Shown here one piece after another: positions 1-64,000 of a stretch of 64,000 nt of DNA. A program made the position numbers and the translations under genes. Under the pieces are notes generated by a model. It was not told where the DNA came from. It worked only from the letters and a program-made list of their open reading frames with translations, and made no database searches. Source of the stretch: a virus; IMG/VR virus record IMGVR_UViG_3300044616_001452. The stretch is one strand, 5' to 3'. The first letter of the stretch is position 1, and the number at the start of each line of letters is the position of its first letter.

Positions 1-495
1 TCTGTTCAAAAACAATATCATGAATTTGCTGCTACTCTTTTAAAAGATACAGGCATCAAGACTAAAATTATTAAGCAATATTTGCCAATAATGAATAAGT
101 TGATCAATAAGTATTTAACTGCAATGGACTTTTTTGTTAATTTTAATCTAAATGAAAACTTCGAAGAAACTATTAAGTCAAGGCATCGTGATGTTTTTTC
201 TTACGCTTCCTTTTCTGAGGGAGAAAAGATGCGAATTGACCTCGCTCTATTATTTACGTGGAGACAAATAGCAAAATTAAAAAATTCAACTAATACCAAT
301 TTGCTTATTCTAGATGAAGTTTTTGATTCTTCATTAGATGGTGTTGGCACAGAAGAATTTATGAAGCTTTTGAATACACTAGATAATAACACTAACGTTT
401 TTGTTATCTCACATAAGGGAGATCAACTGTTCGACAAGTTTAGATCCGTAATTAGATTTGAAAAGAAAAATAATTTTTCACAGGTGGTAAAATGA
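1..495 (+). CDS. gp46: Recombination endonuclease subunit gp46 (SbcC/Rad50-like), C-terminal part; 5' end truncated by the window
   Basis: Frame open from base 1; ABC signature FSEGEKMRIDLALLF, Walker B LLILDEVFDSSLD, H-loop VISH. Confidence 0.95.
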   Translation, partial: SVQKQYHEFAATLLKDTGIKTKIIKQYLPIMNKLINKYLTAMDFFVNFNLNENFEETIKSRHRDVFSYASFSEGEKMRIDLALLFTWRQIAKLKNSTNTNLLILDEVFDSSLDGVGTEEFMKLLNTLDNNTNVFVISHKGDQLFDKFRSVIRFEKKNNFSQVVK

Positions 496-1139
496 CTGAT
501 GTAATTAAAGAAAACGATGTTATCCGAATTAATACAGATCCATATAAAAATGAACCTTCCGTTTTACAAGAAAAGATTCGTATTTTCGATCTGGTGCCTG
601 AAGCCCATCCTGCTTTAAAAAAAGTTTTACCAGATTTTGATTTTAAAAAGCCACCAGTTGACCCTAATTTTTTCGCCAGTTCGTTGGTTGAAACCTGCAA
701 ACTTCATAATGGATTGGGGCTGTCAGCTAACCAATGCGGATTTGAATATCGAGTGTTTGTAATGGGTTCTGCTGACAACTATGTGGCATTTTTTAATCCT
801 AAAATTTTAAAGTCTTCCGAACAGCAAAGTAAAATGGAAGAAGGTTGCTTATCCTACAAAGGTTTGTTTTTGAACGTAGAAAGACCAGCAGAAATTGAGG
901 TAGAATACCAAGATTTTAATGGTATTTTAAGGCAAGCAAAGTTTACCGGTATGACTGCTAGATGTTTTCAACATGAACTTGACCATATGAACGGAATCAC
1001 GTATCATAGTCATGTAGGCACCGTATCAATACAACTTGCTCAGAAAAGACGAAGCAAGTATCTAAAACTATTATCCAAAACTTTGAAAGAAACAAATAAT
1101 GGAAACAATCGAAGCGGAAATTACAGAAACATTCGATAA
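492..1139 (+). CDS. def: Peptide deformylase
   Basis: Three PDF motifs: GLGLSANQCG, EGCLS, QHELDH. Confidence 0.95.
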   Translation: MTDVIKENDVIRINTDPYKNEPSVLQEKIRIFDLVPEAHPALKKVLPDFDFKKPPVDPNFFASSLVETCKLHNGLGLSANQCGFEYRVFVMGSADNYVAFFNPKILKSSEQQSKMEEGCLSYKGLFLNVERPAEIEVEYQDFNGILRQAKFTGMTARCFQHELDHMNGITYHSHVGTVSIQLAQKRRSKYLKLLSKTLKETNNGNNRSGNYRNIR

Positions 1140-2472
1140 AGAAAAATGGCCAGATTTTGTAAAAAAACAATGGGAAGATTGGAGTTCTAAAAACCCGTGT
1201 TCAAATTTTGAACACATTGATACAAATCAGCTAACAGAAATACTTACCAGTGACCTGTCATATGCGTCAAAAATGGACGTAAAAGAGTACACGTTATATC
1301 AAAAGTGGTGTGAAATTCAAGAGAAGTATCCTGTAAAAGAAACTACGTCAGTTTTTGGTGATGTAGAAAAGCATCTTGTAGATGCTTCTCAAGAGCAATA
1401 TATTAATTTTGTTAAAAATAACATTTGGATTCCAGAATCTCCTGACGATTTTATAAAACTTAAACCCGTCATGGAATACACCGATGATTCTGGTGAAGTT
1501 TTTGTTACTGCTGTTGATGGATCTAAAACAAAGAAAGACAAAAAAAGAACAAAAGATTTACCTGTAATTTGGAATACCGCAAGAACATTTATTTCCACCA
1601 TGAAAAACAATTCTAATATCGGAAGAAATTTGAACTTCATGGTAAAGGATGACGTAACAGGTAAATACTTGGGTGTTATTTGTATCTCATCCGACTTTCT
1701 TGATTTGACACCAAGAGATAAGTTTATTGGATGGGAACGTGAAAAGAAAACACAGGGTGGTATGATCAATTATACTGCTATTGGTTCTTCGATAGTACCA
1801 TTTCAGCCTCTAGGGTTTAATTACATGGGTGGCAAATTGCTTGCCCTTCTATGTCTCTCTGATGATGTACAGAGAATTTGGAAAGAAAAATATGGTAATA
1901 CTTTGGTCGGAGTGACCACAACTTCACTTTACGGAAATACAAAAGCAAACGGATTGAGTCAATATGATGGGCTGGAATATTGGCAGAAAATGGGTTTTTC
2001 TTCAGGTTCAGTAGCATTTGAACCGAGGAAAAATACACTTCAAATGCTTTGGAACTGGTTGAAAGAAAACCATACTGAAAAATATTTTGAATGGTGGGAA
2101 GCTAAGAACGCACAAGGTTTGCCGTTTAAGCGTGATCACAAGAATCGTTCTTTGCATTTTGCATATCCTAAATTTGGTATTCCAAAAGAACTTACGAAAA
2201 CAGACCATCAAAGAGGAATTTATTTTTCACCTCTGTATAATAACACCTGTGAATTTCTGCGTGGTGAAATAACTGAGGATAAACTTGTTAAATCTTTTGA
2301 TACAAGCTGCGAAGCATTATCGGAAATCTGGAAAACTAAGTATGCAAAACCCAGGATTTCTATGCTGAAGAAGAAAAATAATGTTTCCAAAGAATCTCTT
2401 TTCTATGATGATTTGATCTATCTTACATGGGAAGAAGCTAAACAAAAATATTTGCCTCAGGTTGGTCGGTAA
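1099..2472 (+). CDS. DUF4338 / Druantia DruA-like protein
   Basis: GRNLNFMV..D..TGKYLGVI, L..RDKFIGW, P.G.NY.GGKLLALL and TTSLYG...QY motifs recalled as typical of DUF4338. Confidence 0.65.
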   Translation: METIEAEITETFDKEKWPDFVKKQWEDWSSKNPCSNFEHIDTNQLTEILTSDLSYASKMDVKEYTLYQKWCEIQEKYPVKETTSVFGDVEKHLVDASQEQYINFVKNNIWIPESPDDFIKLKPVMEYTDDSGEVFVTAVDGSKTKKDKKRTKDLPVIWNTARTFISTMKNNSNIGRNLNFMVKDDVTGKYLGVICISSDFLDLTPRDKFIGWEREKKTQGGMINYTAIGSSIVPFQPLGFNYMGGKLLALLCLSDDVQRIWKEKYGNTLVGVTTTSLYGNTKANGLSQYDGLEYWQKMGFSSGSVAFEPRKNTLQMLWNWLKENHTEKYFEWWEAKNAQGLPFKRDHKNRSLHFAYPKFGIPKELTKTDHQRGIYFSPLYNNTCEFLRGEITEDKLVKSFDTSCEALSEIWKTKYAKPRISMLKKKNNVSKESLFYDDLIYLTWEEAKQKYLPQVGR

Positions 2473-2498
2473 TAATCAATGTTTACCTCACAAACCCA

Positions 2499-2527
2499 TT
2501 GACAAATATACTACATAGTAGTATGAT
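2499..2527 (+). promoter_or_regulatory. Sigma70-type promoter with overlapping palindrome (candidate operator)
   Basis: TTGACA-17-TATGAT; ATACTAC-ata-GTAGTAT inverted repeat at 2508-2524. Confidence 0.75.
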
Positions 2528-2581
2528 GTGCGTACTCGTTTGATCGAGTTTTATTTTTATTTTTTGATATAGGAGTTAGTT

Positions 2582-2854
2582 ATGAGTAAAACCAGTGCAA
2601 AAGAACGTATGCTTAATACTTTGAAACAGACTAAAGGATATAATACCTTTAGTGTTGCACAAGCTCGTGTTCGGTTTGGTGTTAAAAATGTTGCTGCTCG
2701 AATCCATGAACTCCGTAAGGAAGGGTATGCAATTTATACCAACACTCGGATTCGTGGTAATGGTACTAAAGTATCCGTTTATCGCCTAGGAAAACCTTCA
2801 AAATCTATGAAGGCTCAGTTCCGTTCTATGGGTGTACGCGCACAAACCGCTTAA
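2582..2854 (+). CDS. Small winged-HTH DNA-binding protein
   Basis: AGGAG RBS; basic; ARVRFGVKNVAARIHELRKEGYAI helix-turn-helix followed by a beta wing. Confidence 0.7.
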   Translation: MSKTSAKERMLNTLKQTKGYNTFSVAQARVRFGVKNVAARIHELRKEGYAIYTNTRIRGNGTKVSVYRLGKPSKSMKAQFRSMGVRAQTA

Positions 2855-2868
2855 TAATGGTTTGATAC

Positions 2869-2904
2869 AGGAGAGGTCATTAATTTGGTGACCTCTCCTT
2901 TTTT
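2869..2904 (+). terminator. Rho-independent terminator
   Basis: AGGAGAGGTCA/TGACCTCTCCT stem followed by a T run. Confidence 0.85.
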
Positions 2905-2918
2905 ATTTTGGAGTGCAA

Positions 2919-3737
2919 ATGGAAATTCAAATAAAAACAGATGAACTTAGAAAGAAAAGTCTATTTGTTGCTACACCCATGTATGGTGGTATGAACCATG
3001 GTTTGTATATGAAAGCATGCCTTGATCTTCAAGGTATGTGTATTCAATACGGTATCAATGTTAAATTTTCCTTCTTATTTAATGAATCACTAATTACTAG
3101 GGCGAGAAATTATCTTGTAGATGAATTCTACAATCGTTCAGAATGCACACATCTACTTTTCATCGATTCGGATATCTGTTTTAATCCGCAAGATGTTATT
3201 GCCATGTTGGCTCTAGACAAAGATGTTATTGGCGGACCTTATCCTAAAAAAGCGATTAAGTGGAAAAGCGTTCAAAAGGCTGCGCTTCTTCATCCAGAAA
3301 TTGCACCACACGACCTAGAAAAGGTTGCTGGTGATTTTGTATTTAATCCTGTTAAAGGTACTGCACAATTTCAAGTTTCTGAGCCACTAGAAGTTATGGA
3401 AATTGGAACAGGTTTCATGTTAATTAACCGTGAAGTCTTTCCGAAAATGGAAGAAGCATATCCTCAGCTTCGTTATAAACCAGATCATGTTGGGCAACAA
3501 CATTTTGACGGTTCACGTTACATTCATGCTTTCTTCGATACTATTATTGACACAAAAGATTCTGCAACTGGTGGCGGTTCAGATCGTTATCTGTCAGAAG
3601 ATTATATGTTTTGTCAACTTTGGAGAAAAATTGGTGGAAAAATTTGGTTGTGCCCATGGATGAGAACACAACATATCGGAACTTATCACTTTCATGGTGA
3701 TATGCCTGCTGTAGCAAGTTTTGTTGGTGAAATGTAA
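2919..3737 (+). CDS. Glycosyltransferase-like protein (GT-A fold)
   Basis: ATPMYGG, ESLITRARN, LLFIDSD (DxD), GTGFMLI, YLSEDY.FC. Confidence 0.7.
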   Translation: MEIQIKTDELRKKSLFVATPMYGGMNHGLYMKACLDLQGMCIQYGINVKFSFLFNESLITRARNYLVDEFYNRSECTHLLFIDSDICFNPQDVIAMLALDKDVIGGPYPKKAIKWKSVQKAALLHPEIAPHDLEKVAGDFVFNPVKGTAQFQVSEPLEVMEIGTGFMLINREVFPKMEEAYPQLRYKPDHVGQQHFDGSRYIHAFFDTIIDTKDSATGGGSDRYLSEDYMFCQLWRKIGGKIWLCPWMRTQHIGTYHFHGDMPAVASFVGEM

Positions 3738-4411
3738 TGATCGTTGGTGTAGTAGGGTTCATCGGTTCCGGAAAAGGAACCGTTGGTGATTTTCTAAAAA
3801 CTGAATTTGGATTTCACTCATTAAGCTTTGCTTCACACTTAAAAGACGTTGCTTCAGTCCTCTTCGGTTGGGAAAGGAATCTTTTGGAGGGTGATACAGA
3901 AGAATCTAGAAAATTCAGAGAAAGACCGGACGGTTTTTGGTCTAAAAAAATCGGTGAACACTTTACACCACGATTAGCACTTCAACTACTTGGTACAGAA
4001 GCAGGAAGAAAAGTCTTTCATGAAGACTTTTGGGTTTATGCATTAGAAAATAAAATCAATAACTTAGGAGCAAATCAAAATGTGGTGGTAACCGACGTTA
4101 GATTTAAAAATGAAATTGAATGGATAAAAAGCAAAGAAGGTATTCTAATTGAAGTTAGAAGAGGTTCAAGACCTTCTTGGTTTCATATTGCAGCCGATGC
4201 CAATAAACACGGTGGTTCTGTTTTTTCGGAAAAATTTATGTTGGAAAAATCTGGTGTTCATGAATCAGAATGGAGATGGATTGGAAGTGGAATAGATTAC
4301 ATTATTGATAATATTGGCACACTGGAAAACTTGAAAGAAAGAGTCACTGAATGCTTGAAAAGTTATTACGGAAGTAATATAATTGAATCCCTTAGACAAA
4401 GGAGTTTGTAA
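3737..4411 (+). CDS. gp1: Deoxynucleoside monophosphate kinase
   Basis: P-loop GFIGSGKGT, SFA..LKD, TPR.ALQ.LGTE.GR, VTDVRF.NE, H.SE. Confidence 0.9.
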   Translation: MIVGVVGFIGSGKGTVGDFLKTEFGFHSLSFASHLKDVASVLFGWERNLLEGDTEESRKFRERPDGFWSKKIGEHFTPRLALQLLGTEAGRKVFHEDFWVYALENKINNLGANQNVVVTDVRFKNEIEWIKSKEGILIEVRRGSRPSWFHIAADANKHGGSVFSEKFMLEKSGVHESEWRWIGSGIDYIIDNIGTLENLKERVTECLKSYYGSNIIESLRQRSL

Positions 4412-5091
4412 TGAAGTTGACAAATAATACCATGAATGTATTGAAGAATTTTTCTACAATTAATCAAAACATTTATGTTAAACCTGGTAATGTTATTGAA
4501 ACTGTTTCAAAGCAGAAAAATATTTTGGCTAAAGCAACAGTGGAAGAAAACTTTCCACAAGAGTTCGGCATTTACGATCTAAACAATTTTTTGGGCGTTC
4601 TATCCCTTTCTAAAGGTACTTTACCTGAACTTGATTTTGAAGATCAAAAAATTATTATCCGCAATCGAGTAGGCAAAAGTAGCACGACATATCATCAATC
4701 TAAAAAGGAACTTTTACTTCTTGCACCTGAGAAAAAGGTCAGCATGGAAAATGCTGAAATTATTTTCACCATCACAGAAGAGGATCTTGATTGGTGTTTG
4801 AAAGCTGCATCTGCACTTAACTCAACGAATATCGCTTTTGTTTCTGATGGTGTAAATGTCACGGTTGATGTTTTTAATGTAAAAGATGATTCATCTAACG
4901 TAAATACAACAACTATTGCAGAAGGTGATGGCAAAACTTTTAAAATGATTTTTGCTATAGAAAATTTTAAGTTTATTCTTGGTTCATACGATGTTACAAT
5001 TCATTCTCGTGGAATTGGGCACTTTAAAAACAAGTCTGTACCAATTGAATATTGGGTCACCACTGAACCTGGTTCTACTTACGGAGCTTAA
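4411..5091 (+). CDS. gp45: Sliding clamp
   Basis: MKL...T..VLKNFSTINQ N-terminus, FGIYDLNNFL, C-terminal YWV..E; T4-like synteny. Confidence 0.93.
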   Translation: MKLTNNTMNVLKNFSTINQNIYVKPGNVIETVSKQKNILAKATVEENFPQEFGIYDLNNFLGVLSLSKGTLPELDFEDQKIIIRNRVGKSSTTYHQSKKELLLLAPEKKVSMENAEIIFTITEEDLDWCLKAASALNSTNIAFVSDGVNVTVDVFNVKDDSSNVNTTTIAEGDGKTFKMIFAIENFKFILGSYDVTIHSRGIGHFKNKSVPIEYWVTTEPGSTYGA

Positions 5092-5369
5092 TGATGACTG
5101 ATATTGTTACACAATATGGTACTTTTAAAGAAGAAGATTTGAAATCGATCAAAGAAGCTTTGAATGAAATTTCAAATGAGCTTGACATTATCTCTCAGCA
5201 TAAAGATGCAATCAAAGATGTTATCAATGCAGTCTTTGATAATTATAAAATCCCTAAAAAAGTAATTCGCCGTTTGGCAAAAGCACATCATAAAAATTCT
5301 TTTCAGGAAGAACTTGCGCATGATAGTGAATTTGAGACCCTCTATATCGGGCTTACGGAGGCAAAATGA
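5091..5369 (+). CDS. dsDNA-binding protein, T4 DsbA-like
   Basis: Size and pattern IKD......Y.IPKKVIRRLAKAHHK..F.EE....EFETLY resemble T4 DsbA. Confidence 0.6.
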   Translation: MMTDIVTQYGTFKEEDLKSIKEALNEISNELDIISQHKDAIKDVINAVFDNYKIPKKVIRRLAKAHHKNSFQEELAHDSEFETLYIGLTEAK

Positions 5370-5698
5370 ATGAAGAACGTAGAGGGTTTACTAAAGGTTT
5401 AGGTCTAGCAGGATTTGTTGCAGTTGGAATTGCTGGTTATAAAGAAGCAAAAGAAAGGATTGTTTATAAACAGGATGAAATTCCAACACCTGAGTTAGAA
5501 AAACAATTAGAAACAAAACCCGTTCTACAATTGTCCGCTACTTACGGAGAAGAAATGCCTCCTTCATCTGACTTATACGTATTCTCATTTGGTCCAAATT
5601 ACAAACCTGGAACAGAAAACCATGTAAATGTTAAAATTGTTCCTGGTCCCGATGGCAAACTATACGTAAAAGAAAACGATAGTTGGAGAAAAATATGA
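5366..5698 (+). CDS. Hypothetical protein with a twin-arginine-like N-terminal signal
   Basis: ERRGFTKGLGLAGFVAVG; GGAGG RBS; ATGA overlap. Confidence 0.6.
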   Translation: MNEERRGFTKGLGLAGFVAVGIAGYKEAKERIVYKQDEIPTPELEKQLETKPVLQLSATYGEEMPPSSDLYVFSFGPNYKPGTENHVNVKIVPGPDGKLYVKENDSWRKI

Positions 5699-6438
5699 AT
5701 GTAGCAATGATTGCTTCCGGGCAACCTCGATACAAAAAATATATTTTCGACAATTATTATAAAATAAAAGACGCAACTAGCATAGAACTTTATTTCTATA
5801 TGTGGAGTAATTATTACTTAGAAAACGATGATAAAAATATTTTTGAAGGTGGAGGTTCGGTTGAGGAACAAATAATTAAGGGGCTACCTAAACACTGCAT
5901 CATAAAAAAATTCATAACTGAAAATGAACCTTCTATTGAAAAATTATTTAATAATGAACTAGAAATATTAGTAGAAAAAACTCTTGGAGCAAATCATATA
6001 TTTGAGCCTGATAGAATGAGAACCAGTCTTATTGATCTATATTATCAAAGATATTCAGCAATGAAAGCTTTTGAATTACTTGACAAAGAATATGATTGTG
6101 TTATAAGATATAGACCCGATTGTTACCTCGCTGATGATGTTTACTTAAAGGAAGTAGATTTAGATAAAGGAATTTATGTTCCTAGGAACATGGGAGGAGG
6201 AGGTATGAACGATCAATTTGCAATCGGAAATATGAAAAATATGAAGGTATATTTTGATGCGTTCAACAGTTTATTTGTCGATCAAATGGAAAATAAAGAG
6301 TTGGTTCAACAGGAAACTTCTTTAAAATATCATCTATCAAAAAATAATATTAATATTCATGGACTACCTAATAATGCACGATATTTTATGGTAAGAATAG
6401 AAAAAGGAGATGGTGGAAAAAAACTTCAAAGAATTTAA
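5695..6438 (+). CDS. Putative glycosyltransferase-like protein (GQPR family, paralog 1)
   Basis: VAMIASGQPR, YDCVIRYRPD, NDQFAIG; ATGA overlap at 5695. Confidence 0.6.
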   Translation: MNVAMIASGQPRYKKYIFDNYYKIKDATSIELYFYMWSNYYLENDDKNIFEGGGSVEEQIIKGLPKHCIIKKFITENEPSIEKLFNNELEILVEKTLGANHIFEPDRMRTSLIDLYYQRYSAMKAFELLDKEYDCVIRYRPDCYLADDVYLKEVDLDKGIYVPRNMGGGGMNDQFAIGNMKNMKVYFDAFNSLFVDQMENKELVQQETSLKYHLSKNNINIHGLPNNARYFMVRIEKGDGGKKLQRI

Positions 6439-6469
6439 AGTATTTCATTTTACATTATGGAGATTGTGA

Positions 6470-7411
6470 TTGGAAAATAAACAAATTTTATGGGTAGAAA
6501 AATATCGCCCGAATAAAGTTGAAGACTGTATACTTCCCGAAAACATCAAAACTATATTTCAAGAATATGTCAACAGAAAAGAAATCCCAAATTTGTTACT
6601 TGCTGGATCCGCAGGCGTTGGTAAAACAACAATCGCTAAAGCCCTCTGCGAAGAAATTGGCTGTGATTACATCATCATCAATGGGTCAGATGAAAGCGGC
6701 ATTGACACATTCCGCACCAAGATCAAAAACTATGCATCAGCAATGAGTTTTTCTGGTGACCGGAGGGTCATCATCATTGATGAAGCAGACTATCTAAATC
6801 CCAATTCTACACAGCCCGCCCTACGTGGTGCCATTGAAGAGTTTTCAATTAATTGTTCTTTTATTTTCACTTGTAATTTTAAGAATAGGATTATTGAACC
6901 TCTTCATTCACGTTGTTCCGTTATTGAATTTAAACTTCAAAATGGGCAAAAGGCTAAGATGGCGGCTCAGTTCTTTAAACGTGTTGAATGGATCTTAAAA
7001 CAAGAAAACATTCCATATGAAAAAGATGTTGTTGCAGCCGTCATTACAAAATACTTTCCTGATAACCGACGCATTCTAAATGAATTACAACGATATTCAG
7101 TTTCAGGAGCAATCGATAAAGGTATTTTGTCAAATGTTTCAGACGTAAACATTGCAACGCTTATCAAATCCATTAAAGAAAAAGATTTTGGATCAGCAAG
7201 AAAATGGGTCACTTCGAATCTTGACAATGATGCAGCAACCATAATCAGAAAAATATATGATTCGATGTATGAATATTTAACTCCTGACAGCATTCCACCT
7301 GCTGTTTTAATTTTGTCAAAATACCAATATCAATCTGCATTCGTGGCGGATCAGGAAATTAACTTAATGGCCTGTTTGACCGAATTTATGGTTGAATGTT
7401 CCTTTAAGTGA
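6470..7411 (+). CDS. gp44: Clamp loader large subunit
   Basis: LWVEKYRP, Walker A GSAGVGKTT, IIIDEAD, SRC; TTG start after GGAG. Confidence 0.96.
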   Translation: MENKQILWVEKYRPNKVEDCILPENIKTIFQEYVNRKEIPNLLLAGSAGVGKTTIAKALCEEIGCDYIIINGSDESGIDTFRTKIKNYASAMSFSGDRRVIIIDEADYLNPNSTQPALRGAIEEFSINCSFIFTCNFKNRIIEPLHSRCSVIEFKLQNGQKAKMAAQFFKRVEWILKQENIPYEKDVVAAVITKYFPDNRRILNELQRYSVSGAIDKGILSNVSDVNIATLIKSIKEKDFGSARKWVTSNLDNDAATIIRKIYDSMYEYLTPDSIPPAVLILSKYQYQSAFVADQEINLMACLTEFMVECSFK

Positions 7412-7419
7412 GAAGGAAC

Positions 7420-7833
7420 ATGTTTCAAACGAAAATATATGATTTATTTGGTGATGAAATTCTTTTGAATAGTAAAAGCTGTGTTTATTGTGGAATACAG
7501 AAAAAAATAATAGAGTTTCCTAAACATATTCATCGAAATGATGGATACGATTCTAGATGCAAAGAATGCAAAAATAAAAGAGGAAAACTTGTAGATCAAA
7601 TAAGAAAAAATTCTCCACCAAAACCTGAAATATGTGATTGTTGTGGAAAAAAACCTAAGGAAGGCAATGGTAGAAGAAAAATTGGATTAGCACTTGATCA
7701 TTGCCCTAAAACTAATACCTTTAGAGGTTGGCTTTGTTTTGATTGTAATCTTGGGATTGGTTTATTAGGTGACGATACTCAAGGATTAAAAAGAGCTTTA
7801 GACTATTTGGTGAAACATGACCGACCTATTTAA
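7420..7833 (+). CDS. Endonuclease VII-like (His-Me finger) free-standing homing endonuclease
   Basis: CxxC zinc motifs and LALDHCP.T..FRGWLCFDCNLGIG.LGD; inserted between gp44 and gp62. Confidence 0.8.
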   Translation: MFQTKIYDLFGDEILLNSKSCVYCGIQKKIIEFPKHIHRNDGYDSRCKECKNKRGKLVDQIRKNSPPKPEICDCCGKKPKEGNGRRKIGLALDHCPKTNTFRGWLCFDCNLGIGLLGDDTQGLKRALDYLVKHDRPI

Positions 7834-8197
7834 AGAAATCTTACCAAGCATTCTTCAAACGAAGAAAGACGTTCTAGAAAATGAATCTGATTATAAACCT
7901 TTTATCATAAATCGCTCACTCTCATATCATATGGATTGTATTTTATATGCAAATCAAATGAATATGTGTGGAAATTTACCTCCAAAACTACAATACCAAT
8001 ATTTTCTAAATACCGTAAGACCAATGAAACGTAAGTTTCAGTCTTGGCAAAAGCAAGAGACCATCAAAAATTTAGATTGCGTTAAAGAATATTTTGGTTA
8101 TTCAAATGAAAAAGCCAAAGAGGCCTTGCGTATTCTAACCGATGAACATATCGCTTTCATAAAAGAACAATTAGAAAAAGGTGGAGTGAAAAAATAA
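7817..8197 (+). CDS. gp62: Clamp loader small subunit
   Basis: Y.PFIINRSLS, YFGYSNEKAKEALRIL, C-terminal KGG; synteny. Confidence 0.92.
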   Translation: MTDLFKEILPSILQTKKDVLENESDYKPFIINRSLSYHMDCILYANQMNMCGNLPPKLQYQYFLNTVRPMKRKFQSWQKQETIKNLDCVKEYFGYSNEKAKEALRILTDEHIAFIKEQLEKGGVKK

Positions 8198-8607
8198 TGG
8201 TAAAAATAGAAAACATGGTAGAGGTGACTCTAAAGGAAAAAGATGACTTTTTAAAAGTTCGTGAAACTTTAACGCGAATCGGTGTCGCTTCCAAAAAAGA
8301 AAAAGTTCTTTACCAGTCTTGTCACATTCTACATAAGCAAGGCAGATACTACATCGTACACTTTAAAGAACTTTTTGCATTAGATGGTAAAAATACAGAC
8401 TTTTCCGAGAACGATATTGCAAGAAGAAATACAATTGCAAAATTGTTGGAGGACTGGGAACTGTTAAAAATTGTTGATAAGAATATGGTTGAAGACCCCA
8501 TAGTTTCTTTATCTCAAATTAAAATTCTTTCGCATAAAGAAAAAGAAGATTGGCAATTAATTACCAAATATAATATTGGTAAAAAAGCACAGAACGTGAA
8601 TAAATAA
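8197..8607 (+). CDS. regA: Translational repressor RegA
   Basis: DDFLKVRETLTRIG, LYQSCHILHKQGRYYIVHFKELF. Confidence 0.97.
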   Translation: MVKIENMVEVTLKEKDDFLKVRETLTRIGVASKKEKVLYQSCHILHKQGRYYIVHFKELFALDGKNTDFSENDIARRNTIAKLLEDWELLKIVDKNMVEDPIVSLSQIKILSHKEKEDWQLITKYNIGKKAQNVNK

Positions 8608-8628
8608 CCATATCCCAATCGGGATGGG

Positions 8629-8722
8629 CTAGCCTACCGAGGTTAAGGCTAGTAAAATAAACCTCGGACCAACGCCTTATGGGTTGGTATTTTATTAACT
8701 CGCTTATTTTAAGGAGAAAAGC
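8629..8722 (+). promoter_or_regulatory. Structured 5' leader of hsp20: H-type pseudoknot, hairpin and ROSE-like RNA thermometer
   Basis: CTAGCCT/AGGCTAG stem whose loop CCGAGGTT pairs with AACCTCGG; ACCAAC/GTTGGT hairpin; CTCGCTT pairs with the SD AAGGAG with a bulged G. Confidence 0.65.
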
Positions 8723-9166
8723 ATGACTCTTCACTACGGCAAATCTTTGCTGCCTGCAACTGTTGGTTTCGAACGTCTTCTTAGCACATTTGAAGAATTT
8801 GATAGGGCGGTCAAACCACAAACCTACCCTCCATACAATTTAGTAAAAACAAGTGATACCAATTGGACTATTGAAATCGCTATTGCGGGGTTTACCCGAG
8901 ATGAAATTGATATTACTCTTGACGATGGTAAACTTTTGGTCACAGGTAAAAGTGCCGATAAAGATACTACTCGTGAATTTATCCACTATGGTATTGCAAA
9001 GCGGGACTTCAATCATCGATTTATTTTGGCACAAACGGTACAGGTAAAATCTGCTAATATTGTCGATGGGCTTCTTATAATTGAACTGGAAAATATTATT
9101 CCAGAAGAAAGAAAGCCAAAGAAAATTCAAATTGGTAGCAAAAATACAACACTCTTGACAGAATAG
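8723..9166 (+). CDS. hsp20: Small heat-shock protein (Hsp20/IbpA family)
   Basis: YPPYNL, IEIAIAGF, GIAKRDF...F.LA, A.IVDGLL.I.L. Confidence 0.95.
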   Translation: MTLHYGKSLLPATVGFERLLSTFEEFDRAVKPQTYPPYNLVKTSDTNWTIEIAIAGFTRDEIDITLDDGKLLVTGKSADKDTTREFIHYGIAKRDFNHRFILAQTVQVKSANIVDGLLIIELENIIPEERKPKKIQIGSKNTTLLTE

Positions 9167-9183
9167 TCATTTTCGAGTATAAT
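9135..9183 (+). promoter_or_regulatory. Sigma70-type promoter with upstream GTAG-N8-CAAC box
   Basis: GTAGcaaaaataCAAC at 9135-9150; TTGACA-17-TATAAT at 9155-9183. Confidence 0.8.
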
Positions 9184-9208
9184 TTTATTATGGATGCGGT
9201 GAGTTAAC

Positions 9209-9340
9209 ATGGAAACATACTTGACAATGACAACTTTTACTGCCTTTGCTTTGGGTGCCTTTCTTGGTGCACTAGTTGGAAGGTTGGTAACATTTTGTCT
9301 CATGTCAGTATGTTTCCTTTTCTTATTGTTTAAGCTATGA
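9209..9340 (+). CDS. Small hydrophobic membrane protein (43 aa)
   Basis: METYLTMTTFTAFALGAFLGALVGRLVTFCLMSVCFLFLLFKL; lies directly after a promoter; ATGA overlap with the next gene. Confidence 0.6.
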   Translation: METYLTMTTFTAFALGAFLGALVGRLVTFCLMSVCFLFLLFKL

Positions 9341-9528
9341 ATACAAAAGATCAACCAATTAAAATGCGCAATCGCTTTAATTTGACGGATGTTTATTACA
9401 CATTAGCGCACTGGCCGTCTAAAGAAATTGATGGTGTTTTGTTTCTACCTGTAGTAAAAAATTATCCTTCAAATCAAAAACAACCTTTACATTATATCCG
9501 AAAAGATTCTTTGGAAAAAACTAAATGA
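9337..9528 (+). CDS. Hypothetical protein
   Basis: ORF with start/stop overlaps on both sides. Confidence 0.65.
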   Translation: MNTKDQPIKMRNRFNLTDVYYTLAHWPSKEIDGVLFLPVVKNYPSNQKQPLHYIRKDSLEKTK

Positions 9529-10304
9529 AAATTGCACTTGCATCTGACGTTCATCTGGAATTCGGTACTACATCATTCAATAACACTGATAATGCAGATG
9601 TTCTTATTTTATCGGGTGATATTTGTGTCGCTAACAATTTTCATCCTACAGATAAAAAATTTTTTCGTGAATGTTCTGAGCGTTTTCCAAATGTGATTTA
9701 TATCATGGGAAACCATGAACACTACAATGGTGATTATACACTGACCGAAAATCTTCTTCGTGAAGAGTTGGAAGAATTTACAAATATTCATCTGCTTGAA
9801 AAGCAAACGGTTGAGATCAATGGCTACACTTTTATTGGTGCTACTCTTTGGACCGACATGAACAAAAACGATCCTAATACTTTGTGGCATGTTAGCCGTG
9901 TAATGAACGATTTTCGTATTATTCGTAATAGTGGAGCGATTGAAGATCGAGAAAAACTTACTCCAATGTTTGTGTATAATGAACATGTGAGTACAATGCA
10001 CTATATCAAGAGTGTCATTGACGCTAACCCTGAAGGTAAGTTCGTAGTTGTTGGGCATCATGCACCATCTAAGAAGTCAGTGAAACCTCGCTATCATGGC
10101 GATATTCTTACGAACGGTGCTTATTCTTCGGACTTGTCGGAGTTTATTCTTGACCACCCACAAATCAAACTATGGACGCATGGGCACACTCATGATGTTT
10201 TTGATTATATGATCGGTGATACTCGTATATTGTGTAATCCTCGTGGATATGCTCTATACGAAGAGCGCGCTGATGAATTTGAATTGCTTTTTACGGAGAT
10301 TTAA
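9525..10304 (+). CDS. Calcineurin-like metallophosphoesterase
   Basis: SDVH, GDI, GNHE, HHAP, HGHTH, NPRGY. Confidence 0.92.
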   Translation: MKIALASDVHLEFGTTSFNNTDNADVLILSGDICVANNFHPTDKKFFRECSERFPNVIYIMGNHEHYNGDYTLTENLLREELEEFTNIHLLEKQTVEINGYTFIGATLWTDMNKNDPNTLWHVSRVMNDFRIIRNSGAIEDREKLTPMFVYNEHVSTMHYIKSVIDANPEGKFVVVGHHAPSKKSVKPRYHGDILTNGAYSSDLSEFILDHPQIKLWTHGHTHDVFDYMIGDTRILCNPRGYALYEERADEFELLFTEI

Positions 10305-10305
10305 A

Positions 10306-10587
10306 ATGCCTATTTTTATGATTGATACTGTTCACACTTTTCGCCATAAGTGGCTGATTGAAGCAGAGACATTGGAACACGCTTACGATGAAATGGTGAT
10401 GACTGAACATGATCGTAAGTTTGATGAACTGACACAAAAATGTCTCGGTGAAATGATTATTGATGGGCGTGAAGTGACACGTGAAGAAATTGATAAAGTA
10501 GTTGCAACTCTTAAAGAGGACAAGGATGAATGGGTAAATCATTGGCTTGTGGATAAATGTATTCATAAAGTCGATTATTCTAAATAA
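10306..10587 (+). CDS. Hypothetical protein
   Basis: GGAG RBS before ATG 10306. Confidence 0.7.
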   Translation: MPIFMIDTVHTFRHKWLIEAETLEHAYDEMVMTEHDRKFDELTQKCLGEMIIDGREVTREEIDKVVATLKEDKDEWVNHWLVDKCIHKVDYSK

Positions 10588-10592
10588 TATTT

Positions 10593-10667
10593 CTGGCCGT
10601 CGTTCAATGGATAGGACAGCATTCTTCTAAAGTGCGAATGGGGGTTCGATTCCCTCCGGCCGGGCCA
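10593..10667 (+). tRNA. tRNA-Arg(UCU)
   Basis: Cloverleaf; anticodon loop CTTCTAA; T-loop TTCGATT; encoded CCA. Confidence 0.93.
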
Positions 10668-10684
10668 AACAATTTCGAGGTTTT

Positions 10685-11143
10685 GTGAAAGAAAAATTTA
10701 TTAATGCATATATGAAGGTAGCCGAAACGTTTGCCGAATTGTCATCGGCTCGGCGCCTTCATGTTGGCGCGATTATTGTAAAAGATGATCGTATCATTTC
10801 CATTGGTTATAATGGAATGCCCTCTGGTTGGGACAATGATTGTGAGGATTTAGTTGTCTATAGAAAAGAAATCGAACCTGGCATTTTTAACAACGAATAT
10901 AAACATGAATGGAAAACAAAACCCGAAGTCCTTCACGCTGAGACGAATGCAATTGCTAAGTTAGCTAAATCTACCGAATCTGGAAACGGCTCAACTTTAT
11001 TTGTTACGCATGCACCTTGTATGGATTGTGCAAAACTAGTTTATCAAAGTGGCATTAGTTCAGTTTACTATAGAAATACTTACCGTTCCGAAGATGGTAT
11101 TAATTTTTTAAATGCTGCTGGAGTGAACGTAAACAGAGTATAA
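10685..11143 (+). CDS. cd: dCMP deaminase
   Basis: GYNG, HAETNA, PCMDC. Confidence 0.93.
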   Translation: MKEKFINAYMKVAETFAELSSARRLHVGAIIVKDDRIISIGYNGMPSGWDNDCEDLVVYRKEIEPGIFNNEYKHEWKTKPEVLHAETNAIAKLAKSTESGNGSTLFVTHAPCMDCAKLVYQSGISSVYYRNTYRSEDGINFLNAAGVNVNRV

Positions 11144-11200
11144 TTCACCAGATGAAAAATCCATTGCTCTAAATAAAATGGAGCATACCTGGAGGATTAT

Positions 11201-11716
11201 ATGCATCTCAGAGTGATCAATAGTCCAGAAAAAAATTTCACCCCATTTGTAAGAAAAGCCTCACTTTTTTATGCGGAATATCTGATGCCAAGTAAAAGGC
11301 TCAGAGATAACGTGCATCTAAAAATAAAGTTCAATAAAAAAAGTAACTATTGGGGTTTGGCATACATTGATGATAATAATGATGCTAAAAAACCTAGAAA
11401 GTTTGTAGTAGAATTACATCCTTGGATCGGCGCAAGAGAAATTTTTATAACCTTAGCACATGAAATGGTGCACATTCGACAATATGTCAAGGGTGACACC
11501 AATGAAAATTTATCCAAATGGAAAGGTGAAAGAATCAATTCAGAAGTGATGGATTATTACCATCATCCATGGGAAATGGAAGCTTATAGTTTAGAAACTT
11601 GTCTATATACCAAGTTCGCTATAAAAGAACAATTATGGTATGTTTTTAAAGATATAGGTAATCCAGAATTACCAATCAAAGAAGAAAAAATAAAATGGAG
11701 AAGTAAACCAATTTAA
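11201..11716 (+). CDS. Putative zinc metallopeptidase (HExxH)
   Basis: TLAHEMVHIRQY and PWEMEA motifs. Confidence 0.7.
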   Translation: MHLRVINSPEKNFTPFVRKASLFYAEYLMPSKRLRDNVHLKIKFNKKSNYWGLAYIDDNNDAKKPRKFVVELHPWIGAREIFITLAHEMVHIRQYVKGDTNENLSKWKGERINSEVMDYYHHPWEMEAYSLETCLYTKFAIKEQLWYVFKDIGNPELPIKEEKIKWRSKPI

Positions 11717-11717
11717 T

Positions 11718-12461
11718 ATGAAAACTGCTTTATTATTGACAGGTAATCCAAGATTTTCAAAAGACTTCGATTCACAGATACATAATCTAAAAAATAGCGA
11801 AATAGATTGGTATATTTGTTTTTGGAAAAGAGAAGAAGGTTTTGATCCAAAAATATCCAAAAATTGGCATGTGAAAAATTCTTGGCAAGTGTTGGAAAAA
11901 ATAAAACCTTTTCTTCCACCTGGGCATAGAATTAAATATATTGAACTTCTCGATCCTAACGATTACTCCGTTTTGCCTTACGATTATCAAGACTATTACA
12001 GTAATCCAATAAACATCTGGCAACAATATAAAATATTACAATATTGTGATAGGTGGAGAAGAGAATTAGATTCTTATGATTTAGTTATTCGTTCAAGAAC
12101 AGATTTAGGGCTTAGTGAAAATATCGATTTAAAATTGGCGTACAGTTGTTTGTCTAAAGATTCGAAGGTCATTTATACACCTAATAATCAAAGAAACGGC
12201 TATATAGCAAATGTCGGTGGTTATCAAACCGGATTTTGTGACCAATTTGCAATAGGGTTACCACACATAATATCGGCATATTGTGATTCTATAGATAAAT
12301 TTCATGATTTGTATATGTCAGGCACAAAATACAATCCGGAATATCTTTTACAAACTGCACTGATGAACGAAGGTATAACTTGGCCTCCAACTTCTTTTGA
12401 GATAATAAGAGAAAATATACACTGGCAACCTATTGACCATGGAAAATGGGCGAACGTGTAA
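11718..12461 (+). CDS. Putative glycosyltransferase-like protein (GQPR family, paralog 2)
   Basis: ALLLTGNPRF, YDLVIRSRTD, CDQFAIG. Confidence 0.6.
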   Translation: MKTALLLTGNPRFSKDFDSQIHNLKNSEIDWYICFWKREEGFDPKISKNWHVKNSWQVLEKIKPFLPPGHRIKYIELLDPNDYSVLPYDYQDYYSNPINIWQQYKILQYCDRWRRELDSYDLVIRSRTDLGLSENIDLKLAYSCLSKDSKVIYTPNNQRNGYIANVGGYQTGFCDQFAIGLPHIISAYCDSIDKFHDLYMSGTKYNPEYLLQTALMNEGITWPPTSFEIIRENIHWQPIDHGKWANV

Positions 12462-12527
12462 ATATTTTTATAAAAAATTAATAAAAAGCCTATATACCTG
12501 TATATTAAATTTTTTACGGAGATTTTT

Positions 12528-12632
12528 GTGTTAGTCTTATCCAAACCTACCTTTACAACATGCGAGTATCGCCCAAGCATTGCCGGCGATAATCTGTCAT
12601 GGATACAAGGTACAAGGGGTTTGATGAGTTAA
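12528..12632 (+). CDS. Putative attenuator leader peptide (34 aa, MLVLSKPTFTTCEYRPSIAGDNLSWIQGTRGLMS)
   Basis: GGAG SD 6 nt before GTG; contains 19 of 20 amino acids; last codons overlap the antiterminator strand. Confidence 0.75.
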   Translation: MLVLSKPTFTTCEYRPSIAGDNLSWIQGTRGLMS

Positions 12633-12690
12633 AGTTCCAAAAAGTTCCAAAAATTCTCAAACCCCTAGATCGAAAGACTAGGGGTTTTTT
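12542..12690 (+). promoter_or_regulatory. Transcription attenuator (alternative antiterminator/terminator pairings)
   Basis: AGGGGTTTGA (12615-12624) is perfectly complementary to TCAAACCCCT (12657-12666), which overlaps the terminator 5' arm. Confidence 0.75.
12659..12690 (+). terminator. Rho-independent terminator upstream of the tRNA array
   Basis: AAACCCCTAG-atcgaaaga-CTAGGGGTTT followed by more Ts. Confidence 0.9.
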
Positions 12691-12693
12691 GTT

Positions 12694-12765
12694 GTTGTAT
12701 AAAAACAACAGTGTATTGCCAAGACAAGCAAATGCTACTATAATACACATATACGTTCTTTAAAA
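12694..12765 (+). promoter_or_regulatory. tRNA-array promoter 1 with GTTG-N8-CAAC box and boxA-like site
   Basis: GTTGtataaaaaCAAC; TTGCCA-17-TATAAT at 12716-12744; CGTTCTTTAAAA at 12754-12765. Confidence 0.75.
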
Positions 12766-12781
12766 ATTAGATGTAACTTGT

Positions 12782-12855
12782 TGGGGTGTGGTGAAATGGT
12801 ATCACACAGGATTTTGATTCCCGTATTCTTGGTTCGATTCCAAGCACCCCTGCCA
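12782..12855 (+). tRNA. tRNA-Gln(UUG)
   Basis: Cloverleaf; loop TTTTGAT; CCA. Confidence 0.92.
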
Positions 12856-12862
12856 AAATTTA

Positions 12863-12950
12863 GGAAGCGTGGTCGAGTGGTCTATGGCGCCAGTCTTGAA
12901 ATCTGGAGGTCCGAAAGGGTCCGTGAGTTCGAATCTCACCGCTTCCGCCA
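12863..12950 (+). tRNA. tRNA-Ser(UGA)
   Basis: Long variable arm; loop CTTGAAA; GCCA end. Confidence 0.93.
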
Positions 12951-12958
12951 AATTTAAT

Positions 12959-13048
12959 GGAGTGATCCCATAATGGTATTGGAGCGGATTGCTAATCCGT
13001 CGGTTTGCGAAAGCAGGCTTCTGGGTTCGAGTCCCAGTCACTCCGCCA
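12959..13048 (+). tRNA. tRNA-Ser(GCU)
   Basis: Long variable arm; loop TTGCTAA; GCCA end. Confidence 0.93.
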
Positions 13049-13050
13049 AC

Positions 13051-13145
13051 GGTAGGTAGCACTGGTGTGCGGCTGAGTCTTATAAGCTCGGGAGATCGGT
13101 CAGATGGGCTGAAACGGAAGGGTTCGAATCCCTTACCTACTACCA
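13051..13145 (+). tRNA. Atypical class II tRNA with UAU anticodon (amino-acid identity uncertain)
   Basis: GGTAGGT/ACCTACT acceptor; GCAC-TGGT-GTGC D arm; 6-bp anticodon stem with loop CTTATAA; long variable arm; TTCGAAT; ACCA. Confidence 0.8.
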
Positions 13146-13152
13146 AATACAT

Positions 13153-13230
13153 GCACAGGTGGCAGAGAGGCCCAATGCAAGAGTCTGCAAAACTCTAAAG
13201 CCGTCGGTTCGAATCCGACCCTGTGCTCCA
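13153..13230 (+). tRNA. tRNA-Cys(GCA)
   Basis: Loop CTGCAAA; U73 discriminator; CCA. Confidence 0.93.
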
Positions 13231-13345
13231 GTTGCAATAAAACAACGTTGTAAAAATACAACAAAATCGAAGTTGACAACGGTACCAATACCTGTATAAT
13301 TGATTCTGTTGTCGATGCAGTAGTGATAACAAACGATCTTTAAAA
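13231..13345 (+). promoter_or_regulatory. tRNA-array promoter 2 with tandem GTTG-N8-CAAC boxes and boxA-like site
   Basis: Boxes at 13231-13246 and 13247-13262; TTGACA-16-TATAAT at 13273-13300; CGATCTTTAAAA at 13334-13345. Confidence 0.75.
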
Positions 13346-13361
13346 AAAATAGCTGTTCAAT

Positions 13362-13436
13362 GCACGGTTCGTCTATCGGTTAGGACGCTAGCCTTTCACG
13401 CTGGAAAGACGGGTTCGATTCCCGTACCGTGTACCA
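13362..13436 (+). tRNA. tRNA-Glu(UUC)
   Basis: Loop CTTTCAC; cloverleaf; CCA. Confidence 0.93.
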
Positions 13437-13558
13437 TATTGAAGCACATTAGAATCTGTAAAAAGATCCAGGGTTGGTACACCTCATGACTTTCGGCCGT
13501 GCTGAGTTTACGGAAACAAGCGGAAGCATGCATAGACCGTAGTGTGTTTCAATATGGT
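13433..13558 (+). ncRNA. Putative ncRNA A closed by a long stem (inter-tRNA spacer)
   Basis: ACCATATTGAAGCACATT pairs with AGTGTGTTTCAATATGGT; same stem family as 13972-14071. Confidence 0.55.
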
Positions 13559-13724
13559 AATAGGGTTCTGTCCCGTAAGGGAATGGTAACGAAAGTGCCT
13601 TCCAATATGTTCGGTGGCCAACGAGCATAGATGCGGAATGTATGAGTAGAGAGGTGAACGAAAGTTTGCGATAAAGCCCCGGTAGGCCTAAGCATGTAAT
13701 GTGTACAAAGTACATCCCTGTATC
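13556..13724 (+). ncRNA. Putative structured ncRNA B
   Basis: TAGGG...CCCTG closing pair; hairpins TCCC-gtaa-GGGA, TATGTTCG..CGAGCATA, AAC-gaaa-GTT, TGTAC-aaa-GTACA; no sense-strand ORF in the track. Confidence 0.45.
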
Positions 13725-13731
13725 AATTTTC

Positions 13732-13818
13732 GGGTGCGTAGCCAAATGGTTGACGGCAGCAGACTGTAAATCTGTGACATAAGAAACGCTGGTGGTTCGA
13801 ATCCATCCGCACCCACCA
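13732..13818 (+). tRNA. tRNA-Tyr(GUA)
   Basis: Loop CTGTAAA; long variable region; CCA. Confidence 0.93.
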
Positions 13819-13820
13819 AT

Positions 13821-13894
13821 GCGGGTATAACTTAGTGGTAAAGTAGCTGGCTTTTAACCAGCAAATCCGAGTTCGATTCTCGGTGCCCGTACCA
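13821..13894 (+). tRNA. tRNA-Lys(UUU)
   Basis: Loop CTTTTAA; CCA. Confidence 0.93.
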
Positions 13895-13898
13895 AATT

Positions 13899-13975
13899 GC
13901 CCTCTTACTCCAATTGGTAGAGAGGACGGTCTTAGAAGCCGTAGAGTCTCAGTTCGAATCTGAGAGAGGGCACCA
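13899..13975 (+). tRNA. tRNA-Leu(UAG), short variable loop
   Basis: Loop CTTAGAA; variable region only 5 nt; ACCA. Confidence 0.88.
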
Positions 13976-14071
13976 TATTGAAGCATTCTAAACTGGACGC
14001 AGGATCGGGGAAAGTCAAAAGCGGGTTGATCACCACAAGTAGACTGGAGATCAAGAGTGCTTTAATATGGT
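13972..14071 (+). ncRNA. Putative ncRNA C closed by a long stem (inter-tRNA spacer)
   Basis: ACCATATTGAAGCATTCT pairs with AGAGTGCTTTAATATGGT (18 bp); fills the gap between tRNA-Leu and tRNA-Asp exactly. Confidence 0.55.
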
Positions 14072-14143
14072 TCCATAGTATATCGGCGAGTATAGCGCCC
14101 TGTCACGGCGCAGGAACGGGTTCGAATCCCGTTGGGACCGCCA
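14069..14143 (+). tRNA. tRNA-Asp(GUC)
   Basis: Loop CTGTCAC; GCCA end. Confidence 0.93.
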
Positions 14144-14145
14144 AT

Positions 14146-14219
14146 ACCTGATTAGCTCAAAGGTAGAGCACCCGGCTGATAACCGGAAGACACTGGATCG
14201 TTACCAGTATCAGGTACCA
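14146..14219 (+). tRNA. tRNA-Ile(GAU), non-canonical T-loop
   Basis: Loop CTGATAA; T-loop ATCGTTA; ACCA. Confidence 0.88.
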
Positions 14220-14225
14220 GATTTA

Positions 14226-14274
14226 GTTGTTTATATACAACAGTATTGCCAAGTTCGATATATAGTTATATAAT
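14226..14274 (+). promoter_or_regulatory. tRNA-array promoter 3 with GTTG-N8-CAAC box
   Basis: GTTGtttatataCAAC; TTGCCA-17-TATAAT at 14246-14274. Confidence 0.75.
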
Positions 14275-14344
14275 GTTTTTCAAGTCGGGAGACTTTAAGA
14301 AGTACGCCGTTTCCTTCGGGTAACCCTGTATACGGTAAGCAGGA

Positions 14345-14541
14345 TTTTTATTGTTGTCGTTTTGGAAAATACCTGTGAACGCAGGTTAGTGAATCTGTCA
14401 ATGTGTGGTTAATTCGAATAGACCACGTATACAGTTGTTATCAAGTGAAGACCTTTTGGACGCATTAGGAATAAGCTTGGTCGTTAAAATCAAACGCCAG
14501 TACGGTGAAGGCTGGCTATAACGAAACGACAACAATAAAAA
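14345..14541 (+). ncRNA. Putative ~200-nt multi-hairpin ncRNA D
   Basis: Perfect 18-bp terminal inverted repeat TTTTTATTGTTGTCGTTT/AAACGACAACAATAAAAA enclosing several hairpins. Confidence 0.55.
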
Positions 14542-14543
14542 TT

Positions 14544-14618
14544 GGGCTGCTAGTGATAATGGGAGCACGCCGCCTTTGCACGGCGGAGGTTGGAGTTCGA
14601 TCCTCCAGCGGTCCACCA
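14544..14618 (+). tRNA. tRNA-Ala(UGC)
   Basis: Loop TTTGCAC; G3:U70 identity pair; ACCA. Confidence 0.94.
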
Positions 14619-14624
14619 AGTTTC

Positions 14625-14698
14625 GCCCCTATAGTTAAATGGTATAACAGTTGACTTGTAATCATCAATTTCCAGTTCGATTCCGGGTGGGGGCACCA
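14625..14698 (+). tRNA. tRNA-Thr(UGU)
   Basis: Loop CTTGTAA; CCA. Confidence 0.9.
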
Positions 14699-14706
14699 AT
14701 TTTAAG

Positions 14707-14784
14707 CCGAGTGTAGGATAGTCCGGTCATTCCGCCTGCTTTGGGAGCAGGAAATCGTGTGTTCGAATCACACCACTCGGACCA
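14707..14784 (+). tRNA. tRNA-Pro(UGG)
   Basis: Loop TTTGGGA; CCA. Confidence 0.93.
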
Positions 14785-14790
14785 GTTTAT

Positions 14791-14866
14791 TCCGGAGTAG
14801 CACAGAGGTAGTTGCGTCTGACTGTTAATCAGAATGTCGTTGGTTCGATCCCAGCCTCCGGAGCCA
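14791..14866 (+). tRNA. tRNA-Asn(GUU)
   Basis: Loop CTGTTAA; TCC...GGAGCCA. Confidence 0.94.
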
Positions 14867-14872
14867 GTTGAA

Positions 14873-14947
14873 GGTAATGTAGCATAACGGTAGTGCGCCT
14901 CCTTCATACGGAGAAAAGTGTTGGTTCAACTCCAACCATTACCACCA
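14873..14947 (+). tRNA. tRNA(CAU), probably elongator Met
   Basis: Loop TTCATAC; G1-C72 paired; Met versus Ile2 not resolved. Confidence 0.8.
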
Positions 14948-14959
14948 AAGGAGATTATT

Positions 14960-15847
14960 ATGTTGTTGGATGAAATTATTTCTGTTCCATATACTACTCA
15001 TCCTAAGATGACGAAAAATAAAGGCAACATTTTCAACAAAACTCCAAATTTAGATTATATTCGTTCTAAAGAAAAAGAGTTAAAACAATTTGCTCCTGAT
15101 TTGTGTGCCGAGACATTTGAAAATATCTCAAAGCAACTTGTTCGAAAAAGTTCAATCTACTGTGGTGTACCACAAACAGATTCAATGATTGAATTTGCAA
15201 TGAATTTTGAAGAAGATGTTGCAATTATGCATAACGGAAAATTATCAGGAATTTGTTTCTGTTTTCCAAGCAGTTGGATTCCTAAAAAACGCATAGGTAT
15301 GTCTCTAGAAGATATTCATTCACAAGTTGCGGATAATGAAAGACTTATAAAAATGAGCGCAAAAATTGCAAGCACAATGGCTGATCCTGTTTTAGGTTCT
15401 TTTCGAAGATATGTATGGACGATTACAAATAATCCTGAATTGAGTAATCATCCAAAAAGAAAAAGTATGATTGTTCCTAAAAGTTTAGATGATTTGTATT
15501 TTAGACTTGAAACTCAAACAACTGCACCTATAGGTGACTGTGTGACAAGTTTGTTCTTTGTTAAAGTTCAAGTAATTCCTCTTAGTCATGTCTGGGGAAG
15601 TTACGGTAAACTAATTACTAACAGTGTAAATTCTATGAGTGATGCAATCTTGGAATACAAAAATCTAAAGCATATTAAAACGGTCCTTAGTTCAATGGAT
15701 CAGAACACCGGGCTACGAACCCGTGAGGTTGGGAGTTCGAATCTCTCAGGACCGGCCAACCATAATTTGAAAGATGAGTATTATGATATTCTTACAACTG
15801 AAGATTGTTTAGTTAAAGATTCTCCCAGTGGTGTAAAGGCAACATAA
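14960..15847 (+). CDS. DUF3445 / heme-dependent oxidative N-demethylase alpha-like protein; 3' end reads through tRNA genes
   Basis: AGGAG RBS; EDVAIM, CFPSSW..K.IG.SL..IH..V, RYVWTI, FRLETQT motifs. Confidence 0.7.
   Translation: MLLDEIISVPYTTHPKMTKNKGNIFNKTPNLDYIRSKEKELKQFAPDLCAETFENISKQLVRKSSIYCGVPQTDSMIEFAMNFEEDVAIMHNGKLSGICFCFPSSWIPKKRIGMSLEDIHSQVADNERLIKMSAKIASTMADPVLGSFRRYVWTITNNPELSNHPKRKSMIVPKSLDDLYFRLETQTTAPIGDCVTSLFFVKVQVIPLSHVWGSYGKLITNSVNSMSDAILEYKNLKHIKTVLSSMDQNTGLRTREVGSSNLSGPANHNLKDEYYDILTTEDCLVKDSPSGVKAT
15681..15758 (+). tRNA. tRNA-Arg(ACG)
   Basis: Loop CTACGAA; TTCGAAT; GCCA. Confidence 0.9.
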
Positions 15848-15895
15848 GAGTCTCCAAAACTTTTGATTGCGGTTCGAATCCGTACTGGGAGGCCA
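15822..15895 (+). tRNA. tRNA-Trp(CCA)
   Basis: Loop CTCCAAA; G73; CCA. Confidence 0.92.
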
Positions 15896-15913
15896 TTTTA
15901 TCAGAGGTGGATT

Positions 15914-16384
15914 ATGTACAACAAAAAAATTAATCTAGAAGAAGTTAAATCGTTTATTGAAAGCTGTGGTCCCAATACCAAAGTTTATCTTGGTTGTGAC
16001 TCGGAAAAAGTTAAAATGAATGGTGTTTGGCATGCTGATTATATTATAGCCATTGTTGTGCATATGAATAGCAAAAATGGTTGTAAAATTTTCGGGCAAA
16101 TCACTCGTGAACGTGACTATGATCAAGCTCGCAATAAGCCACGTATGCGTCTGATGAATGAAGTTTATAAAGTTGCAGAAATGTATCTGAATCTTGCGGC
16201 AATCATTGATGTGGATATTGAAGTACATCTTGACATTAACCCAAATGAAGAGTATAATTCAAATATCGTAATTAATGAAGCAATTGGCTATATAAAAGGC
16301 ATGTGTAATGTTGTTCCTCTTGTAAAACCAAATGCTTTTGCTGCGTCTTATGCAGCAGATAGATTGAAGAGTCTTGCAGCATAG
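15914..16384 (+). CDS. RNase H-like YkuK family protein
   Basis: VYLGCDS, RLMNEV, EVHLDIN, KP.AFAASYAAD. Confidence 0.8.
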   Translation: MYNKKINLEEVKSFIESCGPNTKVYLGCDSEKVKMNGVWHADYIIAIVVHMNSKNGCKIFGQITRERDYDQARNKPRMRLMNEVYKVAEMYLNLAAIIDVDIEVHLDINPNEEYNSNIVINEAIGYIKGMCNVVPLVKPNAFAASYAADRLKSLAA

Positions 16385-16390
16385 AATATA

Positions 16391-16465
16391 GCGGGTATGA
16401 TGTTAACGGTAGCATGACAGCCTTCCAAGCTGATCGAATCGGTTCGAATCCGATTACCCGCTCCA
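16391..16465 (+). tRNA. tRNA-Gly(UCC)
   Basis: Loop CTTCCAA; GCG...CGCTCCA. Confidence 0.93.
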
Positions 16466-16471
16466 AAATTT

Positions 16472-16548
16472 GCGGCTATGGTGTTTAACGGTTAGCACGA
16501 GACCTTGCCAAGGTTTAGGTTCCAGTTCGAATCTGGATAGCCGCTCCA
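16472..16548 (+). tRNA. tRNA-Gly(GCC)
   Basis: Loop TTGCCAA; GCG...CGCTCCA. Confidence 0.93.
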
Positions 16549-16554
16549 ATCAAT

Positions 16555-16629
16555 GGTGTCTATGGTGTAGTGGAAGCATTACTCTCTGTGAAAGAGTAGG
16601 TACGAGGTCGGTACTCGTTAGACACCCCA
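16555..16629 (+). tRNA. tRNA-His(GUG) with G-1, non-canonical T-loop
   Basis: Loop CTGTGAA; G-1:C73; T-loop GTCGGTA. Confidence 0.88.
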
Positions 16630-16630
16630 G

Positions 16631-16704
16631 GCTTCGTTAGTTTAATGGTAGAACACCGCCCTTACAAGACGGTTACGGCAGTTCGATTCTGTCACGAAGC
16701 ACCA
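16631..16704 (+). tRNA. tRNA-Val(UAC)
   Basis: Loop CTTACAA; ACCA. Confidence 0.92.
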
Positions 16705-16708
16705 ATTT

Positions 16709-16784
16709 GCCGCTTTAGCTGATGTGGTCATAGCAACGGTCTGAAGAGCCGTGGAATCTGGTTCGATTCCAGAAGGCGGTACCA
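16709..16784 (+). tRNA. tRNA-Phe(GAA)
   Basis: Loop CTGAAGA (G37); ACCA. Confidence 0.9.
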
Positions 16785-16785
16785 T

Positions 16786-16814
16786 TTGACAAGTTACATT
16801 TAATTTGATATAAT
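16786..16814 (+). promoter_or_regulatory. Consensus sigma70 promoter for the last three tRNAs
   Basis: TTGACA-17-TATAAT with extended -10 TGn. Confidence 0.85.
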
Positions 16815-16824
16815 GTTTTATAAT

Positions 16825-16912
16825 GCGGATGTGGCGAAATTGGTGAAACGCAGCAGACTTAAAATCTGCCACATTAGAAACACTGCGGGTTCGAATCCCG
16901 CCATCCGCACCA
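16825..16912 (+). tRNA. tRNA-Leu(UAA)
   Basis: Loop CTTAAAA; long variable region; ACCA. Confidence 0.93.
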
Positions 16913-16920
16913 AGTTTAAA

Positions 16921-16999
16921 GGGCCTCTAGCTCATGCATGGTTAGAGCAGCGAACTCATAATTCGTTGGTGCGGGGTTCGACTCCCCGGGGGCCCACCA
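16921..16999 (+). tRNA. tRNA(CAU), probably Ile2 (lysidine)
   Basis: GGGCC..TAGCTCA..GGTTAGAGCAG body and CTCATAA loop resemble proteobacterial Ile2. Confidence 0.8.
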
Positions 17000-17007
17000 G
17001 ATTCAAT

Positions 17008-17081
17008 CGCGGGTTAGAGAAACGGTATCTCAGAAGCCTCATAAGCTTCAGTTGTTGGTTCGACTCCAGCACCCGCTACCA
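17008..17081 (+). tRNA. tRNA(CAU), initiator-like acceptor stem
   Basis: CGCGGG start with C1xU72 mismatch; loop CTCATAA; lacks the GGG/CCC anticodon stem. Confidence 0.8.
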
Positions 17082-17594
17082 CTTTCCTGCTTCTCTACCA
17101 AAATCAAAAAACCATACACAAAATCGTATTGCAACTGTTAATGTAATAATAAGAATTATTCCCCAAAAAGTATTTTCAATAAATCTCTTTCTTCGAATTG
17201 CTTGATCACGAATCATTCTTTCTCTTTTTTCACGTATGTCTCTTCTTAAATGAAGAAACTGACTGTAACCTTCTGCACCAAGATGTTGAAGTTCCCCATA
17301 GTAAAACATATGATATATCTCTGCTTCCATTTCACGGAGTTTTTGTTGTGCAATGATAATATCAAATGCTTCGGCTGTTTCGCTTTGCCCAAATCCTATC
17401 TTTTCAAATAAACCTAATTTTCTCTCACCCGAATCATTTTTACTATTGTTTATAAGTTGTTGTAATTGCCCAGCAGCATCAGCCCATTTTGAAAGCTGTC
17501 GATAAACACCTTCAATTTCTTGCCCAACTTTAACCGCAGCCTTTAAGCCATTAAAGGCGGCTGTCACTGTTCCCATTAGAGTTATTGGATCCAT
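17076..17594 (-). CDS. Hypothetical protein with C-terminal transmembrane helix
   Basis: MDPITL N-terminus, coiled coil, hydrophobic C-terminus; coupled to the upstream gene. Confidence 0.75.
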   Translation of the reverse strand: MDPITLMGTVTAAFNGLKAAVKVGQEIEGVYRQLSKWADAAGQLQQLINNSKNDSGERKLGLFEKIGFGQSETAEAFDIIIAQQKLREMEAEIYHMFYYGELQHLGAEGYSQFLHLRRDIREKRERMIRDQAIRRKRFIENTFWGIILIITLTVAIRFCVWFFDFGREAGKW

Positions 17595-18598
17595 CAGTTT
17601 ACCTTTACAAGGTTATTCCTAAAAATACGCCATGCATTCTCCCAACTCCATTCTTTACTCTTTTCAAGTACAACATCTCGGTTTAAATTTAAACAATCAT
17701 CCACTGCGATTGAAAGATTGTCGTTCATATATCCAGTTAGTCCTTGTGATACTATGTCTTTAGGTCCTCTACATGGATATGCCGCTATAGGTGTTCCGCA
17801 TGCCATAGCCTCAATCATGACGATACCAAATGTTTCCCATTTGCTCGGAAAAACAAATACATCAGCATTAGCATAATAATATGCTAAGTCTAAACCCGTT
17901 TTAAAGCCAACGAATTCAACGTCTGGATAATTCTTTTCATATACATCTCGCATAGGTCCATCACCCACCATAATCTTGTGAGAATTCGGATAATCGATAT
18001 TAAAGAAATCTTCTAGATTTTTTTCTTTACTAACTCTACTCACACATACAAGCAATTTTTTATCATCAGACTTGTTGCGCTGACTAGGATTAAATATTGC
18101 CCTATCAACTCCTCTTGTCCATGAAATTAGCTCACCATCAAACCCATTTTCGCGTAGATGCTTTACCATCGTATCTGTAGTAGTTAATACTTTTCCCGAA
18201 TGCTTGTGAAACCAACGTATTAAAGGCCAAGTAAGGGCTTCAGGAATTCCAAAAAGTTTTCTAAGTCCTTCCGGAAAATTAGTGTGATAAGCAGTATTGT
18301 ACCGATAACCGCGTTTGTCAAGATATTGTCGAGCACACAAACCAAGAGGACCCTCGGTGGCGATATGGATATGATCCGGAGATATCTCCTCAATCTTCTC
18401 GCCGATTTTCCTGGGATAGGCAATCTTGACTTCGTTGTAGCCAGGGCAATCAATGTAGTTGAACCACCCGGGATTAAGATATACAAAACGATAACCGTCC
18501 AAAAGCGCACAAGCCTCGATATTTTTGTAGGTTGTGACCACTCCATTTATTTGATCCTGCAAGTTGTCTGTAATAATTAGTACAATTTTTTCAGACAT
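17594..18598 (-). CDS. GT4 glycosyltransferase, Agt-like glycolipid synthase
   Basis: ITD...QINGVV.T, HIATEGPLG, YHT.FPE, RVSKEKNL, FVFPS..ETFG.V.IEAMACG.P. Confidence 0.85.
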   Translation of the reverse strand: MSEKIVLIITDNLQDQINGVVTTYKNIEACALLDGYRFVYLNPGWFNYIDCPGYNEVKIAYPRKIGEKIEEISPDHIHIATEGPLGLCARQYLDKRGYRYNTAYHTNFPEGLRKLFGIPEALTWPLIRWFHKHSGKVLTTTDTMVKHLRENGFDGELISWTRGVDRAIFNPSQRNKSDDKKLLVCVSRVSKEKNLEDFFNIDYPNSHKIMVGDGPMRDVYEKNYPDVEFVGFKTGLDLAYYYANADVFVFPSKWETFGIVMIEAMACGTPIAAYPCRGPKDIVSQGLTGYMNDNLSIAVDDCLNLNRDVVLEKSKEWSWENAWRIFRNNLVKVN

Positions 18599-19355
18599 TC
18601 TCCACTTCCTCTTCTATTTCTTTCAACCATGTTACTATTTCCCATCTGCCGTCATAGTGTTCAACTAATGCTGTACAACTTTCTACCCAATCACCGTCAT
18701 TCATATAAACTACGCCGTTAATGGTTTTTATCTCAGCCAAATGAATGTGCCCACATATGACGCCATCAAATTTTCTTTTCTTACAATATTCTGAAAGCGT
18801 ATTTTCAAACTTAAAAATAAAGTCTACTGCTCTTTTCACCTTCACTTTAAGAAATTTTGATAAACTCCAGTAGCCGAATCCTAACCTTCTTCTAAACCAA
18901 TTAAACTTAGTGTTGAAAGATAATATTGCATCATATGCTGAATCACCTAAGAACGATATCCATTTATGCAATCGTACAACGCCATCGAAAAAATCTCCGT
19001 GAGTAACAAGATATCTTTTACCGTCTATACCTAAGTGAGTACACTGATTTACGACTTCAATATTACCGAAGTTTGTATTATAGGGTATCAACAATCTTAG
19101 AAACTCATCATGATTACCCGCTACGTAAGTTACTTTGGTGCCGCTTTTTGCGAATCCCAGAATTTTTCTTATGACTCTCGTATGTGATTCTTTCCATTTT
19201 AATTTATTTTTCTTAACTTTCCATCCATCGATAATGTCACCAACAAGATATAATTCATCACATTGATTGTGAGTTAAAAAATTTAATAAAAGATTTGCTT
19301 TGCAATCTTTTGTTCCAAGATGAACATCGCTGATGAATATTGATTTGTATTTCAT
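18591..19355 (-). CDS. PlcP-like / LpxH-like metallophosphoesterase (phospholipase C)
   Basis: FISDVHLG, GDIIDGW, GNHD, HGD.FD, GHIH, NDGDWVES; adjacent to GT4. Confidence 0.8.
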   Translation of the reverse strand: MKYKSIFISDVHLGTKDCKANLLLNFLTHNQCDELYLVGDIIDGWKVKKNKLKWKESHTRVIRKILGFAKSGTKVTYVAGNHDEFLRLLIPYNTNFGNIEVVNQCTHLGIDGKRYLVTHGDFFDGVVRLHKWISFLGDSAYDAILSFNTKFNWFRRRLGFGYWSLSKFLKVKVKRAVDFIFKFENTLSEYCKKRKFDGVICGHIHLAEIKTINGVVYMNDGDWVESCTALVEHYDGRWEIVTWLKEIEEEVENV

Positions 19356-20021
19356 TTAATTTGCCAGAGGATTATCCAATGCTTTCTTAATCTTATCATC
19401 CACTTCACGGCGAATAGTTCTAAGTTCAGCATTTGTTTCACGCTCAATACGATTGACACGCTCATTAACATTTTGTACGGTAGAGTCAACTTGCTTTTGC
19501 ATCTCTCTTACTTGTGAATCAGCACTGCGGCGAATCTCTTTTATTTCTGCTTCAGTACCAAGTCTAATTTCTTTTATTTCACTGTCAATCTGTCTTCTAA
19601 TTTGGTTTATATCTTTTTCAACTTCACGTTGAGCAACTTTCGATCCGCGTTCAACACCTTCCAGTACAGTCTCAGTTCTACGAATATCACCTTTTAAATT
19701 TTGATTAATATCGCGGGTATATCCGACAACTTTTTCGCTGTTCTCTTCTAATTTAATAATACGTGCTTCATACTCACTGAAGTCGGGAGCAACATAATTT
19801 GCAATTTTCTTCTTCATGCCCTCATAATCTTTATACGCTTCGAATACACCGTACATACCACCAATCACAGATGAAACAATACCAAAAGCAATCATAAGTT
19901 TTGCAGGTGTAAAACTATAACCACCAATACTGATAACAGTATCTTTACTAGCATACTTCTTCATTGCATCTTGAAGTTCATCGACTTTTTTATCAACGTT
20001 TTTATCTTCTGTACTGCTCAT
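19356..20021 (-). CDS. Membrane-anchored coiled-coil protein
   Basis: One TM helix, long heptad region, C-terminal ALDNPLAN. Confidence 0.75.
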   Translation of the reverse strand: MSSTEDKNVDKKVDELQDAMKKYASKDTVISIGGYSFTPAKLMIAFGIVSSVIGGMYGVFEAYKDYEGMKKKIANYVAPDFSEYEARIIKLEENSEKVVGYTRDINQNLKGDIRRTETVLEGVERGSKVAQREVEKDINQIRRQIDSEIKEIRLGTEAEIKEIRRSADSQVREMQKQVDSTVQNVNERVNRIERETNAELRTIRREVDDKIKKALDNPLAN

Positions 20022-21693
20022 CTACCATCTCCTTATGGATTCTATCTGATCTTTGATTAAGTTGCCTTAAAGCTCTTGCGTTATCACTAATAGTTGCTCT
20101 CTTATAAATATCTTCTGCTTTGTAAAAAGGCAGGTCAGGCAATTTCGCCTGTTCATACGCACTAAAACCAGGAACAGTCGATAATGAAGCCATCACATCA
20201 TCTTGTGGGTCCTTTTGAGCGTTTCTTTGGGAAGATTGTTGACTTCTCTGTTGATCACCCGCGCGTCGTTGTTGTTCTCTTATTTGTTGCCTTTGTTGTT
20301 GGGGTGACTGTGGCGAAACATTACGACTTGTTATACCAGTTCCTAGTTGCTGAGATTGTTGGTTAGAACTCAGGGCTTGATTAACAATTGGATCACTTGT
20401 TACTTGTGATGTAGTTAATAACTTTGCAACATCTTCATTACCCACCGAAGGCACAGGAAGTGATGTTGTTGTAGTTACTGTGTTAATTTGCTGTGCAGTG
20501 GTATAACCTGGGCACTGTGGATTGCTTTGTGGGTTAGCAGAACATGCATCAGCAATTTGTTTCTTTCTAAAAGCGTCGGCATATCCTGGGCAACCAGAAT
20601 TGTATAGAGGATTTATTGTGCATTGTTGATTGAAGTATGCCTGTTGGTACAGTGGGCAAGATGTAGAAAAAAGGGGATTAGAAGTACACTGTTGGTTTAA
20701 ATATGCTGATTCATAAAGTGGACATGATGTACTCGAAAGCGGATTTTCATTGCAGGTCTTATCAAATAAGGCTTTAGCATATCCTGGACAAGATGAGTTA
20801 TAAAGAGGATTTGCTGTGCATTGTTGGGTAAAATATGCTTGTTGATATTCAGGACATAAAGGAGAAAATAGTTGATTTAAACTACATTGTTGTGCTTGAT
20901 AAGCAGCAGCATAGCCTGGGCAATTCGATCCAAATAGGGGATTTGCTGAACATTGTTGATTGAACCATGCTTGTTGCCACCCCGGGCAAGACTGACTGTA
21001 AAGTGGACTAATTGCACATTGTTGCTGTAGAAATGCCTGTTGATAACCTTCGCATGTTGGTGATGCGAGAGGATTTGCACCGCAAGGATCAACAGAATAT
21101 CTTAAACGAACATCTATATCTCTTATTTCAGGACCATAATAACCTTTCCATTGCCCATCATCTCGACTTGAAATATCTATGGAAACATTTCCTACAGATG
21201 CTAAACTATACTTATTTTTAAAATCTTCAATTCCCGTAAATCGTGTCCAGTCATTAATACGTCTACCATAATCGAAAGTTTTATTTTCTATGATGTTGAT
21301 ATTCGTATTATCGTAAAGAGATACACGAATAGTTAAAGGATCAAAAGATGGGTTTTGATTTGATCCTGCATTAGCATTTTTAATAGTCCAGCCGTATTGA
21401 TACCCACGAACCTGAATACCAGTTCCAGATAGTGCTTGATTGACGGCTATGTTTTGGTGTAAAATTGAGCCGCCATAGCTAAAAAGTATAGCTCCGTCTG
21501 CTGACCTTTGAACTGGGCAAGGACCTCCTGTTGTACCACCCCAAATCATTCCGTTATGCTGAGTTAAACATCCTTGCCAACCTGTTTGGTTGATTATGTT
21601 TGAGGATGTTTGTATATCCTGAGCGTTACAGAAGAAGGAGAAGAACAGCCAAGACGCCAAGCCCAGCAGAAACTTTTTGCCAGAAACTTGCAT
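20002..21693 (-). CDS. Secreted Cys-rich repeat protein
   Basis: Signal peptide; nine ~22-aa CxxNPLxxxxCPxY repeats; Gln-rich tail. Confidence 0.75.
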   Translation of the reverse strand: MQVSGKKFLLGLASWLFFSFFCNAQDIQTSSNIINQTGWQGCLTQHNGMIWGGTTGGPCPVQRSADGAILFSYGGSILHQNIAVNQALSGTGIQVRGYQYGWTIKNANAGSNQNPSFDPLTIRVSLYDNTNINIIENKTFDYGRRINDWTRFTGIEDFKNKYSLASVGNVSIDISSRDDGQWKGYYGPEIRDIDVRLRYSVDPCGANPLASPTCEGYQQAFLQQQCAISPLYSQSCPGWQQAWFNQQCSANPLFGSNCPGYAAAYQAQQCSLNQLFSPLCPEYQQAYFTQQCTANPLYNSSCPGYAKALFDKTCNENPLSSTSCPLYESAYLNQQCTSNPLFSTSCPLYQQAYFNQQCTINPLYNSGCPGYADAFRKKQIADACSANPQSNPQCPGYTTAQQINTVTTTTSLPVPSVGNEDVAKLLTTSQVTSDPIVNQALSSNQQSQQLGTGITSRNVSPQSPQQQRQQIREQQRRAGDQQRSQQSSQRNAQKDPQDDVMASLSTVPGFSAYEQAKLPDLPFYKAEDIYKRATISDNARALRQLNQRSDRIHKEMVDEQYRR

Positions 21694-22174
21694 TCGAATT
21701 CTCGCTTATAGGTTTAGGTTTACGATCTGGAGATGATTCCCAAATTCTTTTAGCATCCTCACCTATTCTACCATCAACTGGGCATGGGGTTCCAGCATTC
21801 ATCATGGCATCAAAAACTCTATCATCTTGGCATAAAGTAGCCACAGCAGCAACCTTCATACCCATATCGTATAAGTTTTTGGCAAGTTTTAATCGTTCGC
21901 AATTTAAATCACGAACCATTGTTCCACCAGAAATACCCAAAATTTGTGTTTGAACGGCACCACCCACTCCTACGGTACATAAATCATTATTGAGTACATT
22001 AAAAGAAGGAGAGATAGCCGAAGCTGGAGGAGACCTAACAGTGGTATCATTCACACTATTAGAATTTGTAGTTACTGTGCTGGTACTTTTCGAATCAGTA
22101 ACTATCACATCAGATTGAGCAAACGTTAATGAAGACATGACAAAAAGTACCAAGAAGGTTAACTTTTTGTACAT
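21626..22174 (-). CDS. Secreted/membrane-anchored Cys-containing protein
   Basis: Signal peptide from MYKKLTF (AGGA RBS); SPPASAISP, CERLKLAKNL, MM.AGTPCP; C-terminal TM. Confidence 0.75.
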   Translation of the reverse strand: MYKKLTFLVLFVMSSLTFAQSDVIVTDSKSTSTVTTNSNSVNDTTVRSPPASAISPSFNVLNNDLCTVGVGGAVQTQILGISGGTMVRDLNCERLKLAKNLYDMGMKVAAVATLCQDDRVFDAMMNAGTPCPVDGRIGEDAKRIWESSPDRKPKPISENSNASFWQKVSAGLGVLAVLLLLL

Positions 22175-22260
22175 TTTACATCCTTTTCTTGACTTTATAG
22201 ACTTATATGATATAATATATTTATGAATATATAATGTTATAATTTCATTAAGGTGATAAA

Positions 22261-22821
22261 ATGACTCCATCAATTATGTTATTCGATAATTTTTATGCAA
22301 ATCCGACTGATGTTAGAAACTTTGCTCTCAGTATGGATTTTAATATTTCCGGTAATTTTCCTGGGTTTAGGACTAAACCTTTGGATGGTGAAAACAATAA
22401 AAACGCTAAACTATTAATGGAAAATATAATAAAAAAGAAAATAGTTTGGTGGCCAGAAGAGTATAATACTGCCTTTCAGTATACAACTGAAAATGATGAA
22501 ACATGGATTCATTACGACCCTACTAATTGGGCAGCCGTTTTGTATCTAACTCCTGATGCACCACTTGATTCTGGAACAGCCATTTACATGCATAATGAAA
22601 CTAAAATTTATATGTTGGACAGAAATGATCCAAAAACAGATTTGAATCAATATGGTAGAGATTTAACACAATGGACACCTATTGCTAAGGTTTCAAATAT
22701 TTTTAATAGATTGGTTGTATATCGTGGCAATTATTATCACAGAAGTGTCAAACCAGGGTTTGGGCAAAACCAACACAATGGTAGACTTTTTCAAACTTTC
22801 TTTTTCAATACTGAGGATTAA
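22261..22821 (+). CDS. 2OG-Fe(II) oxygenase (DUF6445-like)
   Basis: DNFY.NP..VR, WIHYD (HxD), AAVLYL, FNRLV.Y....YH, RL.QTFFF. Confidence 0.75.
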   Translation: MTPSIMLFDNFYANPTDVRNFALSMDFNISGNFPGFRTKPLDGENNKNAKLLMENIIKKKIVWWPEEYNTAFQYTTENDETWIHYDPTNWAAVLYLTPDAPLDSGTAIYMHNETKIYMLDRNDPKTDLNQYGRDLTQWTPIAKVSNIFNRLVVYRGNYYHRSVKPGFGQNQHNGRLFQTFFFNTED

Positions 22822-22824
22822 AAA

Positions 22825-23136
22825 ATGAATATTTTAGGAATTAAACTTGTGACTGGTGAAGAAATCGTTGCAGATGTAACTTTCACTGAAGATGGTAGAT
22901 TCAAATTAACAAACAGTGTTCAACTCAGGCTTATGCCACCGCAAAGACCTGGAACTGAACCGTCGATGGGATTTGCACCGTTTCCTGCTCTAGCAAAACA
23001 AGGTAAAGATGTTACGACCGTTATTGAACCTTTACATATTGTGTATACTTATGAGCCAGAAGATGTTATAATTGACAATTATCGGGCAGCTTTTTCAGGC
23101 ATCGTAACTCCAACCAAACAGATTATTACAGGATAA
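22825..23136 (+). CDS. Hypothetical protein (Sm-like fold), typical upstream of gp43
   Basis: IKLVTGEEIVA N-terminus; C-terminal SGIVTP. Confidence 0.7.
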   Translation: MNILGIKLVTGEEIVADVTFTEDGRFKLTNSVQLRLMPPQRPGTEPSMGFAPFPALAKQGKDVTTVIEPLHIVYTYEPEDVIIDNYRAAFSGIVTPTKQIITG

Positions 23137-25670
23137 TGACAAACTTTTACACAAATGTGCAAGCCGTTGGTAGCAACATACTTTTCAGAGGTGTTGTAAA
23201 CGGCAAAAAAATCAAAAATAAGATCGCCTATCAACCAAGACTTTTCGAACTTGCAAAAAAGGTTACACCATATACCACTTTAAATGGTGAATATCTTCAA
23301 GAAATAAAATTCGATTCGATGAGAGAAGCCCGAGATTACCTTCGTCAATTTGAAGGTGTCTCTGGCAAAAAAATCTATGGCAATTCAAGATTCGAATATG
23401 CATTCATTGCTGACCAATATAAAGGTATGATCGAATGGGATTTAGATAAAATTTCAATCGCTATTCTAGATATTGAGGTCGGATCAGAGAATGGATTTCC
23501 AGATCCATATCAAGCAAATGAACCAGTTACAGCAATTTCTGTCAAGTATGTAAATGGTGATATTTACGTTTTTGGTTGTGGTGACTATAAAGTAAAGGGT
23601 GAAGAACGTTACACTAAATGTGTAGATGAATATAATCTTCTAAAGTTCTTTTTGAAATTGTGGGAACAGAAATGCCCAGATATTCTAACAGGCTGGAATA
23701 CTAAGTTTTTTGATATTCCATATCTTGTTAATCGCATGAGGAAAATTCTAGGTCCTGATGAAGCAAAAAAGCTTTCACCTTGGAATATGATTTCTGAACG
23801 GGAAGCATATGTCATGAATCGAAAAATGACTGTGTATGAATTGGTTGGTATTGGTGATTTTGATTATCTTGAACTATACAAGTGGTATTCACCCAGCGGC
23901 AAATCACAGGAATCATACCGTCTAGATAATATTGCAAACGTAGAAATTGGTGAAAAGAAGATTGATTATTCAGAATACGAATCATTACATCAACTTTATA
24001 GACTCGATTTTCAAAAGTTCATTGAATATAACATTAAAGACGTAGAACTTATTTTGAAACTTGATGACAAGTTGAAGTTGCTTGAACTCGGTATTACTCT
24101 TGCATATGACACAAAGTGTAACTATGATGATGTGTTTGCACAAACAAGAATGTGGGACGCACTGACGTATAATCATCTGCTTGAAAATAAAATTATAGTT
24201 CCGCCAAGAGTAATTAAAGAAAAAGATGCCGCATTTGAAGGTGCTTATGTAAAAGAGCCTCAAGTCGGAATGCATGAATGGGTTGCATCATTTGACCTTA
24301 ATAGTCTTTACCCACACCTCATGATGCAGTATAATATTTCACCAGAGACTCTTATCGAGCCAGAGAAATACACTCAAGAAATGAGAGATGTACTATCTCA
24401 AGGTGTTTCTGTCGATAAACTTTTGCATAAAAAAATCGATACATCAAGTTTGGAAAATGTGACTTTGACTCCCAATGGGCAATTTTTTAGAACTGATTTT
24501 CAGGGCTTTCTACCAAAAATGATGGAAGAAATGTACGAAGACAGGAAAAAATTTAAGAAGTTAATGTTAACCGCCAAACAGGAGAAAGAAAAAGAAACAA
24601 ATGAAAGCAAAAAATATGAGATTGAAAAGCGTATTGCTCGTTACAACAATCTACAACTTGCAAAAAAAGTTTCTCTAAACTCCGCTTACGGTGCTTTGGG
24701 AAGTCAGTATTTTCGTTTCTATGATTTGCGCATGGCTCTTGGTGTTACAACTGCTGGGCAATTAAGTATTCGTTGGATCGAAAAGAAGATGAATGAATAT
24801 ATGAACAATCTGTTGAAGACGGATAAAGATTTCATAATTGCTTCCGATACTGATTCGATTTATTTGAGATTGTCAGAACTTGTGTATAAAGTTTATGGTG
24901 CTGAAAACAAGATTGAATTGCCTAAAAGCAAAGTCATAGAGTTTATGGATCGTGTATGTGAACAAAAGATTCAACCATTTATTGATAAATCATATGAAGA
25001 ATTGGCACATTACGTTCATGCATATGCACAAAAAATGCAAATGAAGCGCGAAGCTTTGGCTGACAAAGGTATCTGGACGGCAAAGAAACGTTACATTATG
25101 CATGTATACAATAATGAAGGTGTACAGTATTCTGAGCCTGACATGAAAGTGATGGGTCTAGAAATGATTAAATCTTCCACGCCGGCGCCTGTGCGTGGTA
25201 AAATGAAAGAAGCTTTGCAGATAATGATGAAAGGTAAAGAAAGTGATATTCATCTTTTCATCGAGAACTTTAGGAAATATTTTAAAACATTGCCACCAGA
25301 AGATATTTCATTCCCCAGAGGTATAAATGGTTTGAAGGAGTACCATAACAAAACCACAATTTATTCAAAAGGTACGCCAATTCATGTTAAGGGTGCATTG
25401 CTATATAATAAGTATCTTGAAGAAAAATCATTGACAAAAAAATATCCTTTTATTCAAGAAGGTGAAAAGATAAAGTTTGCATATTTAAAACAGCCAAATC
25501 CAATTAAAGATACCGTAATTTCTTTTCCAAATATTTTACCACCCGAATTCAATCTTCAAAGCTTTATTGATTATGATATGCAATTCGAAAAAACTTTTTT
25601 AGATCCAATTAAAGTTGTTTTGGAATGTATGGGTTGGTCTACACATAAAACCGTTTCATTATTTGACTAA
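23136..25670 (+). CDS. gp43: DNA polymerase, family B
   Basis: Exonuclease DIEV and FDIPY; SFDLNSLYPH, K..LNSAYG, DTDS. Confidence 0.98.
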   Translation: MTNFYTNVQAVGSNILFRGVVNGKKIKNKIAYQPRLFELAKKVTPYTTLNGEYLQEIKFDSMREARDYLRQFEGVSGKKIYGNSRFEYAFIADQYKGMIEWDLDKISIAILDIEVGSENGFPDPYQANEPVTAISVKYVNGDIYVFGCGDYKVKGEERYTKCVDEYNLLKFFLKLWEQKCPDILTGWNTKFFDIPYLVNRMRKILGPDEAKKLSPWNMISEREAYVMNRKMTVYELVGIGDFDYLELYKWYSPSGKSQESYRLDNIANVEIGEKKIDYSEYESLHQLYRLDFQKFIEYNIKDVELILKLDDKLKLLELGITLAYDTKCNYDDVFAQTRMWDALTYNHLLENKIIVPPRVIKEKDAAFEGAYVKEPQVGMHEWVASFDLNSLYPHLMMQYNISPETLIEPEKYTQEMRDVLSQGVSVDKLLHKKIDTSSLENVTLTPNGQFFRTDFQGFLPKMMEEMYEDRKKFKKLMLTAKQEKEKETNESKKYEIEKRIARYNNLQLAKKVSLNSAYGALGSQYFRFYDLRMALGVTTAGQLSIRWIEKKMNEYMNNLLKTDKDFIIASDTDSIYLRLSELVYKVYGAENKIELPKSKVIEFMDRVCEQKIQPFIDKSYEELAHYVHAYAQKMQMKREALADKGIWTAKKRYIMHVYNNEGVQYSEPDMKVMGLEMIKSSTPAPVRGKMKEALQIMMKGKESDIHLFIENFRKYFKTLPPEDISFPRGINGLKEYHNKTTIYSKGTPIHVKGALLYNKYLEEKSLTKKYPFIQEGEKIKFAYLKQPNPIKDTVISFPNILPPEFNLQSFIDYDMQFEKTFLDPIKVVLECMGWSTHKTVSLFD

Positions 25671-25679
25671 GGGCACAAA

Positions 25680-26729
25680 ATGAGTATTCTTGAAAAAATT
25701 AAGAAAAATTCTAGCATTAAAGAATCTGCTATTCTTTCTAAGTCAAAATTTTTTACACAGAAAGATATGATTCCTACTTCTATTCCTATCATCAATGTGG
25801 CTTTGAGTGGGCGTCTCGATGGTGGGCTAACACCAGGGCTAACGATGTGGGCAGGTCCATCAAAACATTTCAAGACGGCTTTTAGTTTACTGATGGCAAA
25901 ATCTTATTTGGAAAAATATGAAGATTCCGCACTATTGTATTATGATTCAGAATTCGGTACACCTCAATCGTATTTCGACACTTTTGGTATTAACACTGAT
26001 AGAGTTCTACATACTCCCATAACAGATATTGAACAACTAAAATTCGATATTATGAACCAACTTCAAAATTTAGAACGAGGTGAACATCTAATTATTATCG
26101 TCGATTCAATTGGCAATCTTGCTTCAAAAAAAGAAGTTGAAGATGCCCTCGAACAAAAATCCGTTGCAGATATGAGTAGGGCAAAACAAATTAAATCTCT
26201 TTTTCGTATGGTAACACCCCACCTTACGATGAAGGATATTCCAATGGTAGTTGTAAACCACACTTACAAAGAAATTGGAATGTTCCCTAAAGATATTGTT
26301 GGTGGCGGAACAGGCTCTTATTATTCTGCTGACAATATTTTCATTATTGGCCGACAACAAGAGAAAGAAGGAACAGAAATTGTCGGGTACAATTTTATCA
26401 TCAACGTCGAGAAATCAAGATATGTCAAAGAAAAATCTAAAATACCTGTTACTGTATCTTTTGATGGTGGCATTAGTAAGTGGTCTGGCCTTTTGGATAT
26501 CGCATTGGAATCCGGGCATGTTATCAAGCCATCAAATGGTTGGTATTCAAAAGTAAACATGGAAACTGGAGAAATGGAAGACCAGAAATTCCGGGAAAAA
26601 GATACAAACACAAGGGATTTTTGGATGCCGATCTTGAAGCAAGAATCATTTCAAAATTTTATTAAAAACAAATATCAAGTTGCAGCCGGTGAAATAATCC
26701 AATCTGAAGAGGAAGAAAATGCAATTTAA
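25680..26729 (+). CDS. uvsX: RecA-like recombinase UvsX
   Basis: GPSKHFKT, YDSEFG, DSIGNLASKKE, GGTG..YSAD. Confidence 0.97.
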   Translation: MSILEKIKKNSSIKESAILSKSKFFTQKDMIPTSIPIINVALSGRLDGGLTPGLTMWAGPSKHFKTAFSLLMAKSYLEKYEDSALLYYDSEFGTPQSYFDTFGINTDRVLHTPITDIEQLKFDIMNQLQNLERGEHLIIIVDSIGNLASKKEVEDALEQKSVADMSRAKQIKSLFRMVTPHLTMKDIPMVVVNHTYKEIGMFPKDIVGGGTGSYYSADNIFIIGRQQEKEGTEIVGYNFIINVEKSRYVKEKSKIPVTVSFDGGISKWSGLLDIALESGHVIKPSNGWYSKVNMETGEMEDQKFREKDTNTRDFWMPILKQESFQNFIKNKYQVAAGEIIQSEEEENAI

Positions 26730-27042
26730 AGAAGGTGTTGATTACAACTATGTAATTCCAGAAAACGAAAGTACAACAGTTGGTATAAAATTATTAACAG
26801 GTCCTTTTAGAGATGTTGTGTATCAATATGGTAAAGTAAAGTTTGAAGAGGGCGCTAATGATGACATTTATCTAGGATTCATTTATAATGTCATAGAGTC
26901 ACCTTACGAAAAAGATTATTTGAACGAAAAATTCAAAAATTATATTGGTGACATTCTTGTGGAAATTATGTCGCAAAACATTGAAAAAGGACTTCTAGAT
27001 GAGGCTGGAACAGACTATATTGAGGACTCTGATACAAAGTGA
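26719..27042 (+). CDS. Hypothetical protein at the gp40-syntenic position
   Basis: Lies between uvsX and gp41; YQYGKV.F motif. Confidence 0.65.
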   Translation: MQFKEGVDYNYVIPENESTTVGIKLLTGPFRDVVYQYGKVKFEEGANDDIYLGFIYNVIESPYEKDYLNEKFKNYIGDILVEIMSQNIEKGLLDEAGTDYIEDSDTK

Positions 27043-28378
27043 AGATTTCCTTAGAAAAGTTCTTCCGTTTATTAAAGATGAATATTTTTCCGATAGAGTT
27101 GAAAAGTATATCTTTAAAGAAATAAATGTATATGCTAACCAATACAACACCACTCCGTCTGTAGAAGCTTTGATTCTTGCTTCAAAGGAAAGTAAGAATA
27201 TTACTGATGAAGAATTTAAGAGTTGTGAAGAATACCTTAAAGAAATCGATAAGCATAATCGTGAGCTGGAAACACCGAATCAGGAATGGCTAATCGACAA
27301 AACGGAAAAATTTTGTCAGGAAAAGGCCATTTACAATGCAGTTCGTAATTCAATCACAATCTTAGAAGGAAAAGATAAAACGAACGACAAAGGTTCAATA
27401 CCAAAACTATTGTCAGATGCTCTTGCTGTAAGCTTTGACAATTCAATTGGGCATGATTATTTGGAGAACTCCGATGAACGATATGAATTCTATCACCGAA
27501 AAGAGGAACGAATCCCGTTCGACCTTGAATTTTTCAACAAGATCACCAAAGGAGGTCTCCCTGCCAAGACACTTAACATTGCTCTTGCTGGGACCGGTGT
27601 TGGTAAGTCTCTTTTCATGTGTCATGTTGCCGCTGGTTGTATGTCGCAAGGAAAAAATGTTCTATACATCACCCTTGAAATGGCAGAGGAAAAAATAGCC
27701 GAACGTATTGATGCGAATCTATTAAATGTATCAATAGACAATTTAATGGAGTTGCCGAAAGATATATATGATAAGAAAGTGAAACGTGTCAAAGAAATGA
27801 CAACGGGCAAATTGATTATCAAAGAATATCCAACGGCATCAGCTTCAGCAATCCACTTTAGAACACTTCTGAATGAACTCAACCTTAAAAGGAATTTTGT
27901 TCCTGATATCATTTTTATTGATTATCTTAACATCTGCTGTTCTTCACGAATTAAAGCGGGAGCGAATGTTAACTCTTATACTTACGTCAAATCTATTGCA
28001 GAAGAGTTACGAGGATTGGCTGTTGAGTTTGGGGTGCCAATTGTTTCAGCTACCCAAACAACACGAAGCGGATACACAAACTCAGATCCAGGGCTTGAAG
28101 ACACCAGTGAAAGTTTTGGTTTGCCGGCTACAGCAGACCTGATGTTTGCTTTGATTTCATCAGAAGAACTTGAGGCACTCAATCAAATCATGGTCAAACA
28201 GTTGAAGAATCGATATTCTGATCCGACAACACACAAAAGGTTTGTTCTTGGTATTGATAGGTCGAAGATGAAGTTATATGATGTCGAACAAGATGCTCAA
28301 ATAGGTATTGCGGATGCTGGGCAACAATATGTGCCGCAGGAAAAACCCAAAAATAAATTTGGTGGATTTAAAGTATAA
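26999..28378 (+). CDS. gp41: Replicative DNA helicase
   Basis: AGTGVGKS, LEMAEE, IKEYPT, DYLNIC, TSESFGLP, KQLKNRY. Confidence 0.97.
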   Translation: MRLEQTILRTLIQSEDFLRKVLPFIKDEYFSDRVEKYIFKEINVYANQYNTTPSVEALILASKESKNITDEEFKSCEEYLKEIDKHNRELETPNQEWLIDKTEKFCQEKAIYNAVRNSITILEGKDKTNDKGSIPKLLSDALAVSFDNSIGHDYLENSDERYEFYHRKEERIPFDLEFFNKITKGGLPAKTLNIALAGTGVGKSLFMCHVAAGCMSQGKNVLYITLEMAEEKIAERIDANLLNVSIDNLMELPKDIYDKKVKRVKEMTTGKLIIKEYPTASASAIHFRTLLNELNLKRNFVPDIIFIDYLNICCSSRIKAGANVNSYTYVKSIAEELRGLAVEFGVPIVSATQTTRSGYTNSDPGLEDTSESFGLPATADLMFALISSEELEALNQIMVKQLKNRYSDPTTHKRFVLGIDRSKMKLYDVEQDAQIGIADAGQQYVPQEKPKNKFGGFKV

Positions 28379-28381
28379 ATA
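28374..28381 (+). promoter_or_regulatory. T4-type late promoter
   Basis: TATAAATA immediately upstream of an RBS and ORF. Confidence 0.6.
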
Positions 28382-28404
28382 TCTCCATCATTAGGAGATA
28401 TAAA

Positions 28405-29232
28405 ATGGCTCAAAAAGGTTTTGAATATGAACAAAATGCATATAATGCATTAGCAAAATATGGCATAACGACCGGTGGTGTTGCTGGTGCATCACATGAT
28501 AAACCCGATTTAACTATGGGTGCTGGAAATATAAAAACTGGTTGTGAACTAAAAAATTCACCCACTGCCGCAGGTTCTTTAGTTATGAAATATTATAATG
28601 GAAAATGGGATTTTGGTGACTATAAAGGTGAAGCAGAAAAGGAAATGTTAGTAAGCATAGCAAAAAAAGTGAATTTGTTGCGTGAAATGAACACTTCAGG
28701 TTCAGCGGGAAAACTATGGAGAGAATCTGTACCGATTTTACAAAATGATAATTCTGGTAAAAAGAGGTTACTCATAGGTGACATTAAAAAACTTGCTGAT
28801 AAGAAAAAAGCATATTCGATTGACATAGAAAATTACGGTGGAAAAAAAGAAGTTCATATTGATGTTGGCTCAAAAGCGATATGTGATTATTACATAACAA
28901 AAAAATGTTCGTATATTAATATCGGTACACATGGTTTCTTTACATTAGGCAGAGACGATTTACGTTTAAATGAAAAAATGAAAAGACTAGGATTGGATCC
29001 AATACCAAACTTTGCAACAAATTCAAAAACAATTATTAGAGTCAGATGCCAACCAAAAAGTATATCGAAAATGGATTATCAATTCGCTTTAACTTTACAG
29101 TTTAGTTCCGTTAAAATGTCTCCATATAATTTAGCTCCACTAAAAAAAGGTTCAAAAGCAGAAATTGATACTGAGGCATTACAACAGGATAGTTTACGTA
29201 AAGTCTTTTTAGCATTCTATTCATTAATGTAA
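28405..29232 (+). CDS. Hypothetical protein, possible PD-(D/E)xK nuclease
   Basis: GFEYE...KPDL...GCELK pattern. Confidence 0.55.
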   Translation: MAQKGFEYEQNAYNALAKYGITTGGVAGASHDKPDLTMGAGNIKTGCELKNSPTAAGSLVMKYYNGKWDFGDYKGEAEKEMLVSIAKKVNLLREMNTSGSAGKLWRESVPILQNDNSGKKRLLIGDIKKLADKKKAYSIDIENYGGKKEVHIDVGSKAICDYYITKKCSYINIGTHGFFTLGRDDLRLNEKMKRLGLDPIPNFATNSKTIIRVRCQPKSISKMDYQFALTLQFSSVKMSPYNLAPLKKGSKAEIDTEALQQDSLRKVFLAFYSLM

Positions 29233-29246
29233 TCTGAAGATATATT

Positions 29247-29984
29247 ATGAAACCTTTGATCACAATCATAACACCGACAACAGGTAATTCACATTTAGCC
29301 GAAGCCGTTCGGTCGGTTGAAAAACAAACATATGAAAAAATACAGTATCTTGTTGTTGTAGACGGACAACAAAGATTAGAAAATACTAACAAAGTATTAA
29401 ACTCTCTCGGTTGCAATAGATACAATACTGTTGTTTTACCTGAAGCTACAGGATATGAACAATACAATGGTCACAGAATTTATGGTGCAATGACATACAT
29501 CGCAGAAGGTGAATATCTTTGTTTTCTAGATGAAGATAATTGGTATGAACCTAATCATGTCGAGTCTCTTGTAGAAGCAGTTCAAGGAAAAACCTGGGCT
29601 TACTCACTCAGAAAAATTGTTGACCAAGAAAATAATTATATCTGTAATGATGATTGTGAATCTCTGGGTAAATGGAAGTCGGTGTTAAATGATAATTTCA
29701 TCGATGTTGGTTGTTTTATGCTACCTAAAAAAATAGCAATTCAATTTTCGCCAGGTTGGTACAGACGAGCCAGACATCCACAAGAACAACCTGAAGTGGA
29801 CAGATTACTTTCTCATATACTGTTCACACAAATACCACACGAACAGGTTGACACCAATGGTCAATATACATTAAACTACAGAGTTGCCAGTAGAGGTGAC
29901 TCTGTTCAAGGATCTTTTTTTGAAAAAGGTAATGAACACATGAAAAACATTATGAATGGAGAATACCCATGGAGAAAGATTTAA
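29247..29984 (+). CDS. GT2 family glycosyltransferase
   Basis: ITIITPT, LVVVDG, CFLDEDNW. Confidence 0.85.
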   Translation: MKPLITIITPTTGNSHLAEAVRSVEKQTYEKIQYLVVVDGQQRLENTNKVLNSLGCNRYNTVVLPEATGYEQYNGHRIYGAMTYIAEGEYLCFLDEDNWYEPNHVESLVEAVQGKTWAYSLRKIVDQENNYICNDDCESLGKWKSVLNDNFIDVGCFMLPKKIAIQFSPGWYRRARHPQEQPEVDRLLSHILFTQIPHEQVDTNGQYTLNYRVASRGDSVQGSFFEKGNEHMKNIMNGEYPWRKI

Positions 29985-30853
29985 TTATAGGAGCATTCAC
30001 AAATTATACAGACTATGATGTATTAAAGCCGTGGGTGCAATCAATTAAAGATACAGGTTTTGAAGGTGACATTGTACTGTCAGCAATCGATGCTACCGAT
30101 ACGATTGTTCAAAAACTAGAGTCTGAGGGAGTAAAAGTTCTAAGGTCTAGTAACTCTCAAAAAATGATGGTACATATGTTGAGATTCCTTTCAATTTATG
30201 ATTATTTAAAAAGCAATAAAAACAAATACCGTTTTGTGGTGACAACAGATGTAAGAGATGTTATTTTTCAAAGCAATCCGATTGATTTCATTAAAACAAA
30301 ATTTTATAATATTGGATTAATTGCTGCATCTGAAGCGATTAAAATAAAAGATGAAAAATGGAATCGTGAAAATATTATTAAAAATTTTGGACCTTATTTT
30401 TACAATGATGTTTCTGAGAGAGAAGTTTTAAATGTGGGGCTAATTGCAGGAAAAGCCGAACTCGTGAAAGACCTTTGTTTCACACTCTTTCAAATGTCTT
30501 CAAATCGCCCAGACTGGGTAGCCGATCAAGCCGCATATAATATGATACTTTCATTTGAACCTTGGAAATCTAAGTGTGCAATATTGAGATTAAGAGATGC
30601 ATGGGCACTTAATGCTCATGTTACAAATAAGCCGGATCAAATGGAAGAATTTGGTCCATATTTATTGGAAAATCGCCCCTACATGGACGAAAATGGTAAA
30701 GTTGTAAACTCAGAAGGAAAACCTTTTGTTATTGTACATCAATATGATAGAATTCCAGAATGGATGGAATATTTCTCTAAAAAATATGGAATAAAAATTA
30801 CAAAAGATACAAATACTGGCACATCACCTAAATACTTCCTATATAAATCGTAA
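29969..30853 (+). CDS. Glycosyltransferase-like protein
   Basis: TDVRDVIFQSNP, LNVG.IAG, DQAAYN, IVHQYDR. Confidence 0.7.
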   Translation: MEKDLIIGAFTNYTDYDVLKPWVQSIKDTGFEGDIVLSAIDATDTIVQKLESEGVKVLRSSNSQKMMVHMLRFLSIYDYLKSNKNKYRFVVTTDVRDVIFQSNPIDFIKTKFYNIGLIAASEAIKIKDEKWNRENIIKNFGPYFYNDVSEREVLNVGLIAGKAELVKDLCFTLFQMSSNRPDWVADQAAYNMILSFEPWKSKCAILRLRDAWALNAHVTNKPDQMEEFGPYLLENRPYMDENGKVVNSEGKPFVIVHQYDRIPEWMEYFSKKYGIKITKDTNTGTSPKYFLYKS

Positions 30854-30856
30854 TTT

Positions 30857-30864
30857 TATAAATA
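30857..30864 (+). promoter_or_regulatory. T4-type late promoter
   Basis: TATAAATA before a GAGG RBS. Confidence 0.6.
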
Positions 30865-30876
30865 TGAGGTTTTGAA

Positions 30877-31707
30877 ATGAGCAAAATCACTTTAGTTACC
30901 GCTTTCTATGATATCGGGCGCGGTGACTGGTCAACAAATGTCCACAAAAATGGTGGACCTCTCCCGCATTATCTTCAACGTTCTGTTGACAAATACATTG
31001 AACACTTCACAAGAATGTGTGAAATCGACACCGAAATAATCGTCTACACTTCACCGGATTTGGTTGAACGTCTTTCAAATATTTCTCCTAACGTAAAAGT
31101 TGTTTCATATGATTACGAGAATGTACAACAGGAACTAAGAGAAAAAATTCACAACATTCAAAGTTCTCCAGAATTTACAAGGAGAATCAATCCTTATCAA
31201 GTTCGAAACCCTGAATATTGGTCAAAAGATTATGTTGGAGTTACTTCACTCAAAGCTTTTTATGTTTATGACGCTTTTGAAAAGGGGCTCATTACTAATG
31301 ATTGGGCATCATGGATCGATTTTGGATATTGTAGAGATGATGAACATATTCCTAAATCAAAAAAATGGGAATACGATTTTACTCCAGGAAAAATGCATTT
31401 CTTTAATTACAGGGAACCTGTATTGTCAAGAGCGATGGAGCAAATTCAAACGGCCGTTCTGAATAACCTTGTTTATATTATTGGTGGAGTTTTTGTAGGA
31501 GAAAAAGAACAATGGTGCATGCTAAAAACACACATGGAAAAATCTTTAAATGTTCTTTTTGAAAACAACTTGGTCGATGATGATCAAGGGCTTTTGCTCA
31601 TGTCCTACTTCAGAAATCCTGAAAAATATGAACTTCATAAAATGCCTCTAGATCAGGATATTGAGCAAGTTCGTTCGATTTTGAGGAGATTTAATAAACA
31701 TGAATAA
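30877..31707 (+). CDS. HtrL/YibB (WlaTC-like) family glycosyltransferase
   Basis: ITLVTAFYDIGRG.W, NPEYW..DY, WIDFGYCR, DDDQ. Confidence 0.8.
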   Translation: MSKITLVTAFYDIGRGDWSTNVHKNGGPLPHYLQRSVDKYIEHFTRMCEIDTEIIVYTSPDLVERLSNISPNVKVVSYDYENVQQELREKIHNIQSSPEFTRRINPYQVRNPEYWSKDYVGVTSLKAFYVYDAFEKGLITNDWASWIDFGYCRDDEHIPKSKKWEYDFTPGKMHFFNYREPVLSRAMEQIQTAVLNNLVYIIGGVFVGEKEQWCMLKTHMEKSLNVLFENNLVDDDQGLLLMSYFRNPEKYELHKMPLDQDIEQVRSILRRFNKHE

Positions 31708-33082
31708 GTTAGTCATATTTGATCTCGATGGTGTGTTAATTGATTCTAGAGAATTACATTATGATGCTTTGAACAAAGCTCTTGAAAAGATTGATCCGAA
31801 ATATGTGATTTCTAGAGATGAACATCTAAGCATTTACGATGGGTTAAACACAACAAAAAAACTTAAAATGTTGACTGAAAGAAAAGGTCTACCCACATCT
31901 TCATACGATAAGGTTTGGGCTGATAAACAAGAAGCAACATTTAATTTAGTTCGTGGTTTTATGCCTAATTATTTTTTATCTGCATTGTTTTCGGATATTA
32001 AAAAAAGAGGATATAAAATTGCCGTTGCATCAAATTCAATTCGTGAAACAGTAAAATTGTCATTACTAAGTATTGGCGTACTAGATTCAGTAGACTATTA
32101 CGTTAGTAACGAAGATGTTTCAAGGACAAAACCATATCCAGAAATGTACTGGAAATGCATGACGGCTTTGAACGCTCTTCCAAAAAACACTATTATAGTA
32201 GAAGATAGCCACATCGGAAGACAAGGCGCCATGGATTCAGGAGCGCATTTATTACCAGTTGAAAATTCACATGAAGTAAATTCTGATAGATTTTTAAAAA
32301 GGTTGACTGATATGATTCAAACGATTGAAGGAAAAAGTAAAAAATCATTACCTTGGAGGGACAGTAGGCTTAATGTTCTGATTCCAATGGCGGGTGCTGG
32401 CTCAAGGTTTGCATCTGTTGGTTATACTTTTCCAAAACCTCTAATTGAAGTTCGTGGAAAGCCAATGATTCAAGTAGTTGTTGAGAACTTAAACATTGAA
32501 GCAAACTATATTTTTATTGTACAAAAAGAACATTATGAAAAATATAATTTAAAATATCTGCTTAATGTCATTGCACCTGACTGCAAGATTGTACAGGTTG
32601 ATGGGCTCACTGAAGGTGCAGCATGTACAACATTACTTGCAAAGGAATTTATTGATAATGATGCACCATTGGTAATGGCTAATTCAGATCAATTTGTTGA
32701 ATGGAACTCAAATGAATGCTTATATGCATTTACTGCCGACTCTATTGACGGTGGAATCGTCACATTCGAAGCAACACATCCTAAATGGTCTTATGCAAAA
32801 TTAGGAGAAGATGGTTTCGTGTCTGAAGTTGCAGAGAAACGCCCTATTAGTAATCTTGCAACAGTTGGCATTTATTATTGGAAACAAGGATCCGATTATG
32901 TTAAATATGCTGAACAAATGATTCAAAAAAATATTCGTGTCAATAATGAATTTTATGTTTGCCCAGTTTTCAATGAAGCAATTCAGGATAACAAAAAAAT
33001 ACGTATAAAAAATATCGAACGTATGTGGGGAATTGGAACACCAGAAGATTTAAATTATTTTTTGGATAACTACAAAGAATAA
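31700..33082 (+). CDS. HAD phosphatase fused to a sugar nucleotidyltransferase
   Basis: N-terminal FDLDGVL..S, KP.PE.Y, EDS..G; C-terminal IPMAGAGSRF, PKPLI, T.GAA.T, GTPEDL. Confidence 0.88.
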   Translation: MNKLVIFDLDGVLIDSRELHYDALNKALEKIDPKYVISRDEHLSIYDGLNTTKKLKMLTERKGLPTSSYDKVWADKQEATFNLVRGFMPNYFLSALFSDIKKRGYKIAVASNSIRETVKLSLLSIGVLDSVDYYVSNEDVSRTKPYPEMYWKCMTALNALPKNTIIVEDSHIGRQGAMDSGAHLLPVENSHEVNSDRFLKRLTDMIQTIEGKSKKSLPWRDSRLNVLIPMAGAGSRFASVGYTFPKPLIEVRGKPMIQVVVENLNIEANYIFIVQKEHYEKYNLKYLLNVIAPDCKIVQVDGLTEGAACTTLLAKEFIDNDAPLVMANSDQFVEWNSNECLYAFTADSIDGGIVTFEATHPKWSYAKLGEDGFVSEVAEKRPISNLATVGIYYWKQGSDYVKYAEQMIQKNIRVNNEFYVCPVFNEAIQDNKKIRIKNIERMWGIGTPEDLNYFLDNYKE

Positions 33083-33101
33083 CCTATAGAGAGAATGTAA
33101 T

Positions 33102-33767
33102 ATGTTAGAATCATTATTTCAAAATCATTATAATGATTGGAGGGAAAAGAGAATAAAAAAAATAGAAAATCTTTTGTCTGTTGATTTTATCAAAAATAAA
33201 TCTATTTTGGAAGTAGCATGTGGGCTAGGTGATATAGGAAATTATTTTAGAACTACACATAATTGTAGTATTACATTCACAGAAGGCAGAAAAGAATATC
33301 TACCTATAATTCGGTCAAAAAATCCAAATAGTGAAATACATCAATTAAATCATGAAGAAAACTGGAACCTAAACAAAAAATTTGATATTGTGATAAATTT
33401 TGGATTACTTTATCACCTTTATAATTGGAAACAAGATTTAATTTGTTCACTGAATCATACTGACATTTTGGTTTTAGAAACGGAAGTAGCAGATTCGGAT
33501 AAGCCCCTCTTCGAATATGAATTTACCGATAGAAATGATTACGACCAATCGATAACAGAAACTAGAAGAGTTAAAAGAGTTTCTGCAAACCACATAGAAC
33601 ATGTTTTAGAAGAAAACAATTTTTCGTTTGTTAGGTATGATGATGAAGATTTAAATTCAACAATGCACATTTATGATTGGAAAGTATCAGGGTCATCTGA
33701 AAAAGAAAATTTGGATCCCAATAATGACATGGGTAGAAGAAGATTCTGGATAGCAAGAAGAAAATGA
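33102..33767 (+). CDS. Class I SAM-dependent methyltransferase
   Basis: ILEVACGLG, FDIVINFGLLYHL. Confidence 0.8.
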   Translation: MLESLFQNHYNDWREKRIKKIENLLSVDFIKNKSILEVACGLGDIGNYFRTTHNCSITFTEGRKEYLPIIRSKNPNSEIHQLNHEENWNLNKKFDIVINFGLLYHLYNWKQDLICSLNHTDILVLETEVADSDKPLFEYEFTDRNDYDQSITETRRVKRVSANHIEHVLEENNFSFVRYDDEDLNSTMHIYDWKVSGSSEKENLDPNNDMGRRRFWIARRK

Positions 33768-34471
33768 AGATAGCGATGGTTACTGGTGGTCAACCGAGAT
33801 TTAGAAATGCATGGATAACAAATATCACATCACTGCCAAGTGATAATGAAATACACCTTTATATGTATCTATGGAAAGATTACGGTAAAGCCAAAAAATT
33901 TGACAATGACGAAAAAGAAATAACTGAAAATAATGTTGAAAGATTAATCGTAAAAAATTTACCTAATAATTGCTTGTTAAAAAAATTTATTCAATGTGAA
34001 ATGCCAAAATATGAAGAAATAGTACCAGAAGATATTGTTTCATTTCCGGGAGCAAATGGTTCTGTTCCTTCTGGTAAAAATTATATAGAGAGACTTTATA
34101 TGCAACATTACTCTCTGCATAAAGCTTTCTGTTTAATTGACGAAGAATATGATTGTGTGATAAGATATAGGTTAGACGGAAACACAGAATATAAAATTGA
34201 TTTAAACAAATTTAATTTAGAAGAAGGCATTTATATACCTGATAGTATGAAATTTTCTGAATATCGTGATTTTTGTCCGGAAATTAATGACCAGTATGCA
34301 ATTGGAAGTATGAAATCTATGAAAGTTTATTTCGATCTTTATAACAAACTCTCTCAATATATAAGAGAAGATTCAAAATGTTTTCATTTCGAAACAATAC
34401 TAAGTTATCACATGGTTAAAAATTCTATAAACGTAAAATCGGCTGAATTCCAATACAGGTTAGAAAGGTGA
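33764..34471 (+). CDS. Putative glycosyltransferase-like protein (GQPR family, paralog 3)
   Basis: IAMVTGGQPRF, YDCVIRYRLD, NDQYAIG. Confidence 0.6.
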   Translation: MKIAMVTGGQPRFRNAWITNITSLPSDNEIHLYMYLWKDYGKAKKFDNDEKEITENNVERLIVKNLPNNCLLKKFIQCEMPKYEEIVPEDIVSFPGANGSVPSGKNYIERLYMQHYSLHKAFCLIDEEYDCVIRYRLDGNTEYKIDLNKFNLEEGIYIPDSMKFSEYRDFCPEINDQYAIGSMKSMKVYFDLYNKLSQYIREDSKCFHFETILSYHMVKNSINVKSAEFQYRLER

Positions 34472-34474
34472 AAA

Positions 34475-35191
34475 ATGAAAGTTGCTATTGTACTTACCGG
34501 GCATATGAGGTGTTGGAAACAAGTTTATCCAAATTTCAAACAACGTCTTGTTGAGAGGTATGATCCGGATATTTTTATTGAGACATGGGAAGATGAGGCG
34601 TATTGGGATCCACATAGTCAACATGGAATAGTTAAAGATGCTCCAAAAGTGAACTTTGACGATCTAAGAAATACTTACAGACCGATTGCAATGAGATTTG
34701 ACTCATATGAAAAATATCAAACCTCATTCGAAGAAAGATCAAAGCAATATTCAAACTTCTATCATGTTCCTAAAAACATCATATCGATGTTATTTAAATT
34801 AGGGCGAGGAATTTTAATGTTAGAAGATTATATGTTTCTAACAGGTAAAACTTATGATCTTGTTATAAGAATGCGCCCAGATTTAGTTTTTAATGAACCT
34901 CTTCCTGAATTTGATCCGAATAAATTTTATACGTTAGGGTATAGGAACCATATGGGGCAAGGAACCTCAGATATGATTCAAGTGGGCAATTTTTTTACAA
35001 TAAGCCTTTTCTCTAAACTATTACACCATCTTCCTCAGATTTATAGAGAAACAGGATTACTTTGCCCGCATGTTGTTTCAGAACATTTCATAAGAAGATT
35101 GGGTTTCCCATGGGAAGAATTCATGATTGATAAAACTATTATGCATACACCTCTCGGTGAATATAAACGAAAGGAGATGTATTTGAAATGA
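34475..35191 (+). CDS. Putative glycosyltransferase-like protein (GQPR family, paralog 4)
   Basis: VAIVLTGHMR, YDLVIRMRPD. Confidence 0.6.
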   Translation: MKVAIVLTGHMRCWKQVYPNFKQRLVERYDPDIFIETWEDEAYWDPHSQHGIVKDAPKVNFDDLRNTYRPIAMRFDSYEKYQTSFEERSKQYSNFYHVPKNIISMLFKLGRGILMLEDYMFLTGKTYDLVIRMRPDLVFNEPLPEFDPNKFYTLGYRNHMGQGTSDMIQVGNFFTISLFSKLLHHLPQIYRETGLLCPHVVSEHFIRRLGFPWEEFMIDKTIMHTPLGEYKRKEMYLK

Positions 35192-35679
35192 GATACATAG
35201 CACATCGAGGCTTATTGAATGGCCCGGACAAAAATTTAGAAAACTCTCCCGATCAAATTGAAAAAGTTCTAAAACACGGTTATGATTGCGAAGTAGACGT
35301 ATGGGCAATTTATGATAAATGGTTTCTTGGGCATGATGAACCTCAATATGAAGTTCCTGTTAGTTTCTTAGGTAAACAGGGGCTCTGGATACATTGCAAA
35401 AATCTAGATGCATTGTATAAACTTAATGATTTACCTATTCATTATGAATATTTCTGGCATCAAAACGATGATTTCACGTTAACTTCAGGCAAGTTTATAT
35501 GGACATATCCTGGCAAACATTTAACGAGAAAATCTATTGCTGTATTACCTGAAATAAATCAAGAATATTGGGATTATGTAAAAAGTTTAAATATTTTTGG
35601 AGTTTGCACAGATTATGTCGAAAAATTCATTTCCGAAATTAGCTCTTTGCCTGTCGGGCCAACCAAGAAGTTATTTTGA
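35188..35679 (+). CDS. GDPD-like (PLC-like) phosphodiesterase
   Basis: IAHRG, EN, EVDVW, LGHD, GVCTDY. Confidence 0.8.
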   Translation: MRYIAHRGLLNGPDKNLENSPDQIEKVLKHGYDCEVDVWAIYDKWFLGHDEPQYEVPVSFLGKQGLWIHCKNLDALYKLNDLPIHYEYFWHQNDDFTLTSGKFIWTYPGKHLTRKSIAVLPEINQEYWDYVKSLNIFGVCTDYVEKFISEISSLPVGPTKKLF

Positions 35680-36349
35680 TGCCTATCAATATGTTAAAAA
35701 GAACCTCTTAGATCATTTCACTGTTGATGTTTTTGCGCACTCTTGGAAAAGTTCAAATCAATTAAATCAACTAAAAATATATGAAGAAATAAACGCAATC
35801 TATTCTCCATTGCTTTTATTGTTTGACAAGCCTTTGAATACCAACATCAATAGTGATATGGTAGTTACTAATTCGTCACATCCAGCAAATTTCTGTACCT
35901 CGATGTTTTACTCGATACAAAAGGCTGACCATTTTAGGGTTGTCACAGAAGCCACTTTGAGTAAAAAATATGATTTTGTAATTCGAAGTAGATTTGATTT
36001 GGCCTTGAATTCTGTTATAGATTTCACAAAATTAGAAAAAGGAAAAGTCTATATTTCAAAAGATTTTGATGGTCCAAATCCATTATTAAATGATCAATTT
36101 GCAATAGCTGATCCGGATACAATGAATATTTACTCAAGCACATATTTTTTTCTGAGATATCACTATGATAGAGGTGTGACACTTTGTGGGCACTCTATGT
36201 TGGAAGCACAATTAAAATTGTTCAACATTCCAGTAGAAAGGATTGACATTAATCACCCATTCCAAGACGGTAGGTTTAATATAGGAAGGCATTCTCTTAT
36301 CAGATCAGATATGGACAAATGGGTGGACATTAAAATCTGGGGTTACTAA
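35615..36349 (+). CDS. Putative glycosyltransferase-like protein (GQPR family, paralog 5)
   Basis: LALCLSGQPRS, YDFVIRSRFD, NDQFAI. Confidence 0.6.
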   Translation: MSKNSFPKLALCLSGQPRSYFDAYQYVKKNLLDHFTVDVFAHSWKSSNQLNQLKIYEEINAIYSPLLLLFDKPLNTNINSDMVVTNSSHPANFCTSMFYSIQKADHFRVVTEATLSKKYDFVIRSRFDLALNSVIDFTKLEKGKVYISKDFDGPNPLLNDQFAIADPDTMNIYSSTYFFLRYHYDRGVTLCGHSMLEAQLKLFNIPVERIDINHPFQDGRFNIGRHSLIRSDMDKWVDIKIWGY

Positions 36350-36386
36350 ATACCAAATAGTCACAGCGCACTACCCAGAGGTTTTA

Positions 36387-37571
36387 ATGTTACCATTTAG
36401 GCGATTTTTAATCGAAGAAGCTTCTTCTCAGGACGAGGGGGAAAAACTTGTTCACATTGAACATCTGGAAGATCATCCTATAAATGATGGTTCTAAAGGC
36501 TTTGAACACGCTGTTGGAGCATTAGATCAAGCTCATCAACACATTATAGCTGGTGCACATGATTCTTCTCTTACTATGAAACATGATGGTTCACCATCAA
36601 TAGTTTACGGCACTCATCCTGAAACAGGTAAATTCTTTGTGGCATCAAAATCCGCTTTCAATAAAACACCAAAAATCAATTATACACCAGAAGATATAGT
36701 TAAAAACCATGGGCACGCGCCTGGGCTGGTCGAAAAATTGACACATGCCCTGCATCATTTACCAAAAATAACACCACCTCAAGGAGTTTTTCAAGGTGAC
36801 GTTTTGTTTTCCGGAAAAGATAAAGAGAAGGAAAATGGTAAAGTTAAGTTCAAACCTAATACCATAACATATTCAACCGATGAAAATTCAGACGATGGTA
36901 AGAAAATAAAGAAAGCTAAATTTGGTATATACAATCATACGGAATACGTGGGTTCTGATGCAAAATCCATGAAGGCGAATTACAGCCCAGATTTATCTAA
37001 TTTTAAAAATCACCCAGATGTATATCATCGACCTCCTGGACATGATACTTCTAAGATTAAAATGTCTGGAGCACAACATCTAGAATATGCAAAGCATGTG
37101 AAGGTAGCACAGGACATACATGACAAACATGGAGATTACATATATGATTCCGTTTCTGGCCCTATTAAAGATCATGTCAAAACATATATAAATTCCACAG
37201 TAGACACTCAGGAAATGCCATCTGTTAAAGGATTGCAAGACCATCTAGAAAAGAAATATACAAAAGAAATAGACAAGAAGAAAACTGACGCTGGTAAAAA
37301 GAAATATCAAGATGAATTGGCCAGTATGATAAAACATACGAAATTACATAAACAAAATCTAGAAAATGTTTTCAAAGTTCACCATCACCTACAACAAGCA
37401 AAAAATGTTTTAGTGAATGTACTATCACAGCACACAGGTGATTTAGAACACGAAATCAAAGGTCAAAAAGTTAAACCTGAAGGATTCGTGATAAACCATC
37501 AGGGCAAATTATCCAAATTTAATGATAGAAACGAATTTAACCGTCTAAATCGATTGGCAAGAGCTAAATGA
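36387..37571 (+). CDS. DUF6267-like protein with ligase-type nucleotidyltransferase motifs
   Basis: HIEHLED, KHDG (motif I), FQGD, EGFV; N-terminal capsid-targeting-like MLPFRRFLIE. Confidence 0.6.
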   Translation: MLPFRRFLIEEASSQDEGEKLVHIEHLEDHPINDGSKGFEHAVGALDQAHQHIIAGAHDSSLTMKHDGSPSIVYGTHPETGKFFVASKSAFNKTPKINYTPEDIVKNHGHAPGLVEKLTHALHHLPKITPPQGVFQGDVLFSGKDKEKENGKVKFKPNTITYSTDENSDDGKKIKKAKFGIYNHTEYVGSDAKSMKANYSPDLSNFKNHPDVYHRPPGHDTSKIKMSGAQHLEYAKHVKVAQDIHDKHGDYIYDSVSGPIKDHVKTYINSTVDTQEMPSVKGLQDHLEKKYTKEIDKKKTDAGKKKYQDELASMIKHTKLHKQNLENVFKVHHHLQQAKNVLVNVLSQHTGDLEHEIKGQKVKPEGFVINHQGKLSKFNDRNEFNRLNRLARAK

Positions 37572-39484
37572 AGTCATTTCTACAAATTTCAGAAGAACAG
37601 AACAAAAAAATAGCCATACTTTTTGGTAGAATGAACCCTCCAACCAAAGGCCATGAGGAAAATGTAGAGGGGTTAAAAACAATGGCCAATAAACAAGGTG
37701 CAGATCACCTTGTTATTGCTTCACATTCCCAAGATGCCAAGAAAAATCCTCTTTCACCAGATGTTAAATTAAAACATTTAAAAAGGGCATTTCCAAACAC
37801 TAATATTATCACATCCAGCAAAGAAAAACCAACAATATTACATCATGCAGCGGATGCTCATGCAAAAGGCTATACACATTTAACAGTTGTTGCTGGTGCA
37901 GATAGAGTCGATGAATATAAGAGATTATTGAATCACTACAACGGAAAAGGTGCCGATGAAGCAGGTCGCCCACTTAGACATGGAAATTATAATTTTAAAA
38001 CGATAAATGTGGTGTCTAGCGGAGAAAGAAAAGAAGGAATATCTGGCACAGATATGAGAAATCATGCTACAAATAATGATTATGAATCCTTTAAGAAAAA
38101 TCTTTCTTCTAGTATGAGAAATAATGATGCCCATGCGAGAGAATTGTTCAAAGATGTTCGTAGAGGAATGGGCATGAACGAAAACGTCAATCGTGGGTTA
38201 TTCAAAGCAATTTTCGTTTCTGGAGGTCCAGGTTCTGGTAAAGATATAGTAATACGAGAAGCTATTTCAGAAAGAAAGGCTGTTGAAATCAATGCCCCCC
38301 TAGCTTTGGCAATACTAAATGATAAACATAAATTATTCGAACAGACTAGAGATATTAGAAGAGAAGCGATACGTAATAGATACCCACTCATAATTAATGG
38401 AACCACAAAAGACTATTCTGAAATAATTTCCGTTAAAGAAGAATTGGAAGAGTTAGGGTATGAAACAATGATGGTTTTTGTAAATACAACCGATGAATCT
38501 TCCAGAAAAAGAAATGAGAATCACACAAGAGTTATGGAAGAAAGTATTAGGAAAGAACGTTGGGAAAAAACTCAAATAATTGCACAGTCCTTCAATGAAA
38601 ATTTCACCAAATACTTGGAATTTGACAATTCAATTAACTTAAATGAAGCTACTTTTTTTGAAAAACAAGAAAAGGAAGAGGATCTTTCCTTAATTTTCGA
38701 AATGACAAATTGGTTTTTTGATATTTCAGTCGAAAATGATATTTCGAATAAATGGTTGATGAGAAATAAAAAAATCAACATGAACAGTTTATTCGAACAA
38801 GCTTTCTTAAAAAATAATATGGGAGAAAATTATGTTTCAAAAAATAAAACAAATAGCAAGTCTTTTGATGCCAAAACAGAAAGCTGCACCTGTGGAACCT
38901 CAAAGGCACCCTCTAGACTCTTTAGTGGATTCCCAAGAAAGAAAGGTCAACGCATTCTTGACAACATCTGCCCCTCTTGCCAACTCACAGCCAAAGCAGG
39001 AAGAATCGATGATGTCCGTGACGGAGATATCGCGTCAAACACCAAGTACACCTTCAGAACCTATCACGAAGGAAGTCAGCCAACCTCTCCTACAGTTACA
39101 AGAGCCCCAGAAGCCAAAGAAACAAAGTTCCAACAAGACGCAGACAAAATCAAAGCCAAAAAACAAAAGACAAACAACTCAGAAGCAGGGAAAGTAATGA
39201 AAGTTTCGGGTATATCACCCGAGTATGATACACGAGGTTCAGGTACCGTATATCCAATGTCTGGGCTTGGAATGGTAACATATAGAGAACAAAAAGAAGA
39301 TAAATATACCAGTGCCGCAGAGGTAAAGCAAAAATCTTTTAATAAATTTAGAAAAGAAGCAATTGATTCTCCTGGCATAGATATGGGTGTCACTGGTACA
39401 GCCCACGGGCCAACTAATAAAGAACCTTTAGAAACTTTAAATAAGATTGAAACAAATCCTATAATAAAAAAGAAGAAAAAATGA
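37568..39484 (+). CDS. Cytidyltransferase-like (HxGH) domain fused to a P-loop kinase-like domain
   Basis: FGRMNPPTKGH, KKNPL, VAGADR, SGT.MR; then KAIFVSGGPGSGKD. Confidence 0.8.
   Translation: MKSFLQISEEQNKKIAILFGRMNPPTKGHEENVEGLKTMANKQGADHLVIASHSQDAKKNPLSPDVKLKHLKRAFPNTNIITSSKEKPTILHHAADAHAKGYTHLTVVAGADRVDEYKRLLNHYNGKGADEAGRPLRHGNYNFKTINVVSSGERKEGISGTDMRNHATNNDYESFKKNLSSSMRNNDAHARELFKDVRRGMGMNENVNRGLFKAIFVSGGPGSGKDIVIREAISERKAVEINAPLALAILNDKHKLFEQTRDIRREAIRNRYPLIINGTTKDYSEIISVKEELEELGYETMMVFVNTTDESSRKRNENHTRVMEESIRKERWEKTQIIAQSFNENFTKYLEFDNSINLNEATFFEKQEKEEDLSLIFEMTNWFFDISVENDISNKWLMRNKKINMNSLFEQAFLKNNMGENYVSKNKTNSKSFDAKTESCTCGTSKAPSRLFSGFPRKKGQRILDNICPSCQLTAKAGRIDDVRDGDIASNTKYTFRTYHEGSQPTSPTVTRAPEAKETKFQQDADKIKAKKQKTNNSEAGKVMKVSGISPEYDTRGSGTVYPMSGLGMVTYREQKEDKYTSAAEVKQKSFNKFRKEAIDSPGIDMGVTGTAHGPTNKEPLETLNKIETNPIIKKKKK
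38832..39197 (+). CDS. Candidate nested (overprinted) basic protein in the +1 frame
   Basis: GGGAG RBS at good spacing before ATG; amphipathic N-terminus MFQKIKQIASLL; Lys-rich tail. Confidence 0.5.
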   Translation: MFQKIKQIASLLMPKQKAAPVEPQRHPLDSLVDSQERKVNAFLTTSAPLANSQPKQEESMMSVTEISRQTPSTPSEPITKEVSQPLLQLQEPQKPKKQSSNKTQTKSKPKNKRQTTQKQGK

Positions 39485-39801
39485 AAAGTTTCAAACAGTT
39501 TATCAACGAAGAAGTAATAAATGAAGCCACACCAGCTTGGCAAAGGAAAGAAGGTAAGTCTCAATCTGGTGGGTTGAATAGAAAAGGTATTGCTTCATAT
39601 CGAAGAGAAAACCCAGGTTCAAAGCTTTCGATGGCAGTTACAACTAAACCATCAAAGCTTAAAAAAGGTTCTAAAGCATGGAACAGACGTAAATCATTTT
39701 GTTCCAGAATGACGGGGATGAAGAAAAGATTGACTTCTGCTAAAACGGCAAGAGATCCTAATTCAAGAATTAATAAATCACTTAGAAAGTGGAACTGCTA
39801 A
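39481..39801 (+). CDS. DUF6321-like small basic protein, likely head-internal
   Basis: MKSFKQFINE; AWQRKEGK..GGLN.KG; RRKSFCSRM.G; LRKWNC. Confidence 0.7.
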   Translation: MKSFKQFINEEVINEATPAWQRKEGKSQSGGLNRKGIASYRRENPGSKLSMAVTTKPSKLKKGSKAWNRRKSFCSRMTGMKKRLTSAKTARDPNSRINKSLRKWNC

Positions 39802-39813
39802 ACGGAGAAAAAG

Positions 39814-40656
39814 ATGTTCACAAATAATAAATTTGCTAAGATGGATTCTATTGCGAACCTGGTTAAAAATATCCTTGAGGCCGACACAAAGGCTAAAATG
39901 GAAGAATTAAAAGGTAATCAGCATAAGATTGATAAGAATAAGAATAACAAAATCGATGCGCATGATTTTGCGATTCTCCGTGGGCAGAAGAAGGGTATGA
40001 AAGAAGAAGCCGAACAGGTTGATGAAGCAAGAGTCAAGGGCAAAGGGTACGACAACCCTGAAAATGAGCGCAAAGCTCCTGAAGGGCATGTATCAATGAC
40101 AAGTCTAATGCCTGGGCATGATGAACGTGCAGCCAAGTTCCTAGCTCGTCAAGCTAAAGGTAAATTGGTTAAAGGTAAAGCACAAAGTGCACCACAAAAA
40201 GAAGAAACTGATCCAAATAAAACCACCACAGATACATTAAAGGGTAGAGAAAAATCTTCTTCTAATCCTTTTCTTTCAAAGAAAGTTATGATGGATGTTC
40301 CTGATAATGTCAAAGAAGAAGTGGAACAAATTGATGAACTAAAAATAAGTACAATGGTACGTTATGCAACTAAAGCCAATAAAGCTCTGATAGGTGGAGA
40401 TAGAAGTAAGGAAGATAAAAGAATCAAAGGTATTAAAACTGCTCAATACAAAATACAAAAACAGAAAGCAAACAAAATTAAAGAAGAAGATGAACAAATT
40501 GATGAACGTACACTAACAAAACCAGAAACAGCAGAGAAAGAGCGTATCGTAAAAGGTATGAAAAAGAGTCTCGCTGGTTTCAAATCTCGTTATGGTGAAA
40601 AAGCAAAAAGCGTAATGTATGCAACTGCTACAGCAAGAGCAAAAGAAAAGAAATAA
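39814..40656 (+). CDS. Putative head-internal protein with repeated protease-site motifs
   Basis: EEAEQVDE, EEVEQIDE, EEDEQIDE; KSVMYATAT module. Confidence 0.6.
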   Translation: MFTNNKFAKMDSIANLVKNILEADTKAKMEELKGNQHKIDKNKNNKIDAHDFAILRGQKKGMKEEAEQVDEARVKGKGYDNPENERKAPEGHVSMTSLMPGHDERAAKFLARQAKGKLVKGKAQSAPQKEETDPNKTTTDTLKGREKSSSNPFLSKKVMMDVPDNVKEEVEQIDELKISTMVRYATKANKALIGGDRSKEDKRIKGIKTAQYKIQKQKANKIKEEDEQIDERTLTKPETAEKERIVKGMKKSLAGFKSRYGEKAKSVMYATATARAKEKK

Positions 40657-40666
40657 GGATTAAACC

Positions 40667-43153
40667 ATGAGTGAACGCAGAAAACAGATATTTTTGGAAG
40701 CGATGAAAAAAACCAAAAAAGAATCTGTTATGGGTAAGTTAGCAAATGGTGACACCGATCCTATGGAGCCATGGTCAAAAAAACATGCACCATTGGATGA
40801 AGTCAACACTCAAATCCTTTGGAAATACATCAAGGCTATGGGTCGTGATCCAAGAACTATACCATTAGCTGACAGACTCAATCTTGCAAGAACAGATAGA
40901 TTTAAAAAGTTCTCAAGAGATCATGCAAAGTATGATGATCTTGGAATGAAAGAGGATGCGATAAACGAAATGGATAATCGTACATCAAGTGGTGATCGCA
41001 GAGAACAGCGAAATAACAGCCCAGAAGCAATAGCCCAGCGTGAAAAAAAGCAACAAGAAAGATTAAAGTCTTTAAGCCCTGAAATGCGTAAAAAATTACG
41101 TCTTCCTGAACCAAAAGAAAGTGTGGCGGAAGAAATAGAACAAATTGATGAGATTAGTTCACAAACTAAATCATCTTATGTTCAGAAAGCAAAAGCACAA
41201 GTAAAAGAACTTCAACCTCATGCTAAAAAAGGTGAATATAAAGATTTAGCTAAGAACCTAATAGCACGCCGCAAAAAAGGTATTGCTATGGCTTCCGAAG
41301 AAACAGTAAATGAAGCTGGCACAGGTTTACTTATGTCATTCATCAAAGCAAAGGGATTAGATCCAAGAAGCATGGACGGCAATCAAAAAAACAAATATTC
41401 AAAATCAAGTGAATATAAAACTTTTAAGCACAGAAGAGTCGAAGCATCTGGTATGGGTGAACGCGGTGAGGATTGGAATGAAGAAAAGAAACCGGTCAAA
41501 GAAGCTGTAGATGCAAAAGATACTGTGACAATGGACATTCCATTGCTGATTCGTGTTCTTGAATATGCTCGTGAAGATGCAAAGACAGATATGGATCTAC
41601 ACAAAGTTGTAGAGAATCTTATCAATATGAGAAAAGATACCTTAACAATGAATGACTATGATTCAATAGTCAGCATCAAAGAAGAAGTTCAAATTGAAGA
41701 AGCGTTTGATGGATCGAAAGTTCGTATTCATTCTCCTGGGCACGAAATGCATGGTAAAATTGGTAGAGTGTTTGACCGCCACGAAGATGGTCGTGTAAAT
41801 GCTCAATTTGAAATCGGACCTAAAAAACATCAAGTCCGAAACTATACACTTAAACCTGGTCAATTTAAAGAAGTTACAAATGAATCTCTTGCAGATGACA
41901 TGATAGCACATTTAAGAAGTAAAGGTTTACCTGCTAAAAAACCTATGTCTAAAGCAGATTCAGATGCCTTTCTAAAAGCTAGAGCTGAAAAATTTAAACG
42001 TGAAAATCCTCCAAGACAACCAGAACCTTACAAAGAAAAGTATCCTTTAGGTGGTAGAGATGAAAGGTCTGGAAGAAGCTATAGTGAAGAAACTGAACAT
42101 ATCACCGAACTCAAAAAACAACCCGATAATCAAGATGCTGATGCTCATATTACACGAGAAGATTTAAGAAAATGGTTTGATCCAAAACATCCAGAAGGTG
42201 GTTGGAAAAGAATCAATAGTAAAGGTGAAGCAATCGGCCCATGCGCACGTGAACCAGGTGAACCAAAGCCTAAATGCATGTCAAATGAGAAAAGAGCAAA
42301 GCTGTCAAAAAAAGAAAGAGCGTCAGCAGTAGCAGCAAAACGTAAGCATGATCCTGTTGCTGATCGACCAAGCAAAGGCGGAAAGCCAGTCAATGTTTCA
42401 AACTTCGGCAAAGGTAAAATTTCTGAAGAAGAAACAAATGAAGCTTGTTGGGATACACACAAACAAGTTGGATTGAAGAAAAAAGGTGGCAAAATGGTGC
42501 CAAATTGTGTACCAAAAAATGAAGAAGTTGAAATGATTGATGAAAAGAATTCACCAACGAATCCAAAACTTTGGGCCAGAGCAAAATCTCTAGCTCGTTC
42601 GAAGTTCGATGTTTATCCATCCGCTTATGCAAACGGCTGGGCATCCAAATGGTATAAATCAAAGGGTGGCGGTTGGAAAGCAACAAAAGAAGAAGTTGAG
42701 ATTGAAGAACAAAGAACATCAAATGATCCACGTAAATCAGGTACTTTTGAAAAGCAGCCAGACGGATCATTTAAGAGGGTTTCAAATCTTGATAAACTCA
42801 AAAGAAGATTAATGCAAAAGCATGGTGATAAATTAAAAAAGAAAATAAATGAGGGTATTTATGGTATAGAAGATTCACCAATGTCCGCAACAAATTCTGT
42901 AAAAGCTATGGAATCTAGAATGGCTAAAGAGAAATCTAAATCCGCCAGAATTATAAAAGCTATTTACAGGAAAAAGGGCATCAAAGAAACACTGTACGAT
43001 TGGGAAAAATCAGAAAAAGGTGGTTCAAAAGAAGCTGATGCAAAAATTATCATTAAAGGTGGTAAAACTATGACTGGTCAAGAAAGAGATACGGTTGAAA
43101 TCGACCCTGTACTCAAGACCAAATTGAACAGCCCGAATGGTAGACCCAATTAA
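40667..43153 (+). CDS. Large modular head-internal polyprotein-like protein
   Basis: Many (I/L/V)xE junctions separating short modules (CW..HKQVG.KKKGGKMVPNCVP; FDVYPSAYANGW; LRKWF...GGW). Confidence 0.6.
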   Translation: MSERRKQIFLEAMKKTKKESVMGKLANGDTDPMEPWSKKHAPLDEVNTQILWKYIKAMGRDPRTIPLADRLNLARTDRFKKFSRDHAKYDDLGMKEDAINEMDNRTSSGDRREQRNNSPEAIAQREKKQQERLKSLSPEMRKKLRLPEPKESVAEEIEQIDEISSQTKSSYVQKAKAQVKELQPHAKKGEYKDLAKNLIARRKKGIAMASEETVNEAGTGLLMSFIKAKGLDPRSMDGNQKNKYSKSSEYKTFKHRRVEASGMGERGEDWNEEKKPVKEAVDAKDTVTMDIPLLIRVLEYAREDAKTDMDLHKVVENLINMRKDTLTMNDYDSIVSIKEEVQIEEAFDGSKVRIHSPGHEMHGKIGRVFDRHEDGRVNAQFEIGPKKHQVRNYTLKPGQFKEVTNESLADDMIAHLRSKGLPAKKPMSKADSDAFLKARAEKFKRENPPRQPEPYKEKYPLGGRDERSGRSYSEETEHITELKKQPDNQDADAHITREDLRKWFDPKHPEGGWKRINSKGEAIGPCAREPGEPKPKCMSNEKRAKLSKKERASAVAAKRKHDPVADRPSKGGKPVNVSNFGKGKISEEETNEACWDTHKQVGLKKKGGKMVPNCVPKNEEVEMIDEKNSPTNPKLWARAKSLARSKFDVYPSAYANGWASKWYKSKGGGWKATKEEVEIEEQRTSNDPRKSGTFEKQPDGSFKRVSNLDKLKRRLMQKHGDKLKKKINEGIYGIEDSPMSATNSVKAMESRMAKEKSKSARIIKAIYRKKGIKETLYDWEKSEKGGSKEADAKIIIKGGKTMTGQERDTVEIDPVLKTKLNSPNGRPN

Positions 43154-43190
43154 TAATAAATAGTAAATAGATTCTTTTAAGGAGTTAAAA

Positions 43191-44048
43191 ATGTCCTCAT
43201 GGGGAAATAACGATAATGCAGCAAACGCACCATACTGGGCTGTAAGTACAGTATCTACAGGTGTCAATCAAGCCGCTGCCGCTCCTACAGCGGCAAACGT
43301 TGCGTTACTTTATGGAAACACAACGCCTGACGTATATGTCACTAATACAACAGTTGGTTTGTTTTTAGTTGACAAAACCGAAATCACAGCAGGTGATGAC
43401 AATGTTGTTGATATTTCAATCGTATCTGGTGGTTCCGGTTATGTTGAGGCTCCTGGTGTCACATTTAGTGGTGGCGGTGGTACAAGTGCAGCAGCAACAG
43501 CTTCCATTTCTGGTGGTGCCGTTAACAATATCCAAGTGACAAACGTTGGTTCGGGATATACATCGGATCCTACTGTCACAATTCAAGTACCTGTAATGAC
43601 TATTGCCACAAGTATAGTTGTTGCAGCAAACGATACTATCATGTATGCCGCCCACGGGCAGGCAAATTCTGCGGCAGTTACATACAATAATGGTGGTTCA
43701 ACCACAATGAACGGGTTGGTACAAGGTAACACCTATTTCATTATTCCAACAACTGCTAATAAATTTCAACTTGCAAATACTGCATCTGAAGCTGCTAGTG
43801 GTGTTGCTGTTAATATTCTTGGAACCGGTAATAACGGGCAATTTTTCACAATTGGCAATGGTGTGAGAGCAACTGCTGTTGCTGATCGCGGTTTAGGTCC
43901 AACTGGAGAACAGGCTGCACACATTGGTTGGAACTTAAAACGAGTTGGTGAAGGTGGACGTGCAGGTCGAGTAACATTTGAAACACTTGTAGCACTATCA
44001 AATCCGATTGGTGACGGTTCAGACGATATTACTTTACCTGACTCATAA
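43191..44048 (+). CDS. Virion structural protein
   Basis: Gly/Ala/Thr-rich; GSGY..AP.V repeats; C-terminal H.GW...GRAGRV..ETLVA; late-promoter-like ATAAATA upstream. Confidence 0.7.
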
Positions 44049-44051
44049 AAT

Positions 44052-44072
44052 AGGGGCTTTAAGCCCCTTTTT
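44052..44072 (+). terminator. Rho-independent terminator
   Basis: AGGGGCT-tta-AGCCCCT-TTTT. Confidence 0.75.
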
Positions 44073-44077
44073 AAATA

Positions 44078-44464
44078 ATGTTTGAAGATTTGGATGAAGA
44101 TAACTTTTTAATGTATGCTATGAAAGCATACAATTCACCTCATTGTATCATGAGTGAATTTGAAGGAGATTTAAAGAGAACAAAGTATTTAAAAAGGCTC
44201 TTTAGAAGATATAAGATTACAAAAGTATTAAAAGAGAGATTGATTCTGAATCATTTAATACTACTTTACAATGTTTTTGGTGTCGAAGCAGCAACAAGAA
44301 TTTTATTTTTCAGAGTAGATGAAATTGACTATGACATATTAAAAACATTTTTAATATATTTGAATTACATGCCTGAAAAAGTTAAAGGTATAAAAGGAAA
44401 AGACATTCACTCTTCTGATATATTAATTGACATGAATGTTGCAGAAGTTTTGAGGAAAATATGA
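44078..44464 (+). CDS. Conserved T4-like hypothetical protein
   Basis: EF..DLKR.KYLKRLF, LKERLILNHLI.LYNVFG. Confidence 0.8.
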   Translation: MFEDLDEDNFLMYAMKAYNSPHCIMSEFEGDLKRTKYLKRLFRRYKITKVLKERLILNHLILLYNVFGVEAATRILFFRVDEIDYDILKTFLIYLNYMPEKVKGIKGKDIHSSDILIDMNVAEVLRKI

Positions 44465-44643
44465 AAACATTCAAACAATTCAATGAAGATGCAATGGCAT
44501 CAGCAGGACCTACAAACGTAGTATCTACGGGTGCTATAGCCGGTTCTGGTGAAAAAGGTGGTGAACCTGGTGTGCATTTAAAAAGAAAAAGAGCAGTCAT
44601 AATTCAACCAATGGCTAAGAGAAAGCCACCAAAAATTACATAA
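44461..44643 (+). CDS. Small protein with capsid-targeting-like N-terminus
   Basis: MKTFKQFNED; PTN..S.GAIAG. Confidence 0.6.
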   Translation: MKTFKQFNEDAMASAGPTNVVSTGAIAGSGEKGGEPGVHLKRKRAVIIQPMAKRKPPKIT

Positions 44644-44644
44644 A

Positions 44645-45079
44645 ATGTGGATACTGCAATGGTTACCAAATTGGTTATTTTATGTGATACTTCTTTTAGG
44701 TTTGATAGCGTTTTTAGTAACCTATCTTCTTAAATTTATTCCAATTCCTGCATTATACATTTACAGAACACCCATACAAATTGTTTCGGTGATAATGATT
44801 GTGTTTGGTGTTTATATGGCCGGTTCAATAGCAAATAATGAATCATGGTTAGCGAAAGTGAAAGAAGTTGAAGCTAAATTGGCTGAAGCGGAAGCAAAAG
44901 GTGCGCAAGAAACTGTTAAAATTGTTGAAAAAGTTGTAGTGCAGAAACAAGTTATAAAAGAGAGAGGTCAAGACATAGTTAAATATGTCGATAGAGAAGT
45001 TGTTAAATACGATAATAAATGTGAGATACCTCCACCTTTTGTAGAAGCGCACAATAAAGCAGCAGAAAAAATACAATGA
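44645..45079 (+). CDS. i-spanin-like inner-membrane protein (Rz-like)
   Basis: N-terminal TM helices, coiled coil, C-terminal Cys; precedes a lipoprotein and the endolysin. Confidence 0.65.
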   Translation: MWILQWLPNWLFYVILLLGLIAFLVTYLLKFIPIPALYIYRTPIQIVSVIMIVFGVYMAGSIANNESWLAKVKEVEAKLAEAEAKGAQETVKIVEKVVVQKQVIKERGQDIVKYVDREVVKYDNKCEIPPPFVEAHNKAAEKIQ

Positions 45080-45339
45080 AATATGTTGTACTTATTCTGT
45101 TAGTATTTGTTGCAGGATGTTCAACTCCTGTTCCAATTAAACCTAAGTTTCCAGAAGCACCATCAATGCTAATGGAACCATGTCTTGAATTAAAAAGATT
45201 AGAAAATGATGCAAAGTTAAGTGATGTGGCTAAAACAGTATCCGAAAATTATGCATTTTATCATGATTGTTCTTTGAAAAGCCGTGCGTGGGCTGAATGG
45301 TATAAAGTACAGAAAAAAATTTTTGAGGATGCAAAATGA
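45076..45339 (+). CDS. o-spanin-like lipoprotein (Rz1-like)
   Basis: Lipobox VAGC; Pro-rich region; NY..YH.C. Confidence 0.7.
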   Translation: MKYVVLILLVFVAGCSTPVPIKPKFPEAPSMLMEPCLELKRLENDAKLSDVAKTVSENYAFYHDCSLKSRAWAEWYKVQKKIFEDAK

Positions 45340-45959
45340 TTACACAGGAACAATTAAAACAATTATTACCAAAAAATCCTTATATCTCTCATTGGCATAA
45401 GGCACTTGAGCAGTTGTTTCCAGATTATGAAATTAATACACCACAAAGAATGGCCTCTTTCATAGCTCAATGTGCGCATGAGTCGGCAGGGTTCACTGCA
45501 CTAGTAGAAAATTTAAACTATCGTTGGCAGTCATTAAGAAAAGTATTTCCAAAATATTTTCCAGATGATGCAATTGCACAAGACTATGCTTCACGCCCAA
45601 ACAAGCAAGAAGCAATAGCAAATAGAATCTATGCAAGCCGGATGGGTAATGGTCCAGAAGAATCGGGTGATGGTTACCGTTATCGCGGAAGAGGTTTGAT
45701 ACAACTCACTGGTAGAAGCAATTATACATGGTTCGCAGCATCACTTGAAATATCTCCAGAAGAAGCATCAGAATATCTAACAACCTTTGAAGGTGCTGCA
45801 CAATCAGCTTGTTGGTTTTGGGAAAGCAATAAACTAAATCAATGGGCTGACAAGGGCGATATTCTTACATTAACAAAGAGAATTAATGGTGGAACGATAG
45901 GACTAGATGATCGAATCAAACATTATGAACATGCTTTACACGTATTAGGAACACATTAA
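45336..45959 (+). CDS. Endolysin, glycoside hydrolase family 19
   Basis: FIAQCAHES, ENLNY, YRGRGLIQLTG..NY, TKRINGG..GL.DR. Confidence 0.92.
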   Translation: MITQEQLKQLLPKNPYISHWHKALEQLFPDYEINTPQRMASFIAQCAHESAGFTALVENLNYRWQSLRKVFPKYFPDDAIAQDYASRPNKQEAIANRIYASRMGNGPEESGDGYRYRGRGLIQLTGRSNYTWFAASLEISPEEASEYLTTFEGAAQSACWFWESNKLNQWADKGDILTLTKRINGGTIGLDDRIKHYEHALHVLGTH

Positions 45960-47104
45960 TGTCAAATAAAACATTCAAATTATTTGCTGAAAAAATGGGT
46001 GGCAGACCTTCCGCCTCTTTTATCGGTAGAGCTGGTGAATTATTCTATGATCCAGAAATTGGATCTATCAAACTTTCTAACGGTACAACCTCAGGTGGTA
46101 TAACCATCACGGAACCTGTTAGTGTTAACGTAGCAGACAATCAATGGTATGTTGATCCAAGTAGAACAGATATTGTAGCTGGTACTTCAACTGGAAGTGA
46201 AAACAATCCTTTCTTATCAATCACTGCTGCTTTGGCATATATTGAAGCAAGAATTGCTGATGGTAGTTTGACGATTGACATATCAGGAGGAATTGTTGAT
46301 AACCCACAGTTTATTATTCTAAAAAGTGCAACTACAGAAAATATTACATTAACTCGTGGTCATATTTTTATTGTTGGTGATACACCAGACGCAGGACACA
46401 TACCGATATGGATTCACGGACACGTTATTATTACACCATCTGTTTCTGGAGCAACTGCTCTAGATGTTAATCACTTTGGTTTGTTTCACGTTGCTATTCT
46501 TCCAACAGGTGCTTATCACGGCATTGAAATAAATGGTTCTAATACTTGTAGAATTTATCTAGAAGATACTTATGTGTACCAACAAAACAGTAGTAAATCT
46601 TGTGTATATGCAAATAATACTGGCAATGATACACGTGTATCATTGCTTAATTGCTCTATGTCGAGAGCATCTGGTTCAACTCATCTTATTGATATTCAGC
46701 GTGGATATTGTCAGATTGACAATCTTGAAACTAATGGAATTGGACAAGTATTGAACCTAGCAAACGATTCAACTGGAACTATGTTGAATAGTTCCATTGA
46801 TGCTAATACGGGCGCTGTTATAACATTAAGTGGAACAGCACAATTTGGTATGGCTACTTGTATCCTTAATAATACTGGCGCTGCTGCTAACACTTATGGA
46901 GTTACAATGAGTGGAACTGCCAGTATGCAATTTGGCGTGGTTACATTTAATGTATCAAATGCACAAGCAACCAATCGTGCTATCAACGGTGTAGCAGGAA
47001 ATGTGGTATTATATGCTAATCCAATATTCCGATATCTAACTTGCAGTAAGATATCAACAGCAATAACATTGATACCATTAGACACCGCGTTTACCGCAGT
47101 ATAA
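45959..47104 (+). CDS. Tail fibre/spike-like protein with predicted beta-helix
   Basis: GELFYDP N-terminal module; GS..NPF.SI..AL; beta-rich repeats. Confidence 0.55.
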   Translation: MSNKTFKLFAEKMGGRPSASFIGRAGELFYDPEIGSIKLSNGTTSGGITITEPVSVNVADNQWYVDPSRTDIVAGTSTGSENNPFLSITAALAYIEARIADGSLTIDISGGIVDNPQFIILKSATTENITLTRGHIFIVGDTPDAGHIPIWIHGHVIITPSVSGATALDVNHFGLFHVAILPTGAYHGIEINGSNTCRIYLEDTYVYQQNSSKSCVYANNTGNDTRVSLLNCSMSRASGSTHLIDIQRGYCQIDNLETNGIGQVLNLANDSTGTMLNSSIDANTGAVITLSGTAQFGMATCILNNTGAAANTYGVTMSGTASMQFGVVTFNVSNAQATNRAINGVAGNVVLYANPIFRYLTCSKISTAITLIPLDTAFTAV

Positions 47105-47155
47105 TATGATCACCTTAAACATTACGAACACACTTTACACGTTCTGGGGGTATAA

Positions 47156-47449
47156 ATGGTGAGCGATAGAAAACTATTTCTTGGTCTACTCATTTTGTTA
47201 TTACTTCCTCTTACACTAGCAATATTTGGTGGAGATCGTTTTAGATATCCTTGTCAAGATCCTAAAAATTGGGATAAGGAAATGTGTAAGATGCCGTATT
47301 GTGATGTAACAAGAACATGCCCCGAACACATATTCAAAGGACAACGTGATCCAAGATTAGGACCACCAGAAACGAGAAATCAACCACTAACACAAACTGG
47401 ACAAACATGTCAAGCATGTCCCCCGCAAGGAGTGAATAATGCAAAATAA
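47156..47449 (+). CDS. Exported Cys-rich hypothetical protein
   Basis: N-terminal TM; RYPCQDP.NW...C..P.C...RTCP. Confidence 0.7.
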   Translation: MVSDRKLFLGLLILLLLPLTLAIFGGDRFRYPCQDPKNWDKEMCKMPYCDVTRTCPEHIFKGQRDPRLGPPETRNQPLTQTGQTCQACPPQGVNNAK

Positions 47450-47891
47450 TACGCCATTTGTATATACTGAAGATCAGTTGATGGCAAGATTGAAATTCTT
47501 TATTGGAGTTTGTCTTGCGCTAACACTCACAGGCATTGTATTCGTTGTATTGTATTCAATTATTTTTGTAACACAACCATTGAATGCAATGTCACCAATC
47601 GATCAGAAATTCTTTGAGCTAATTGTTCCGATTGCAACATTCCTAACAGGCACATTATCGGGTATTATGTTAGCGGGTAGACCGAAAGAAGAACAAGAAG
47701 CTATGCTTGCAGCACAAAAGCAAGCAACTGAGTCTTTCAAAACAACGATGGAAGAAACAAGAAAGCCTGCTCCAGAAGTAAAAAGAGCGGAGAAAGTTGA
47801 ACCTTCACTAAGCCCACAAACAACAATACCTCCCGCACCAGGATTTGGTGGTAAACTAGCACCACCCCCTGCACCACAACCGGAGATTTAA
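47439..47891 (+). CDS. Two-TM membrane protein (holin/antiholin candidate)
   Basis: Two hydrophobic helices; located in the lysis region. Confidence 0.6.
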   Translation: MQNNTPFVYTEDQLMARLKFFIGVCLALTLTGIVFVVLYSIIFVTQPLNAMSPIDQKFFELIVPIATFLTGTLSGIMLAGRPKEEQEAMLAAQKQATESFKTTMEETRKPAPEVKRAEKVEPSLSPQTTIPPAPGFGGKLAPPPAPQPEI

Positions 47892-47892
47892 A

Positions 47893-48141
47893 ATGCCACC
47901 AATTGTAAGTATTTTCCAATCAAGCATAACCGATGATGGTCTGAGCAGTAAAAGAATAGTTACGTTTCTCGCTTTTATACTTTGCAGTGTCGCCTTTTTA
48001 GCAAATCTATTTTTTGGTTTCAAAATAGATACACATCTTTTTGACGGTATGATGTATATCTCAATTGCAGGATTAGGTGTAACAGTAGCCGAGAGATTTG
48101 CACCAAAACCTCCAGCAACACCACAACCATTACTTAAATAA
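47893..48141 (+). CDS. Small two-TM protein (holin candidate)
   Basis: SSKR followed by two TM helices. Confidence 0.6.
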   Translation: MPPIVSIFQSSITDDGLSSKRIVTFLAFILCSVAFLANLFFGFKIDTHLFDGMMYISIAGLGVTVAERFAPKPPATPQPLLK

Positions 48142-48151
48142 GGGGCTAAAT

Positions 48152-48370
48152 ATGAAACTGATTATAACAGCAGCAATCATAGGTTTAATTCCTCTGCTAA
48201 GTTATCATAATATCTCATTTGCCGCAGCAGAAGTGAAAAAAGTATGTGTCGATAAAATAACAAATGATGGCAAAAAAGTTTTAGATAAAGATGGTAAACC
48301 TGTTCAAGAATGTAAAGAAATCAAAGTGCACCAAAAACTAGAAGGCACGAAAGTTCCAGAGAAAAAATAA
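48152..48370 (+). CDS. Small secreted protein
   Basis: Signal peptide; KKVC...ECKEIKVH.KLEGT.VP. Confidence 0.65.
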   Translation: MKLIITAAIIGLIPLLSYHNISFAAAEVKKVCVDKITNDGKKVLDKDGKPVQECKEIKVHQKLEGTKVPEKK

Positions 48371-48804
48371 TGGACGAAAAAGAGTCGGTACAGATGAAAG
48401 TGGATGTAGGTGTACTTAAAACACAAGTAGCCTCACTGACTCAACTCTGTGATAAAATGGACAAAGTAATAGAAAAACTTATGGACAATCAAGACAAAAA
48501 TGTCAACCAAATATATTCAGATATGGATAAAAGAAAAAATGATACAATTATGGATATAAAAGAGCTGCATTCCAGAATAACAACAGTCGATAGAAACTTA
48601 TCTGATAAAATAGAGTTGACTGAACGAAGGATTATGGAAGAAATTAAGTCTCTTCGTGATCATATAGAACAACACAATAAAAAAGAAGATGGTGAAATTA
48701 AAAAAATACTAGAATGGAAATGGATGGCAGCAGGAGGTATTGTTGCATTGGCATGGTTGATTTCTAACGTAAATCTTGATATGATTAGTAAAATGTTCAA
48801 TTAA
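48370..48804 (+). CDS. Coiled-coil protein with C-terminal TM helix
   Basis: KELHSRIT; LEWKWMAAGG. Confidence 0.7.
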   Translation: MDEKESVQMKVDVGVLKTQVASLTQLCDKMDKVIEKLMDNQDKNVNQIYSDMDKRKNDTIMDIKELHSRITTVDRNLSDKIELTERRIMEEIKSLRDHIEQHNKKEDGEIKKILEWKWMAAGGIVALAWLISNVNLDMISKMFN

Positions 48805-48823
48805 ACTTTTCTACACTTTTGTT

Positions 48824-49849
48824 ATGTCAATATACATTGATCGAAAATTCTTAAAACTCCTTTCACCAAAATTGAGTAGGTTCTCTGAGAAAAAAGAGGA
48901 CTTATATAATTTTAGGTGCCCCTTTTGCGGTGATTCTAAAAAGAATCAACTCAAGGCTAGAGGGTATGTTTACAGAAAGAAAAATGATTATTATTTTAAA
49001 TGCCAGAACTGTGGTGTCGGGCATACAATGTATAATCTTATCAATTTATTAGATGGCAATCTTGCAAAAGATTATGCGTTGGAAAGGTTTACAAATGGCG
49101 AGACAAAAAATCATAATTATCCCAAACCAGAAAAACCAGAAATAAAATTTGAAGCGCCAGTATTTACCAAAAAGAAAATGGTAATTAATCTTCCTAACAT
49201 CAAAAATTTGTCAGAAGAGCATTTTGCAAGACAGTATTGCATAGGAAGAAAAATTCCACAGGATACATATGATAATCTATACTATGCTGAAGATTTTAAA
49301 TCTTTCGTAAACGAAATCTTTCCTGATAATGAAAAGGATTTAAAAGACGATGATCCTAGACTTGTAATACCCTTTTATGATGAAGATGGTTCTCTTTTAG
49401 CGGTTCAAGGTAGAGCATTACGTGATTCAAAAATCAGATACATTACAATTAAATTTAATGAAGATTCTATAAAAGTATTTGGTTTAAACAAAGTAAACAA
49501 AAACGAAAAGGTCTATGTTACTGAGGGCCCTATTGACTCTTTATTTTTACCAAATGCTGTAGCAACTGCTGATGCAAATTTAACAAATTCATCGAAGTAT
49601 ATTCCTAAAGAAAATATAGTATTGATTTTTGATAATGAACCAAGAAATAAAGATATTTGTAAAATGATGGATAAAGCAATCGAAAATCATTTTTCAATAT
49701 GTATTTGGCCAGAGATGATTGAAGAAAAAGATATAAATGAGATGATTTTAAGCGGATTTACACAAGAAGAATTAATTGATATAATTGACAAAAATACCTT
49801 TGTGAATTTAAGAGCGAAAATGGAGTATATACAATGGAAGAAAATTTAG
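48824..49849 (+). CDS. gp61: DNA primase
   Basis: RCPFCGDS..CQNCG zinc finger; QGRAL; TOPRIM EGPIDS, DNEPRN, KDIN. Confidence 0.96.
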   Translation: MSIYIDRKFLKLLSPKLSRFSEKKEDLYNFRCPFCGDSKKNQLKARGYVYRKKNDYYFKCQNCGVGHTMYNLINLLDGNLAKDYALERFTNGETKNHNYPKPEKPEIKFEAPVFTKKKMVINLPNIKNLSEEHFARQYCIGRKIPQDTYDNLYYAEDFKSFVNEIFPDNEKDLKDDDPRLVIPFYDEDGSLLAVQGRALRDSKIRYITIKFNEDSIKVFGLNKVNKNEKVYVTEGPIDSLFLPNAVATADANLTNSSKYIPKENIVLIFDNEPRNKDICKMMDKAIENHFSICIWPEMIEEKDINEMILSGFTQEELIDIIDKNTFVNLRAKMEYIQWKKI

Positions 49850-50499
49850 TAAAGTTAATTAGTTACTCAAGAGGTGAAGATGGTAAAAATTTATTGGAAC
49901 AAATTGCTTTTGTTGCAAGAGTCTCAAATCCATCTAATCAAAACAACGATGCAACAGCAGAAAAGTTAGTTCGTTATCTGATTAAAAATAATCACTGGTC
50001 TCCTCTTGAAATGGTTTCCGCTTGTCTTGAAATCAATACAACAAGAGATATTGCAAGACAAATCATCAGGCATCGTTCTTTCTCTTTTCAAGAGTTTAGT
50101 CAGCGATATGCGGTAGCTGATATGGGATTTAAACTAAAAGAAGCAAGATTGCAAGATACGAAAAATAGGCAAAACTCTGTAGAAATTGATTTCAATAACG
50201 ACAAGGAAAGGCAGCTTGCTTATCAATGGGAGATGATGCAACAAAGAGTTCTTACGGAGGCAAAAAGTGCTTATGAATGGGCTATCGATAAAGGTATTGC
50301 AAAGGAGCAAGCAAGAGGTGTTCTACCTGAAATAACAGTATCTAGAATTTACATGGCAGGAACCATTAGGTCCTGGGTTCACTACATACAACTCCGCTCC
50401 GCAAACGGGACACAAAAAGAACATCGTGAAATAGCTCTTGCTTGTGCAGATACACTTGAATCTATTTTTCCAATGATTAAGGAGTTTGTTAATGTATAA
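49834..50499 (+). CDS. thyX: Flavin-dependent thymidylate synthase
   Basis: HWSPLE; RHRSFSFQEFSQRY; TQKEHR. Confidence 0.95.
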   Translation: MEENLVKLISYSRGEDGKNLLEQIAFVARVSNPSNQNNDATAEKLVRYLIKNNHWSPLEMVSACLEINTTRDIARQIIRHRSFSFQEFSQRYAVADMGFKLKEARLQDTKNRQNSVEIDFNNDKERQLAYQWEMMQQRVLTEAKSAYEWAIDKGIAKEQARGVLPEITVSRIYMAGTIRSWVHYIQLRSANGTQKEHREIALACADTLESIFPMIKEFVNV

Positions 50500-50836
50500 T
50501 GATGTGGTTAAATTTATCGAAGCGTGTGAACAAGAACGTTGTATTGAAAATATTAGTCTGTATCGAAATCTTATTAAAGAAGAGTTTTGGGAATTTCAAG
50601 ATGGCTTAAAAAAACAAGATGATATTGAACAACTTGACGCATGTATGGATATGATTTGGGTTATTCTGGGTTATTGTTATATGAAAGGTTATAATGTAGA
50701 AGGTGCTTGGAAGGAAGTTGCAAACTCAAATTTGTCTAAAATAGATCCTGTGACAGGCAAAGTTAAAAAGCGTGATGATGGTAAAGTTTTAAAACCAGAA
50801 GGGTGGAAGCCTCCACAACTAGAATTGTTTGTATAA
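50492..50836 (+). CDS. MazG-like NTP pyrophosphohydrolase
   Basis: LIKEEF.E, LDA..D, EV..SN.SK, R.DGKVLKP. Confidence 0.8.
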   Translation: MYNDVVKFIEACEQERCIENISLYRNLIKEEFWEFQDGLKKQDDIEQLDACMDMIWVILGYCYMKGYNVEGAWKEVANSNLSKIDPVTGKVKKRDDGKVLKPEGWKPPQLELFV

Positions 50837-50845
50837 GGAAAAAAC

Positions 50846-52633
50846 ATGCAGTATTTGGATATTGATATAGATTTAAGTAGGGATAATTTATTCGACACTC
50901 TTGGAATAAAAAGATTGCAAGAATCCTATATGATGGAAAACGAAACATCACCACAACATAGGTTTGCGTATGTATCAAAAGCATTCTCTTCCTCGCCGGA
51001 ACACGCTCAAAGGTTATATGAGTACAGCAGTCAGCATTGGCTCAGTTATTCTACTCCCATTTTGTCTTTTGGGCGTTCTCGTCGTGGCCTGCCTATTTCA
51101 TGTTTTCTACCCTACCTACACGATAGCGCAGAAGGTTTGGTGTACTGTCTTTCAGAGGTAAACTGGCTATCAATGTTAGGAGGCGGAATTGGAATTGGTC
51201 TTGGAATACGTTCTGCTGATGACAAGTCTGTTGGCATTATGCCTCACCTTCGTACTTACGATGCCTCCTCGTTGGCATATCGTCAAGGTCGCACTCGCCG
51301 CGGTTCTTATGCTGCATATCTTAATGTTTCCCACCCTGATATTCATCTCTTCCTTGAAATGCGGAAACCAACAGGCGATCCTAATATGCGAGCATTAAAT
51401 CTGCATCATGGTATTAATATCACTGATGATTTTATGCAGATTATTGAGAAGTGCATGCTAGATTCAAGTGCTGATGATTCTTGGAATCTAGTTGATCCAA
51501 ATAATGGTGAAGTTAGAGACACAGTTTCAGCCAGAGAACTGTGGCAAAAAATTCTTGAAACGAGAATGCTCACCGGTGAACCTTACATTCACTTCATTGA
51601 TACAAGCAATCGTCACTTGCCTTGGTTTCAAAAAGAAAAAGGATTGTCTATTAAACAATCAAATCTTTGTAGTGAGATTGTATTGCCAACAGATAAAGAT
51701 CGAACCGCAGTATGTTGTTTGTCCTCATTAAATCTGGAGTATTATGATGATTGGAAAGATAACGAACTTTTTCTTCGGGACGTGGCCGAGATGCTTGATA
51801 ACGTTCTACAGTATTTCATTGATAATGCTCCTGATAGCATTTCACGAGCAAGATATTCTGCTTCTATGGAACGCTCTATTGGTATTGGTGCCCTCGGTTT
51901 TCATGCATATCTACAAAAGAAAAACATCCCCTGGGAATCATCACTCGCAGTGAGCGTAAACAAAAGAATCTTTAACAATGTGAGAGGTAAACTCGATGTT
52001 GCAAATAAAGAATTGGGCACCGAACGCGGTGAAGCCCCCGATTGCGTTGGCTCTGGGAATCGTTTTGCCCATCTTATGGCTATTGCTCCCAATGCAAGCT
52101 CATCTATTATTATGGGTAATACCAGCCCTAGTGTTGAGCCTTATCGCGCTAATGCTTATCGTCAAGACACTCTATCGGGATCTTTCTTGAATAAAAATAA
52201 GTTTCTCGATAAAATCATTAAGGAGAAGTTTGATGAACAATCAGTGGACTACCAAGAAATCTGGTCAAGCATTATTGCAAACGACGGATCAGTTCAGCAC
52301 CTTAGTATACTATCTGACTGGGAAAAAGACGTATTCAAAACGTCTATGGAGATTGACCAGCGATGGATTGTGGAACACGCAAGTCACCGACAGAATTTCA
52401 TTGACCAAGCGCAATCCATTAACCTCTTTTTCAGACCTGACGTAGACATTAAATATCTTCATGCTGTACACTTTCAAGCTTGGAAACAAGGTCTCAAAAC
52501 TCTTTATTATTGTAGATCAGAAAAAATCGGCAAAGCGGATAAAGTTTCAAACAAAATTGAAAGGCAAGTTATTCAAGAGGTCGATCTCAAAGCACTTGCA
52601 CGTGGTGAAGAATGTTTAGCGTGTGAGGGTTGA
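50846..52633 (+). CDS. nrdA: Ribonucleotide reductase class I alpha subunit (no ATP cone)
   Basis: ISCF, QG.TRRG, SNLCSEI, IAPNASSS, KTLYYCR, C-terminal CLACEG. Confidence 0.96.
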   Translation: MQYLDIDIDLSRDNLFDTLGIKRLQESYMMENETSPQHRFAYVSKAFSSSPEHAQRLYEYSSQHWLSYSTPILSFGRSRRGLPISCFLPYLHDSAEGLVYCLSEVNWLSMLGGGIGIGLGIRSADDKSVGIMPHLRTYDASSLAYRQGRTRRGSYAAYLNVSHPDIHLFLEMRKPTGDPNMRALNLHHGINITDDFMQIIEKCMLDSSADDSWNLVDPNNGEVRDTVSARELWQKILETRMLTGEPYIHFIDTSNRHLPWFQKEKGLSIKQSNLCSEIVLPTDKDRTAVCCLSSLNLEYYDDWKDNELFLRDVAEMLDNVLQYFIDNAPDSISRARYSASMERSIGIGALGFHAYLQKKNIPWESSLAVSVNKRIFNNVRGKLDVANKELGTERGEAPDCVGSGNRFAHLMAIAPNASSSIIMGNTSPSVEPYRANAYRQDTLSGSFLNKNKFLDKIIKEKFDEQSVDYQEIWSSIIANDGSVQHLSILSDWEKDVFKTSMEIDQRWIVEHASHRQNFIDQAQSINLFFRPDVDIKYLHAVHFQAWKQGLKTLYYCRSEKIGKADKVSNKIERQVIQEVDLKALARGEECLACEG

Positions 52634-52634
52634 A

Positions 52635-53273
52635 ATGTCTTTTCTAGTTGCAAACCTTCCTCCTGTACATTGTTATATTCGCCGTGAATTCCTTTATGAT
52701 TTTGAAAAGGGTCACGGCGAATATGAACCGTGTATTTGGGTATCAATTAAAAGTTTGAGAAGTCAAGCTTTTCGAATCGAATCATATCTTCCTAGATATG
52801 GGGCACTTTATGATAAATTACCTTTACATGCATATGTAAGCAGAAAGGATAATTTAGAGATATCTTCATTTTTACCTCTCGATACTCTTCAAATATGGGA
52901 TTGCTTCAGCTATAATATTGCAATCTTACAAAAGGCATTTCTTCGAAACTTATCATGTCAGTTTTATGCAAAAGATAAACAGCTTTATTCTGGCAATTAT
53001 CTTTTTACTGTTGACAATGCAAGCCCAGATTTGAATATAATCGACACTAGCTATAGTGAATGGCCAGAAGATCATAAGTCATTCAATTTTATTGAACTTG
53101 ATAATGGGCAATATGCAGCACAGCCAAATAATCGATGTATATTTTTTGATGCTGCAAGCAACCCAAAACAAATGTTGTTTCCAGATTTTAAAGTTTGCAC
53201 AAAAAAATATATTGTAGAAACAAATCCAAAATGGCGTTTGGGTGATACAACTGATGTAATGTATACCAAGTAA
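52635..53273 (+). CDS. Conserved hypothetical protein
   Basis: GALYDKLP.HA, LQ.WDCF, NGQ.AAQPNNR. Confidence 0.75.
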   Translation: MSFLVANLPPVHCYIRREFLYDFEKGHGEYEPCIWVSIKSLRSQAFRIESYLPRYGALYDKLPLHAYVSRKDNLEISSFLPLDTLQIWDCFSYNIAILQKAFLRNLSCQFYAKDKQLYSGNYLFTVDNASPDLNIIDTSYSEWPEDHKSFNFIELDNGQYAAQPNNRCIFFDAASNPKQMLFPDFKVCTKKYIVETNPKWRLGDTTDVMYTK

Positions 53274-53282
53274 AGGATTCAA

Positions 53283-53525
53283 ATGAAAAAGATTTATCGT
53301 TTTACTGCCTCTTGGTGTCAACCATGCAAGGCATTATCAAAAAATTTAGAGTTAGCTAATTTAGATATTCCAATTGAAGTGATTGATATTGATGTTTTCG
53401 AAGATATTGCTATTGAATATGCAATTCGATCAGTTCCAACTTTAATTCTGAAAGATGGCGAAACTGAAAAAGGGTTGGTTGGAGTACATTCACCAGAACA
53501 AATAAGAGAGTGGGCAAATGGTTAA
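53283..53525 (+). CDS. Thioredoxin
   Basis: WCQPC; IRSVPT. Confidence 0.9.
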   Translation: MKKIYRFTASWCQPCKALSKNLELANLDIPIEVIDIDVFEDIAIEYAIRSVPTLILKDGETEKGLVGVHSPEQIREWANG

Positions 53526-54507
53526 AAAGAAACTAAAACTAACAGATGAACGAAATTATTTTAAACCTTTCACATATCCTTGGGCATATGATTCATGGCT
53601 TAAACATGAACAAAGTCATTGGCTACACACTGAAGTTCCAATGATCGAAGATGTTAAAGATTGGAAAAACAAATTGACACAAAATGAAAAAGAATTTCTT
53701 ACGCATATTTTTAGATTTTTTACGCAGGGAGATATTGATGTTGCTGGCGGTTACGTCCGTAATTACTTACCTCATTTTCCTCAGCCTGAAATTCGTATGA
53801 TGTTATCTGGTTTTGCTGCGCGAGAAGCTTTACATATTGCTGCATATAGTCATTTGATTGAAACTCTTGGGCTACCAGAAACTACATATAATCAATTCTT
53901 TGAATATCAAGAGATGCGTGATAAACATGATTACGTTTTGAATCAATCTAATAGCTTAGTGAACACATCATCTGTAGCAAAAAATATTGCATTATTCTCC
54001 GCTTTTACTGAAGGTATGCAATTGTTTAGTTCATTTATTATGCTGCTGAATTTTCCGCGTCAAGGAAAAATGAAAGGTATGGGTCAAATCGTAACTTGGT
54101 CGATTGTTGATGAAACTATGCACGCCGAGTCAATGATTAAATTGTTTAGAACCTACATAGAGGAAAATCGTGAAATTTGGAACGATACTCTCAAATCTGA
54201 AATCTACACTATTGCAACAAGAATGGTTGACCTCGAAGATCGTTTTATTGATTTATCATTCGGCATGGGCGATATGCATAATCTATCTTCTGATGACGTT
54301 AAAACCTATATTCGTTACATTACTGATCGTCGCCTTATTAGTCTTGGTCTCAAGGGCATAATGAAAGTGAAAAAGAATCCATTGCCTTGGGTTGAAGAAA
54401 TGATTAATGCACCAACTCATACCAATTTTTTTGAGAATCGTGCTACTGATTATGCAAAGGGTGCATTATCTGGAACATGGGATGAAGTTTGGGGAAAAGC
54501 CGCTTAA
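53518..54507 (+). CDS. nrdB: Ribonucleotide reductase class I beta subunit
   Basis: FFTQGD, EALH..AYS, EGMQLFSSF, DETMH, NFFE...Y. Confidence 0.96.
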   Translation: MVKKKLKLTDERNYFKPFTYPWAYDSWLKHEQSHWLHTEVPMIEDVKDWKNKLTQNEKEFLTHIFRFFTQGDIDVAGGYVRNYLPHFPQPEIRMMLSGFAAREALHIAAYSHLIETLGLPETTYNQFFEYQEMRDKHDYVLNQSNSLVNTSSVAKNIALFSAFTEGMQLFSSFIMLLNFPRQGKMKGMGQIVTWSIVDETMHAESMIKLFRTYIEENREIWNDTLKSEIYTIATRMVDLEDRFIDLSFGMGDMHNLSSDDVKTYIRYITDRRLISLGLKGIMKVKKNPLPWVEEMINAPTHTNFFENRATDYAKGALSGTWDEVWGKAA

Positions 54508-54526
54508 TTTTGAAAGGAGAATAATC

Positions 54527-54712
54527 ATAGAAAAAGTAATAACAGCAGAGTGTTCTGAATGTGAATCATCTTTTGAGTTAGTCTATGAAGAAGAACTAGT
54601 ATCTGACGATACGCCAAGTTTTTGCCCATTCTGTGGCGAGAAAATCGAGGACATCCAAGAAGAATATATAGATCAGGATGACTTTGATGATGAGATAGAG
54701 GGATGGAAATAA
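54527..54712 (+). CDS. Small zinc-ribbon protein with apparent non-canonical (ATA) start
   Basis: CSECES...FCPFCG; acidic tail; AAGGAG SD followed only by ATA/ATC codons. Confidence 0.6.
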   Translation: MEKVITAECSECESSFELVYEEELVSDDTPSFCPFCGEKIEDIQEEYIDQDDFDDEIEGWK

Positions 54713-55113
54713 ATTGGATTTACGAAGATAAAGATTTTTCTGAAGAGCAGATAGAGGATAACTATGGCTTTGTATATGTAATTACAAATTTACAGACCGG
54801 TAAAAAATATATCGGGAAAAAGTTTTTTTACTCGTTAAAAACAAAAGTTATTAAAGGTAAGAAAAAACGGCAAAAATTATCTTCGGATTGGAAAACATAC
54901 TTTGGTTCTAACACAGAACTACAAAATGATGTTAAACTACTTGGACAAAGTATGTTTAAAAGGGAAATAATTTATCTTTGTAAAACAAAAGGCGAGTGTG
55001 GTTACATGGAAGCAAAAGAACAATTTCAAAAATGTGTTCTTGAATCAAACGAATACTACAATACTTGGATAATGGTAAGAGTTAGAAAAAATCACCTAAA
55101 AGGTATTAAATGA
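54703..55113 (+). CDS. GIY-YIG-like nuclease
   Basis: YGFVYVITN..TGKKYIGKK; W..YFGS; YYN. Confidence 0.75.
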   Translation: MEINWIYEDKDFSEEQIEDNYGFVYVITNLQTGKKYIGKKFFYSLKTKVIKGKKKRQKLSSDWKTYFGSNTELQNDVKLLGQSMFKREIIYLCKTKGECGYMEAKEQFQKCVLESNEYYNTWIMVRVRKNHLKGIK

Positions 55114-55487
55114 TGGACTTAAAAAAGATTGATCCTAGTTTATATGACGGTGTTGATTTTTATCGTCAAGACAATCAATCAATTAATATTTCGGCATTTA
55201 AACTAATAGAAACAGGTAATAAAAAAGACGGCTCGCCAATGGGCGATTTGTATGATATTATCATATTTCCTGATGTAAACAAAAAACCTTCTTTGCCAGA
55301 AAGATTTCAAGCAATATTAACTTCACCTTTAGATTATGTGGAAAGAATGGTTGAAAGTGGTTTTCTTGGTGTTGTTGTGCGAGCAACAGACACCTCTGAT
55401 GACTACATGAAAGAAGTTTTCGATGAAATTAATGAAAACATGACTGTTTGTATTAAAAACTATGAGGAACGTGAAAATGTTAAATAA
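55110..55487 (+). CDS. Hypothetical protein
   Basis: ORF coupled to its neighbours. Confidence 0.7.
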   Translation: MMDLKKIDPSLYDGVDFYRQDNQSINISAFKLIETGNKKDGSPMGDLYDIIIFPDVNKKPSLPERFQAILTSPLDYVERMVESGFLGVVVRATDTSDDYMKEVFDEINENMTVCIKNYEERENVK

Positions 55488-55755
55488 GTATGAACTTAAA
55501 GAAGTTTTGCAAAATTCGGTTGTTACTGTTGTTTTCACGAAGGTTGACGGAACAGAAAGAGTGATGAATTGTACGTTGCTCCCGGAATACATTCCACAAG
55601 TTGTTGCAGAAAAACAACAACTTTTGACAGAAAGCTTGCCAAAAGCTGAAAATCCTAATACCATATCTGTATGGGACGTAGAAAGCAATGGTTGGCGTTC
55701 ATTCCGTATTGACTCTGTAAAGACTGTAACTAAAAATGAGACTCACATCCGTTAA
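55477..55755 (+). CDS. WYL-like/SH3-fold protein
   Basis: V.FTKVDGTER.M.CTL; VWD....WRSFRID. Confidence 0.75.
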   Translation: MLNKYELKEVLQNSVVTVVFTKVDGTERVMNCTLLPEYIPQVVAEKQQLLTESLPKAENPNTISVWDVESNGWRSFRIDSVKTVTKNETHIR

Positions 55756-56824
55756 AGATTATGAAAAGGTACTTTCAGGTGGTGAACCCACCTGGAAGAA
55801 TGGCGAATCATCTATTGTCAAAGCATTGAATTGGTACAACTATCATTCAGATTCAAAAGATAGTAAAAAGTACACTATTCATTATCTCAAAGAAAATAAA
55901 ACCAAAAAAGAAACACTCGATTTGATCGAAAAGGCTCCAGAGGACCTTTTTTCAAATCTTGGTTTTGTTTGCCGTATTAAAATGCGTGGCGGTCCAATTA
56001 CTGAAAATAATCAGAAATGGATTGATACGACAATTCAAAGCATAGCAAAAAAAGTTCAGCCTGTTATAAAAGTAAAGGCAGAAGAAGTCAAGACTGTATC
56101 AATTCAAGATCGAATTCAAGAAAAATCAAAAGAAATAATTGGTGAACTTGAAAGTATTGTTGATGATTGCTTTTCTGTTCGTGATTTTGATGCAGTTGAT
56201 CCGTATGAAATCATGCAAACACTCTCCGTAAAAGGTGTTCACGCCAATCATATCATTTCCTTTTTTAAGACTCGTGTATCTGAATTTGAAGAAGTGCTTT
56301 CAAGCAAAGATTCGCAATTGATTGAAGGTTATTCAAACTTTTCAAAAAGTGAACTCAAACAATATCTTGCATATCTTAAAAGAATCATTTCTGATGCGGA
56401 ACGAATCACTCATGTAAATAAGTTGACACGGGCTCCTCGAAAGAAAAAAGCTAAACCTGTCGATAAAGTGATTTCAAAATTGCAATTCAAAAAAGAAGAC
56501 TCAGAATACAAAGTCGCATCGGTGAACCCAGCGGATATTGTAGGCTGCACTCAACTTTGGGTGTTCAATACGAAGACACGTAAAGTCGGTGTGTACAATT
56601 CAATCGACGATGCTGGGCTTTCGGTAAAGGGTACTACAATCATCAATTTCAACGAATCAACCTCCGTACAAAAAACTCTTAGAAAGCCTGAAGTGTCTCT
56701 TCCTGAACTTATCAAAGCCGGTAAAGTTACACTTCGTAAATTTTTGAGTAATATCAATGCAGTCGAACAGTCGTTGACAGGAAGAATTAATTCTGATACT
56801 ATTCTTGTCAGGATTATCAAATAA
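55736..56824 (+). CDS. Conserved T4-like hypothetical protein
   Basis: ALNWYNY; LWVFNTKTRK; VKGTT; KTLRKP; GRIN. Confidence 0.8.
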   Translation: MRLTSVKDYEKVLSGGEPTWKNGESSIVKALNWYNYHSDSKDSKKYTIHYLKENKTKKETLDLIEKAPEDLFSNLGFVCRIKMRGGPITENNQKWIDTTIQSIAKKVQPVIKVKAEEVKTVSIQDRIQEKSKEIIGELESIVDDCFSVRDFDAVDPYEIMQTLSVKGVHANHIISFFKTRVSEFEEVLSSKDSQLIEGYSNFSKSELKQYLAYLKRIISDAERITHVNKLTRAPRKKKAKPVDKVISKLQFKKEDSEYKVASVNPADIVGCTQLWVFNTKTRKVGVYNSIDDAGLSVKGTTIINFNESTSVQKTLRKPEVSLPELIKAGKVTLRKFLSNINAVEQSLTGRINSDTILVRIIK

Positions 56825-56832
56825 AGGTTATC

Positions 56833-57675
56833 ATGATTTTAATTGATCTCAATCAGGTTCTATTGTCTGGCATCATGGCACAAATTTCCGACAATAAAAC
56901 CAAAATAGAAGAAGGGCTTGTTCGCCATCTTGTTTTGAATGTACTTCGCACACATATCAAACAGTTCAAAACTGAATATGGTGATGTTATTCTCTGTTGT
57001 GATAATAAAAACTATTGGCGCAAAGAATACTTTCCTTATTACAAAGCTGGGCGCAAAAAAGCGCGAGAAAAGACCGATCTTGACTGGCATCTGATTTTTC
57101 AAATTCTTGGTGAAATTAAAAAAGAATTGAAACTTTATTTCCCATATCGCGTACTTGATATTGATGGTGCAGAAGCCGACGATATCATTGGCACACTTGC
57201 CGCAAAATATGCAACCCGTGAAAAGGTACTCATCATCTCAAGTGATGGCGACTTTCTTCAACTGCAAATAAACAAGAATGTTAAACAATACAATCCTGTT
57301 TTGAAAAAATATATCAAGTCGGATAATCCCGTTCTTGATCTAAAAGAAAAGATTATCAAGGGTGACAAAGGCGATGGTATTCCAAACATCATTTCACCCT
57401 CTAATTGTTTCATCATGGAACAAAGGCAAAAGCCCATCACTAAAAACAAACTGAGTGATTTTCTTGATACGCACCATTCTTTTTACGAAGAATCTGCAAG
57501 GCTCGGTTTTTCCCGCAATCAAACATTGATTGATCTTAGTTTTACACCACAAAATATCAAAGACCAAATCAATGAAGCTTTTGAAAACACAAAGCCGGCA
57601 CCCAAGTCTGCTTTGATTAATTACTTCATGGAAAAGAAACTTAAAAACCTAATGGATGTTATCGAGGAATTTTAA
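56833..57675 (+). CDS. rnh: T4-type RNase H / 5'-3' exonuclease
   Basis: WRK..FPYYK..R; EADDII; SSDGDF.QL; GD.GDGIPN. Confidence 0.94.
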   Translation: MILIDLNQVLLSGIMAQISDNKTKIEEGLVRHLVLNVLRTHIKQFKTEYGDVILCCDNKNYWRKEYFPYYKAGRKKAREKTDLDWHLIFQILGEIKKELKLYFPYRVLDIDGAEADDIIGTLAAKYATREKVLIISSDGDFLQLQINKNVKQYNPVLKKYIKSDNPVLDLKEKIIKGDKGDGIPNIISPSNCFIMEQRQKPITKNKLSDFLDTHHSFYEESARLGFSRNQTLIDLSFTPQNIKDQINEAFENTKPAPKSALINYFMEKKLKNLMDVIEEF

Positions 57676-58097
57676 TGAGAAAAAACATTTATGAAATTTT
57701 TGATGAGTTTGAACTCGCAAAAACAAAAAAAGATAAAATTGATGTTCTAGCAAAACATTGGTCGCCAACACTTAAACTGGTTTTGCAACTTGCATATCGA
57801 CCAGAAGTTCAGTGGAAGTACAACAAATATCCGGAAGAATACCGACCTCAAAGCACTGTAGAAGGAATTTCTTTTGCATCACTTGATACAGAACTAAAGA
57901 GGCTGTATATTTTTCAAAAAGGAAATCCAACCGCAGAGAAACTAACCGAAAAAAGAAGTAAAGAACTTCTTATTTTGGTTCTAGAATCTCTTGAACCACG
58001 TGAAGCGGATGTTGTTATGAATATTTTTAAAAAGGATCTGGATGTGAAAGGATTGACAGTTAAGTTTATCCGTGATAACATTCCAGGAGTCTTGTAA
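57675..58097 (+). CDS. Conserved hypothetical protein
   Basis: LY.F.KG, LESL.P.EA pattern seen after rnh in T4-like phages. Confidence 0.75.
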   Translation: MRKNIYEIFDEFELAKTKKDKIDVLAKHWSPTLKLVLQLAYRPEVQWKYNKYPEEYRPQSTVEGISFASLDTELKRLYIFQKGNPTAEKLTEKRSKELLILVLESLEPREADVVMNIFKKDLDVKGLTVKFIRDNIPGVL

Positions 58098-58118
58098 ATT
58101 AACTACGGAGTATAATAA

Positions 58119-58316
58119 GTGTCAAAATTCGTTGGAAAGTTTCGTCAAAATCGTAACTATATGGACGATGATGATTATTCAAAGGGCTTCTCTAAAAATA
58201 AAAAACGCAAAAAAGATGAATATCGAGAAATGCGTAAAATGAAAATGCGAAATCAGGATGATGACGCATATGGTTATGATGATCATGAAACACCAAAACG
58301 AATGAAATCGTATTAA
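58119..58316 (+). CDS. Small charged hypothetical protein
   Basis: GGAG RBS; GTG start. Confidence 0.6.
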   Translation: MSKFVGKFRQNRNYMDDDDYSKGFSKNKKRKKDEYREMRKMKMRNQDDDAYGYDDHETPKRMKSY

Positions 58317-58356
58317 AAAAACAACACTTGACAGGATCCGTCGGATGTGCTAGAAT
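58310..58356 (+). promoter_or_regulatory. Sigma70-type promoter with degenerate upstream CAAC box
   Basis: GTATtaaaaaaaCAAC; TTGACA-17-TAGAAT. Confidence 0.75.
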
Positions 58357-58379
58357 AGCAGTTCGACGGAGAATACATT

Positions 58380-58712
58380 ATGCTAATCTACACTGCGACT
58401 CAAAAGTCAAAGCACAAACTCGCGCCTAAAAAAGAGCGAGAAGAATATGATGCTTGGCTCAAAAAACATCAGACCAATCGAGTTATTAAACCTATTACTG
58501 CAAAACCAAAATATGAACTAAAAGTACCTCCTGGTCGGTCTACGACAAAACACATTCCATCTGTGGATTCTGGGCTTTCCTTTGCGGCTGCTGCACCTCG
58601 CAAAGTTTACACTGGAGATAAAATCATCGGAATCGGCACTTTGCACAAATCCAATGCTGTTCCAATTTTTTCCGATGAAGAAGCCAAAGATATTGCTAAA
58701 ATGAGGAGGTAA
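58380..58712 (+). CDS. Conserved hypothetical protein
   Basis: YTG..IIGIGTLHKSNAVP.F....A.DIAKMRR. Confidence 0.75.
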   Translation: MLIYTATQKSKHKLAPKKEREEYDAWLKKHQTNRVIKPITAKPKYELKVPPGRSTTKHIPSVDSGLSFAAAAPRKVYTGDKIIGIGTLHKSNAVPIFSDEEAKDIAKMRR

Positions 58713-58713
58713 C

Positions 58714-58950
58714 ATGAACGAAAAATTTGAAGATATGCAACCCTGGCAACAACTGACACGAATTATTGATTCTTGGATCAATCCTTTTGTGGGCTTTTGT
58801 ACTATTGAAGATGCACCTGACGGTTCTGGTGACGGAATTCTGACTTTTCCTGATGGATTCTGTGAAAAAGTGGGCTGGGAAGAGGGAGACACAATAAATA
58901 TTGAAGCTCCAGGTGACGGAACGCTTGTTTTGACAAAAAAACAACAGTAA
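58714..58950 (+). CDS. AbrB/MazE-like DNA-binding protein
   Basis: ILTFP......VGW.EGD.I.I......LVL. Confidence 0.6.
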   Translation: MNEKFEDMQPWQQLTRIIDSWINPFVGFCTIEDAPDGSGDGILTFPDGFCEKVGWEEGDTINIEAPGDGTLVLTKKQQ

Positions 58951-59036
58951 AACTCGTAAAAACTCAAAAAACTTGACTTTTTTGTCGAAAATTGCTAAAA
59001 TTTCACTCAAGTAAGCAATTTTAACAAGGAAAAGTG

Positions 59037-61190
59037 ATGCTTCTTCAATCAAAATCAAATCTTGCTCGTCTGATGGCTACGGAAAACATTTTCATCGAGC
59101 AAAAAAAAGTTTCAACTGCGTTTTTTGACCTAGAAAATCGCACTTTGACAATTCCTGTGCTAAACGGAAAACTCTCCGCTGAACTTTATGACCTTTTGCT
59201 TGGGCATGAAGTCGGGCATGCGCTGGAAACTCCAAAAGAAGGCTGGCATCATTCTGTTGTCGATCTAAAAGTCAATCGTACCATACTCAACGTATGCGAA
59301 GATGCGCGTATCGAGAAAAAAATCAAACGCAAATTTCCTGGAATTCGCCCATCCTTTCTGAAAGGTTACCGCGAACTCATGGATATGGACTTTTTTGGTG
59401 TTAAAGGGCATGATCTGAATTATCTTAACTTTATTGACAGGCTCAACCTGTACACTAAAGGCGGTTCAGCGCAGGGGATTGAATTTCTTCCTGTTGAAGA
59501 AGAACTTCTACGCGAGGTTGAAGAAACAGAAACCTTCGATGAAGTTGTCAAAGTCGCGCTTAAAATTCAAGAGTATATGAAACAATCGGCCGAAGAAGAA
59601 AAGAATCTTTCTTTGACTGATATATTCATTGATCTGGATGAACTCGAAGAATCAGATTATGATGAAGGTGATGACTTTTATGAGGATGTTTTTGAAGTAG
59701 GCGGCTCAAAAAGCAACAGCAAAGAGAATAAGAGTAAAGAGGATAAGAAATCCAAACTCCGTGGTGCTGGGCTTGACGGTTCAATCGATTCAGAAACCGA
59801 CAAAACTTTCCGTGAAAAGGAAAACCTTCTTCGTGATTCTTCATCACGTTATGGTTCAGTCTATGCTAACATTCCAAAATTGAACTTGGAAAATATCATC
59901 GTTCCATATTCCTATTTGATGAATGAGTTTGACAATGAAAACAAAAAATATTCTTTTTATTCACTAAACGAATATATTTCAAACTTCAACAAATTCAAAA
60001 ACGAAAGTAGTAAAGTTGTTTCTTACCTTGTCAAAGAGTTCGAACTTCGTAAGAATGCGGAACAACAATCGAAAGTTCGCATTTCTAAGACTGGCGATTT
60101 GAACATGAACCGTATTCATGAGTATAAATTGACCGATGATATCTTTGCGCGCCTTGCATCAGTGCCCAATGGTAAGTCACATGGGCTTATCATGTTCATT
60201 GATTGGTCTGGTTCGATGACGAATCATATGAATAATACGGTAAGGCAACTTTTGAATCTTGTTTTATTCTGCAAGAAAATCAATATTCCGTTTGATGTAT
60301 ATGGTTTCTCGACACACCTTACACTTGAAAGGAGTATGAGAATTAATGATAATGAAGATATCTTGAGCAAAGAGGTAAAGATTGGTGATCTTAGCCCAAA
60401 TCCTTTTTCTCTTCTTCATTTGCTTTCAAGTAAAATGAAAGTTCGTGAGTTTACGAAAATGTGTTCAATTCTTCTTGGGCTTGGTGCGAAGCTTTCACGT
60501 ACACAGATTGGTAAGCCACTTGAAAATGGTTTAGACATGTCGGTTCCAAACATTCTTTCGTTGTCGGGTACTCCTTTGAACGAAGCCATTCTTGCTTGTT
60601 TTGAAATTATTCCAAAATTCAAGACCGACAATAAGGTACAGGTTGTCAATACGGTGTTTCTGACTGATGGTGAAGGTTCGACCATTTATGGATATTATGA
60701 AGAGCAAAATGCAAGAAAGTTAAAAGGTTTCAATAATTACCGTGATCGAATCATCTTTCGTGATCCGGTGACAAAAGCAATTGCAGAAGTGTATGATACG
60801 ATTGGTAATCCTTCCACCCAGGGCACTGACCAATCGATTGCGCTTTTGAGATTGTTGAAACAGCGGACCGACAGTAACATCGTTGGTTTCTATATCACTT
60901 CAAGTCAAGATGCTCGCGCTTCAATTTCGAACTTCATTACAAGAGAAGAAAAGAAGTCAATTGATACTTTTATGTCAGAGTTTCGCCGAAACAAGTATGC
61001 GATCTTGCAGAATGCTGGATTTGACGAATATTACTTTCTTCGTTCAAACGATTTGGTTATCGATGACGAGAATGATTTTGAAGTCTCATCAACGACAACC
61101 CGAGCATTGGTCAGCGCATTTTCTAAATATACGACCAATCGAATTACAAATCGTATTGTACTTAATCGTTTTATTCAATTGATTGCATAG
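59037..61190 (+). CDS. Metallopeptidase-like plus vWA (CobT-like) protein
   Basis: HEVGHAL, N..EDARIE; MIDAS DWSGSM, GTPLNE, FLTDGE; promoter TTGACT-17-TAAAAT upstream. Confidence 0.8.
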   Translation: MLLQSKSNLARLMATENIFIEQKKVSTAFFDLENRTLTIPVLNGKLSAELYDLLLGHEVGHALETPKEGWHHSVVDLKVNRTILNVCEDARIEKKIKRKFPGIRPSFLKGYRELMDMDFFGVKGHDLNYLNFIDRLNLYTKGGSAQGIEFLPVEEELLREVEETETFDEVVKVALKIQEYMKQSAEEEKNLSLTDIFIDLDELEESDYDEGDDFYEDVFEVGGSKSNSKENKSKEDKKSKLRGAGLDGSIDSETDKTFREKENLLRDSSSRYGSVYANIPKLNLENIIVPYSYLMNEFDNENKKYSFYSLNEYISNFNKFKNESSKVVSYLVKEFELRKNAEQQSKVRISKTGDLNMNRIHEYKLTDDIFARLASVPNGKSHGLIMFIDWSGSMTNHMNNTVRQLLNLVLFCKKINIPFDVYGFSTHLTLERSMRINDNEDILSKEVKIGDLSPNPFSLLHLLSSKMKVREFTKMCSILLGLGAKLSRTQIGKPLENGLDMSVPNILSLSGTPLNEAILACFEIIPKFKTDNKVQVVNTVFLTDGEGSTIYGYYEEQNARKLKGFNNYRDRIIFRDPVTKAIAEVYDTIGNPSTQGTDQSIALLRLLKQRTDSNIVGFYITSSQDARASISNFITREEKKSIDTFMSEFRRNKYAILQNAGFDEYYFLRSNDLVIDDENDFEVSSTTTRALVSAFSKYTTNRITNRIVLNRFIQLIA

Positions 61191-61197
61191 GAAAATT

Positions 61198-61749
61198 ATG
61201 ATTCATATTCATCGAAATGTATTGTCGGATGAACTCATTGACAGACTGTTTGCGTGGAACGAAGAAACAAAAGGTGGTGACGTATGGGCATCCAATCAGG
61301 CCAAATGGTTGGATGTTCTGAAGTATGCTACGACGGGAACGATTCTTTCCAGAGTTTTACCTGACAATTTTAAGAACGACATTTTCAATGACCTCTATCA
61401 AAGAGGAAAGATTGATTGGATGCCGCATACTGCATCGGCGCTTTTTTACATGGGCTTTCCACTTTCCTGTGTAAACTGGCATCCAGACTTTCCCGATTTT
61501 GATGCAATGTCGATTTATCTAAGTAAAGAGTGGGATTCAAATTGGGGTGGTTGGTTTGCATGGACCGATGAGCGAGCCGGAAATGATCTGACGCAACCGG
61601 CGTTTAATGTTCCGTATGGTAAGTTTTTTGTACCTAGTTACAATTCAGCCATACATTCGACGAACACCGAGTGGCATTGTACGACGCCCATTTCACCAAA
61701 AGCACCAGTTAGATATTCGATTCAACTTTGGTTCTCAAAAAAGTCATAA
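61198..61749 (+). CDS. 2OG-Fe(II) oxygenase (prolyl-hydroxylase-like)
   Basis: WHPD, IYL..W..NWGG, P.YN, H, RYSIQ. Confidence 0.75.
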   Translation: MIHIHRNVLSDELIDRLFAWNEETKGGDVWASNQAKWLDVLKYATTGTILSRVLPDNFKNDIFNDLYQRGKIDWMPHTASALFYMGFPLSCVNWHPDFPDFDAMSIYLSKEWDSNWGGWFAWTDERAGNDLTQPAFNVPYGKFFVPSYNSAIHSTNTEWHCTTPISPKAPVRYSIQLWFSKKS

Positions 61750-61755
61750 TCTATA

Positions 61756-62181
61756 ATGCCTGACGATCAGAAATATTTCAAAGCTCATCTGATTAGGTAT
61801 CGTGATCCAGACTCAGAGGATTATATCTGGTTCTGGATTCATCCTTCTACAGGTAGAAAGATATCAGGTGACTTTCTAAACCAAGAAGACGCCGAGATAT
61901 GGTTCAAAGAAGTCATGGAAATCCACACTCAAACAAACGACCTTATTGCCAGAGCAAGATATGGCAAGTTTTTCAAACTCAAAGCAACCCTAGATGAACC
62001 TTACATTTTAAAACCAAACTGCCCCTTTTACTTTACAGTCGAAGACGGTAACCTCCTTTCAATACGAATCCTCGCTTTAGATATAAAAGAAGCCCAAGCC
62101 CGTACCAGAGAATACTTTAGAGTCAAAGAATGGATTAAAGGTAATCCAAAGAAAAAACCCGAGGAAAAGAAAAATGACTGA
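61756..62181 (+). CDS. Hypothetical protein
   Basis: ORF within an operon. Confidence 0.65.
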   Translation: MPDDQKYFKAHLIRYRDPDSEDYIWFWIHPSTGRKISGDFLNQEDAEIWFKEVMEIHTQTNDLIARARYGKFFKLKATLDEPYILKPNCPFYFTVEDGNLLSIRILALDIKEAQARTREYFRVKEWIKGNPKKKPEEKKND

Positions 62182-62371
62182 TGTTAAACCTGACGATAAA
62201 AGCGATGATCAACTCCGTCAAGTAGTAGAAGAATGCATTAAAGTGATTGAAAGTACCAACCTTGGTGATACAGCCCGTACATCCTACGATACTTCACTGG
62301 TAGAATACACCCGCCAGAGATTTATACGTGATATACGAAAACGATTCAATCTAACTAACAGTAACTACTAG
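62174..62371 (+). CDS. Hypothetical protein
   Basis: ORF with RBS, overlapping the upstream stop. Confidence 0.6.
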   Translation: MTDVKPDDKSDDQLRQVVEECIKVIESTNLGDTARTSYDTSLVEYTRQRFIRDIRKRFNLTNSNY

Positions 62372-62383
62372 GAGTAAAAAGAA

Positions 62384-62614
62384 ATGACCGAAGTTAAAGA
62401 TATCTCAACCGAAACAAAAACCTGCAAAATCTACCAAGATGCGAATGGTACGTATGTAGTAGAATTTATCAATGGTGAACTCGCAGTAATGGCTGGAGCA
62501 TTCTCAACAGTAGAGAAAGCCGAAGAAAAAGGAAATGAACTGCTCGTCGCCGAACATGTCTCTGGTGAAATGCTGGTTGGTGATGTATTACCCACTGAAG
62601 CCTCCACTGAATAA
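62384..62614 (+). CDS. Hypothetical acidic protein
   Basis: AGGAG RBS. Confidence 0.65.
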   Translation: MTEVKDISTETKTCKIYQDANGTYVVEFINGELAVMAGAFSTVEKAEEKGNELLVAEHVSGEMLVGDVLPTEASTE

Positions 62615-62625
62615 CTCTGGGCTAC

Positions 62626-62688
62626 TCTGGGGCCCCTGAAAAAAATTCCGTATTAGGAAAAATCGAAAATTTGTGAGGGGGCCCCAGA
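62626..62688 (+). repeat. Inverted repeat with GGGGCCCC palindromes in an intergenic region
   Basis: TCTGGGGCCCC (62626-62636) / GGGGCCCCAGA (62678-62688) flanking A-tracts. Confidence 0.7.
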
Positions 62689-62779
62689 AAATAAATTTTT
62701 AAAAAAAAGAGTTTGGGCCATAGCACGAAATTACTTACACCACGTAATTTTTACGCAACTGGCCCCCTAATTTTAAGCT

Positions 62780-62837
62780 GTCGCCAAAAAACAACACTTT
62801 CCACCACATTTGCCACAACCTCTGGTTCCTGTATACT
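62780..62837 (+). promoter_or_regulatory. Early-type promoter, copy 1
   Basis: GTCG-N8-CAAC box; TTGCCA-caacctctggttcctg-TATACT; near-identical copy at 63594-63621. Confidence 0.75.
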
Positions 62838-62863
62838 TGGCACATATCAACACGGAGCCATCC

Positions 62864-63088
62864 ATGAGCACCAAAGCGAAACGTGAACTAGCCGATTCCC
62901 TCTCGAAAACCTTCGTCCTTGGCGTTAAGCGTAAGGCGTCCAAAAGCATCAACACCACCGAGATTGATCATGTGAACGCCTACAGTCTGGGCTACCTTGA
63001 GTCCTTCCTAGCCGGGCTGATGGCGTCCAACCCTAAGGTGATGGCTGAGGTAGTAGAGCGGATGAAAGCCCACGCCACCGAGGAGTAA
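62864..63088 (+). CDS. Hypothetical early protein
   Basis: GGAG RBS; AYSLGYLESFL motif. Confidence 0.7.
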   Translation: MSTKAKRELADSLSKTFVLGVKRKASKSINTTEIDHVNAYSLGYLESFLAGLMASNPKVMAEVVERMKAHATEE

Positions 63089-63091
63089 AGC

Positions 63092-63190
63092 ATGAGCCGA
63101 TTTGAAAACCTGTATCCCTATGCGATGGTCGCCACCTACATCCTGGTGGCGGTGGTTGCGGTACTTGACCTGTTTATCTGGAGACCATAA
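63092..63190 (+). CDS. Small membrane peptide (32 aa)
   Basis: AGGAG RBS; MSRFENLYPYAMVATYILVAVVAVLDLFIWRP. Confidence 0.6.
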   Translation: MSRFENLYPYAMVATYILVAVVAVLDLFIWRP

Positions 63191-63573
63191 TGAAACCGTT
63201 AATCTCTGAACGTAAAGCGAAGGCTGAAGCCAAAAGGATCCACGAATTGGCCGTAGCCAAGCACACTAAACACGGCGAGGTCCGGACTCGGAAGGAAATT
63301 GTCTCCGTGGTCAGCGAGATGGAAGATGGTTCGGAAATTGAAGCTTGGCGGATGGCTTCCGCGGCTGCGATTATGGTCTACGGTCCACGTGGTCCTAAAT
63401 GGTCTGCCGCGAGGAAGGCGGAATACGTGGAAAAAGCCAGGGCTGCAACCAGGTTGGTCCACTACCACCTCCACTCTTATATTGAAGAGTACAAAGCCAG
63501 GTTCGTGGCTTCCGCTGCGGAATGGGCTAGGAAGGAAAAGCTGAAAGAGGAAAAGCGAAAAGCTTCCAAATAA
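63190..63573 (+). CDS. Hypothetical basic protein
   Basis: GGAG RBS; TAATG coupling. Confidence 0.7.
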   Translation: MKPLISERKAKAEAKRIHELAVAKHTKHGEVRTRKEIVSVVSEMEDGSEIEAWRMASAAAIMVYGPRGPKWSAARKAEYVEKARAATRLVHYHLHSYIEEYKARFVASAAEWARKEKLKEEKRKASK

Positions 63574-63575
63574 GT

Positions 63576-63621
63576 GTTGTTCCCTGACAACACTTGCCAC
63601 AACCTCTGGCCCCTGTATACT
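63576..63621 (+). promoter_or_regulatory. Early-type promoter, copy 2
   Basis: GTTGttccctgaCAAC; TTGCCA-caacctctggcccctg-TATACT. Confidence 0.75.
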
Positions 63622-63655
63622 CCATTCCATACTGAAACGAAACGAAAGCGAAACG

Positions 63656-63733
63656 ATGAACATCCTTGACAAAGCCTTTGACCTCTTCCTCCTTCTGACC
63701 GGTGCGGTCGCCATTGTCTCCTTCACCATCTGA
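63656..63733 (+). CDS. Small hydrophobic peptide (25 aa)
   Basis: MNILDKAFDLFLLLTGAVAIVSFTI directly after a promoter; no SD. Confidence 0.4.
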   Translation: MNILDKAFDLFLLLTGAVAIVSFTI

Positions 63734-63753
63734 GCAAATCCGAGCAAAACACC

Positions 63754-63939
63754 ATGACGAAAAAACACTTTGAAGCCCTAGCAGATTCCATCCGTTGCAT
63801 TATGGACCCCCATGCTCGATTGCAAGCCGCCGTGGCTGTAGCCCATGCGGTTGGCAAGTTTAATCCGCGGTTCGATTACGACCAATTCTATGATGCCGCT
63901 GGCGTGGTCTTCACCAGCATCCAACCCAGCGAAAGGTGA
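63754..63939 (+). CDS. Hypothetical early protein
   Basis: MTKKHFEALA...NPRFD...F..A.G, a pattern common in small phage proteins. Confidence 0.7.
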   Translation: MTKKHFEALADSIRCIMDPHARLQAAVAVAHAVGKFNPRFDYDQFYDAAGVVFTSIQPSER

Positions 63940-64000
63940 TCAATATGACCTGGAATCTTGAAGGTAAGCGAGTTCGGGCCACCTATCTGGTGGATATGCC

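Follow-up and report, generated by a model that had tools for sequence, protein, structure and literature searches.

A candidate leader-peptide attenuator at the head of a tRNA gene array in an uncultured lake phage

Leader-peptide attenuation is known for amino-acid operons and for some synthetase operons. The enterobacterial examples include trpL, hisL, leuL and pheL as well as the multivalent thrL and ilvL. Ribosome-dependent attenuators also precede ARE-ABCF resistance genes such as vmlR. T-box elements bind uncharged tRNA directly and need no translation. The transcription of tRNA genes is set at their promoters through growth-rate and stringent control, and the tRNA arrays of phages have been discussed as replacing host tRNAs that are degraded or cleaved in infection. 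In E. coli topAI-yjhQ, the upstream ORF toiL senses translation stress, and ribosome stalls at many of its positions refold the leader; the system works through occlusion of a ribosome-binding site and Rho-dependent termination, is triggered by antibiotics and targets protein genes (PMC12121999). Anabaena sp. PCC 7120 carries a long, inducible and horizontally spreading tRNA array that is up-regulated when translation is impaired (PMC8421152).

Here we analyze a segment at the head of a tRNA array in an uncultured large lake phage. The window, a stretch of 64,000 nucleotides, was taken from a 91.6-kb IMG/VR virus record (IMGVR_UViG_3300044616_001452). We propose, with a probability of roughly 0.6, that the segment acts before the tRNA array as a leader-peptide transcription attenuator, dependent on the ribosome and sensing slow decoding.

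The locus resembles the trpL-type attenuators in several respects. It has a promoter, a short and putatively translated leader ORF and an intrinsic terminator, an antiterminator (2:3) that excludes the terminator, a candidate segment 1 that might hold segment 2, and a stop codon placed such that a terminating ribosome could mask segment 2. It differs from them in that the leader holds 19-20 different amino acids and no run of regulatory codons for a single one, and in that the ORF extends through segment 2. It is also phage-borne and matches no leader in Rfam: cmscan of positions 9000-18000 with E up to 1 returned tRNAs and chance matches, and neither a leader family nor a T-box. Downstream are tRNAs instead of biosynthetic enzymes, and a strong promoter intervenes. 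In their logic, the toiL and vmlR systems are probably the closest, since there too stalls would count at many positions and not at the codons of one amino acid. No sequence relation to them was found, however, and their targets are protein genes whereas here they are tRNAs. With the T-box the locus would share antitermination at an intrinsic terminator in response to a shortage of charged tRNA, but the T-box achieves this by binding uncharged tRNA. The Anabaena array is bacterial, and the text of PMC8421152 mentions no attenuator, leader, upstream ORF or terminator. In the full-text literature searched we found no description of a leader-peptide attenuator for tRNA genes or before phage tRNA arrays, an absence that is not proof.

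The locus and its relatives

The leader element is present in a single copy in the 91.6-kb record, and genes for a DNA polymerase, a DnaB-type helicase and a ribonucleotide reductase lie in the same part of the genome. The protein encoded just 5' of the element (247 residues, 11718-12461) belongs to a PHROG of unknown function, and the upstream phosphoesterase shares no more than 41% identity with any cultured phage. The features described below are on the + strand, except for a palindrome to which no strand is assigned. A candidate leader promoter, weak and sigma70-like (12478-12506, TTAATA-17-TATATT, 9/12), is followed by a Shine-Dalgarno sequence (GGAG, 12518-12521) located 6 nt 5' of a GTG start at 12528. 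The leader ORF (12528-12632) has 34 codons plus TAA and specifies 19 different amino acids. Beyond the terminator (12659-12690) are the palindrome GTTG-N8-CAAC (12694-12709), a strong sigma70 promoter of the tRNA array (12716-12744, TTGCCA-17-TATAAT) and 26 tRNA genes for all 20 amino acids, beginning with tRNA-Gln (12782-17081). Every sequence feature named in the original prediction, which had been made from the window alone, was found where it had been placed, including the 26 tRNA genes and the sigma70 promoter of the array.

We collected 45 distinct versions of the element from ~90 metagenomic contigs, consisting of 42 unique elements and 3 divergent ones (L137, L014 and L225). They were found through homologues of the upstream protein (n=83) and through IMG/VR scans for the conserved core and for the array-head box, and an element profile was run against ~100 loci collected through protein alignment. 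A scan of IMG/VR for the terminator pattern gave 46 matches, mostly unrelated terminators, and was uninformative. Neither the window's element nor the commoner type had a match among GenBank phages, and no cultured-phage carrier was found.

The upstream protein is near-identical in 3 contigs. Its closest relatives (78-80% identity) lack the whole 229-nt segment, as does one relative at 68%; in the two relatives at 80%, the upstream stop codon is followed directly by the GTTG..CAAC palindrome, the array promoter and tRNA-Ser. More distant contigs, at 68% and 61% identity, have a homologous segment. A non-conserved indel or mobile insert, which the 80% relatives had first suggested, was dropped because distant relatives carry the element. 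The element is nonetheless dispensable, since the nearest relatives are without it. In ~20 contigs the upstream gene is unrelated and the element is still there, followed by the promoter and by tRNA-Gln 146-366 nt past the stop codon. Where the upstream gene has no tRNAs behind it, the element is absent. The profile located the element in 23 of 24 arrays that begin with tRNA-Gln, the 24th (L137) having a divergent copy, and in 1 of 4 that begin with tRNA-Ser; nearly all leader-bearing relatives have tRNA-Gln in first place. We therefore assign the element to the head of the tRNA array and not to the upstream gene, because its presence tracks the tRNAs whatever gene lies upstream. The basis for a putative functional link between attenuator and array is this positional one. 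A sensor specific to Gln, considered in view of the first tRNA, was rejected: each leader has one Gln codon, at a variable position.

A near-consensus sigma70 promoter (at least 10/12) lies directly 5' of the leader in 22 of 42 elements; the relatives have TTGCCA or TTGACA, a 17-nt spacer and TATAAT or TACAAT at the homologous place. The array promoter reaches at least 10/12 in 41/41 elements and begins 20-35 nt past the U-tract. The palindrome between the array promoter and the terminator is kept throughout the relatives, even where the leader element is missing, and is possibly a protein-binding site. These promoters narrow the role that the attenuator can have. It had been predicted to gate upstream, possibly late, transcription alone, a view that we abandon because about half of the relatives have a near-consensus promoter of the leader's own. 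Outright control of the array does not hold either. Between terminator and tRNAs there is always a strong promoter, and in none of the 41 versions is the attenuator the sole path from promoter to tRNA. Since this promoter intervenes in every lineage, read-through can only add to the transcription of the array.

Terminator, alternative pairing and the proposed mechanism

The intrinsic terminator of the window (3:4, 12659-12690) has a 10+2 bp stem, AAACCCCTAG / CTAGGGGTTT, with a GAAA loop and a T6 run, and a folding energy of -17 kcal/mol. A terminator is found in every version, with a stem of -10 to -18 kcal/mol followed by a U-tract. It starts 26 nt past the stop codon in the window and 20-31 nt past it in the 42 elements, 41 of which fall within 23-31 nt. 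In E. coli, a terminator 28 bp past a stop codon is ~90% effective and one at 5 bp <10%, because a terminating ribosome needs a clearance of 10-15 nt (PMC4824070).

Segment 3 (12653-12667), which consists of a 6-nt flank and the 5' arm of the terminator, can pair with either segment 4 or segment 2 (12614-12630), the 5' strand of the antiterminator. In the window, AGGGGTTTGA (12615-12624) and TCAAACCCCT (12657-12666) are perfectly complementary, the 10-bp match of the original prediction, and the intrinsic terminator that it overlaps is likewise as predicted. If one bulge is allowed, the helix reaches 14 bp (12615-12629 with 12653-12666) and a duplex energy of -19.2 kcal/mol; the mean for dinucleotide shuffles of the upstream RNA is -7.6 kcal/mol, and 0/1000 reach the observed value. 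In every lineage, the final ORF codons are complementary to the terminator 5' arm and to 4-6 nt of its 5' flank, and these flanking nucleotides are outside the terminator hairpin. About 10 sequence versions of the pair exist in which both strands co-vary, the kind of covariation that the original prediction had proposed to look for in relatives; they include ATTCTCAAACCCCT with AGGGGTTTGATGAGT, CTACATGAACCCC with GGGGTTTATGTAG, ACACAAAACCCAG with CTGGGTTTTGTGT and TTTTAAGGACCCC with GGGGTCTTTAAAA. Within a lineage, the 2:3 duplex has an energy of -14 to -22 kcal/mol, compared with -7 to -10 kcal/mol for shuffled upstream RNA. It was reached by at most 3/1000 shuffles in 11 of 12 lineages and by 16/1000 in the decayed L091.

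Both a swap test and covariation define segment 3. In the swap, the pairing of an upstream region is markedly stronger with the segment 3 of its own element than with one from another. RNAalifold, given a sequence-only MAFFT alignment that had been fitted to no structure, recovered part of the 2:3 helix, with compensatory changes in 5 of 6 pairs. For the full helix, 84.8% of cells are paired, and at most 57.6% when it is slid by 1-3 columns; it has 28 compensatory cells, where column shuffles have 10 (0/500 reach the observed number). Antiterminator and terminator are mutually exclusive because they share 7-9 nt of the stem. Segment 2 has its 3' end between -8 and +1 nt, counted from the stop codon's first base, in 38 of the 42 elements. 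Judged by these sequence comparisons, the antiterminator is real, and the attenuator architecture as a whole is real and conserved. Both the ORF and the alternative pairing of the predicted layout are thus found again in relatives.

The leader RNA folds into one long hairpin followed by the terminator (-57 kcal/mol, z = -4.8). Segment 1 (12535-12554) is a C-rich partner of segment 2 and a putative anti-antiterminator; most minimum-free-energy folds join its C-rich stretch (ORF nt 8-28) to segment 2, which is rich in G. The predicted 1:2 pairing stands in so far as the minimum-free-energy fold of the window contains it. Its duplex energy of -13.2 kcal/mol is reached by 140/1000 shuffles, weakly above chance, and the pairing is absent from the RNAalifold consensus fold. 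The same window fold contains the separate apical hairpin TATCGCC/GGCGATA (12567-12591) that had also been predicted, which encodes YR and GDN of the peptide core. This hairpin is in the RNAalifold consensus, with compensatory changes. It is retained with an entirely different sequence in L069/L070 and is also replaced in L137.

In the mechanism that we propose, leader transcripts would originate in the upstream operon or at the leader's own promoter, which is weak in the window and strong in many of the relatives, and the final ORF codons in segment 2 could pair with segment 3. A ribosome that runs smoothly to the stop codon would cover segment 2, so that the terminator 26 nt further on would form and transcription would end. 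With no ribosome on the leader, segment 1 would hold segment 2 and the terminator would form likewise. A ribosome that is slow or stalled at about codons 2-25 would leave segment 2 free to pair with segment 3, no terminator would form, and RNA polymerase would cross the array promoter into the tRNA genes. The signal would be slow decoding in general. Because the leader holds nearly every amino acid, a shortage of many different charged tRNAs could trigger the switch.

We modelled the ribosome as a mask that hides the RNA to 12 nt past the first base of the A-site codon and separates the RNA 5' of it from the RNA 3' of it. For the window, the predicted probability of the terminator is 0.97 without a ribosome. 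The antiterminator is favoured while the A site is at codons 2-25, and the terminator from codon 26 to the stop codon. The window's pattern was obtained in 9 of 13 lineages; in the other 4, the antiterminator is favoured at equilibrium never (two lineages) or at 1-3 codon positions (two lineages). From this thermodynamic model we infer that the ribosome logic is that of classical leader-peptide attenuation with a sensing zone across most of the ORF. The conserved ORF, the exclusive and covarying pairings and the fixed place before tRNA arrays are observed; translation of the ORF, dependence on ribosomes, and the direction and benefit of the response are likewise inferred.

The leader ORF and its amino-acid diversity

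The ORF of the window agrees with the original description: GGAG and GTG open 34 codons that use 19 of the 20 amino acids, His being the missing one, and K6-Q27 contains 17 kinds. Homologous ORFs have 29-44 codons across the 45 elements, 34-44 in the first 42 and 29 in L137, and are open in all 45 versions. Among the 42, the other frames are mostly closed (+1 open in 2, +2 in 0). Two start types were observed. In 22 of 42 elements, including the window, a Shine-Dalgarno sequence precedes GTG, TTG or ATG. In 15 of 42, an ATG is located exactly 6 nt past the -10 box TATAAT, and the mRNA would be leaderless and begin at the AUG. Both initiation designs converge on one reading frame.

Synonymous changes far outnumber non-synonymous ones in close pairs (e.g. 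5 vs 2 and 11 vs 7), with pN/pS of 0.1-0.2. The N- and C-terminal parts of the ORF evolve fast. The peptide core EYRTPFIGSDNQSW is strongly conserved and its few substitutions are synonymous, yet most of its synonymous sites are invariant across lineages, compared with a pS of 0.4-0.8 in the neighbouring gene, and where it has changed, the hairpin can still pair. Some of the constraint is therefore on the RNA. The frozen synonymous sites point to an additional sequence-specific role of the RNA or the peptide that the attenuator model does not explain. The core is mostly missing in L069/L070, L137 and L014, which keep the ORF, the hairpin, the 2:3 pairing and the position, and it appears to be dispensable for the architecture.

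Amino-acid diversity is high in nearly all leaders. All 20 amino acids are present in 24 of the 42, 19 in another 15 and 16-18 in the remaining 3. The divergent leaders, in which the common core is lost (L137) or largely or partly lost (L014 and L225), have 19 kinds in 29 residues (L137), 20 in 34 (L014) and 20 in 39 (L225); diversity thus persists in lineages with very different peptides, a point that the original prediction had proposed to check. A comparison with random and shuffled 34-mers had also been proposed. At least 19 kinds in 34 residues were reached by 0.8-4% of controls, a range that spans four nulls: ORF shuffles, proteome composition, random sequence matched to the local composition, and stop-free 34-mers taken from the window. 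The window leader is one of 198 small mechanical ORFs, so its diversity is unremarkable on the window alone and gains its meaning from the relatives. Per peptide, the probability of the diversity is 0.2-5% (proteome composition or ORF shuffles). Segment-wise base composition was rejected as its cause, as shuffling in 9- or 15-nt blocks gave the same result as the whole-ORF null (mean ~16 kinds, P 0.2-5%). In a conservative test on 12 representatives, any residue that an earlier representative also has in that alignment column was counted as inherited, and the combined p was ~0.002. From these sequence statistics, the diversity seems to be maintained beyond inheritance alone.

The geometric sensing zone, where a stall leaves segment 2 free, covers a median of 16 different amino acids. 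Of 38 peptides, 26 have no His in this zone, 25 no Val and 37 no elongator Met, which argues against a sensor of literally all codons as originally conceived. The phage encodes 25 anticodon classes, of which the leaders draw on 21-24. The leaders use both isoacceptors in 3.7 of 5 split boxes, compared with 2.8 expected from genome codon usage, a consistent trend that is significant in no single lineage. His is found either near the N terminus or after Trp, rarely in both places (Fisher p = 0.0002, phylogeny ignored), a suggestive pattern.

A further step would be that selection keeps nearly all amino acids in the leader, which would sense the whole pool of charged tRNAs and raise the phage's tRNA supply. 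Depletion of tRNAs by host anticodon nucleases, by phage-induced decay of host tRNAs or by starvation would then stall the leader ribosome. We offer this idea tentatively and regard it as rather doubtful.

Alternative explanations and biological meaning

The segment could instead be a self-contained micro-gene, in which a 34-44-residue peptide with the core EYRTPFIGSDNQSW is what matters, with a promoter and terminator of its own. The alternative pairing would then tune the gene's own termination or its mRNA stability and have no regulatory tie to the tRNAs. The strongly conserved core with its synonymous substitutions, the low pN/pS in close pairs, the near-consensus promoter in about half of the lineages and the independent array promoter past the terminator all agree with such a gene. 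We nevertheless consider it unlikely. The core is lost in lineages that keep everything else, its frozen synonymous sites place much of the constraint at the RNA level, and the terminal parts of the peptide evolve fast. The peptide matched no Pfam or PHROG family, and an exhaustive profile search of 1.8 billion proteins yielded solely gene calls of the same element in the same context. The constant place at the head of the tRNA array, behind any upstream gene, would be left unexplained.

Alternatively, the segment might be a small RNA or a switch dependent on a factor or ligand, with an ORF that is untranslated or irrelevant and an apical hairpin that binds a protein, tRNA or metabolite and thereby chooses between antiterminator and terminator. 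The conservation of the core at the nucleotide level, synonymous sites included, the strong RNA structure (z = -4.8) and the compensatory changes in the hairpin fit this explanation. It is harder to reconcile with an ORF that is open in all 45 versions while other frames are closed, with start codons kept either with a Shine-Dalgarno sequence or leaderless, and with a stop codon locked to the 3' end of segment 2. The hairpin sequence is wholly replaced in L069/L070 and L137, and Rfam gave no match, T-box included. We find this explanation quite improbable. Finally, an ordinary terminator of the upstream operon could insulate the array promoter, with the ORF, its diversity and the complementarity arising by chance. 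The window's diversity taken alone, a 1-4% event among ~200 small ORFs, and the missing segment in the nearest relatives would allow for that. Yet the ORF, pairing and spacing are conserved and covary over 45 versions, and no shuffle in 1000 reached the window's 2:3 duplex; by the sequence evidence this explanation is already contradicted, and we give it hardly any credence.

A leader-peptide attenuator that senses slow decoding thus remains our preferred reading. It can be tested with a reporter in a laboratory strain, because the element is ~180 nt long, uses generic sigma70 and terminator signals and is available in ~45 variants with compensatory changes. A conserved, covarying leader switch at the head of the array would tie decoding speed directly to tRNA supply. 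If it is a built-in sensor, the phage monitors the loss of tRNAs instead of expressing its array blindly. Should the leader sense the whole charged-tRNA pool, the result would be a homeostatic counter-defence loop leading from decoding speed to tRNA supply.

Leader and first tRNA of the array

The leader, a short ORF (34 codons in the window) followed by an intrinsic terminator, was found by profile in 23 of the 24 relatives' arrays that begin with tRNA-Gln, and the 24th carries a divergent leader. Among the Ser-first arrays of the relatives, one of four has a leader. Leader occurrence goes with tRNA-Gln in first position, and the leader and this tRNA tend to be lost together. They flank the array promoter, with the leader on one side and tRNA-Gln on the other.

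In loci L053 (3247-4400) and L054, from a relative with 78% identity in the upstream protein, a segment of ~500 nt located 3' of the array promoter seems to split the first tRNA-Ser sequence. The insert carries an ORF of 161-196 residues whose N-terminus is rich in Cys and His, and may represent an intron or a homing-endonuclease insertion in the tRNA gene. In the window's array, ARAGORN places a 95-nt tRNA with anticodon UAU at 13051-13145. Its best Rfam score, 31 bits, is to a tRNA-Sec-like model and lies under that family's threshold. The relatives keep a counterpart in the third or fourth position of the array.

Conserved elements around the array promoter

A palindrome, GTTG-N8-CAAC (12694-12709), follows the terminator U-tract and precedes the -35 box of the array promoter. 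All relatives keep this palindrome, including the leader-less loci L005, L006, L053 and L058, and it may bind a dimeric regulator of the array promoters. On the other side of the promoter, a conserved box, GTTCTTTAAAAA(N)TTNNNTGTAA, occupies 12755-12777, past the -10 box and before the first tRNA. The same box is present again at inner array promoters of the relatives, ahead of tRNA-Glu or tRNA-Leu.

Probable module exchange between lineages

The spacer from the leader stop codon to segment 3, the strand that includes the 5' arm of the terminator, contains a tandem duplication, AAAGTTCCAA AAAGTTCCAA (12631-12652), which the window has in common only with L069 and L070. L070 is nearly identical to the window in the leader 3' half, terminator, palindrome and array promoter, although its upstream protein is only 68% identical. 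This mosaicism implies that the module from the leader 3' half to the array promoter was exchanged recently between lineages.

Follow-up and report, generated by a model that had tools for sequence, protein, structure and literature searches.

Stem-closed small RNAs in phage tRNA arrays form a widespread family whose closing helix resembles an RNase III processing signal

Two stem-closed RNAs that lie between the tRNA genes of a phage belong to a real and widespread family, seen only in phage DNA, in which a near-constant closing helix surrounds interiors (here called cargoes) that differ from one copy to the next. Their arms pair as a helix in the RNA, on the tRNA-sense strand. Based on its agreement with known cleavage determinants and its fit to the ends of adjoining tRNAs, we think it rather probable that the elements constitute a standard RNase III-type wrapper, putatively excising non-tRNA cargo RNAs from a polycistronic tRNA transcript. 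As far as we could find, the family is undescribed: a literature search that included the arm as a string returned no paper on it, and RNAs from tRNA arrays go unmentioned in a 2025 review of phage small RNAs.

If this reading is true, a large group of uncultured lake-type phages has made a host RNase III site into a reusable adaptor for small RNAs in tRNA operons, and well over 100 undescribed structured RNA families would be expressed phage products that can be found by looking between the arms. No cargo RNA family was found in Rfam or in the literature searched. The same reading, if true, would explain how non-tRNA RNAs are released from phage tRNA transcripts, including the small RNAs of the T4 and T5 tRNA regions, and the wrapper could serve as a compact natural design for freeing defined RNAs from polycistronic transcripts.

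Two stem-closed RNAs between tRNA genes

The stretch of DNA analyzed here (the window, 64,000 nt) is part of a 91.6-kb IMG/VR record with a completeness estimate of 55%. By its sequence, the phage is T4-like; the family-B DNA polymerase of the record is about 50% identical to the polymerases of T4-like cyanophages. ARAGORN called 27 tRNA genes in the window, all on the plus strand and 26 of them within 12.8 to 17.1 kb, and five predicted sigma-70-type promoters, each identified by consensus match only, appear to split this array into units. The unit that would start from the promoter at 13273 comprises tRNA-Glu, element 1, a spacer, tRNA-Tyr, tRNA-Lys, tRNA-Leu, element 2, tRNA-Asp, and tRNA-Ile (Table 1). 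Most neighboring tRNAs in the window are separated by a few nucleotides with no stem between them, and the family stem is present only around the two non-tRNA RNAs. When the array was compared with deposited phage records by megablast, nothing alike was found beyond single tRNAs.

Table 1. Features of the tRNA array discussed in the text (positions are those of the window)
Feature	Position	Strand	Remarks
Promoter, sigma-70-type	13273-13300	+	predicted, 12/12 consensus, consensus match only
tRNA-Glu (UUC)	13362-13436	+	element 1 stem opens with the discriminator base and CCA (4 nt, 13433-13436)
Element 1, 126 nt	13433-13558	+	19-bp closing helix, 13433-13451 with 13540-13558; cargo of 88 nt, 13452-13539
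Spacer from element 1 to tRNA-Tyr, 173 nt	13559-13731	+	97.7% identity in locus L103
tRNA-Leu (UAG)	13899-13975	+	discriminator base and CCA (13972-13975) open the element 2 stem
Element 2, 100 nt	13972-14071	+	18-bp closing helix, 13972-13989 with 14054-14071; cargo of 64 nt, 13990-14053
tRNA-Asp (GUC)	14069-14143	+	at the outer end of the element 2 stem, 5'-terminal 3 nt paired to the tRNA-Leu discriminator base and CC
Third cassette, other stem	14343-14543	+	22-bp AU-rich helix, four hairpins; ends one base before tRNA-Ala

Each element folds into a single long closing helix with a branched interior. The minimum free energy is -43.2 kcal/mol for element 1 (z = -4.1) and -34.1 kcal/mol for element 2 (z = -5.2), and in both cases none of 200 shuffled sequences was equally stable. 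A preliminary description of this DNA, made from the sequence alone, had proposed two hairpins with a common stem of 18 to 19 bp whose arms begin directly after the CCA of tRNA-Glu and tRNA-Leu. The hairpins were confirmed and the location of the arms is as described, with a correction to their starting point: both 5' arms begin at the discriminator base and take in the CCA. At the other end, the 3' arm of element 2 takes in the first 3 nt of tRNA-Asp, in agreement with the claim that this element fills the gap between tRNA-Leu and tRNA-Asp exactly. The accompanying suggestion that tRNA processing alone would release element 2 is unsupported, because the 5' side sits in a duplex of which the CCA is part; RNase P would define the 3' side only.

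Differences between the two copies preserve pairing, as had been noted, with stem position 12 being G.U in element 1 and G-C in element 2; at stem position 9, it is element 1 that has G-C and element 2 that has G.U. The interiors (88 to 90 and 64 nt) have purine contents of 57% (element 1) and 67% (element 2) and are indeed unrelated, given that their local alignment score of 10 was within the range of shuffled sequences (mean, 8; maximum, 12). Neither element was called as a tRNA by ARAGORN or by the Rfam tRNA model (RF00005), and no T-loop was found in either cargo, neither of which is tRNA-like. No significant structure was detected in the 173-nt spacer (fold z = -1.4). A 13-nt arm core common to both elements occurs at four sites with zero to one mismatch in the 64-kb window, all of which are these arms; four further matches in the window, with 2 mismatches each, are no more than chance would give. 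Across the entire 91.6-kb record, the arm core has no other site, and the stem model matched elements 1 and 2 and no others.

Distribution of the family and pairing of its stem

IMG/VR was scanned with a 14-nt arm and later with a two-arm pattern, and elements were counted by script across 348 loci. At least 317 elements were recovered in at least 148 loci, representing at least 250 distinct sequences with a median length of 92 nt, and their interiors fell into at least 162 clusters. In the first set, tRNA arrays were present in 50 of 53 element-bearing loci. The association with tRNAs extends to the nucleotide: 116 of the 250 distinct copies begin exactly on the discriminator base and CCA of a called tRNA on the same strand, and 41 finish within the first bases of the next tRNA. 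A covariance model built from 40 copies (alignment A3) was run on five whole records, among them two complete genomes, one of 400 kb and one of 98 kb that has terminal repeats and lacks a T4-type polymerase. Each record contained two to four elements, confined to one or two small regions at or near tRNA-bearing loci. The idea of a small-RNA family with a constant handle and variable cargo, first raised from the two window copies, is thus borne out by a covarying stem, unrelated interior clusters, and recovery of the stem in related phage tRNA arrays. An RNase H-like open reading frame (PF04308) was the commonest neighbor (17 of 53 loci) and was considered as an obligatory partner; this was rejected, as it is missing from the complete 400-kb element-bearing genome, and the open reading frame had no PDB match and no useful literature.

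The family stem was not found in 50,697 deposited phage records at the sensitivity of a megablast search with the array and a blastn search with a 65-nt element. Among 185,579 bacterial species genomes, the two-arm pattern gave 33 matches, 32 of which were judged to be chance because they were without CC/GG ends and without a tRNA. The remaining match was a 1.5-kb tRNA-array contig binned with Candidatus Planktophila, a freshwater actinobacterium, and this contig is probably mis-binned. No matching Rfam family was identified. At the gathering threshold, tRNAs were the only hits in the whole window, and a search of Rfam 15 with E values up to 1, covering 10 to 18 kb of the window and six related loci, returned tRNAs only, plus a partial GOLLD RNA in locus L046.

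The stem shows compensatory change. Of the cells in alignment A3, 98.9% are paired, and 11 of the 18 pairs vary on both sides; none of 500 shuffles reached these values, and no slid register came close. The 250 distinct copies, oriented solely by the strand of neighboring tRNAs, contain 4004 Watson-Crick, 395 G.U, and 53 A.C cells, so that G.U exceeds A.C by about 7:1 on the transcribed (tRNA-sense) strand, and the stem model scores 10 to 20 bits higher on this strand. Wobbles are habitual at two positions, U.G at position 17 (75% of copies) and G.U at position 12 (39%). Position 19 pairs, with G.U counted, in at least 169 of the 250 copies, and there is next to no variation at positions 4 to 6 and 11. 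An alternative fold, in which a 3' arm would pair with the 5' arm of the next element and enclose the tRNAs between them, was also considered and rejected. Arm variants covary within an element and not between neighbors, and the local hairpin is therefore the selected structure. Conservation of the stem exceeds what RNase III is known to need, and another or an additional binding protein is possible.

RNase III determinants and a putative route of excision

The determinants recognized by Escherichia coli RNase III have been defined on the T7 R1.1 substrate (PMC1540722). The minimal substrate has an 11-bp helix from cut to loop, with a distal box of UA then UG and a proximal box of GC, AU/UA, AU, and AU/UA, the scissile bond adjoining proximal position 4. 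A G-C pair at proximal position 2, which corresponds to family position 11, blocks binding, and a G-C pair at proximal position 4 reduces cleavage 7- to 14-fold with binding not lowered (PMC1540722). We read the R1.1 stem from the T7 genome, and it fits this numbering, including a non-canonical pair at proximal position 4.

Aligned in this way, the family stem matches the E. coli determinants of R1.1, with the proviso that the rules of E. coli may not be those of the host. Two positions fall in the register of the R1.1 distal box, namely, position 18, with UA in 235 of 250 copies, and position 17, with UG in 187. Positions 16 and 15 carry the same pairs as R1.1. Proximal positions 1 to 3 also fall in the R1.1 register: position 12 (proximal 1), canonically G-C, is G:Y in 151 of 250 copies (54 G-C and 97 G.U) and A-U in 93, position 11 (proximal 2) is AU in all 250, and position 10 (proximal 3) is AU in 236. 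The helix-length rule (at least 11 bp from cut to loop and about 20 bp in all) agrees with the 18 to 19 bp of the window elements, and pairing at position 19 gives 11 bp counted from position 9. The distal box reads UA, UG in element 1 and UA, CG in element 2.

Position 9 (proximal 4) departs from the AU/UA rule: 198 of the 250 copies have G-C there, 21 have A.C, and 13 have A-U. A.C mismatches concentrate at this position, which holds 21 of the 53 in the whole set, and natural R1.1 is also non-canonical here. Other departures from the E. coli rules are a position 12 that is the canonical G-C in only 54 copies and, in element 2, C-G in place of U.G at distal position 2.

The 3' arm, when read from its own predicted cut, repeats the same N-A-W-G pattern and uses the pairs made with the CCA, and the pairs of this second, dyad-related proximal box are conserved in 233 to 248 of 250 copies. 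The outer 8 bp are near invariant, which would be explained by this second box, expected from the dyad symmetry of the enzyme and including the CC of the CCA. Four functions had been offered for the elements in the preliminary description (a protein sponge, a decoy for RNA-sensing defenses, a guide RNA, and an RNase III processing signal), and the last alone gained specific support, from the distal and proximal boxes. No RNase III gene was found in five element-bearing records, two of them complete, and the enzyme would therefore have to be that of the host.

We propose the following route of excision. The arms would pair during transcription of the cargo to form an 18- to 20-bp helix, the outer end of which would take in the upstream discriminator base and CCA; the helix of element 2 would extend into the opening bases of the next tRNA as well. 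Staggered cleavage by a host enzyme, putatively of the RNase III type, would follow at 8 bp from the outer end. As predicted by alignment with R1.1, it would separate stem positions 8 and 9 on the 5' arm and positions 122 and 123 on the 3' arm (A3 numbering). For element 1, the predicted cuts are at 13440/13441 and 13552/13553 and would yield a 112-nt RNA (13441-13552); for element 2, they are at 13979/13980 and 14065/14066 and would yield an 86-nt RNA (13980-14065). The expected products are an upstream tRNA with a 4-nt trailer, to be trimmed by 3' exonucleases; a downstream RNA with a leader of 3 to 6 nt for RNase P (3 nt on tRNA-Asp); and a cargo hairpin with a 10- to 11-bp stem and a 2-nt 3' overhang, which would presumably accumulate. 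Since the stem surrounds only non-tRNA RNAs in the window and most tRNA gaps there are short and stemless, it appears to serve the cargo and not tRNA maturation.

Precedents for such a design are the T7 early site R1.1 and the stalks of 16S and 23S rRNA in bacterial rRNA operons, in which, as in this family, a helix of about 20 bp is formed from the flanks of an RNA that has to be freed from a polycistronic transcript. The likeness to R1.1 extends to details, with the distal box and proximal positions 1 to 3 in the same register and 7 of the 10 pairs from cut to loop identical to those of the family. Unlike R1.1 and the rRNA stalks, however, the family reuses one near-constant stem around more than 100 unrelated small cargoes, and this stem lies inside tRNA operons, has the CCA of a tRNA built into its helix, and carries G-C at proximal position 4. 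Its cleavage is a prediction.

Alternatively, the stem may be a protein-binding handle and not a cut site, either in an RNP resembling that of Y RNAs, in which a conserved stem binds Ro60 and a variable module recruits another partner, or in a sponge that binds RNase III or another double-stranded RNA-binding protein and stays uncleaved. The near-invariant positions 4 to 6 and 11 point to conservation above the generic need of double-stranded RNA recognition, and the G-C pair at proximal position 4, which keeps binding and suppresses cleavage in E. coli, is what such a handle might carry. The cargoes provide further evidence in this direction. The most strongly enriched interior motifs across the family are a T-loop and a D-loop-like word, with a T-loop in 32 of 250 cargoes (13%), none of them called as a tRNA; a broader T-loop pattern in the first set was found in 10 of 98 cargoes, 4 of which place it exactly where the T-arm of a tRNA meets the acceptor stem. 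YrlA-type bacterial Y RNAs (RF02553), some of which are phage encoded, likewise join a long stem of the 5' and 3' ends to a variable, sometimes tRNA-like module within 80 to 130 nt (PMC4201824).

Nevertheless, we consider a handle of this kind unlikely. No TROVE/Ro60 gene was found in six records, namely, the record of the window and five others that bear elements, of which two are complete. The Rfam YrlA and Y_RNA models matched no element with E values up to 1, and the published 5' Rsr-binding motif (PMC4201824) had no exact match. In addition, the two window cargoes are without a T-loop, and processing accounts for the exact overlap between the stem and tRNA ends, which a free-standing RNP does not. 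The T-arm in this family adjoins the 3' arm as it does in tRNA. For YrlA, the tRNA-like part is reportedly in permuted order, an observation said to be that of Chen et al. in 2014.

Cargo exchange and comparison with other phage small RNAs

The two window cargoes differ in their distribution. The 5' module of the element 1 cargo recurs in four other loci. In L083 and L106 it lies behind another tRNA (tRNA-Tyr), and in L209 and L274 it is enclosed by stems that vary in sequence but covary. The element 2 cargo was seen in identical copies only (L103, L294, and L295). A guide function directed at the phage's own genome, one of the four roles proposed earlier, was rejected, as the longest complementarity of the cargoes to the rest of the record was 10 to 11 nt, below the mean for shuffled sequences.

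Loci L103, L294, and L295 contain an array 92 to 98% identical to that of the window in which the interior of element 1 has been swapped for an unrelated 41 nt. The breakpoints of this swap are the inner ends of the arms, and the incoming cargo is similar to one that a different phage (L053) carries elsewhere. A change of interior with the arms and the location kept is what the description of a constant handle with variable cargo implies. The same three loci precisely lack the third cassette, which is closed by a stem other than that of the family (Table 1) and has a predicted fold of -65.9 kcal/mol (z = -4.9). Homologs of this cassette are present in L109 and L123, with compensatory changes in 21 of 58 pairs. 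From the interior swap and the third-cassette indel, we conclude that phages acquire, lose, and exchange stem-closed RNA cassettes within short periods, for which recombination between arms is the simplest route.

These exchanges might instead indicate that the arms are recombination or transposition sites at the DNA level, of the MITE or integron attC type, with the RNA helix as a by-product. Beyond the swap at the inner arm ends and the resemblance of the incoming cargo to that of L053, this interpretation could draw on the third cassette, which has its own perfect inverted repeat and is precisely present or absent between the window and its relatives, and on the appearance of the element 1 cargo type behind tRNA-Tyr. 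We regard it as quite improbable, however, considering that copies are restricted to tRNA arrays at two to four per record and are not dispersed, and that selection at the DNA level would not give the excess of G.U over A.C on the sense strand. Moreover, no target-site duplications were found at the two window copies, and no integrase or transposase was found among the most recurrent neighbor genes. Recombination between arms is compatible with the RNase III-type wrapper as the route of cargo exchange, not as the reason for conservation of the stem.

A more speculative extension, which we put forward tentatively and with some doubt, is that the stem is a recombination-competent wrapper, an RNA counterpart of the integron, by means of which phages of several lineages (T4-like, 98-kb with terminal repeats, and 400-kb jumbo) might take up, express, and swap more than 100 small structured RNAs. 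Some of these RNAs are tRNA-shaped and may inhibit host systems for tRNA targeting or RNA sensing, or act on such systems as decoys.

It is very improbable that the elements are tRNA-like precursors, in which the inner 7 bp would serve as the acceptor stem and the outer 11 bp would pair a leader with a trailer, both removed by RNase P and 3' trimming. In favor of this, 4 of the 10 T-loop-like cargoes in the first set have a T-arm that stops exactly 4 nt short of the 3' arm (compare tRNA positions 61 to 65), several of these cargoes fold into cloverleaf-like shapes atop the stem, and position 12 is usually G (compare tRNA position 1). Against it, a T-loop is found in only 13% of cargoes and in neither window cargo, no element is called by ARAGORN or the Rfam tRNA model, and the 3' arm is without a CCA at the needed place. 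The T4 RNA rnaC, a stable RNA from the T4 tRNA cluster, also ends in a T-arm and could be cited in favor of such precursors. Together with rnaD, it makes up the species 1 and species 2 RNAs, which resemble the family in being stable small RNAs in the tRNA cluster of a T4-type phage. Both differ from the family in that they are without a long closing stem, and neither is similar to the family stem.

Phage T5, a cultured E. coli phage, offers a parallel. Its tRNA region has six annotated small RNAs (RNAIII, RNAI, RNA1, RNA2H, RNAIV, and rna2; GenBank AY692264), which, like the elements described here, are non-tRNA RNAs between tRNA genes. No processing study of RNAIII, annotated as a misc_RNA, was found in the literature searched. 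Its stem is unlike that of the family in sequence and register, and T5 has one such stem and not a reused module. The family model gave just 14.6 bits (E = 0.06 in 29 kb), for which reason we treat RNAIII as an analogue and possibly a distant relative. RNAIII has a 17-bp closing stem that runs from the CCA of RNAI into tRNA-His; the arms have a short core in common, and a 2-nt 3' overhang follows from the ends as annotated.

A third cassette and a divergent block

Besides elements 1 and 2, the small RNAs that share an 18-19 bp closing stem in this tRNA array, the window carries a further stem-closed cassette, whose stem differs from theirs and whose 3' end lies one base before the start of tRNA-Ala. 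This cassette had no match in Rfam. It is precisely absent from close relatives and is kept, with covariation, in two other compared loci, L109 and L123.

Relative to the close relatives L103, L294, and L295, positions 13541-14344 of the window are 91.6% identical. Identity in the flanks is 96-98%, which suggests that this block arose by recombination, with element 1 at one end and the site where the third cassette is inserted at the other. The spacer following element 1 is 97.7% conserved in L103 and showed no significant structure (fold z -1.4).

Features of the tRNA array and of compared loci
Feature	Coordinates	Details
tRNA-Ile (UAU), ARAGORN	window 13051-13145	95 nt; long extra arm
Spacer, element 1 to tRNA-Tyr	window 13559-13731	173 nt
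Third stem-closed RNA cassette	window 14343-14543	~200 nt; 22-bp AU-rich stem, four hairpins
ORF, PF11927 (haem-dependent oxidative N-demethylase alpha-subunit-like domain)	window 14960-15847	between tRNA-Met and tRNA-Arg
ORF, PF04308 (RNase H-like, formerly DUF458)	window 15863-16384	inside tRNA array
Five predicted sigma-70 promoters, near-perfect consensus	window 12716-12744, 13273-13300, 14246-14274, 16230-16258, 16786-16814	+ strand
T5 RNAIII	L163:4282-4401 (phage T5, AY692264 30281-30400)	17-bp closing stem
GOLLD RNA, 5' part (Rfam RF02032, 71.7 bits)	L046:1-180	minus strand; cut by contig end

Promoters, reading frames, and a possibly atypical tRNA

The predicted promoters divide the tRNA array into separate units. 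Their closeness to the sigma-70 consensus speaks for a host that recognizes promoters in the manner of E. coli. Two protein-coding ORFs also interrupt the array. The PF04308 ORF is the most recurrent neighbor of the elements, occurring at 17 of 53 loci; it is absent from one complete 400-kb element-bearing genome. The tRNA called as tRNA-Ile matched the Rfam tRNA-Sec model weakly (31 bits, under threshold); it is possibly of an atypical or suppressor type.

Stem-closed RNAs at other loci

The closing stem of RNAIII, the phage T5 small RNA likened to the elements, runs from the CCA of RNAI into tRNA-His. Because this stem holds a UA/UG pair set, together with a G-C six pairs off, it is a candidate RNase III site. 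A 1.5-kb contig (L127, CAZQNP010000058.1) bearing nine tRNAs and one stem cassette was binned in a Candidatus Planktophila genome. The contig is probably phage DNA, and its binning offers at most a weak hint of habitat or host. At L046, the partial GOLLD RNA adjoins a tRNA array that itself bears stem cassettes.
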